Assembly (NCBI GenBank): GCA_963767005.1
Contig: CAVYCN010000004.1
Location: forward strand, 441,301-473,300
Length of the DNA stretch: 32,000 nucleotides
Direction: 5' to 3'
Source: an uncultured Actinomycetes bacterium
GTDB lineage: Bacteria > Actinomycetota > Thermoleophilia > UBA2241
Part shown: positions 1 to 32,000 of the stretch, in pieces
Position numbering within the stretch: the stretch's first letter is position 1
Layout: each line of letters begins with the position of its first letter
Translations under genes and position numbers: made by a program
The notes under the pieces: model-generated
What the model was told of the DNA's origin: nothing
Database searches by the model: none
Seen by the model: the letters and a program-made list of their open reading frames with translations, nothing else

Positions 1-1281
1 ATCACGTACTGGAACATCTTCATCTCGACCTGGATCGCGAGCCCGGCGCTGGCCATCCTCGGCCAGTACATGGGCTGGACGGGCCTGAGCAACTTCGTCG
101 CCAGCAAGGGCGGCATCGTGACGCTGACGACCGCCTGCTTTGCGATGTCGTTCGTGGCGGTCGTCTTCGGCATCAACGTCTTCCGCAAGATCCAGCGGCC
201 GTTCATCGCGGTCGGCATCGGCGGTCCCATCGTGCTTGCCATTGCGCTCTCGCTGTGCTCCAAGGCGAGCTTCATCGCGCACTGGAACGCGGCCGCCGTC
301 AAGTACCACTCCTTGAACTACAACGCCTTCGTCACCGCGGTCGGCACCGCCGCCGGCCACGCCATGCCCCGCACCTGGAACTGGGGCGACACGCTCGGCG
401 TCACGAGCGGCGTGTTCTTCCTGTTCATCTACGCGTACGCGCTCGTCTACCTGAGCGGCGAGGTCAAGCGCCCCGACAAGACCGTCCTCAAGGCGAGCTG
501 GATGGCTGTGCTCGTGCCGGCCATCATCGGCTTCTGGACGTTCTTCGCGCTCTACCACATCGCCGACTTCCGCTTCATCAGCGCGTCGGCCTACAACGAC
601 CTGTTCGGCGGCGTGAAGGGCTACAACTTCCCGTTCTCGACGAGCTACATGACGCTGTCGTGGCTGGCCTCGGGGCGCAGCTGGCTGATCGCGATCATCG
701 CCTCATTTACCTTCCTGCTCACGAGCTACTGGCTGATCACGGTCGACCTCATGCTCGTGCCGCGCGCCATGTTCGCCTGGGGCATGGACCGCATGGGCCC
801 CAAGTGGTTTACGGACATCAGCCCGCGCTGGGCCTCTCCGGTCAAGCTCTACGCGCTCATCACCGTCATCCAGATCGTGCTCACGGCAGCCTACGTGCTC
901 TGGTTCTCGAGCGAACTCACCGGACTCGTGGCCGGCGGCCTGCAGCTCGTCTCGGTATTCTTGATAACCGGCATCTCGGGCCTGCTGTTCGCCTATCGCA
1001 AGAAGGTCAGGCACATCTGGGACTCGTCGCCCTACAAGGGCTGGCGGATCGCCGGCGTGCCGATCATCACGCTGGCCTCGATCGTCTACGTCTGCTACAT
1101 CGTGGCGCTGCTCTACTTCGCCTTCTTCGACTCGAAGACGAAGGACATCACGGGCAAGAAGGCGATCATCTTCGTGATCGTGTGGGCGGTCGGCATCGCC
1201 TGGTACTACTTCTGGAAGCGGCGCAGCGCGAAGGTCGGCGTCGATGTGGCGCTGACCTACGGCGAGCTGCCGCCTGAGTGA
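1..1281 (+). CDS. APC-superfamily amino acid/polyamine permease (5' end outside window)
   Basis: Frame 1 is open from base 1 (first Met at 70) to TGA 1279-1281. The product is almost entirely hydrophobic helices with an APC-type loop 'SGEVKRPDKTV'. Overlapping ORFs in other frames are Arg/Pro-rich shadows. Confidence 0.75.
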   Translation: MTYWNIFISTWIASPALAILGQYMGWTGLSNFVASKGGIVTLTTACFAMSFVAVVFGINVFRKIQRPFIAVGIGGPIVLAIALSLCSKASFIAHWNAAAVKYHSLNYNAFVTAVGTAAGHAMPRTWNWGDTLGVTSGVFFLFIYAYALVYLSGEVKRPDKTVLKASWMAVLVPAIIGFWTFFALYHIADFRFISASAYNDLFGGVKGYNFPFSTSYMTLSWLASGRSWLIAIIASFTFLLTSYWLITVDLMLVPRAMFAWGMDRMGPKWFTDISPRWASPVKLYALITVIQIVLTAAYVLWFSSELTGLVAGGLQLVSVFLITGISGLLFAYRKKVRHIWDSSPYKGWRIAGVPIITLASIVYVCYIVALLYFAFFDSKTKDITGKKAIIFVIVWAVGIAWYYFWKRRSAKVGVDVALTYGELPPE

Positions 1282-1288
1282 CGCTGCC

Positions 1289-1351
1289 GGCCCGTCGCTT
1301 GTGACGGGCCTGCGCGGGCCGGCCGAAGACTGCCGTCTTCGGCCGGCCCGC
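1289..1351 (+). terminator. Two tandem GC-rich hairpins after the permease gene
   Basis: Hairpin 1: ggcccgtc(1289-1296)/gacgggcc(1303-1310). Hairpin 2: perfect 17-nt arms gcgggccggccgaagac(1314-1330)/gtcttcggccggcccgc(1335-1351) with loop tgcc. They start 8 nt after the stop codon. There is no clear U-tract. Confidence 0.55.
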
Positions 1352-1465
1352 GCTCCCGCCTTGCGGCGCGTGAGCGCGGCGGTTGCGACCGTCCACGTAC
1401 GGGGGCGGTGATCGGCCGGCGCCGGAAGGGTGCGACCAGTGTGAAGCCCGAAGAGGAGGCCTGCC

Positions 1466-2794
1466 TTGAGCGTTGACCTACGCCTGCAGTCCGGCGCGGA
1501 GGAGCGCGTCGTCGAAGCCGTGCGGGAGGGCGCGGACGAGCTCGTCGGCATCGTCGCCGACCTGGTCGCCTTCGACACCACGGCCCGGCTCCCCGGCGAG
1601 CCGGCGCGCGAGGAGCGGGCGCTGCAGGAGTACCTGCGCGGCGTCCTGGTCGAGCTCGGCGCCGAGGCCGACGTGTGGGAGCCCGAGCCGGTGCCGGCGG
1701 GGCATCCGGTCCTGCCCAACGGCCTCGACTTTCGCGGGCGGCCGCAGCTTGCCGCGCACCTGTCCGGAGCGGGCGGCGGTCGCAGCCTGCTGCTGAACGG
1801 CCACATCGACGCCGTGTCGGCCGAGCCCGTGGCGCAGTGGGCGAGCGACCCCTTCACGGCGCGGGTGCGCGACGGCGTGCTCTACGGCCGCGGCACCTGC
1901 GACATGAAGGGCGGGATCGCCGACCAGCTCTTCGCCCTGATCGTCCTGCGCCGGCTCGGCGTCAGGCTGGCCGGGGACGCCGTCTTCTGCACGAACACCG
2001 ACGAGGAATCGAGCGGGGCCGGGTCGTACGCCTGCGTCGAGCACGGCGTGCGCGCCGATGCCGGTGTCAGCGGCGAGCCGACCGCCTTCGACGCCTGGGT
2101 CGCCTGCCGCGGGGCCGTGAACGCGACGATCACGGTCGAGGGGCGTCCCGGTCACGCCGAGGTGCGCCAGCCCGACTGGCGCCTGGGCGGGGCGGTCAAC
2201 GCGATCGACAAGATGGCGCTCGTCCTGCAGGGCATCCACACGCTGCGCGAAGACTGGCGGACGCGTGGCGACCACGCTCACCCGTTGCTCAGCCCCGGCG
2301 ACATCGTGCCGACCATCGTACGGGGCGGCGAGTGGATCGTGACCTTCCCCTCGTCGTGCGAGCTCACCCTCGACCTGCAGTACCTGCCCGGCCAGGTCGG
2401 CGCCGACGGCACGGGCAGGGATGTCTTCCGCGAGGTCGAGACGTTCGTGAACTCGGCGGCGGCGTCGGACCCCTGGCTCGCCGCGCACCCGCCGCGCTGG
2501 GAGTGGCCCTGCGACATCATCCCGGCCGAGATCCCGACCGACCACCCCATCGTGCTCGCCGCGCTCCAGGCGGGGGCCGACCTGGGCCGTGCCGGCGTGG
2601 CGGGGGGCATGGACTCCTGGCACGATCCCGCCGTCTTCATCCGCCGCGGCGGCATCCCCACGATCTCGTTCGGCCCGGGCGGTTTCGACGTGGCTCACAG
2701 GATCGACGAGTGTGTGCCGGTGGCCGACCTGGTCGACCACGCCAGCGCCGTGGCGTTGCTCCTCATGCGGTGGTGCGGGGTAGCGGGCGGCTGA
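1466..2794 (+). CDS. M20-family metallopeptidase (ArgE/DapE-like deacylase)
   Basis: TTG start 6 nt after GAGGAGG (1453-1459). Classic M20 motifs 'LLLNGHIDAV' and 'GRGTCDMKGGIA', plus 'TDEESSGAG' and a C-terminal 'GPGGFDVAHRIDECV'. Confidence 0.85.
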   Translation: MSVDLRLQSGAEERVVEAVREGADELVGIVADLVAFDTTARLPGEPAREERALQEYLRGVLVELGAEADVWEPEPVPAGHPVLPNGLDFRGRPQLAAHLSGAGGGRSLLLNGHIDAVSAEPVAQWASDPFTARVRDGVLYGRGTCDMKGGIADQLFALIVLRRLGVRLAGDAVFCTNTDEESSGAGSYACVEHGVRADAGVSGEPTAFDAWVACRGAVNATITVEGRPGHAEVRQPDWRLGGAVNAIDKMALVLQGIHTLREDWRTRGDHAHPLLSPGDIVPTIVRGGEWIVTFPSSCELTLDLQYLPGQVGADGTGRDVFREVETFVNSAAASDPWLAAHPPRWEWPCDIIPAEIPTDHPIVLAALQAGADLGRAGVAGGMDSWHDPAVFIRRGGIPTISFGPGGFDVAHRIDECVPVADLVDHASAVALLLMRWCGVAGG

Positions 2795-2885
2795 GGCGGG
2801 CAGGTGTCGGGTGGCTGAGCGGCAAGTCGCGGGCGGTCGAGGCGGGCCGGGGCCGCGTGGCGCGCCTGCCCGCGCGTCGTCACGT

Positions 2886-3673
2886 CTACCGGTGTGTCAC
2901 GAGGAAGGTCTCGTCGTCATAGAGGATCGCCGACGGGCGCGCCCCAGGCGGCGATGACGTCACGGTCCGGGTCAGGTGCCAGTGGCTCAGGGGACGGCCG
3001 TTGACCCGGCAGTCCATGAAGCGGACGGGCCCGAGCGACGCGACGCCGTGGCCGTCGTCGCGTGTCTCGACGATGATCTCGGCGCTCGCGCAGGCCGCGG
3101 CCGGCGCCCGCCGGTCGCGACGTACCCGGCCCAGTTGGTCGAGACGCGGACGGTCGGCTTGGGCGTGGAGAGGGCACCTGCGGTCGTACCGGTGCGCGAG
3201 GTCGCCCCGCCGATCGAAGGCGTGTGGAGCCTGAAGACGCCCGCCACGAGCAGGATCGCGACGACCAGTGCGACGATGCTCAGAGCAGCGGCGATGGAGC
3301 GACCGCGGCCTGCGCTGAGTCGGCGGCCTTGTGGCGCGCCGGTGGGACCGGGGGCCGTCAGAGCGAGCTCTGGGTCGGAGGCGGACGGGGCGAGCTCCCG
3401 GGCGGTGGTGAGCTCCCGCTCGGCAGAGAGCTCGCGCGCCGCGGCCTGCTCGACCAGGGAGTACGTGTCGGGCGACGCCCAGAGCAGGAACCCCTGCCGG
3501 CCATACTCCTGCACCGCCCGGGCTTCGAGCCGCCCGTCCTGCTCGAGGGTGAACACGGCGCCGTCGTAGGTGATCGTGCGGCCGTCCCACTTGGTGATGG
3601 GACTGAAGGTGGCGATCAGCCAGCGCGCCGGCGGATGCGAACCGCACTCGTGCTGCCGGTCTTCTGGATCCAA
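2886..3673 (-). pseudogene. Membrane-anchored protein with peptidase G1/A4-like remnants; needs a frameshift near 3100-3112
   Basis: Frame A (putative TTG 3673 after a G-rich SD) gives a sensible cytoplasmic domain, a TM helix 'IAAALSIVALVVAILLVAGVF' and 'VSTNWAGYVATGG', then degenerates into Arg/Pro/Ser text. Frame B is nonsense upstream but sensible from 'ACASAEIIVETRDDGHGVASLGPVRFMDCRVNG' to the stop at 2886. 'SxNWAGxV' and 'AEWIVE'-like motifs are hallmarks of eqolisin (G1) peptidases, but about 100 aa between them is missing. Confidence 0.4.
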
Positions 3674-3728
3674 GGTCCCCCCAGGTCCTGGACGCCGCGG
3701 CGTGCGTTGGCGGCGGCGAGCTCGCAGG

Positions 3729-5111
3729 TCAGGCGTGAGCGTAGGCGCTGCCGCCGGTCGGCCTGACCGCCTTGGCCCGCTCGCGGTCGAGCGACAGGAA
3801 CGCCTCGACGCAGTGAGCGTCGAACTGCGTCCCGGCGCCGTTCGCAAGCTCGGCGATGGCGACCTCGTGCGAGAGCGCCGCGCGGTACGGACGGTCCGAC
3901 GTCATGGCGTCGTAGACGTCGGCCACCGCGATGATGCGGGAACCGAGTGGGATGTCCTCACCCGAGAGCCCCTCGGGATAGCCGGTGCCGTCCCAGCGCT
4001 CGTGGTGGTGCATGATGATGTCGGCGCCGGCGCCGAACAGGTTGAACTGCCCGGCCAAGGCCGCACCGGCCGCCGGGTGCTTGTTGATCTGGCGCCGCTC
4101 CTCCTCGGTCAGCTTGCCTTCCTTGAAGAGGATGCGGTTGTCGATCGAGATCTTGCCGAGGTCGTGGATATGCGCCGCTGAGACGACCAACTCGACCATG
4201 TTGCTCGGCAGACCGAGCGCAACCGCAATGCGCTCTGCGTGGTCGGCGACTCGCTTGGAGTGCTCGTAGGTGTACCGGTCGCGCTTGTCGAGGGTGTCGG
4301 CGAGCAGGACAAGGGCCTTCTCGGTGTCCGTCTTCAAGTGTGCGTAGAGCACGAAGCCCTTATACAGGACCCATATCAGCAGCGGGAAGTACAAGAGCGT
4401 CCACGGACTCTGTGCGTATGCGTTCGCGACGACGGCGCCGAGTGGGGCCATCGCCAGATAGAAGACTCCGCCCTCTCGCATCGACAGCAGCCAGCAGCGC
4501 CAGAAGGGCCGTCCGTGCAGGGCGAATACTCCACTCACCAGCATCCCGTTGACTGAGATGAAGACAAGTGCCGCGACGGCGTAGGCTGCGGCGTTCGACG
4601 TTAGACTCACGCTCGGGACAGCTCGCAAGGCTAGGAAGCTCAACCCGGCAAGTCCGCCGATTAGCGTCGACTGGCCACATTCGAAGGCCACCTTCAGCGC
4701 GCCTTTGCGGCGGAGAACTCCCTCCCCGACGAGCGCCCCGATGCACGCCGCCAAGGCACCAAAGGCCGGGCCGAAGAGCACGGCAGCCGCAAACGTGGGC
4801 GTGAAACACAGGGAGATCGCACCGTGATCGGACATGTGGACCGTCCACGAATCGCTCAACGCGATGACTCCCGCGAACAAGGCGAGCGCCGCCCATTGGT
4901 GCTTCGGAAGTGTCGAGAGTGTCGCGAGGACCAGCGTCAGTGCAGCTACGTCGACCGCCGCGACGTAGGCGGGTATCCGGCGTGCTCGTCGACCTATGGT
5001 AGGGAAGTTAGGACGCCGCTCAGCGCCTTCGCTGCGAGCATCTATCGCGGCTGACCGCGTCCTTGGCGACCAGAGCGTCATCATTGGTGCAGTGTCTCCT
5101 GTGCCCGACAC
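3729..5111 (-). CDS. Membrane-bound HD-GYP domain protein (putative c-di-GMP phosphodiesterase)
   Basis: About 7 predicted TM helices in the N-terminal half. The C-terminal half has 'HSKRVADHA', 'AAHIHDLGKI' and 'HHHERWDGTGYPEGL' (HD and HHExxDGxGYP motifs). The exact start is uncertain. Confidence 0.9.
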   Translation of the reverse strand: MSGTGDTAPMMTLWSPRTRSAAIDARSEGAERRPNFPTIGRRARRIPAYVAAVDVAALTLVLATLSTLPKHQWAALALFAGVIALSDSWTVHMSDHGAISLCFTPTFAAAVLFGPAFGALAACIGALVGEGVLRRKGALKVAFECGQSTLIGGLAGLSFLALRAVPSVSLTSNAAAYAVAALVFISVNGMLVSGVFALHGRPFWRCWLLSMREGGVFYLAMAPLGAVVANAYAQSPWTLLYFPLLIWVLYKGFVLYAHLKTDTEKALVLLADTLDKRDRYTYEHSKRVADHAERIAVALGLPSNMVELVVSAAHIHDLGKISIDNRILFKEGKLTEEERRQINKHPAAGAALAGQFNLFGAGADIIMHHHERWDGTGYPEGLSGEDIPLGSRIIAVADVYDAMTSDRPYRAALSHEVAIAELANGAGTQFDAHCVEAFLSLDRERAKAVRPTGGSAYAHA

Positions 5112-5220
5112 CGGCCGCGAACGGCCCGACTCATGGGTGCACGGTGCACGCCCGCCGGTACTTCATTCTCGGTCAGACGTGCGGTTCCCTTGAGTTGACC
5201 ACGGCAGATTGTGCCGCCCC

Positions 5221-5247
5221 GGTCCCGCGGGGACCTTCCCCTATAAT
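5221..5247 (+). promoter_or_regulatory. Candidate -10 (TATAAT 5242-5247) preceded by palindrome ggtccc-gcg-gggacc (5221-5235)
   Basis: Perfect TATAAT lies 27 nt upstream of the GTG start at 5274. The 6-nt-arm palindrome occupies the -35 position. There is no good -35 hexamer at 17 nt spacing, so support is weak. Confidence 0.3.
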
Positions 5248-5273
5248 GCGGCGAAGCGACTCGAGGGGGCCAG

Positions 5274-6863
5274 GTGAGCGAAGAATCCGCGGACAGGGTT
5301 GAGTACCACAGCGTGAAGGCTTTCGCTCGCGAGGAGCCCCGAATTGAGCTCATCGAGACCATGCTCAGGTCGGTTCTCGCGGCGGTTGACCTTGAGTATC
5401 AGGGCAAGCCCGTGCGGATCGACGGCTTTCGACTCCGCGACGCCGAGGATTGGCGCACGGTGCGCGAGACGTCGCTCCAACAAAACCTCGGCTCGTTCTC
5501 CACGGCCTGCAATTGCCACTGCGAATTCTGCTATGAGGACGGGAACCCAGAAGGCCTGTTCGTCAGGGAGCCCCGCTTCGTGAGCCTTGCTGAGGCCAAG
5601 ACGCGGTCGCGGCACGTACACGACGGCCAAGGGATGATGCGCGAGACAAAGTGCTTCTTCGAGCCCTTGGCCAATCCGCAGTTCCTCTCCCTGCTCGAGG
5701 TCGTTCGTGAGCGCCATCCCGACCAGGTGATTGACGTCACGACGAACGGGAGTCTGCTCACGAGCGACGTTGTCGCTCGCCTTGCGGACCTCAAGCCCGT
5801 CTACGTGAACCTTTCGCTGATTTCCGCGAACGGACCGGTTCGTCGGCGCATCATGCGGGACCGCAGGGCACAAACTGCCATCGACGCAATTCGGCACCTT
5901 CGAGCCCGCGAGGTCCCCTTCATGGGGACGCTCGTGCCTCTGCCCGATCAGGGGCTCCAGGATGTCACCGAAACGCTGGAGTACCTCGACGCATACGACG
6001 CCCGACTGGTGCGCGTGGCTCCCCCCGGGCTGAGCCGCTACCATCCAAGCTACAGGCCCGGGATCTTCGAGACGTGGGTGCCCGACCTCGTTGAGCATCT
6101 CTTAGCTGAGCGCCAGCGTCTCGCGACCCCTGTGATCGTCAGCCCCTTCGGCTTCGCCTCGGTGTCGATCGAGCCCATAGTCGAGGGGGTTATTCGCAGC
6201 TCCCCTGCGGCGAGCGCAGGAGTGCGCCTAGGGGACAAGGTGACTGTCGTCGACGGCACCAAGGTCGTGTCGCGCTCGCACGCTGCCAGCCTGCTGCGGC
6301 GGGCAATGAGAGTAGGAGTCGTCGACGTCGAGATCGCGCGCGGCTCGAAAACCAGACGTTTGCACCTGCAAGAGCCCGCCTTCGACGCTGACGCATACCC
6401 GCACAAGCCACGCGGCTACAAGCCGCTCGATTTTGCCGGCATGAGCTTCGGGTTGGTCCTGCCCGGTTCGTTCAAACTGCAATACGTCAAGCAGATACAC
6501 AGCAAGATTCAGGAGCGCAGCGCGAGGCACACGTTGATCGTGGCCTCGTCGTTCTATCGAGAGCTCGTTGAGAACCTGGTTCGCGACTTGCCGCTGCCCG
6601 ACGGTTCCTCGCTTGCCTTGGTCGTGCCGACCAACGGCTATTTCGGCGGGACCGTAAATGTCGGCGACCTGTGGGTGCTCGACGACATCGGTGACGCCGT
6701 CCGGGCCTACGTGCGCTCCCATGGCAAGCCCGACCTGCTGCTAATCCCAAGCTCGTGCCTCTCGCGGTGGGGACGAGACTTGCGTGGCGTGGCATACACG
6801 GAGCTCGAGGCGAGCCTCGGCATCGACATCGCGCTCATCCATTGCGAGCGCATCATTCTGTGA
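5274..6863 (+). CDS. Radical SAM enzyme with internal PDZ domain and DUF512-like C-terminal domain
   Basis: GTG start 4 nt after GAGGGGG. CX3CX2C in 'ACNCHCEFC' (C79/C83/C86), 'DVTTNGSLL' and 'VNLSLISANGPVRRRIM' are radical-SAM core strands. PDZ-like aa ~297-365: 'IVEGVIRSSPAASAGVRLGDKVTVVDGTKV'. DUF512-like tail: 'YFGGTVNVGDLWVLDDIGDAV...LLLIPSSCL'. There is no SPASM/twitch Cys cluster; the only other Cys are C81, C127, C495 and C524. Confidence 0.85.
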   Translation: MSEESADRVEYHSVKAFAREEPRIELIETMLRSVLAAVDLEYQGKPVRIDGFRLRDAEDWRTVRETSLQQNLGSFSTACNCHCEFCYEDGNPEGLFVREPRFVSLAEAKTRSRHVHDGQGMMRETKCFFEPLANPQFLSLLEVVRERHPDQVIDVTTNGSLLTSDVVARLADLKPVYVNLSLISANGPVRRRIMRDRRAQTAIDAIRHLRAREVPFMGTLVPLPDQGLQDVTETLEYLDAYDARLVRVAPPGLSRYHPSYRPGIFETWVPDLVEHLLAERQRLATPVIVSPFGFASVSIEPIVEGVIRSSPAASAGVRLGDKVTVVDGTKVVSRSHAASLLRRAMRVGVVDVEIARGSKTRRLHLQEPAFDADAYPHKPRGYKPLDFAGMSFGLVLPGSFKLQYVKQIHSKIQERSARHTLIVASSFYRELVENLVRDLPLPDGSSLALVVPTNGYFGGTVNVGDLWVLDDIGDAVRAYVRSHGKPDLLLIPSSCLSRWGRDLRGVAYTELEASLGIDIALIHCERIIL

Positions 6864-6870
6864 GGTCATC

Positions 6871-7122
6871 ATGAACGAGATTGCCGGTGAAGCCGAGTAT
6901 GTCTGGCACTTCAAGCTGTCTGCAGACACGGGCGGGATCGGAGCCGGGGACGGCCTGACCGGGATGGTGAGAGAACAGCTCCAGGCGCTCCTGCGTTGCG
7001 TCATCCTCACCGATCACGGCGCGAACCTGAAGGTGACCGGCTTTCGCTTCCTCGACGAACCGGGCGTAGTGCACAGCCTCCACGCGAATTCCCAAGAGGC
7101 TCCCTCACACGAGGGCCATTGA
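6871..7122 (+). CDS. Hypothetical 83-aa protein tightly coupled to the radical SAM gene
   Basis: ATG 6871 lies 5 nt after GAGG (6862-6865), which overlaps the upstream stop codon. Sequence: 'MNEIAGEAEYVWHFKLSADTGGIGAGDGLTGMVREQLQALLRCVILTDHGANLKVTGFRFLDEPGVVHSLHANSQEAPSHEGH'. I recognise no family. The track ORF 6784..7122 extends upstream into the rSAM gene. Confidence 0.55.
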   Translation: MNEIAGEAEYVWHFKLSADTGGIGAGDGLTGMVREQLQALLRCVILTDHGANLKVTGFRFLDEPGVVHSLHANSQEAPSHEGH

Positions 7123-7147
7123 CAGCTCGGGCAGGGAGTCTTAGGGT
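7119..7147 (+). promoter_or_regulatory. Sigma70-type promoter TTGACA-17 nt-TAGGGT upstream of the 37-codon ORF
   Basis: TTGACA at 7119-7124 overlaps the stop of the 83-aa ORF. An exact 17-nt spacer follows, then TAGGGT at 7142-7147 (TAnnnT class). The ATG lies about 47 nt downstream. Confidence 0.45.
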
Positions 7148-7194
7148 CCGACCGGGGTCAATCCGGCCAGTGGGAGCGTGAGATCGGAGGTCAC

Positions 7195-7308
7195 ATGAAC
7201 CAGGCGTTGGATGTCCTTGCGTTGGCCGACGTGGAAGAGGCCGACGAGATCGTCGACACGGTGATCGCCGATCCGCTGCAATTCAAATGGGACTCGCCAC
7301 TCGCCTAG
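7195..7308 (+). CDS. Small acidic peptide (37 aa), candidate precursor/substrate peptide; absent from the ORF track (below size cutoff)
   Basis: ATG 7195 lies 4 nt after GGAGG (7186-7190). It translates to 'MNQALDVLALADVEEADEIVDTVIADPLQFKWDSPLA', stop TAG 7306-7308. GC3 is 30/37 by hand count, against 42/60 for the overlapping minus-strand ORF 7141..7323. It sits between its own promoter and a strong terminator. Confidence 0.5.
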   Translation: MNQALDVLALADVEEADEIVDTVIADPLQFKWDSPLA

Positions 7309-7335
7309 CGAGCTAGCAGCCAAAACGCAAGCCTG

Positions 7336-7379
7336 AGGCGGCGGGCGGGAGGCGCAAAAGCGCCTCCCGCCCGCCGCCT
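7336..7379. terminator. Perfect 20-bp-stem hairpin, likely bidirectional terminator
   Basis: aggcggcgggcgggaggcgc (7336-7355), loop aaaa, gcgcctcccgcccgccgcct (7360-7379). On the + strand it is followed by tttctcc. It lies between the small ORF (+) and the stop of the convergent sensor gene (7391, -). Confidence 0.75.
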
Positions 7380-7390
7380 TTCTCCATCCC

Positions 7391-10372
7391 TCACCCGCTC
7401 ACGCGCACGGCGAGGATCTGCACGTCGTCGCGCAGCCCGTCGGCGTAGCGCTCCACCGCTGCGCCGACGCCCTGCGCCACGGCCTGCACATCGCCGTCGC
7501 GCAGCTCGTCCATGACGTCGAGCAGACGCCGTTCGCCGAACATCTCGCGGCGGCGGCGCGCCTCGGTCACGCCGTCGGTGTACAGCAGCAGGGTGTCGCC
7601 GGCGAGCAATGGGAGCTGGCGCACCGAGAAGCTCGCCGGAAAGGCGCCGAGCGGCGGGTGGAACGGCAGCTCGAGCAGCTCGGCGCGCGCCCCCCTGCGG
7701 ACGAGGACCGGTGGCGGATGGCCGGCGCTTGCCAGCACGGCCTGTCCGCGTGCGACGTCGACCGCGAGGAGCAAGGCGGTCACGAGCTGGCCGTGGCCCG
7801 GCTCGTGCAGCAGCAGGTCGTTGACGTGTCGAAGCACGTACTCGGGCGACGGGGTGATGAGCGTCAGCACACGCATGGCGCTGCGCACCGTCTCGGTCAT
7901 GCCGGCGGCGCCGATGCCCTTGCCTGTGACGTCGCCGATCAGCAGGGCCACAAGGCCTTTCCGGGCGACAAGCACGTCGTGAAAGTCGCCGCCCACGAGG
8001 TCGGGACGGTTGGCGGGGCGCGAGACAGCGGCCAGCTCGAGCCCCTCCACCCGGGGCATGGGGTGGATGAGGTGCGCCTGCAGCACGGTCGCGATATCGC
8101 GTTGGGTCTCGAAGAGACGGGCGTTCTCGAGGCCGGTCGTGGCCGCGGCCGCGATCGCTTCGAGCAGAGTGAGCTCGTCGGGCGCCACGTCGTGGACCCG
8201 CTTCCAGGCGGCGAACAGCGTGCCGATCGCGTTGCCGCCGGCCCGGAGCGGCAGGATGGCGAAGGCGCGCACGCCGGTCGCCTGCGCAGCGCGCCGCGAG
8301 GTCCTGGTCACCTCTTGGACCTGCGCGTCGGCGCCGACGCGCGGCTGGCCTGTCCTGAAGCAGATCGCCGTCTCGCGGTCGGCGCCGACCGGCATCGACC
8401 CCTCGACCTGGAGTCGACCGGAAGGGTCGAACGTGGCGACAGGCTCGAGCGACCTGCCGTTCGCGTCGGCCAGGCGGATCTGCACCTGATCGGCGTCGAG
8501 CAGGCGGCGGACCTCGTCGACCACCGCGCCGGCGGCTGTGGCGACGTCGAGCGACGCCGACGCCGACTCGGCCACCCTGCGCAGCACCTGGAGTTGCCTG
8601 CTGCGCCGTTCCTCGGCCTCGCGTGACGCGACCTCCGCCTCGAGCAGGCGGGCGTTGTCGAGGGCGAGCGAGACGGTGGCGCCGAGCTTGCGCCCGAAGT
8701 CCGTCTCGGCGGGGCTGAACGCACGCGGGGTCTTGCCGTAGGCGAGCAGGCAGCCGGTCACCTGTTCGCGGACCAGCAGCGGCACGCCGAGGACCGACCG
8801 CAGTCGGTGTTCGCGGACGAAGCCAACGTCGAAGGCGGAATCGTGCATGTCGGCGATCGCGAGGAGGCTCCTGGTCTCCTCGGCGCGCACGGCGATGGGT
8901 GCCACCTCGTCGGGCAGGAGCGCGCCGGTGGCCGACGGATCGAGGCCATACTGGTAACGGACCAGCCAGCCGCCGGCGGCGCGGATCTCGATGGCGCCGG
9001 CGTCGAGGCGCAGCGCACGCACGCCGGCGTCGAGGGCGCGCTGCATGATCTCGTCGGCGGTGAACGTGGCATGGACGAGCCGGTTGATCCCGTTGAGCGC
9101 CTCGCTCAGCCGCACCCGCTCGGCGAGCTCCGGGGTCTGCGAGCGCAGCTCATCGGCCTGGAGTCGCAGCTCCTCGCCCTGCGCCCGCTCGGCCGTGACG
9201 TCGGTGTGCAGCGCGAGGTTGGCGACGTGTGTGCCGGATTTGTCGTGCAGCGGGCTTGCGTTGAAGCGCGTCCAGAGAGTGCCGCCGTCGCTGCGGAGAA
9301 AGGCGAACTCGCCGGTCGCGATCTCGCCGCCGCCGAGCTTGTGGCGGAGCGCGTCGACGTCGCCGCGCCACTCCGGCGAGGCGAAGTCGGTGCTCGACTT
9401 GCCGAGGATCTCCTCGACGGGGTAGCCGAGCATCTCGGCCATGCGTGGATTGACGTAGGTGTACGCACCGTCGAGCCGGGCGATGGCGACGCCCTCGGCG
9501 GCCGTCTCGACGATCGTGCGGTATCGCTCCTCGCTATCCTGCAGGCGCCCGAGAAGCTCGTCGCGGTCGGCCTCACGCCGCTTGCGCGCACCGATCTCGA
9601 TGCTGAACTGGTTGATGCCGTGGACGGTCGGATAGAGGCGCTGCTCGAACCAGGTCTCGAGCGGCGGGAACCAGAACTCGTAGCGGCTCGCGATACCGAG
9701 GTGCATGGCGTCGAGCAGGCGCCGCTCGACGTCGGTCCCCACTATGTCGGGGAACAGGTCCCACAACGAGTGGCCCAGCAACTCGGCGGGCGTCAGGCCG
9801 GTCATCTCGCAGAAGCTGCGATTGACGTACAGGTGGTGGAACTCCCAATCGAGCGCCGCGAAGAGCTCGTCGATGTCCTCGAGGAACGTGGGTTGGCCCG
9901 ACGGGTCGAACGCGGGGATGGCGCTCGGCGCGGCGTCCGGCGCCGCGACCGCGTCGCGCTTGACCAGCCGCACCTGGAGGCCGCAGTCGCTGGACAGGGC
10001 GACCTCGTCGCAAAGCCGCGAGATCAGGAACAAGCCGCGGCCGTGGTCGAGGCTGGGGTCGGGCACTCGGTCGGGCGTGAAGGCAGCCACGTCGAAACCG
10101 TGGCCCGCATCCTTCACCGTGGCGATCACATGGCCGTCGTCGAAGCTCAGGGAGATCTCGATCTCGGCGCGAGAGCCGCTGTGGCGGATGGCGTTGGTGC
10201 AGGCTTCCTCGATGGCGAGCACGAGGTCGTGAACGGTGGCGGCCTCGGCGCAGTGCCCGCTCAGATACTCGCGCAGCCGTTCGCGGGCGCGCGCCAGATG
10301 GGCCGGGTCGGGAGCCAGGCGAAAGCGCAGCCGCGGCCCAACGTTCGTTCGTCTGGAGAAGCTGTCGGTCAC
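7391..10372 (-). CDS. Multidomain sensor: RsbW-like HATPase kinase module + 2 PAS + 2 GAF + PP2C/SpoIIE phosphatase
   Basis: GTG start. N-terminus has 'AIEEACTNAIRHSG', 'DAGHGF' and 'GRGLFLISRL' (anti-sigma-factor-type ATPase). PAS-like segment 'SEERYRTIVETAAEGVAIARLDG...'. Two GAF-like blocks. C-terminal 'GGDFHDV', 'IGDVTGKGIGAAGM' and 'LLLYTDGVTEARR' are PP2C/SpoIIE motifs. Confidence 0.9.
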   Translation of the reverse strand: MTDSFSRRTNVGPRLRFRLAPDPAHLARARERLREYLSGHCAEAATVHDLVLAIEEACTNAIRHSGSRAEIEISLSFDDGHVIATVKDAGHGFDVAAFTPDRVPDPSLDHGRGLFLISRLCDEVALSSDCGLQVRLVKRDAVAAPDAAPSAIPAFDPSGQPTFLEDIDELFAALDWEFHHLYVNRSFCEMTGLTPAELLGHSLWDLFPDIVGTDVERRLLDAMHLGIASRYEFWFPPLETWFEQRLYPTVHGINQFSIEIGARKRREADRDELLGRLQDSEERYRTIVETAAEGVAIARLDGAYTYVNPRMAEMLGYPVEEILGKSSTDFASPEWRGDVDALRHKLGGGEIATGEFAFLRSDGGTLWTRFNASPLHDKSGTHVANLALHTDVTAERAQGEELRLQADELRSQTPELAERVRLSEALNGINRLVHATFTADEIMQRALDAGVRALRLDAGAIEIRAAGGWLVRYQYGLDPSATGALLPDEVAPIAVRAEETRSLLAIADMHDSAFDVGFVREHRLRSVLGVPLLVREQVTGCLLAYGKTPRAFSPAETDFGRKLGATVSLALDNARLLEAEVASREAEERRSRQLQVLRRVAESASASLDVATAAGAVVDEVRRLLDADQVQIRLADANGRSLEPVATFDPSGRLQVEGSMPVGADRETAICFRTGQPRVGADAQVQEVTRTSRRAAQATGVRAFAILPLRAGGNAIGTLFAAWKRVHDVAPDELTLLEAIAAAATTGLENARLFETQRDIATVLQAHLIHPMPRVEGLELAAVSRPANRPDLVGGDFHDVLVARKGLVALLIGDVTGKGIGAAGMTETVRSAMRVLTLITPSPEYVLRHVNDLLLHEPGHGQLVTALLLAVDVARGQAVLASAGHPPPVLVRRGARAELLELPFHPPLGAFPASFSVRQLPLLAGDTLLLYTDGVTEARRRREMFGERRLLDVMDELRDGDVQAVAQGVGAAVERYADGLRDDVQILAVRVSG

Positions 10373-10440
10373 GCCTTGCCCGCTCGAGTGACGACCTTCG
10401 CGGTCAGCCTACTGCCGTCGGCGGAGAGTGACGACCGTTC

Positions 10441-10482
10441 GTCGTCGGCGGGGAGTCAGGCGTCGTCGGCGGGGAGTCAGGC
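10441..10482. repeat. Perfect tandem duplication of a 21-bp unit (gtcgtcggcggggagtcaggc)
   Basis: 10441-10461 and 10462-10482 are identical. A degenerate third copy lies around 10415-10440. The second copy runs into the pfkB-like stop codon and a 10-nt-arm hairpin (10473-10495). Confidence 0.8.
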
Positions 10483-11433
10483 GCCGGCGGCGCCTGACGT
10501 CAGCCGGCCGGCGCCGCTCGACCGGCGGGCGGTCTCGAGCTGCGCCAGCGTGGGGATGCCCGTGTTGCCGAGCCGGGTGGCCTTCAGCGCCGCCGCCCAG
10601 GCGGCGAGGTCGAAGCACTCGGGCACCGGCAGGCCGCGCGCCAGCGCCCAGGCGTAGGCGCCGTGGAAGGTGTCGCCGGCTCCGTTCGAGTCGACGGCGG
10701 CGACCGGCGCGGCATCCCAGCGCCCCCTGCACTCGGGTGCGTCGCCTGTGGCAAAGACTCCGCCCCTGGCGCCCTGGGTCACGCCGAACACCTTCCGGCA
10801 GGAGGTGCCCCACGACTCGGCCGCCGCCCGCTCCGCGGGGTGTCCCGTCAGCTTCAGCACGTACTTCTCGGGCGCTATCACATGGTCGGAGCGGCCCATC
10901 AGCCCTTCGGTCCACGGCCGCCCCGATCCGGTGTCCAGCACCGTGGTCACCCCACGTCGCCGGCATTCGTCGAGCGCCGCGTTCGCCAGGACGCCGTCGG
11001 TCGCGTCGAGCAGGGCGACGTCGACGCCGTCGAGGAACTCGGGAAGGCGCCGGGTCATGCGCTCGTCGGCCATCGGCTGGGGCAGCCAGATGATCGTCCG
11101 CGTCGCCTCTGCTCGCGCGACGATCACGGCCGAGTGCTGCGAGGGCTGGTCGTAGGCGACCCAGGTACACTCGACGCCCTCGGCCTCGAGCCCGGACTTG
11201 AGGACCTGAGCGTGGAGGTCGCTCCCGCAGGCAGCCAGCAGCCTGGCCGTGCCGCCGAGCCGGCGCGCGGCGACCGCGCCGCGGCCGGCCACGCCGCCCA
11301 CGACGGTCTGGTGGTCGAGCGCGCGGGTGACCGAGTCGGCCTGCGGATGGTCTTCGAGGACGTAGAGGTAGTCCACCGTCGCCATGCCGATCATCGCGAC
11401 AACGGGTGCGCGATCCAGTCGCGGTCCAGCCAC
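10477..11433 (-). CDS. PfkB-family carbohydrate kinase (ribokinase-like)
   Basis: 'VVAMIGMATVDYLY' is an N-terminal Gly-rich/substrate lid region. 'DSNGAGDTFHGAYAWALARG' is the PfkB signature-2 (GAGD) motif. Confidence 0.85.
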   Translation of the reverse strand: MAGPRLDRAPVVAMIGMATVDYLYVLEDHPQADSVTRALDHQTVVGGVAGRGAVAARRLGGTARLLAACGSDLHAQVLKSGLEAEGVECTWVAYDQPSQHSAVIVARAEATRTIIWLPQPMADERMTRRLPEFLDGVDVALLDATDGVLANAALDECRRRGVTTVLDTGSGRPWTEGLMGRSDHVIAPEKYVLKLTGHPAERAAAESWGTSCRKVFGVTQGARGGVFATGDAPECRGRWDAAPVAAVDSNGAGDTFHGAYAWALARGLPVPECFDLAAWAAALKATRLGNTGIPTLAQLETARRSSGAGRLTSGAAGA

Positions 11434-11558
11434 TCGCTACCTCCCTGCGTACCCGACGCCGCGGGCCTTTCGGGCTTCCTCTCTGCGCATCGGAGCTCGC
11501 CCCCCATCAGGATATCGCGGACGGCCCCGTCCTTGGTCTTGACCTTTGCGGCGGCTAG

Positions 11559-12195
11559 GCCGACTCTCACTCGGTGGTCGTCAGCACCGCATACTGGCGC
11601 AAGACGCTGGCGGGCTGGAAGGACGTCTTTGCGAAGTGTCTGGACGGCAGGGACCTCGAACACGTGGTCCACGCCAGCGTCTGCTTCGACTACCGCCAGG
11701 CGGCCGGCGGACTGTACGTGACCCAGGCGCTGACCGACATCATGCGCGAGGCGCCGGCTCACCCCCGGTTTCTGCAGTGGCTCGCGCGCCTGGGCTCGGA
11801 CATCGCCGCGTCCGTCGGGGGTTCCGGCACAAGCTCGACGCCGTCGTCGACATCAAGGACGGCGGCCTGCTGCCCATCCAGAACATGGCCCGCTACCACG
11901 CGCTGGCGCGCGGCGTCACCATCCAGGCGACGCTCGAGCGCCTGGCCGCCGTCTGCGGTTTGGACGCCGAGGGCGCCGAGTGCGACCGCACCCTGCGCGA
12001 GGCCTCTCTCACCATCAAGCAGCTCCAGCTCGGCCCCACGGTGAGGCTGTACGCGCGGGACGCGCGCCCGACAACACGCTCGACACGCGCGGGCTGCGAC
12101 CGCTCGTCGGCGCGAACCTGCAGGAGGCGCTGCGCGCGCTCGCAGCGGCGCAGGCCCACGTGCAGCGCGCCTCCGGAGGGCGGCGCGGGGTCTGA
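11559..12195 (+). pseudogene. 5'-truncated, doubly frameshifted remnant of a DUF294-type (cNMP/CBS/nucleotidyltransferase) protein, C-terminal substrate-binding domain only
   Basis: The sensible reading hops through three frames. Frame 0: 'YWRKTLAGWKDVF...FLQWLARLGSDIAA'. It shifts at the G5 run 11817-11821 to frame 2: 'FRHKLDAVVDIKDGGLLPIQNMARYHALARGVTIQATLERLAAV...LTIKQLQL'. It shifts again near 12030-12040 to frame 1: 'GRAPDNTLDTRGLRPLVGANLQEALRALAAAQAHV'. The N-terminal ~400 aa typical of the family are absent. Confidence 0.6.
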
Positions 12196-12233
12196 TCGGC
12201 GTGCCGGCCGACCCGTGTTTCGACTGCTTGCGC

Positions 12234-12605
12234 CTACTTCTTGCGGACGACCACGCTCACGCCCGGGCTCGTGAACCTGTAGCCGGCGGCCGTGTAGGTG
12301 GCGACGAAGCGCCACAAGCGGCCCCCATGAGACCGCCAGGTCCATCGGAAGGTGCCGGGGCTCGTCAGCCTCAGGCGGCGCAGCACGGTGAGCCAGCCGT
12401 GGAGACGACGGCTGAGGCAGACGGTCCGGGTCGCGGTCAGCGAGTTCGTGACCGCTCCGCCGATGACGACGGTCTTGCCCGCGACCACGCTGCTGCGTGA
12501 GACCCGCAGGCTGAGCGATGGTGCCGCCGGCGAACGGCGGCTCGATTGCGAGGCTCGAGCGTAGGCTCGCCTCAGGTTCAGCTGCCTCGATGGCCACACC
12601 CCCAC
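12234..12605 (-). pseudogene. Possible C-terminal Ig-like-domain fragment of a secreted protein
   Basis: Only the last ~90 aa look protein-like: 'SLSLRVSRSSVVAGKTVVIGGAVT...RTVCLSRR..GWLTV...GTFRWTW...FVATYTAAGYRFTSPGVSVVVRKK', a beta-sandwich-type pattern. There is no signal peptide or plausible N-terminus, and no room upstream before the next gene. Confidence 0.3.
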
Positions 12606-12634
12606 CGACGGCCGGAGGCGGCCCTCGGTCGTTG

Positions 12635-13360
12635 CTATCGGGACGGCGGCGCTTCGAATCTCGTCGTCAACGACGTCCCCGCCATGCCCTCGAGGAGCCT
12701 GTCGTAGTCGTAGGGCACACGCACGAATTCGGCCAACGTCTCGCCGGTTTCAAGCCTCTCGGGTTGGACGATGGCGTAACACACACGCCAATCGCCGTCT
12801 TTGGGGCGCCCGCCGCTGCCGACGTTGATGAAGGCCGTGCCGCCGACCTCGCGGACGTAGGGGATGTGGGTGTGGCCAAAGATGATCGCCCGGTAGGGGT
12901 CTGCCTCGGCGAGACGGGCAAGGCTCGTCTCGGGGCGGTCCTCGAAAAGGTACTCATTGATACGCCGCGGACTGCCGTGCACGGCGAGCAGCTCGCCGGC
13001 GGGCGTCTCGAGCACGAAACGATCTTCGAGCGTACGCAGGTAGGCGCGCGTCTCGGGGCTCGTCGCTTGCTCTGTCCAGGCCAGAGAGGCGGCGCCTTCG
13101 GCGCGCTGCTCGTCGGTCTTGTAGGCGCAGCCACAGTCGCCGGTCTCAAATCCGACCCCCTGGTCGTAGTTGCCCATCACGGTGGGGATGGCGCGCTCGC
13201 GCAGAAGCTGGGAGACCTCGTTGGGGAAGGGACCGTAGCCTACGAGGTCACCCAGGCAGAGCACATCGGGCACACCTCGTTGCTGGACATCGTCGAGGAT
13301 GGCCTCGAGGGCGGGGAGGTTGCCGTGCACGTCTGAGAACACCGCGATCGGCCCGTTCAT
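12635..13360 (-). CDS. Calcineurin-like metallophosphoesterase (YfcE/MJ0936-like)
   Basis: 'IAVFSDVHGN', 'CLGDLVGYG', 'VMGNYD' and 'IFGHTHIPY' are canonical MPE metal-binding motifs. I prefer ATG 13360 ('MNGPIAVF') over the track start 13468, which would overlap arsC. Confidence 0.85.
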   Translation of the reverse strand: MNGPIAVFSDVHGNLPALEAILDDVQQRGVPDVLCLGDLVGYGPFPNEVSQLLRERAIPTVMGNYDQGVGFETGDCGCAYKTDEQRAEGAASLAWTEQATSPETRAYLRTLEDRFVLETPAGELLAVHGSPRRINEYLFEDRPETSLARLAEADPYRAIIFGHTHIPYVREVGGTAFINVGSGGRPKDGDWRVCYAIVQPERLETGETLAEFVRVPYDYDRLLEGMAGTSLTTRFEAPPSR

Positions 13361-13382
13361 CGTGAGGCGCTTCACGGCGTAC

Positions 13383-13817
13383 TCACCGCGCGGCAAGCTC
13401 GTCGAGCCATTCGCGGATACGCATCTCGATGGCGTCGCGGACCTCTCGATAGACCGGCAGGCGCTCATCGGGGTCGCCCTGGACGGCGTCCGGGTCGGGA
13501 AACGGCCAGTGCAGCCTCGTGCCCATACCGGGGAACGTCTTGGGACACTCGCGGTTCGCTCGCTCGCAGACCGTGATCACAAAGCCGAAGTGGACTTTGC
13601 CGAGGAACTCGGAGAGGTCCTTGGCGCGCGCGCCGCTGATGTCGATGCCGCGCTCAGCCATGGCCTCGATGGCAAGGGGGTCGACGGTGGTGGCCTCCAG
13701 GCCGGCACTGAACGCCTCGAAGCGATCCGGCGCCAGCTCACGCAGGAACGCCTCGGCCATCTGACTGCGGCAACTGTTGTGGACGCACATGAACAGCACC
13801 CTGGTCTTGTTGTCCAA
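13383..13817 (-). CDS. arsC: Arsenate reductase, LMW-PTP (thioredoxin-coupled) type
   Basis: 'VLFMCVHNSCRSQMAEAF' is a CX5R P-loop. The downstream Cys pair in 'VITVCERANRECP' matches the Cys82/Cys89-type relay of Bacillus/Staphylococcus ArsC. Confidence 0.9.
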   Translation of the reverse strand: MDNKTRVLFMCVHNSCRSQMAEAFLRELAPDRFEAFSAGLEATTVDPLAIEAMAERGIDISGARAKDLSEFLGKVHFGFVITVCERANRECPKTFPGMGTRLHWPFPDPDAVQGDPDERLPVYREVRDAIEMRIREWLDELAAR

Positions 13818-13887
13818 ACCGACTCCTCCTCGGCGAGTTGATATCGCAGGCTACCCGGCCTGTGTCAGGAAACGATGAACTCGCCAA

Positions 13888-13930
13888 TCATAAACACACG
13901 TTGACCATAAATGGAAGTGTATGTGATAAT
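13888..13930 (+). promoter_or_regulatory. Divergent ars promoter region: TTGACC-18-(TGt)GATAAT with an overlapping imperfect inverted repeat
   Basis: TTGACC at 13901-13906 and GATAAT at 13925-13930, preceded by TGT (extended -10-like). The imperfect IR tcataaacacac (13888-13899) / gtgtatgtga (13917-13926) brackets the promoter and is a candidate ArsR operator. This is an AT-rich patch in an otherwise GC-rich window. Confidence 0.4.
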
Positions 13931-13971
13931 CGGGGAGGTCAAACCGCTTGGATCTCAGGAGAAGACACCGC

Positions 13972-15162
13972 ATGGCGACCATGCCTAGGAAGCGCCTCTC
14001 GTTCCTCGATCGCTATCTCACCGCCTGGATCTTCCTGGCGATGGCGCTCGGCGTGTTTTTGGGCTGGACCTTTGCCGGCGTGCCCGCCTTCATCGATCGC
14101 TTCAAAGCGGGCACGACCAACATCCCCATCGCCTTCGGCCTGATCGTGATGATGTATCCGCCGCTTGCCAGGGTGCGCTACGAGGAGCTCGGCGACGTCT
14201 TTCGCGATTACAAGGTCCTCGGTCTCTCGCTCGTGCAGAACTGGGTGATTGGCCCGTTCCTCATGTTCTTCCTGGCGATCATCTTCCTGCACAACTACCC
14301 GCAGTTCATGGTGGGCCTCATCATGATCGGCCTGGCGCGCTGCATCGCCATGGTGATCGTCTGGAACCAGCTCGCCGACGGTGACACCGAGTACGCAGCC
14401 GGGCTGGTGGCTTTCAACGCGGTCTTCCAGGTGCTCTTCTACAGCCTCTTCGCCTGGGTCTTCGTGACCAGGCTGCCGCCGCTGTTCGGCCTGCACGGAG
14501 CCGCAGTCAACGTCTCGATCGGTCAGATCGCGAAGAGCGTCTTCATCTACCTCGGCATCCCGTTCCTGGCCGGCATGCTCACCCGCTACCTCGGGCTCAA
14601 GTACAAGGGCCGCCGCTGGTACGAGGAGACGTTCATACCGCGCATCAGCCCGCTGACACTGATCGCTCTGCTGTTCACGATCGTCGTCATGTTCAGCCTC
14701 AAGGGCCATCTCATCGTCAAGCTGCCGCTCGACGTCGTGCGCATCGCCATCCCGCTGCTCATCTACTTCGTCGTCATGTTCTTCGTGAGCTTCTACCTGG
14801 GCCGCAAGATCGGCGCCGACTACTCGAAGACCGCGACCCTGTCGTTCACGGCGGCCAGCAACAACTTCGAGCTCGCCATCGCCGTGAGCATCGCCGTGTT
14901 CGGGATCGGTTCGGGGGTGGCGTTTGCCGCCGTGATCGGGCCGCTTGTCGAAGTGCCGGTCATGATCGGCCTGGTCAACGTCGCCCTCTGGATGGGGCGC
15001 CGCTACTGGGCCCTGAGCGACGAACCCGTGCCGGCTGCGGTGGTCGCCGGCGTCGAGGAGGTCGCCTGCGACCCACCGAAGGAGCATGATCGCCCTGCCG
15101 TTCAGGCGTCCACAGATCCGCCCGCACAGCCTCGGCCCACAGCCAACCCGGAGGCGAGATGA
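13972..15162 (+). CDS. acr3: ACR3-family arsenite efflux permease
   Basis: '[21 protein letters not shown]' is a typical ACR3 N-terminus, with about 10 TM helices including '[14 protein letters not shown]'. ATG 13972 follows AGGAGA; the track alternative is TTG 13948. The C-terminal ~45 aa are a Pro/Ala-rich tail. Confidence 0.9.
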
Positions 15163-15545
15163 AAGTCGTCAGAGAGCCCGTGGCGCCCGACAGCCTTGTC
15201 GATGTGGTGCCGTTCTTCAAAGTGTTCTGTAACTCGACCCGTGCCCAGATCATCGACTTTCTGCTGAGAGGCGAACGCTGTGTCTGCGAGATGACCGGGC
15301 CGCTCGACCAGAGTCAGCCCCTGGTCTCCCATCACCTCGCCCTGCTGCGTGACGCCGGCATTGTGCGCATGCGCAGCGAGGGTGCGCGCACCTACTACTC
15401 CATCGACTGGGAGCGGTTCGACGGCGAGCTCAAGGGCTTCCTCGATTACGTCGGTCAGCGGCGCAGCGCACCGCACGACGCCGACGCCACGCGCAGCGCC
15501 TGTGCGGTAGCCGCCAAGCCGGCGAAGAAGCGCAACGCCTCATGA
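15159..15545 (+). CDS. arsR: ArsR/SmtB-family As(III)-responsive repressor
   Basis: An ATGA overlap joins it to the acr3 stop. The winged-HTH '[45 protein letters not shown]' contains the CVC metalloid-binding motif at the same position as 'ELCVCDL' in R773 ArsR. Confidence 0.9.
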
Positions 15546-23450: not shown

Positions 23451-24107
23451 CTACGGCGCGACGTCGAGCTCGGCGAGCAGCGGCCGCGCGAGCTGCTCCC
23501 ACAGGCGGATGGCGCCGGTCACGTCGGCCCCATCGGGGTCGAGGCCGTGCTGGATCGCGAGGCCGTCGACGATGGCGATCATCAGCACCGCGAACGGCCG
23601 CAGCCGCTGCGCCTGCGCCGTGTCGGCGTCGTCGAGGCAGCGCCACACGGTCTCGCGGTAGCCGTCGTAGAGGGTCGCCACGCGCCGGCGCAGCGCCGGG
23701 TCGCGTAACGCATGGGGCAACACCTCGAAGAAGGCCTGGAACGACTCGGCGTCGGCCACGATGCGCGACTCGCCGTCCACCAGGGCGCGCACCCGGGCGC
23801 CGGCCGACGGCTGGGCCTCGCACTCCCTGATCAGGGCGCGGTTCGCGTCGTGGACGAGCGAGTCGACGAGCGCCGCCATCAGGCCGTCCTTGTTGGCGAA
23901 GTGGTAGCCGATGCTGCCCTTGGCCTCGCCGGCCTCTTCGGCGATCGCCGCGAAGGTGAGGGCGCCGTAGCCGTCGCGGATCAGGAGCCGGCGGGCCGCG
24001 GCGAGCAGGTGCCGCGCGGTCGGCGGCAGGGCCGCCATGGGGTCGTCGAGCAGCAACCGCTCTGCGTCGCGACGCTGCCGATCGGGTCGTGTCTGCTGTT
24101 CGCCCAT
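23451..24107 (-). CDS. TetR-family transcriptional regulator
   Basis: 'LLAAARRLLIRDGYGALTFAAIAEEAGEAKGSIGYHFANKDGLMAALV' is a TetR HTH. I prefer ATG 24107 ('MGEQQTRP') over the track start 24170. Confidence 0.85.
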   Translation of the reverse strand: MGEQQTRPDRQRRDAERLLLDDPMAALPPTARHLLAAARRLLIRDGYGALTFAAIAEEAGEAKGSIGYHFANKDGLMAALVDSLVHDANRALIRECEAQPSAGARVRALVDGESRIVADAESFQAFFEVLPHALRDPALRRRVATLYDGYRETVWRCLDDADTAQAQRLRPFAVLMIAIVDGLAIQHGLDPDGADVTGAIRLWEQLARPLLAELDVAP

Positions 24108-24153
24108 GCCGTCCTTCGCGGTTGTGGGGACACCGCCGTCATGGTAGCATGCG

Positions 24154-24171
24154 TTTGTCCGTCCGGACAAA
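24154..24171. promoter_or_regulatory. Perfect palindrome TTTGTCCG-tc-CGGACAAA, candidate TetR operator
   Basis: 8-nt perfect arms with a 2-nt spacer. It lies in the divergent intergenic region between the TetR gene and the carbamoyltransferase operon. Confidence 0.5.
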
Positions 24172-24280
24172 TAAACGGCAGAGGCCGCAAGGCTCCGGGC
24201 CCAGCAGCCCCGGGCGAGGCCAAGTGCCGCAACCGCCGGCCGCCCCGCGGGGGTAGCGCCGATCGTCGCAGGAGGAACAG

Positions 24281-25294
24281 GTGATGGAGAAGACGCTTCC
24301 CAAGATGCGCCGTCTGCGCGGTCGCTCGTTCCTGACCGACCTCGATTTCAGCCGCGATGACCTCGAGGACCTGCTCGCTCTGGCCGTCGCCCTCAAGGGG
24401 CTGCGTGCGAGCGGCCCGCTCATGCCGTTCCTGCCTGGGCAGCACCTCGCCATGATCTTCGAGGCCGCTTCCACGCGCACCCGCGTGAGCTTCGAGAACG
24501 GTTTCTGTGAGCTCGGCGGCAACGCCGTGTATCTGCGGCCCGGCGAGATCCACCTGCCGGGGCGCGAGACCATCGCCGACACCGCCCGCACACTGTCGCA
24601 GTACGATTCCGCGATCGTGATCCGGTCCAAGGCGAACGAGACGGTCAACGAGCTCGCCGCCTGGTCGACGGTGCCCGTGATCAACGCGATGGACCACGAC
24701 CGTCACCCCTGCCAGAGCATGAGCGACGCGCTCACCATCCTCGAGCACGCCGGCAAGCTCGCCGGCACGACGTTCGCCTACATCGGCGACGCCGCGCACC
24801 CCTGCAACTCGCTGTCGACGACGCTCACCAAGCTCGGCCTGCACGTGCGCGTCGGCAACGCCCCCGGCTACGAGATCGGTGACGAGGTGCGGCGCAACGC
24901 CGAGCGCTTCGCGGCCGAGAGCGGCGGCTCGTTCCTGCTCACGCACGATCCGCTCGAAGCGATCGACGGGGCCGACTTCATCTACACCGACTGCTGGTGG
25001 TGGACCGGCCAGGAAGAGGAGTACGCCGACCGCATCGCGGCCTTCAAGCCCTTCCAGGTCAACGCCGAGTTGTGGAGCCACACCAAGCCGGGCGCCCGCT
25101 TCATGCACTGTCTGCCGGCCATGCGCGGCGAGGAGGTCACCGACGAGATCGCCGACAGCGCGGCGTCGATCATCTTCCCGCAGGCGCAGAACCGCCTGCA
25201 CTTCCAGAAGGGCCTCATGCTGGCGCTGATCGGCATCGACGAGCTGCCGGCCGACCCGCGGCTGCGCGACGTCGGCGCGGCCCTGCTCGCCTGA
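24281..25294 (+). CDS. Ornithine/putrescine carbamoyltransferase-family enzyme (context suggests putrescine carbamoyltransferase)
   Basis: GGAGGA SD with GTG 24281 / ATG 24284. 'ASTRTRVSFE', 'HPCQ' and 'FMHCLPAMRGEEV' are transcarbamylase motifs. The 'DxWxSMG' ornithine loop is replaced by 'TDCWWWTGQEEE'. Confidence 0.85.
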   Translation: MMEKTLPKMRRLRGRSFLTDLDFSRDDLEDLLALAVALKGLRASGPLMPFLPGQHLAMIFEAASTRTRVSFENGFCELGGNAVYLRPGEIHLPGRETIADTARTLSQYDSAIVIRSKANETVNELAAWSTVPVINAMDHDRHPCQSMSDALTILEHAGKLAGTTFAYIGDAAHPCNSLSTTLTKLGLHVRVGNAPGYEIGDEVRRNAERFAAESGGSFLLTHDPLEAIDGADFIYTDCWWWTGQEEEYADRIAAFKPFQVNAELWSHTKPGARFMHCLPAMRGEEVTDEIADSAASIIFPQAQNRLHFQKGLMLALIGIDELPADPRLRDVGAALLA

Positions 25295-25361
25295 TCGCAG
25301 GGCCGGCGACCATGGCAGCAGCCCGCCGCAGCACGATGTCCAGCGGCTCGAGGCGCGTCTC

Positions 25362-26387
25362 ATGACGCCGCCGGTCGGAGCCGCAGCGCAGCGCGCCCGC
25401 AAAGGCGCCGGCAAGACCGTGGTGGTGGCCCTCGGCGGCAACGCCATCCTGCAGCCCGGCCAGCTCGGCACCTTCGAGGAGCAGCTCGTCAACGTCGACG
25501 CCGCGATGCGCCGCATCGCCGAGCTCGTCGAAGCGGGCTGGGAGGTCGTGCTGACGCACGGCAACGGGCCGCAGGTGGGCAACCTGCTCATCCAGAACGC
25601 CCTGGCCGCCTCGACCGTGGCGCCCATGCCCATGGACGTCTGCGGGGCCGAGAGCCAGGGCCAGATCGGCTACATGCTCGAGCAGGCGCTCTGCAACCAC
25701 CTGGCGCGGCGCCGGCTCGCCGCGCCGGTCGCCACGGTGCTCACGCAGGTGGCGGTCGACGCCGCCGACCCGGCCTTCGCCGACCCGTCAAAGCCGGTCG
25801 GGCCGTTCTACACCGCCGCCGAGGCCCAGAAGATGATGATCGAAGAGGGCCTGGCCATGCGCGAGGACGCCGGCCGCGGCTGGCGTCGTGTGGTGCCCAG
25901 CCCCGAGCCCCGCGAGATCGTACCGGGTCCGGCGATCGCAGCCCTCATCGCGGCCGGCAGCCTCGTGATCTGCTCGGGCGGCGGCGGCATACCGGTCGTG
26001 CGCCAGCGGGGCGGCCAGCTCCACGGCATCGCGGCGGTCATCGACAAGGATCTCGCCGCCGCCCTGCTCGCGCGCCAGGTCGGCGCCGACGTGCTGCTCA
26101 TCCTGACCGACGTGCCCAAGGTCTACCTCGGGTACAACACGCCCGAGCAGCGTGCCCTCGACCAGGTCACGGTCGCCGAGATGGAAGAGTACGCCGCCGC
26201 CGGCCACTTCAAGGCCGGCTCGATGGGGCCCAAGGTCAACGCCTGCCTGCGCTTCGCCCGCGAGGGCGGCACCTCGATCATCGCCGGCCTGACCGAGGTC
26301 GTGCCGGCCATGGACGGGCGCTCGGGCACCCGCATCGTGCCCGGCGCGGCGCCGTCGCGGCCAAAGGCACGCGCCCGGAAGCAGTGA
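25362..26387 (+). CDS. arcC: Carbamate kinase
   Basis: '[11 protein letters not shown]', '[12 protein letters not shown]' and 'SGGGGIPV' are amino-acid-kinase-fold carbamate kinase motifs. Confidence 0.9.
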
Positions 26388-26472
26388 TGACGGCAGTGAC
26401 CGCGGCGCCTGGTCGAACGGCGCCGACGGCGAGCGGCGCGTCGCGCAGATCGAGTGTCGAGGAGGCCGGACG

Positions 26473-27576
26473 ATGACCAGGATGATCGCAAGCACGCCGA
26501 GGGCCGATGGTTTTCGCATGCCCGGCGAGTTCGAGCCGCACACACGCATCTGGATGCTGTGGCCGCAGCGCCCCGACAACTGGCGCCTGGGCGCCAAGCC
26601 GGCGCAGCATGCCTGGGTGAGGGTCGCGACGGCGATTGCGCAGTTCGAGCCGCTCACCGTGGGCGTGAACCACGACCAGTTCGAGAACGCTCGCGACCTG
26701 CTGCCCGAGCAGGTGCGCGTCGTCGAGATCGCCAGCGACGACGCCTGGATCCGCGACTGCGGTCCCACGTTCGTCGTGAACGACAAGGGCGACGTGCGCA
26801 TCGTTGACTGGATCTTCAACGCGTGGGGCGGGCTCTACGACGGTCTCTACTTCCCCTGGGACAAAGACCAGCTCGTGCCGCGCAAGATCGCCGAGCTCGA
26901 GCAGGTCGAGCGGTATCGCGCGCCGCTCGTCATGGAGGGCGGCTCGATCCACGTCGACGGTGAGGGCACCGTCGTGACGACCGAGGAGTGCCTGCTGTCG
27001 CCGGGCCGCAATCCGGAGCTCTCCCGCGAGCAGATCGAGGACCATCTGCGCGACTACCTGAACGTCGAGAAGGTCATCTGGCTCGCCCGCGGTATCGATC
27101 CCGACGAGACCAACGGCCACGTCGACGACGTCGCCTGCTTCGTGCGGCCCGGCGTAGTGCTCGCTGCGACCACCGACGACCGCGACGACTGGCGCTACGA
27201 GCTCCTGCAGGACAACCTGCGGGTGCTGCAGACGGCCACCGACGCCAGGGGCCGCGCGCTCGAGATCCACACCGTGCCCATGCCCGCCATCATGGAGATC
27301 ACCGCGGAAGAGGCCTGGGGCGTCGACGCCGCCGAGGGCTCGATCCCGCGGCGGCCGGGCGACAAGACGGCCGCCTCGTACCTCAACTTCCTGATCGTGA
27401 ACGGCGGCATCGTGCTGCCGGTGTTCGACGACCCGAACGACGAGGTGGTGAAGGCCACGATCGCGGCGCTCTTCCCCGAGCGCCGCGTGGTGACCGTCCC
27501 CGGTCGCGAGATCGTGCTTGGCGGCGGCAACGTGCACTGCATCACGCAGCAGCAGCCGGCGCCGCTGCGCGCGTAG
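26473..27576 (+). CDS. aguA: Agmatine deiminase (PAD_porph family)
   Basis: GGAGG SD 7 nt upstream. '[18 protein letters not shown]', '[11 protein letters not shown]', '[11 protein letters not shown]' and '[13 protein letters not shown]' (catalytic Cys). Confidence 0.9.
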
Positions 27577-27615
27577 GGCTGCCCGTCCCGGCGCTCCCGC
27601 CGTGCGCACGGGCCG

Positions 27616-28610
27616 TCAGCCGATGTGCGTGGGCAGCCTGTTGCCGCGCGACGCCGCGTCGAGCGTCCAGAGCGCGCGGCCCTGGTCTGCCGCCGGGCTG
27701 CCCGACAGCGTCGAGGTCGACAGGTCGTTCAACGAGCACGACCGCCAGTAGCCGGCGTTCCAGGCGTCGCCGAGCACGAACCGGCAGTGCTGCCAGAGCG
27801 ACCCGTTCATGCCGCCGGCCAGTATGAGCCAGGCGGAGCGGGCGTCGACCGGCACGTGCTGCGCCACATGCGAGAAGTCGACGACGTCGTCGCGAAACAC
27901 CCAGCCGCAGTCCGCCGCGGTGCAGTTCAGGTCGAAGCCGCTGTCGCGGCAGGCCCAGATGGTCGTGTCGGCGACGGTGAAGCCGACCGGGCCGTTGATC
28001 TCGAGGCCGGCGCCGTAGGGTCGGCGCGAGTCGCCTGCGCCCTGGATCAGGCAGCCGCTGATCGTGCAGTCGCGGCAGGCGCCGCCGCCGTCGTAGCTGA
28101 TCGCCTCGCTGCCCTGGGGTGCGAAGGTGCAGTCGGTCAGGTCGATAGCGTGGTAGCCGACGACGTCGGACACCGGCCGCTGCGTGCACTCGAAGCCCAT
28201 GCGGCCCTGGCCGGCGATCCGGCAACCCACGAAGGTGAGTCGAAGATGTCGCCGTTCGAGACGTTGACGCTGATGCCGTTCCAACCCCCGCCCGCCTCGA
28301 CGACACAATCGCGGAACGTGAGGTCGTGGCAGGGCCTGTCCAGCGTGAGCACGGCGGTGGGCGCCGTGCCGCCGCGGAAGGTGCAGTGGTCGAAGACCAC
28401 GCCGAAGCTGCCGGCCGGCACCTCGTAGGTGGTGAACGTCTTGTCCCTGAGGGTCACGTCGACCAGCGCCGATGAGCTCTGCGCCGGGGTAGACACCGGG
28501 GTCGACGCGGGCGCGCCGCCGCCCGAGCCGCAGCCCGCTAGGACCACGAGCCCCGCCGCGAGGAGCGCGATCCGCCCGGCGATGGTCGTCGCCGGGCTGC
28601 GCCGCGGCAA
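27616..28610 (-). pseudogene. Right-handed beta-helix lipoprotein, interrupted by a 1-nt frameshift near 28240
   Basis: The N-terminal ORF (28137..28610) has the lipobox 'LVVLAGCGS' and repeats 'DHCTFRGG' and 'CHDLTFRDCVVE'. It reads '...ISVNVSNGDIFD' and then becomes nonsense. The ORF 27616..28308 becomes sensible at exactly that point: 'LTFVGCRIAG...DLTDCTF...CRDCTISGC'. Restoring one base in 'gac(c)tc' gives a continuous 'DIFDLTFVGC'. Confidence 0.6.
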
Positions 28611-28648
28611 CGGATCTCGCCCCCGCGGTTTGCCGCCGCGTGCCGCCG

Positions 28649-29860
28649 TCAGAAGGTCACCACCTGCCAGGTGGCGCCGCCGTCCGAGCTCAGCAGGAGC
28701 CGGCCGGGACGGCCGTAGGTGTTCCCTGCGGTGTCGACCGGACCCAAGACGACCACGGCGTGGGTCGGCGAACTGAAGCCGAGGTCGGCCCAGGTCACGC
28801 CACCGTCAAGTGGGTTCAGCGCCGTCGTCCAGGCGTGGCCGCCGTCGGCTGAGCGGTAGATCTCGCTCCCGCCGCTGGCGGCGCCCACGAGGAGCGTTGC
28901 GGGTGATCCGCCGGCGATCGTGACCGGATCGCCGCCTCGACTCGGTGCGCCGACCTTGGTCCAAGTGGCGCCGCCGTTCGCGCTCACGTACACGAGCTTC
29001 GCCACGCTGCCGGCTGCGGCGCCGCCGCCGTCGAGGAGCGCGAGCGACTTCGCCGAGGTGACCGCCACATCCGCCGGCGAGTAGCCCGGCAAGCTCGGCA
29101 CAGGATAGGTATGCACCGTCAGGCCGCCGTTCTTCGTGACGAGCACGCCACCGCTGGCGAGGAGAGCGGCGGTGCCGGCCTGCGTCGAGATCAAGTCGGT
29201 GGGATCGGGGAAGTCGTACTCCTTGACGGTGGCGATCTTCGTCCATGAGCCGCCCGCAAGCGGCCGGCGCAGCAGCGTGGCGCTCTGGCTCGACGGGCTG
29301 GGCTGCACGAGGGCCAGCGCCTGGCCGTCGATCGTGGCGAGCGACAGGATCGCGCCACTCGGCGCCGCGGCAGGCGTCCACTGGCCGCCGCCGTCGGTCG
29401 TCTCCCAAAGGCCCTTGCCGAAGACGAAGCCGTGCGAGGGCGTGGCGAAGCGGATCCCCCAGACGCCGGCAGCACCGCCGCTCTGCGACTGCGGCCAGCC
29501 GATCTCGACGGGCGGCGCCGCGCGTCGGGTCCAGGTCGTCCCCCTGTCGCGGCTGCGCACGACCACAGCGCCGCGGCCGGGCGCCGTGCCGAGCACGAAG
29601 GCCTCGTTCAGCGAGACGAACGTGACGGAGGTGGCCCTGAAGCCGGCCGGCACGGTCGCGACGGCCGGCGCGCTCGACGTGGGCGAGGTCGTGGGCGAGG
29701 CGGTGGTCGGCGCGGCGCGTGGGCTCTGCGACGCCGGTGAGCTCGAGCTCACCGGCGTCGCAGAGCCCGAGCCTTTCGAGCCGCAGGCCGCGAGGGCGGT
29801 GGACAGAACGACGACCGCGACCAGACAGGCCGTGGCGGACAGGGGGCGCGAGCGTGACAT
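28649..29860 (-). CDS. Lipoprotein with BNR/Asp-box beta-propeller repeats (Ycf48/sialidase-like fold)
   Basis: Lipobox 'STALAACGS'. A Ser/Pro/Thr linker follows. Five SxDxGxTW-type boxes: 'SRDRGTTWT', 'TTDGGGQWT', 'SANGGATWT', 'SADGGHAWT' and 'SSDGGATWQ'. Confidence 0.75.
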   Translation of the reverse strand: MSRSRPLSATACLVAVVVLSTALAACGSKGSGSATPVSSSSPASQSPRAAPTTASPTTSPTSSAPAVATVPAGFRATSVTFVSLNEAFVLGTAPGRGAVVVRSRDRGTTWTRRAAPPVEIGWPQSQSGGAAGVWGIRFATPSHGFVFGKGLWETTDGGGQWTPAAAPSGAILSLATIDGQALALVQPSPSSQSATLLRRPLAGGSWTKIATVKEYDFPDPTDLISTQAGTAALLASGGVLVTKNGGLTVHTYPVPSLPGYSPADVAVTSAKSLALLDGGGAAAGSVAKLVYVSANGGATWTKVGAPSRGGDPVTIAGGSPATLLVGAASGGSEIYRSADGGHAWTTALNPLDGGVTWADLGFSSPTHAVVVLGPVDTAGNTYGRPGRLLLSSDGGATWQVVTF

Positions 29861-30066
29861 GGCCTACTGACCTCGCTTTCGCTGGCGACGAGAGCCGGGC
29901 GGCGCCGGGCGACGTGCCGTCATCCGGGGTGGCGAGTAGATTCCGTGCACGTGCAGTTTCTCCTACATCCTGCCGTGTTAAGGAAATCGATGGTCCTGTG
30001 CCTGCTTTGGACCGTGTGGCGCGCGGACTTCTTCACTGAAGATGTCCACGCGGCCGGCCGCGTCGG

Positions 30067-31179
30067 TCACTCGCCCTCGGTCGCGGCGCGGGCGCGTGCG
30101 ATGATCTCCTCGATCACGGCGCCTTTCGCCTCGGCGTAGTGCGACATGGTCGACCATTCTCGGGCGGCGAGCTCGCGTTTCGTCTGCGCGTAGAGCTCGC
30201 GCTCGTGCGGCTCGCCGCGCAGGCGGTCGCGCAGCAGGAGGTAGCGTTCGATCTCCGGCGAGCCGGCGGAGAAGACGTGGAGATGCAGAGCGCGGTCCGG
30301 CGTGCGCAGCATGCGGTGCTCGTGGAACTCGGGCTCACGGATGCGCAGCTCGTAGCCGGCGATCTCGAGGGCGGGCAGGTAGGCGGGCTCGTCGGCCGAG
30401 TCGGCGACCACGAGCAGGACATCGACGATGGGCTTGGCCGCGAGGCCCGGCACCGCCGTCGAGCCGATGTGCTCGACGAGCAGGGCGCGCTCGCCGAGCG
30501 CCGCGCGGATCGTGGCCGTGTGCTCGGCGAAGCGCGCCGCCCACGCCGGGTCGTGCTCGACGAGCACGATCGGCGTCTGCTCGATGGCGCCGACCGTCAC
30601 CTGGCGGAGGTAGTCGGTGAGCTCGTCGGCCGGCGCCGCGCCGGCCGGTGTCACCGGCAGCTCGACCTCCATGTACCACGACAGCGGGTCGGGCGCCCGC
30701 CCCGCGGGCAGCTCGGCAGGCCGGAAGCCCAGGCTGCGGTAGAGGGCGACGGCGCCGAGGTTCTCGCGGTAGACGTTGAGGCTCGCGCGGGCGCAGCCGG
30801 CGGCGCGCGCGCTGCGCAGCAGCTCCGCGACGAGCGACCGTCCGACGCCGCGCCGGCGGGCGTCGGGCCGGACGATGACGCGGCAGAGGTGGCACCGGTC
30901 TGCGGCCCCGGGGAGCCACTGCCCGAAGGCCACCGGGCCATCCGCGTCGGCGGCCGCCACGTTGGTCGCGCCGTCGAGGTCGACCTGCTGCGCCAGACGG
31001 TCGACGTCGAGCGGCCACGTCACCCCGGGCCCCGCCCAGATGCGCGCGCCGTAGGCGTCGTCGATCCACGACGCCGCGGCGACCAGGTCGTCCCTTGTCC
31101 CGTCCCTGAAGACCACGGTCCGATGATACGACGAAGGACCGTGCGCTGAACGGTGACCGTCGGCGGAGCGCGGGAACAT
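30067..31179 (-). CDS. GNAT acetyltransferase fused to GrpB (UPF0157) domain
   Basis: 'VIVRPDARRRGVGRSLVAELL' is the GNAT acetyl-CoA motif. The C-terminal 'VEHIGSTAVPGLAAKPIVDVLLVV' and 'HLHVF...SPEIERYLLLRDRLR' are GrpB motifs. I prefer ATG 31179 because the maximal ORF (31275) would overlap the divergent FAD-oxidase start. Confidence 0.8.
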   Translation of the reverse strand: MFPRSADGHRSAHGPSSYHRTVVFRDGTRDDLVAAASWIDDAYGARIWAGPGVTWPLDVDRLAQQVDLDGATNVAAADADGPVAFGQWLPGAADRCHLCRVIVRPDARRRGVGRSLVAELLRSARAAGCARASLNVYRENLGAVALYRSLGFRPAELPAGRAPDPLSWYMEVELPVTPAGAAPADELTDYLRQVTVGAIEQTPIVLVEHDPAWAARFAEHTATIRAALGERALLVEHIGSTAVPGLAAKPIVDVLLVVADSADEPAYLPALEIAGYELRIREPEFHEHRMLRTPDRALHLHVFSAGSPEIERYLLLRDRLRGEPHERELYAQTKRELAAREWSTMSHYAEAKGAVIEEIIARARAATEGE

Positions 31180-31262
31180 GCCGACGGGGGTCGACTCCGT
31201 CGCCTGTGTCGGAGCGGCGCCCGCATGCGCAGGGTACGGGGGTTTTGCGCAAGGAGGCGGAG

Positions 31263-32000
31263 ATGACGATGACAAGTCAGGCGATCGCGGGCCTCGCGAG
31301 CGCCATCAGAGGGGCCGTTATCGGCCCCGAGGGCCCAAGCTACGACGAGGCTCGGGCCGTCTACAACGGCATGATCGACCGGTACCCCGCACTCGTCGTG
31401 CGGTGCGCCGACACGGCGGATGTGATCGCCGCGGTCAGGTTCGCTCGCGAGAACGACCTCGCGGTCGCGGTGCGCGGCGGCGGGCACAACGGCGCCGGTC
31501 TCGGCACGGTCGACGACGGCCTCGTCATCGACCTCGGAGCGCTGCGCTCGGTGCACGTGGACCCGCTCGGGCGGGTCGTGGACGTGGAGGGCGGCGCTAC
31601 GCTGGGTGACGCCGACCATGCGGCTCATGCCTTCGGCCTGGCGGTGCCCGGCGGCATCATCTCGACCACCGGCGTCGGCGGCCTGACGCTGGGCGGCGGC
31701 ATCGGTCACCTCACCCGCGGTCTGGGTCTGACCATCGACAGCCTGCTCGGTGTCGACATGGTGCTCGCCGACGGCAGCTTCGTGAGGGCCGACGCCGACC
31801 ACCACGAGGACCTCTTCTGGGCCGTCCGCGGGGGCGGCGGGAACTTCGGCGTCGTCACCCGCTTCACGTTCCGCGGGCATCGGGTGAGCACGGTCATAGC
31901 CGGGCCGATGCTGTGGGGCCTCGACGACGCCCCCGACGTGATGCGGTTCTACCGCGAGTTCATCGGTGGCGCGCCCCGCGAGCTGGGCGGCTTCTTCGCC
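31263..32000 (+). CDS. FAD-linked oxidase (FAD_binding_4 / BBE-VAO family), 3' end outside window; not in ORF track
   Basis: ATG lies 5 nt after AAGGAGG (31251-31257). My hand translation is 'MTMTSQAIAGL...PALVVRCADTADVIAAVRFARENDLAVAVRGGGHNGAGL...GGATLGD...GVGGLTLGGGIGHLTRGLGL...DLFWAVRGGGGNFGVVT', which has the canonical FAD-binding motifs. The frame stays open to base 32000. Confidence 0.85.
   Translation, partial: MTMTSQAIAGLASAIRGAVIGPEGPSYDEARAVYNGMIDRYPALVVRCADTADVIAAVRFARENDLAVAVRGGGHNGAGLGTVDDGLVIDLGALRSVHVDPLGRVVDVEGGATLGDADHAAHAFGLAVPGGIISTTGVGGLTLGGGIGHLTRGLGLTIDSLLGVDMVLADGSFVRADADHHEDLFWAVRGGGGNFGVVTRFTFRGHRVSTVIAGPMLWGLDDAPDVMRFYREFIGGAPRELGGFFA

Follow-up and report, generated by a model that had tools for sequence, protein, structure and literature searches.

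A candidate peptide-maturation cassette with a PDZ-containing, cobalamin-type radical SAM enzyme in an uncultured Actinomycetes bacterium

A 2.1-kb stretch of DNA from an uncultured Actinomycetes bacterium is best read as a peptide-maturation cassette of a kind for which we found no description in the literature searched. The stretch lies in the window, the 32,000 nucleotides of contig that were analysed (GCA_963767005.1 CAVYCN010000004.1:441301-473300). Re-reading of the sequence places four elements between positions 5221 and 7379, a 529-aa radical SAM enzyme, an 83-aa ORF (the partner), a 37-aa ORF and a hairpin, all where the initial annotation had put them (Table 1). It is rather probable, on the sequence comparisons and predicted structures described here, that the three genes form a self-contained cassette that acts on the 37-aa peptide in the manner proposed below.

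The presence or absence of similar small ORFs near homologous radical SAM genes had been set beforehand as the test of this idea. Homologous loci were retrieved by a metagenome scan with the family alignment (a single-protein scan of genome contigs gave one locus only). The 83-aa family is present in 53 of the 63 loci that have a complete enzyme gene, and the 37-aa family in all 12 close-clade loci, despite different flanking genes. In relatives with 55–69% identical enzymes, the frame and sequence of the two small ORFs are preserved, which is more conservation than chance would be expected to leave. The central inference of a peptide-modification cassette is thus supported by the conserved small ORFs beside the enzyme, and three details of the original reading are corrected below.

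Table 1. Features of the cassette (positions counted from the first nucleotide of the window).
Feature	Position	Strand	Evidence
TATAAT -10-like box, candidate operon promoter P1	5242..5247	+	Upstream-region alignment, 8 close-clade loci
529-aa radical SAM enzyme	5274..6863	+	GTG-initiated ORF, Pfam domains, AlphaFold model
N-terminal domain (aa 19-56; EPRIELI...VRIDGFRLRD), partner paralogue	5328..5441	+	hhalign
CX3CX2C cluster motif C79/C83/C86, then Y87	5508..5534	+	Homologue alignment
PDZ domain, aa 300-364	6171..6365	+	Pfam PDZ_2 and PDZ_6
DUF512-like C-terminal domain, aa 406-522	6489..6839	+	Pfam, model, profile matches
83-aa partner protein, new family	6871..7122	+	ORF, GAGG upstream, locus conservation
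Promoter-like element P2, TTGACA-N17-TAGGGT, overlaps partner stop codon	7119..7147	+	Pattern conservation
GGAGG ribosome-binding site of peptide ORF	7186..7190	+	Read from sequence
37-aa acidic peptide MNQALDVLALADVEEADEIVDTVIADPLQFKWDSPLA, candidate precursor	7195..7308	+	Close-clade homologues, pN/pS
Perfect 20-bp G+C-rich hairpin, convergent genes on either side	7336..7379	.	Repeat and fold computation

From the N-terminus onwards, the enzyme consists of a helix-hairpin domain, the radical SAM core, the PDZ domain and a DUF512-like cobalamin-type domain. Reading frame and Pfam agree on the radical SAM assignment made at the outset: Radical_SAM (PF04055) matches residues 75–238 (E = 1.2e-15, 58.5 bits against a cut-off of 29.5), and C79, C83 and C86, which stand in the sequence CNCHCEFC, are invariant in 66 homologues. 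By these sequence matches the enzyme is a member of the superfamily. The PDZ segment proposed earlier is found by Pfam as PDZ_2 (E = 3.8e-8); PDZ_2 and PDZ_6 both score over their Pfam cut-offs, and the enzyme family profile matches the PDZ domains of RseP and DegP with E-values of 1e-18 to 1e-12. The AlphaFold model (pLDDT 93) has its best PDB folds, as ranked by Foldseek, in csDUF512 [PDB: 9CG1, E = 9e-15], pfDUF512 [PDB: 9CG2, E = 1e-12] and Mmp10 [E about 1e-8], which outrank all other radical SAM enzymes over alignments of about 485–505 columns. The family profile likewise finds 9CG2 (E = 5.5e-14) and 9CG1 (E = 9.4e-10), so that these two proteins (PMC11659888) are the best PDB matches both in fold and in sequence.

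DUF512 was shown in 2024 to be a cobalamin-binding domain of Mmp10-type radical SAM enzymes (PMC11659888), and the earlier remark that DUF512-type radical SAM proteins have no assigned function is therefore outdated. In ‘class 2’ cobalamin-dependent enzymes this domain lies C-terminal to the core and has an α/β fold of four parallel strands, in which a helix precedes strand 1 and a short one comes after strand 2. In the model of our enzyme, residues 403–522 run helix, β1, helix, β2, short helix (464–466), helix, β3, helix, β4, and a profile of the C-terminal domain by itself ranks 9CG1 and 9CG2 first in the PDB (E = 0.016–0.017). The lower-axial leucine, the residue after the third cysteine and the short helix past strand 2 are features of the class (PMC11659888, PMC13331322). 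L466, in a GDL motif, is at least 90% conserved and aligns exactly with the lower-axial leucine of csDUF512 (L366 in 9CG1); against 9CG2 it falls on the leucine pair of AGLL, which is L286 in the paper, one off in the chain index. Y87, directly after C86, is also at least 90% conserved (Met in a few members) and takes the position of the ‘sandwich’ residues Y23 of Mmp10, F95 of csDUF512 and Y47 of pfDUF512, which sit between cluster and cobalamin (PMC11659888). In the solved class 2 proteins a Thr or Ser hydrogen-bonds N3 of the dimethylbenzimidazole tail and lies 43, 34 and 31 residues before the leucine; S425 of our enzyme is nearly invariant and precedes L466 by 41 residues, at a position that is outside every alignment. 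By fold and key residues the modelled enzyme belongs with Mmp10, csDUF512 and pfDUF512 in class 2, the topology being that of a predicted and not a solved structure, and its DUF512-like domain is a candidate cobalamin-binding fold.

The DUF512-like tail noticed initially does match Pfam DUF512 (PF04459), covering model positions 87–200 of 202, and the score of 23.9 bits is below the gathering threshold of 25; a precomputed match exists in some homologues only. Membership in PF04459 was rejected on this score, and from sequence we treat the enzyme as a divergent sister family to Pfam DUF512. A lower-axial leucine together with a hydrophobic sandwich residue has been linked to radical methylation, and not all cobalamin-dependent radical SAM enzymes are methylases (PMC11659888). 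By analogy, the chemistry of the present enzyme is probably cobalamin-dependent radical C-methylation.

The ATG of the 83-codon ORF follows the stop codon of the enzyme gene after 7 nt, as first described, and the two genes are probably translationally coupled. The product has no match in Pfam or NCBIfam and no PDB fold match, and none of 34 homologues has a Pfam match. Profile comparison with hhalign aligns residues 25–62 of the partner with residues 19–56 of the enzyme (probability 95%, E = 3e-8), and the partner HMM also matches the N-terminal region of the enzyme in many loci; these alignments show the partner to be a free-standing paralogue of the enzyme N-terminal domain. Of the 53 loci that have it, 39 encode it next to the enzyme and 14 as a fusion, in each case to the enzyme N-terminus, and in all of the remaining 10 of the 63 at least one flank is short. 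As judged from this census the partner is an obligate companion of the enzyme, fused in some lineages. The family comprises 384 clusters at the 50% identity level in a set of 1.84 billion representatives. The model has a helix (residues 25–43) and hairpins with pLDDT > 90 for residues 30–70, and it is this well-folded core that is conserved, the tails being variable. Searches with Pfam on the partner and its 34 homologues, and of PDB folds, detect neither a PqqD-like RiPP recognition element in the cassette nor any similarity of the partner to known elements of this kind.

The 37-codon ORF, whose sequence is exactly that quoted in the initial annotation, is also called by public gene callers. 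The peptide may be divided into a leader (roughly residues 1–20) and a part containing the conserved core motif ADPLxF[KRH][WF]. In the homologues the leader D-V-L-A-L-A-E-x-E-E-A-D-E is conserved and the C-terminal part is variable; one locus (L093) has kept the leader and has a different core. Values of pN/pS between 0.3 and 0.75, with pS near saturation, point to purifying selection on the peptide. As is expected of RiPP loci, the putative precursor gene lies beside the enzyme gene, and a conserved leader is joined to a more variable core. Because the peptide is too short for a protein homologue search, the family was sought among the ORFs of the retrieved loci, where the iterated HMM found no match past the close clade. 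Since the family is restricted to a single clade, with enzymes at least 55% identical, its co-occurrence with the enzyme could in part reflect inherited synteny; in most close-clade loci the HD-domain gene upstream is syntenic as well. The peptide C-termini are not conserved, so that no classical PDZ ligand is apparent there.

Upstream of the enzyme gene, CCTATAAT is nearly invariant across eight close-clade regions whose surroundings are divergent (a single G variant of the box occurs in L009), and this box is a candidate promoter (P1) of the operon. The peptide ORF had been credited with a promoter of its own. A generic sigma-70 scan finds none before this ORF, as the -10 box fits only 3/6 consensus positions; by reading and pattern matching across the close-clade loci, an element TTGACR-N17/18-TAGNNT was found ahead of the ORF in 9/9 loci first examined and in 2/4 fetched later, and the claim survives as a conserved promoter-like element (P2). 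The Shine–Dalgarno sequence is present as described, 4 nt before the ATG, and relatives have purine-rich sites at the equivalent position. Downstream, the perfect stem reported earlier has two 20-nt arms (7336–7355 and 7360–7379) that are 100% complementary around a 4-nt loop, with a fold energy of -57.3 kcal/mol (z = -7.4 against shuffles). The T-run past it is weak (TTTCT). Lying between convergent genes, the hairpin could terminate both and is probably the terminator of both; the peptide gene of L001 has an equivalent hairpin behind it.

Among the genes of the cassette there is no protease, exporter or transporter, and domain annotation finds no mutase or corrinoid genes near it. Rfam detects no riboswitch, cobalamin riboswitches included, in the window; its sole match is to a tRNA. 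The neighbours of the cassette are signalling proteins with HD_5 and PAS/GAF/SpoIIE domains.

In more distant clades the enzyme is accompanied by other small candidate substrates, often near further radical SAM genes (HxsC-like, B12-binding-type and SPASM-type) and, in several loci, an S8 peptidase; one of these distant relatives is from the cultured Dehalobacterium formicoaceticum. The locus L096 encodes a 36-aa ORF with a similar leader and the ‘DLMxxxCR’ motif of a distant clade's small proteins (family C HMM, E = 1.9e-4). The peptide family and the ‘DEFDVDLMACGCRL’ small-protein family do not match significantly in a profile–profile comparison, and homology of the two is not claimed, the ORF of L096 being the sole link. 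Pfam and NCBIfam searches of the peptide and the other small-ORF families return nothing but a borderline Tat-signal match. One clade, in which the partner is fused, lies within acyl-CoA mutase operons, between the genes for the large and the B12-binding subunit in at least nine loci, and has no obvious small peptide, so that the substrates of the family are not uniformly small peptides.

Mmp10 (PDB: 7QBS) is the only characterised member of the structural class and C-methylates a residue of a polypeptide (PMC11659888, PMC8828468). It resembles our enzyme in the order of radical SAM core and C-terminal, four-stranded domain of the cobalamin-binding type, in the hydrophobic residue past the third cysteine and in the lower-axial leucine, and its substrate is a polypeptide, as is proposed for ours. 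It lacks a PDZ domain, the N-terminal helix-hairpin domain and a partner protein; it modifies a large enzyme of archaea, whereas the candidate substrate here is an adjacent small peptide, and the NCBIfam model for Mmp10 does not match the window enzyme. csDUF512 and pfDUF512 share with the window enzyme the FGG...(A/G)(G/D)L motif with its axial leucine, and csDUF512 also has a PDZ domain. In csDUF512, however, the PDZ domain stands at the N-terminus, where it completes a shortened barrel, whereas that of our enzyme comes after the core and before the cobalamin-type domain; the cluster of csDUF512 is ligated by a DDD motif, and none is seen, on reading the sequence, in roughly 30 residues after C86. 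A csDUF512-type architecture was rejected on these two differences. Class 1 B12-dependent radical SAM RiPP C-methyltransferases (the NCBIfam TIGR03975 type, and the polytheonamide and bottromycin enzymes) have an N-terminal five-stranded B12-binding domain. They would have in common with the present system the cobalamin-dependent radical C-methylation of a ribosomal peptide, as predicted here, but the window enzyme has a C-terminal, Mmp10-type domain and its homology to class 1 is confined to the radical SAM core.

The example of Mmp10, which modifies the large enzyme methyl-coenzyme M reductase (PMC11659888), raises the alternative that the real substrate is larger, either the 83-aa partner or an unlinked enzyme, with the 37-aa ORF encoding an unrelated small regulatory or structural protein that travels with the operon. 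The fused clade inside acyl-CoA mutase operons suggests a protein target there, and the partner is conserved more widely than any single small-ORF family. We consider this explanation unlikely for the window cassette, as fusion in 14 loci and paralogy to an enzyme domain fit an accessory module better than a substrate. The well-folded core of the partner is conserved and its tails vary; moreover, a conserved promoter-like element of its own precedes the peptide ORF, the peptide is conserved in a leader/core pattern, and in other clades a different small ORF always adjoins the gene pair.

The initial annotation also drew a parallel to the PQQ (PqqA/D/E) and mycofactocin (MftA/B/C) systems. This holds for the gene layout, a radical SAM enzyme with a protein of about 90 residues and a short peptide, and fails for the proteins themselves. 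A SPASM domain is present in both PqqE and MftC, and the recognition elements PqqD and MftB have a winged-helix fold. The window enzyme has no Pfam match to a SPASM domain, scores 22.6 bits against a cut-off of 265 with the mycofactocin maturase model TIGR03962, and has no PqqE among the NCBIfam matches listed for it. The partner, with no Pfam, NCBIfam or PDB match and with its kinship to the enzyme N-terminal domain, is not of the PqqD/MftB type. Membership in either family was rejected, there being no SPASM domain and no PqqD.

The same layout bears on the alternative that the peptide is the substrate and the product an excised small redox cofactor or signalling molecule, as for PQQ and mycofactocin, made by cross-linking or another non-methylating radical reaction. 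The compact set of enzyme, partner of roughly 85 residues and short peptide without an exporter would suit it, as would the conserved aromatic and basic motif of the peptide (F/W, K/R/H, W/F), the signalling proteins next door and the existence of cobalamin-dependent radical SAM enzymes that are not methylases (PMC11659888). This outcome appears quite improbable: SPASM and auxiliary-cluster domains are missing from the enzyme, the partner is not PqqD-like, the peptidases, oxidases and glycosyltransferases that such pathways require are absent from the cassette, and the lower-axial leucine and hydrophobic sandwich residue are those tied to radical methylation (PMC11659888).

Genes for cofactor chaperones might be expected in B12-dependent mutase operons. 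A role of the enzyme in cobalamin or small-molecule metabolism (corrinoid loading or repair, for example), with the small proteins as carriers or chaperones, would accord with the cobalamin-type domain and the clade tied to such operons, but is very improbable, given that no mutase or corrinoid genes are near the window cassette and no cobalamin riboswitch is in the window, that PDZ domains bind polypeptides, and that the leader/core pattern of the peptide and the RiPP-like neighbours in other clades would be left unexplained.

[quoted passage not shown] A hydrogen atom would then be abstracted at the [4Fe-4S]/SAM site from a residue within the conserved D-P-L-x-F-(K/R/H)-(W/F), and methylcobalamin would give a methyl group, as in Mmp10, to yield a C-methylated peptide. 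As the cassette has neither protease nor exporter, the product may act inside the cell or undergo processing by unlinked genes.

A wider proposal is more tentative, and our confidence in it stops a little short of an even judgement: that the cassette represents the first substrate-linked branch of Mmp10/DUF512-type enzymes acting on ribosomal peptides, and a new RiPP class whose precursor is recognised by an internal PDZ domain together with a split module of two parts, the enzyme–partner pair being redeployed on varied substrates. The split module may consist of the enzyme N-terminal domain and its free paralogue, in place of a PqqD-like element, and the substrates may include acidic-leader peptides, proteins with Tat-like signals and possibly B12-dependent acyl-CoA mutases.

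[quoted passage not shown] Modification of the peptide, if it occurs, would be the first reaction for this branch of the class, would give a role to a PDZ domain in a radical SAM enzyme and would introduce a new type of module for precursor recognition; several hundred related loci, one of them in the cultured Dehalobacterium formicoaceticum, would then be available for mining. The clade in acyl-CoA mutase operons could point to an unrecognised step in the maturation of B12 enzymes.

All four elements listed by the initial annotation, which had proposed a RiPP-like peptide-maturation cassette, were found as described: the genes for the 529-aa radical SAM enzyme, the 83-aa partner and the 37-aa acidic candidate precursor peptide, and a perfect hairpin. 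Pfam models place Radical_SAM at residues 75–238 of the enzyme, PDZ_2 and PDZ_6 at 300–364 and DUF512 at 406–522, the last slightly below threshold (23.9 bits versus a cut-off of 25); the PDZ domain separates the radical SAM core from the cobalamin-type domain. The homologue search yielded about 90 proteins; almost all derive from metagenomes or from uncultured Actinobacteria/Thermoleophilia, and their names are uninformative throughout.

Features of the cassette, its surroundings and the homologous loci (positions without a prefix are those of the window; L numbers denote fetched homologous loci)
Feature	Location	Strand	Remarks
HD_5/HD-domain gene, 460-aa membrane protein	3729-5111	-	divergent from cassette
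Region with conserved CTTGAGC-like motif and CCTATAAT box	5185-5247		5' of enzyme gene
Palindrome GGTCCC-GCG-GGGACC	5221-5235		window only
Enzyme ORF, 529 aa	5274..6863	+	GTG start; C79/C83/C86
Partner ORF, 83 codons	6871..7122		starts 7 nt past enzyme stop codon
Peptide ORF, 37 codons	7195..7308		GGAGG site upstream
Perfect 20-bp hairpin	7336-7379		-57 kcal/mol, z = -7.4; between peptide ORF and PAS/GAF/SpoIIE gene
PAS/GAF/SpoIIE gene, 993-aa signalling protein	7391-10372	-	HATPase_c_2, two PAS, two GAF, SpoIIE phosphatase; convergent with cassette
tRNA gene	18185-18257	-	sole Rfam match in window
36-aa ORF	L096:4295-4405		MEREAAQKIDLLVLAEEEETDERVDLMSAACRTARS
Tandem-repeat partner	L013:5261-5683
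Tat-like-signal proteins	L005:5897-6283; L036:5353-5712		16 further loci
Dehalobacterium formicoaceticum CP022121.1 cluster	L088:1652-8273		two family enzymes, HxsC-like radical SAM gene, 74-aa ORF ending HVSFSWG, S8 peptidase, partner
Acyl-CoA mutase operon, fused clade	L073:1481-7469		also L041, L043, L050, L055, L056, L061, L066, L069

An AlphaFold model of the enzyme (66-sequence alignment, mean pLDDT 93) has its strongest PDB fold matches in csDUF512 (9cg1, E = 9e-15), pfDUF512 (9cg2, E = 1e-12) and Mmp10 (E ~1e-8), over ~485–505 alignment columns; lower matches (SkfB, SuiB) cover ~230–330. At sequence level, the family profile hits 9cg2 (5.5e-14) and 9cg1 (9.4e-10) as well, and both are the best PDB matches when the profile is limited to the C-terminal domain. 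In ‘class 2’ cobalamin-dependent radical SAM enzymes, DUF512 forms the cobalamin-binding domain at the C-terminus, and all four DUF512 proteins assayed bind cobalamin and form methylcobalamin (PMC11659888). Three class 2 hallmarks were compared: the hydrophobic residue after the third cysteine is Y87 in the window enzyme; in the profile of the C-terminal domain the near-invariant L466 (FGG..V.VGDLW) aligns with the lower-axial leucine L366 of csDUF512 and its pfDUF512 equivalent, and the predicted topology of the C-terminal domain is as class 2 expects, including a short helix (residues 464–466) after strand 2. Because fold matches, Y87, the L466 alignment and predicted topology agree, the enzyme is, on its model, structurally a class 2 cobalamin-dependent radical SAM protein. 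It stands beside Pfam DUF512 as a divergent sister, differs in architecture, and has Mmp10 and the two orphan proteins of solved structure, csDUF512 and pfDUF512, as its nearest known relatives. No DDD motif was seen on reading the ~30 residues of the enzyme that follow C86.

An HMM made from five partner homologues was used to search the ORFs of the window and of 86 loci (87 sequences in all), and counts were restricted to the 63 non-redundant loci in which the enzyme gene is complete. The partner lies downstream of the enzyme in 34, upstream in five and fused to the enzyme N-terminus in 14; in each of the 10 loci from which it is missing, one or both flanks are short. Judged by gene content, the partner is an obligate companion of the enzyme. 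Its family comprises 384 clusters (50% identity) among 1.84 billion representatives, mostly of 70–130 aa, some being N-terminal portions of 518–685-aa proteins. The HMM additionally matches the N-terminal region of the enzyme itself (hhalign, partner residues 25–62 against enzyme residues 19–56, probability 95%, E = 3e-8), which identifies the partner, at the level of profiles, as a free-standing paralogue of that domain. Its predicted structure consists of a helix and β-hairpins (pLDDT >90 for residues 30–70) with the N-terminal YVWHFKL segment unplaced, and gave no match in a PDB fold search; neither small ORF matched any Pfam or NCBIfam model. A PqqD-like identity was rejected on these searches. 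The cassette is laid out like PQQ and mycofactocin loci but belongs to neither family, since the SPASM domain and a PqqD-like protein are both missing. Some family members carry the helix-hairpin module in duplicate, as a tandem-repeat partner (L013) or an additional N-terminal copy in 600–606-aa enzymes (P0084 and P0085).

The small ORFs on which the initial annotation built its proposal are conserved with homologous enzymes, the partner (adjacent or fused) in 53 of 63 loci and the peptide in 12/12 loci of the close clade (enzyme identity 55–69%; window, L001, L002/3, L007–L012, L092, L093 and L095; L094 repeats L008, and L010 is truncated), to which the peptide family is limited. The flanks of the peptide vary: the SpoIIE gene, which shares the hairpin with the cassette, is kept among the fetched loci only in L001, a MalT-like regulator replaces it in L002, and the neighbours in L093 and L095 are different again. 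The leader consensus D-V-L-A-L-A-E-x-E-E-A-D-E is followed by 4–6 residues, the core consensus (D)A-D-P-L-x-(F/W)-(K/R/H)-(W/F/T/S) and a variable tail of 4–15 residues; the L093 peptide keeps the leader and differs in its C-terminal part (EEGLTYHVIGL). RiPP precursors show the same combination, a leader that is conserved and a core that varies. The pN/pS ratio is 0.3–0.75 with pS near saturation, and public gene callers also predict the ORF. A promoter-like element (TTGACR-N17/18-TAGNNT) precedes it in 9/9 close-clade loci first examined and 2/4 fetched later, and a purine-rich ribosome-binding site in 9/9 of the former.

The enzyme gene is preceded by its own conserved box, CCTATAAT. The CTTGAGC-like motif lies ~50 nt before this box, too distant for a -35 element, and the window alone has the palindrome as well; this may be the site of a regulator. 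Most close-clade loci keep the HD-domain gene in the same place (L001, L007, L008, L009, L012, L068, L092, L094), and it is missing from the examined flanks of L002/3, L011 and L093; its position may reflect a functional link or inherited synteny.

The peptide is probably the substrate of the enzyme; that the substrate is a protein and the peptide incidental appears unlikely. The leader would be bound by the partner and the enzyme N-terminal domain and the C-terminal part held by the PDZ domain; by analogy with Mmp10, radical hydrogen abstraction would be followed by transfer of a methyl group from methylcobalamin to a residue in the D-P-L-x-F-K-W segment, and the cassette would work as RiPP systems do. 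C-methylation is a tentative assignment. A peptide-derived cofactor or a non-methylating chemistry is rather improbable, and a role of the enzyme in corrinoid or small-molecule metabolism very improbable. The analysis is computational throughout and the structural placement is that of a predicted model; in these terms the domain architecture, structural class, conserved cofactor-pocket residues, obligate partner and conserved peptide with its own candidate promoter are established. A literature search found no description of the enzyme architecture, the partner or the peptide.

Distant enzyme clades (27–44% identity) keep the partner and have other small ORFs. The 36-aa ORF of L096, with a leader resembling that of the window peptide plus a ‘VDLMSAACR’ segment, sits among three radical SAM genes and shares a DLMxxxCR motif with 60–117-aa proteins of another clade. 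These form the ‘EDEFDVDLMACGCRL’ family, encoded ahead of the partner gene in six of the fetched loci, of which five are distinct; the HMM of this family matches the 36-aa ORF (E = 1.9e-4); direct profile comparison of this family with the peptide family was not significant. Elsewhere, in a distant clade, the enzyme and partner genes of 18 fetched loci, including two duplicate pairs, flank genes for proteins of 115–161 aa (mostly 115–135), with two copies each in L027 and L033. These proteins carry a Tat-like signal (RRDFLTKAVAAAGA), and their conserved C-terminus reads ...NGH...GK.S.M.L.LEWS or LLYSP, the final residues being ...LKLEWS or ...LALLYSP; family models gave only a borderline Tat-signal match. 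ORFs of 74–85 aa ending ...SFSWG or ...SISWG occur in L017 (85 aa, LHLSISWG) and in the complete genome of the cultured bacterium Dehalobacterium formicoaceticum, which carries a larger cluster of the enzyme family (L088); their neighbours are two family enzymes and an HxsC-like radical SAM gene. The radical SAM gene of L088 recurs in L017, L023 has an extra radical SAM gene and peptidase as in L088, and L004 adds B12-binding-type and SPASM-type radical SAM genes and a 50-aa Cys-rich ORF.

Acyl-CoA mutase operons enclose at least nine loci of the fused clade, often with the fused gene placed between those for the large and B12-binding subunits, as in L073 (MM_CoA_mutase large subunit, fused radical SAM gene, B12-binding small subunit, CoA-transferase III, enoyl-CoA hydratase). 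This position hints at a connection with the maturation of B12-dependent mutases or the handling of their cofactor. The enzyme–partner pair resembles a unit for polypeptide modification that was put to new use on different targets.

Follow-up and report, generated by a model that had tools for sequence, protein, structure and literature searches.

In the mycofactocin (MftA/MftB/MftC) and PQQ (PqqA/PqqD/PqqE) systems, a peptide of ~30 aa is paired with a ~90-aa chaperone and a radical SAM enzyme. The chaperone occurs either as a free protein or fused to the N-terminus of the enzyme, the chemistry takes place at or near the C-terminus of the peptide, and there is no dedicated exporter. Short precursors with a conserved aromatic/basic motif, encoded beside their maturase, are also found among the Trp radical SAM RiPPs (streptide KxxxW/StrB-SuiB, WGK/WgkB, darobactin and triceptides). 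C-terminal or internal peptide strands are bound by beta-augmentation by the PDZ domains of RseP, DegP, DegS and HtrA.

Methanogenesis marker protein 10 (Mmp10) is the class-2 cobalamin-dependent radical SAM enzyme that C-methylates an arginine of methyl-coenzyme M reductase (PDB 7QBS and others). It acts on a peptide segment, and binding of cobalamin and cleavage of SAM are known for DUF512 proteins (PMC11659888, PMC13331322), which have been produced in E. coli with a cobalamin-uptake (btu) plasmid (PMC11659888). The csDUF512 protein (PDB 9CG1, PDZ-RS-DUF512) unites a PDZ domain, a radical SAM core and a cobalamin domain (PMC11659888). Reviews from late 2025 and 2026 still ask which reactions the ~6000 DUF512-type cobalamin radical SAM enzymes carry out, and what role their PDZ domain plays (PMC13331322, PMC11659888). 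The locus described here provides a defined enzyme, a partner protein and a 37-aa candidate substrate, so that the question becomes directly testable for one enzyme branch.

The locus lies in a 32-kb window, the whole stretch of DNA that was analysed. It comprises a divergent gene for an HD-GYP-like protein followed by genes for a radical SAM-PDZ enzyme, an 83-aa protein (p83) and the peptide (Table 1). The features listed in the original prediction are all present, with exact coordinates.

Table 1 Features of the locus, numbered from the first letter of the window.
Feature	Positions	Strand	Details
HD-GYP-like protein, 460 aa	3729-5111	-	Divergent; membrane-associated N-terminal region; HD_5 at residues 270-433 (Pfam E = 4.5e-40)
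Radical SAM enzyme with inserted PDZ domain, 529 aa	5274-6863	+	
p83, 83 aa	6871-7122	+	Start 8 nt after the enzyme stop; GAGG, 5 nt, ATG
Peptide-gene promoter	7119-7147	+	-35 TTGACA 7119-7124, 17-nt spacer, -10 TAGGGT 7142-7147
Antisense ORF, 60 aa	7141-7323	-	
Shine-Dalgarno sequence	7186-7190	+	GGAGG, 4 nt before ATG
Peptide ORF, 37 codons	7195-7308	+	ATG 7195, TAG 7306-7308; MNQALDVLALADVEEADEIVDTVIADPLQFKWDSPLA
Leader-like part, residues 1-25	7195-7269	+	MNQALDVLALADVEEADEIVDTVIA; family motif D[V/I/L]LALA[E/D]xEEAD[E/Q]
Core-like part, residues 26-37, and TAG stop	7270-7308	+	DPLQFKWDSPLA; family motif DPLxF[K/R]WxxP-hydrophobic-small
Hairpin	7336-7379		Perfect 20-bp stem 7336-7355 / 7360-7379, GC-rich, AAAA loop

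The enzyme starts with a helix-hairpin domain (residues ~18-56), which is followed by the radical SAM core, the PDZ domain (~293-365) and a C-terminal domain. Pfam matches were obtained for Radical_SAM (1.2e-15) and PDZ_2 (3.8e-08), and DUF512 scored 23.9 bits, below its cutoff of 25 bits. The CX3CX2C motif (C79/C83/C86), which is also that of class-2 cobalamin-dependent radical SAM enzymes, is invariant in 79 enzyme homologs, and no further cysteine is conserved among them. Foldseek searches with the AF2 model of the enzyme (pLDDT 92.8) returned csDUF512 (1.6e-14), pfDUF512 (9CG2, 9.9e-13) and Mmp10 (~1e-7), with ~480-500 aligned columns. The two DUF512 proteins rank first by structure and, among the radical SAM sequences of the PDB, also by profile comparison (E = 5.5e-14 and 9.2e-10, respectively). 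In the model, the C-terminal domain is predicted to fold like the cobalamin-binding DUF512/Mmp10 class, and cobalamin binding is putative. The window contains no cobalamin genes; CbiZ and CobD genes were found nearby in one related locus only (L088).

Differences from both relatives can be observed. Like Mmp10, the enzyme carries a radical SAM core and then a C-terminal domain, and the fold match covers nearly the whole chain (target TM 0.53-0.57). Mmp10 modifies a residue inside a peptide segment, as would be expected here. However, the sequence identity is only 11-14%, and Mmp10 lacks a PDZ domain, a p83-like partner and a dedicated small precursor gene, its substrate being a large enzyme subunit; methyl transfer by the 529-aa enzyme is as putative as its cobalamin binding. 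In csDUF512 the PDZ domain is N-terminal and completes the barrel, whereas here it separates the radical SAM core from the C-terminal domain. The additional N-terminal helix-hairpin domain and the lack of a DDD motif after the cluster loop (C86 is followed by YEDGNPEGLF...) also separate the enzyme from the csDUF512 type, and the TIGR03279 model gives 17 bits against a cutoff of 574.7. The inserted PDZ domain is of the RseP/DegP type, with strong profile matches to the PDZ domains of RseP, DegP, DegS and HtrA (E down to 9e-18, for RseP), although it is embedded in a radical SAM enzyme and not in a protease.

A SPASM domain, as in the SPASM/twitch maturases, was not matched by Pfam, and the NCBIfam peptide-maturase models score far below their cutoffs (WgkB and YhhB at ~20 bits, compared to 445-650). 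Weaker fold matches to SuiB and SkfB involve just the radical SAM core. The maturases of the Trp radical SAM RiPPs are all SPASM/twitch enzymes with PqqD-like recognition elements. In our peptide K/R stands directly beside the Trp, which is not the streptide spacing.

The p83 gene adjoins the radical SAM gene in many phyla and, as its spacing indicates, is translationally coupled to it. Each of the 79 enzyme homologs has an N-terminal match to a hidden Markov model built from p83 alone (median 25.8 bits; maximum of the reversed-sequence control, -1.7), and hhalign aligns p83 to the N-terminal domain of the enzyme with a probability of 97.3% (E = 1.8e-11). Profile comparison thus identifies p83 as a paralog of this domain that exists as a separate protein. 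The relationship is visible at the profile level only, as pairwise BLAST of the two within the window found nothing. No Pfam or NCBIfam family matched p83 even at E <= 1, PqqD (PF05402) included, and its AF2 model (8 sequences, pLDDT 57) is too poor for fold comparison. The set of short peptide, small partner and radical SAM enzyme is that of mycofactocin and PQQ, and a functional analogy of p83 to a PqqD-like recognition element is possible. Unlike those systems, this one pairs p83 with an enzyme that has a PDZ and a cobalamin-type domain in place of a SPASM/auxiliary-cluster domain and only three invariant cysteines. The peptide resembles neither MftA nor PqqA.

The peptide gene was proposed to have a complete private expression unit. 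The promoter, Shine-Dalgarno sequence and ORF are indeed conserved as a unit among relatives. Within the window, TTGACN-17-TANNNT occurs a single time when both strands are counted, compared to 0.05 expected matches. In 12 of 12 related loci, a TTGAC[A/T/G]-17/18-TA[G/A]NNT promoter precedes the start codon by 36-59 nt; among the 13 matches to the pattern in 216 kb from 11 of these loci, 11 are the peptide promoters. A generic sigma-70 scan, which demands an E. coli-like -10, did not report this promoter, since TAGGGT agrees with TATAAT at only three of six bases. TANNNT is the usual form of the -10 element in actinobacteria. The -35 hexamer overlaps the TGA stop (7120-7122) of the p83 gene, and transcription of the peptide gene is predicted to start near 7154-7156. 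GGAG-like purine runs are found a few to ~10 nt 5' of the start in nearly all relatives.

The region of the hairpin has a folding energy of -60.6 kcal/mol (z = -6.3), which none of 200 shuffled sequences reached. The window contains no further copy of the arm sequence, and the T-tail on the plus strand is weak (TTCTCC). The hairpin is located 11 nt from the stop (7391-7393) of a convergent 993-aa gene, so it could act in both directions, and it is a probable terminator, possibly bidirectional. Strong hairpins also follow the peptide gene in L005 (20 bp and TTTTT), L006, L009 and L007. A clear hairpin terminator is present in about half of the related loci and is weak or absent in the rest.

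The substitution pattern identifies the 37-codon ORF as a real, conserved, protein-coding small gene on the plus strand. Comparison with relatives gives a pS of 0.63 and a pN of 0.31, that is a pN/pS of 0.49, while the frame of the antisense ORF gives 0.97. Substitutions cluster at the third codon positions of the plus strand. Each conserved residue is encoded by 2-4 synonymous codons (four for P29, three for L30), and the positions of the start codon, the Shine-Dalgarno sequence and the stop are kept. The GC content per codon position (0.68/0.29/0.82) resembles that of the adjoining genes, and the earlier hand counts of GC3 (30/37 for this ORF, 42/60 for the antisense ORF) were reproduced. 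If there were no protein gene on the plus strand, the promoter could drive a small RNA, or the antisense ORF could be the actual gene. In 10 of 11 relatives the antisense frame stays open, and the transcript ends in a very stable hairpin, which would suit such readings. Open antisense frames are however expected at such GC content, and an Rfam search of the locus found no family above threshold and no riboswitch or sRNA, only spurious sub-threshold matches of miRNA hairpins to the terminator. Together with the codon-level conservation on the plus strand, this leaves a non-coding or antisense gene scarcely credible.

The expectation that automated annotation would miss the ORF did not hold. Its 37-aa product is already called by public gene callers in 4 of 4 Logan contigs, the protein is recorded from NCBI, ENA and Logan, and JGI labels relatives as 'hypothetical protein'. 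None of the curated families searched covers the peptide, and our literature search found no paper that unites PDZ, radical SAM and a precursor peptide.

About 75 relatives of the peptide are known. An 11-sequence alignment used as the query identified 56 cluster representatives among 5.8 billion proteins. An exhaustive scan of 1.84 billion representatives gave 35 matches, ~30 of which are small proteins of 37-99 aa. Large proteins among the matches, such as P0173 (667 aa), contain DGDPLTFRWAF strands repeated in Ig/PKD-like repeats and were rejected as chance likeness of the motif.

Like RiPP precursors, members of the family consist of two parts, a leader that is conserved throughout and a core for which this holds in the main group. 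Across the leaders of 48 members, L10, A11 and E14 never vary, and conservation reaches 90% or more at L8, E15, A16 and D17. Distant members with a diverged C-terminal part still retain the leader. In the core motif, F is followed by R or K in 62 of 74 members and, at F+2, by W in 55 of 74; the distance from the motif to the C-terminus is 12-13 residues in 53 of 74. Distant members carry other cores, for example DPLLFRTDPPLPLPPFPP, and Pro-rich variants take the place of DPLxF[K/R]WxxP there. Of the 74 members, 45 end in S, G or A. The extreme C-terminal residues are otherwise loosely conserved and some members have long Pro-rich tails, which makes a fixed register for PDZ docking uncertain.

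The peptide gene is located 3' of the enzyme and p83 genes in all loci of the close clade with enough sequence (L005-L010, L023, L031-L036 and L083-L085), and is the last gene of the module wherever the DNA suffices. In the reverse direction, 3 of 3 loci looked up from the peptide had the same four-gene arrangement. The peptide and the radical SAM-PDZ enzyme thus co-occur strictly in both directions, the linkage expected of a RiPP precursor and its enzyme. With tblastn, the HD-GYP-like gene was found divergent and just 5' of the radical SAM gene in L005, L007-L010, L023, L031-L033, L036, L069, L083 and L084, and gene calls place it also in L086-L088; it was not found in the loci from distant phyla. 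We identified no fifth conserved gene: the gene immediately 3' of the peptide is not conserved, and a convergent 77-aa gene is common to three very close loci only. Neither the window nor the flanks of L083-L088 contain a conserved leader protease or exporter, which are common in RiPP loci but not obligatory.

An antitoxin, or the small partner in a toxin-antitoxin or defence pair, had also been considered for the ORF. The peptide is small, acidic and expressed from a strong promoter of its own, and these are the only features that suggest it. No toxin-like gene adjoins the ORF as in a type II system, and the synteny at all loci is with the radical SAM enzyme and p83. Pfam and NCBIfam contain no antitoxin family that matches the peptide. 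PADLOC detected no defence system at the locus and nothing for p83 or the peptide, its matches to the neighbours being the generic HD (Cas3-HD-like) and radical SAM core (viperin-like) domains. We consider such a function very improbable.

Among the three functions originally offered (precursor, small regulatory protein, antitoxin), the precursor of the upstream enzyme fits best, given the strict co-occurrence, the conserved leader and the variable core. From sequence evidence, the 37-aa peptide is likely to be a RiPP-like precursor and the candidate substrate of the radical SAM enzyme encoded two genes upstream. Instead, it could be an unmodified small protein of the module, such as an adaptor or regulator that occupies the PDZ domain or binds to p83, or a modulator of the HD-GYP-type protein, with the p83 tail or an unlinked protein as the true substrate. 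It is p83, and not the peptide, that is the partner conserved in all phyla, with its own C-terminal tail motif DPxxx[Y/H]x[I/V][F/Y]P in distant clades. The peptide and the HD-GYP-like gene occur together only in the Thermoleophilia-like clade, and no protease or exporter is linked, as would suit an unmodified protein. In the peptide-bearing clade, on the other hand, the p83 tail is poorly conserved and its aromatic residue often lost, whereas the C-terminal motif of the peptide is highly conserved. A leader that is maintained while the core varies in distant members is the signature of a precursor and not of an adaptor, and a strong private promoter on the last and smallest gene suits a stoichiometric substrate. 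We regard an unmodified protein as unlikely.

If the peptide is a precursor, the enzyme and p83 would be expressed from the operon promoter and the peptide additionally from its private promoter, which would allow it to accumulate in excess. The acidic, probably helical leader (DVLALAD-EEADE) would be bound by p83, by the homologous N-terminal domain of the enzyme, or by both, in parallel to the PqqD/MftB-type chaperones known in free and fused form. The PDZ domain may dock the C-terminal tail of the peptide (P-hydrophobic-small-COOH) by beta-strand addition. The active site would then receive the DPLxF[K/R]W segment, which is 6-9 residues away from the C-terminus, and the 5'-deoxyadenosyl radical would take a hydrogen from a residue of this segment. 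By analogy with Mmp10, cobalamin-mediated C-methylation is the most likely outcome, although this is a guess; a cross-link or another radical outcome is the alternative. Given the lack of a linked protease or exporter, the product may remain intracellular or depend on machinery encoded elsewhere. The membrane HD-GYP-type protein that accompanies the module in this clade only suggests, speculatively, a signalling role. If the precursor function is confirmed, the locus would add a new RiPP class from Thermoleophilia-like Actinomycetota, a group that has been little studied, and p83 would represent a new type of protein for leader recognition. It would also be the first case in which a PDZ domain takes part in the selection of substrates by a radical SAM enzyme.

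We tentatively extend this proposal, with less confidence than we place in the precursor assignment itself. The peptide might found a new RiPP class and be the first substrate to be identified genetically for a cobalamin radical SAM enzyme of the PDZ-containing, DUF512/Mmp10-like kind. Its leader would then be read by p83, a recognition element unrelated to PqqD, its tail placed by the PDZ domain, and the product directed to the membrane HD-GYP-type signalling protein.

In other phyla, unrelated small ORFs (twin-arginine-signal ~119-aa / 64-86-aa ORFs) are found between the enzyme and p83 and end in ...LKLEWS, ...LSLTWA or ...SISWG. Should the extended proposal be true, the enzyme-p83 core of these phyla would act on unrelated twin-arginine-signal proteins ending in ...LKLEWS, and would represent a general system that modifies the C-terminal tails of proteins. 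The conservation of p83 across phyla and its own tail motif in distant clades also indicate that p83 itself could be the ancestral substrate. We rejected homology of the C-terminal half of the peptide to the p83 tail or to the ORFs of other phyla, for which hhalign gave a probability below 1%. At this probability, the hydrophobic-x-hydrophobic-x-Trp pattern that the ends of these ORFs share with the peptide near the C-terminus is a resemblance only.

The borders of the 37-codon ORF downstream of the radical SAM gene were confirmed by sequence reading and a scripted check, as was the GC3 of 30/37 reported for it in the original prediction, compared with 42/60 in the antisense 60-aa ORF. The ORF is not untracked, as had been stated: the gene is already called on four Logan contigs, and its product is present from NCBI, ENA and Logan sources. 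The proposed tBLASTn check was run together with jackhmmer on six-frame translations and returned homologs in which conserved residues are specified by synonymous codons (A13 by GCC, GCT, GCG and GCA, P29 by four and L30 by three). Pairwise pN is 0.31 and pS 0.63 in the frame of the ORF. The resulting ratio of 0.49, against 0.97 in the codon-aligned antisense frame holding the 60-aa ORF, is the opposite of the minus-strand pattern named as refuting the original prediction. Synonymous codon use and low pN/pS thus indicate that the plus-strand ORF is under purifying selection as a protein, and a non-coding locus is essentially excluded.

Every related locus with a radical SAM protein at least 54% identical and enough downstream sequence (L005-L010, L023, L031-L036 and L083-L085) encodes a homolog of the 37-aa peptide, in all cases downstream of and on the same strand as the radical SAM and p83 genes. 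In a profile search over 5.8 billion proteins, 56 cluster representatives (29-67 aa) were retrieved, none of them named or containing a Pfam domain; exhaustive HMMER scanning of 1.84 billion representatives contributed only about 20 further relatives. Neither the peptide nor p83, the 83-aa protein encoded between the enzyme and peptide genes, has a covering model in Pfam, NCBIfam, Rfam or PADLOC.

Features of the module, its surroundings and related loci (window coordinates unless a locus is named)
Feature	Position	Strand	Remarks
HD_5 protein, 460 aa	3729-5111	-	HD-GYP-type HD_5 domain; codon-position GC, Pfam
Enzyme operon signals	5196-5273		perfect TATAAT at 5242-5247, 26 nt ahead of GTG start
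Radical SAM protein, 529 aa	5274-6863	+	PDZ domain, sub-threshold DUF512 match; codon-position GC
Enzyme N-terminal helix-hairpin domain	5274-5450	+	
p83, 83 aa, without family	6871-7122	+	start 8 nt past enzyme stop, GAGG in front
Peptide promoter, TTGACA	7119-7124	+	17-nt spacer
Peptide promoter, TAGGGT	7142-7147	+	
Shine-Dalgarno GGAGG	7186-7190	+	four bases, then ATG
37-aa ORF	7195-7308	+	ATG at 7195, TAG at 7306-7308; codon-position GC
Hairpin	7336-7379		perfect 20-bp stem, AAAA loop
RsbW-like/PAS/GAF/PP2C protein, 993 aa	7391-10372	-	convergent
Arsenic-type cluster	13948-17922		
tRNA gene	18185-18257	-	
CbiZ + CobD/CbiB	L088 7488-8141, 8991-9440		2-4 kb downstream of peptide gene
Tandem/extra radical SAM genes	L040/L050 1379-2965, 2875-4572, 4539-5678; L077 2959-4626, 6659-7624		
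Intervening ORFs, other phyla (and similar loci)	L015 5699-6061; L055 4853-5212; L052 4446-4802, 4912-5259; L050 5685-5945; L017 5667-5861		

The N-terminal half of the peptide family follows the acidic pattern D[V/I/L]LALA[E/D]xEEAD[E/Q], with L10, A11 and E14 invariant in 48 members. The C-terminal half reads DPLxF[K/R]WxxP, followed by a hydrophobic and a small residue. Of 74 members, 62 have Arg or Lys directly after the Phe and 55 have Trp at F+2; 53 place the motif 12-13 residues from the C-terminus, and 45 end in Ser, Gly or Ala. Distant members retain the N-terminal leader but have swapped the core for Pro-rich sequences such as DPLLFRTDPPLPLPPFPPATAR. Leader conservation combined with core variability is classically characteristic of RiPP precursors. 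The core DADPLxF[K/R]W is also similar to DGDPLTFRWAF, a strand that recurs in Ig/PKD-like repeat proteins (P0173, a 667-aa match from the profile scan, and similar large matches); we judged this to be chance motif similarity.

Promoter elements, Shine-Dalgarno sequence and hairpin were all found as originally described. The promoter-like pattern has a single occurrence in the window of 32 kb, against 0.05 expected, and was absent from a generic sigma-70 scan because TAGGGT shares only 3/6 bases with TATAAT; the usual actinobacterial -10 form is TANNNT. All 12 related loci contain a single TTGAC[A/T/G]-17/18-TA[G/A]NNT 36-59 nt upstream of the peptide start. In 216 kb covering 11 of these loci the pattern has 13 matches, 11 of which are these promoters. 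Phylogenetic footprinting thus supports the predicted dedicated promoter of the peptide gene. Because the -35 hexamer overlaps the stop codon of p83, the peptide gene can be transcribed by read-through as well as from this promoter. Start codons of nearly all relatives are preceded by GGAG-type Shine-Dalgarno sequences. Strong hairpins follow the peptide stop in the window, L005, L006, L009 and L007, and are weak or absent in the other loci. The window hairpin (-60.6 kcal/mol, z = -6.3 for the region) sits where two genes converge, with the stop of the 993-aa gene 11 nt away, and is probably a bidirectional terminator. It is not a dispersed repeat within the window, and sub-threshold Rfam matches to miRNA precursors were dismissed as spurious.

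The cysteines of the CX3CX2C motif (C79, C83 and C86) are the only invariant ones in 79 homologs of the enzyme, which therefore lacks a SPASM or auxiliary cluster. A confident AlphaFold2 model built from the 79-homolog alignment (pLDDT 92.8, pTM 0.91) was compared with the PDB by Foldseek. Its best matches were csDUF512 (9CG1, E = 1.6e-14), pfDUF512 (9CG2, E = 9.9e-13, target TM 0.67) and the cobalamin-dependent arginine methyltransferase Mmp10 (7QBS and related entries, E about 1e-7). Residues of about 293-365 form an inserted PDZ domain of the RseP/DegP type (profile search, E = 9e-18). The enzyme is nevertheless not of the csDUF512 type: its PDZ domain lies behind rather than before the radical SAM core, the DDD motif is missing, and an additional N-terminal helix-hairpin domain is present. 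Cobalamin binding by the DUF512 domain was demonstrated in 2024 (PMC11659888), while the reactions of DUF512 enzymes were still being asked about in a December 2025 review (PMC13331322). Cobalamin genes are absent from the rest of the window, which carries ordinary genes; at a single related locus, L088, the nearby CbiZ and CobD/CbiB genes (cobalamin salvage and synthesis) fit a cobalamin-dependent enzyme.

Homologs of p83 are found beside the radical SAM gene, upstream or downstream of it, in Caldisericum, Armatimonadota, Planctomycetota, Eremiobacterota, Anaerolineales and others. An HMM built from p83 alone matches residues of about 11-50 in 79/79 enzyme homologs (median 25.8 bits; maximum for reversed sequences -1.7 bits), and hhalign aligns p83 to the enzyme N-terminal domain with 97.3% probability (E = 1.8e-11). 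We therefore regard p83 as a free-standing paralog of this domain. The free and fused forms parallel those of PqqD-type recognition domains, to which Pfam and NCBIfam searches revealed no sequence relation. The structure model of p83 is of poor reliability.

Taken with the enzyme linkage, the conserved leader and the variable core favor the reading that the 37-aa ORF encodes a peptide serving as precursor or substrate for the PDZ-containing, Mmp10/DUF512-like radical SAM enzyme; this reading is the best supported and rather probable. The original precursor proposal stands in this respect, with the modification step as a proposal; its antitoxin option is essentially excluded. The peptide would be over-produced from its own promoter, its leader recognized by p83 and/or the homologous enzyme N-terminal domain, and its C-terminal tail positioned by the PDZ domain, with modification falling within DPLxF[K/R]W. 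By analogy to Mmp10, C-methylation is the most likely chemistry, although this is a guess. In the main rival reading, which we consider unlikely, the peptide would remain unmodified and act as a small adaptor or regulatory protein, the true substrate being the p83 tail or an unlinked protein. The tail of p83 has a conserved motif in distant clades, DPxxx[Y/H]x[I/V][F/Y]P, that is degenerated in the clade possessing the peptide. On the precursor reading, the locus is a radical SAM system of RiPP-like kind whose enzyme architecture and putative recognition partner are unprecedented. The literature searched contained no paper joining PDZ, radical SAM and precursor peptide. The locus is valuable mainly because it provides a concrete candidate substrate, open to testing, for enzymes of a class whose reactions are acknowledged to be an open question.

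In distant phyla, the enzyme and p83 genes are separated by an ORF of another kind. One type, at times in two tandem copies, encodes a protein of ~119 aa that carries a twin-arginine-like signal and ends in VMTLKLEWS, LSLTWA, LGLTWD or LALLYSP; the other encodes a 64-86-aa protein ending in LHLSISWG or FYLAFAWG. The two types can be aligned with each other, but profile comparison gives no homology with the 37-aa family, and no curated family matches them. They may be the enzyme substrates in those lineages. The shared hydrophobic-x-hydrophobic-x-Trp-small pattern near the C-terminus tentatively suggests, by resemblance alone, a common PDZ-guided recognition mode. Some distant loci contain the PDZ radical SAM enzyme as two paralogs in tandem, and L040 and L050 encode an additional radical SAM protein of 374 aa; these arrangements suggest cassettes for multi-step modification.

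Genes in the window were told apart by GC per codon position. GC is about 64% over positions of about 4000-7000 and about 72% on both sides; GC3 of this four-gene module is about 0.8, compared with 0.9-0.96 in the flanks. Such composition is compatible with horizontal acquisition, but L005 has the same downstream 993-aa gene (79% identity). The neighborhoods of the examined related loci contain no conserved protease, transporter or any further gene. The divergent HD_5 gene, encoding a membrane-associated protein, is kept beside the radical SAM operon only in the clade that also bears the 37-aa peptide, which hints at a link to cyclic-di-GMP-type signaling. Upstream of the enzyme operon, a GC-rich palindrome (cccgcgggg) occupies the -35 place, with TTGACC 40 nt further upstream; these signals may constitute a regulated promoter. 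The arsenic-type cluster encodes an ACR3/SBF-family transporter, an ArsR regulator and two further proteins, of which one partially matches CdhD, a subunit of the corrinoid Fe-S protein, and the other is of the DUF364/DUF4213 'heavy-metal chelation' type.
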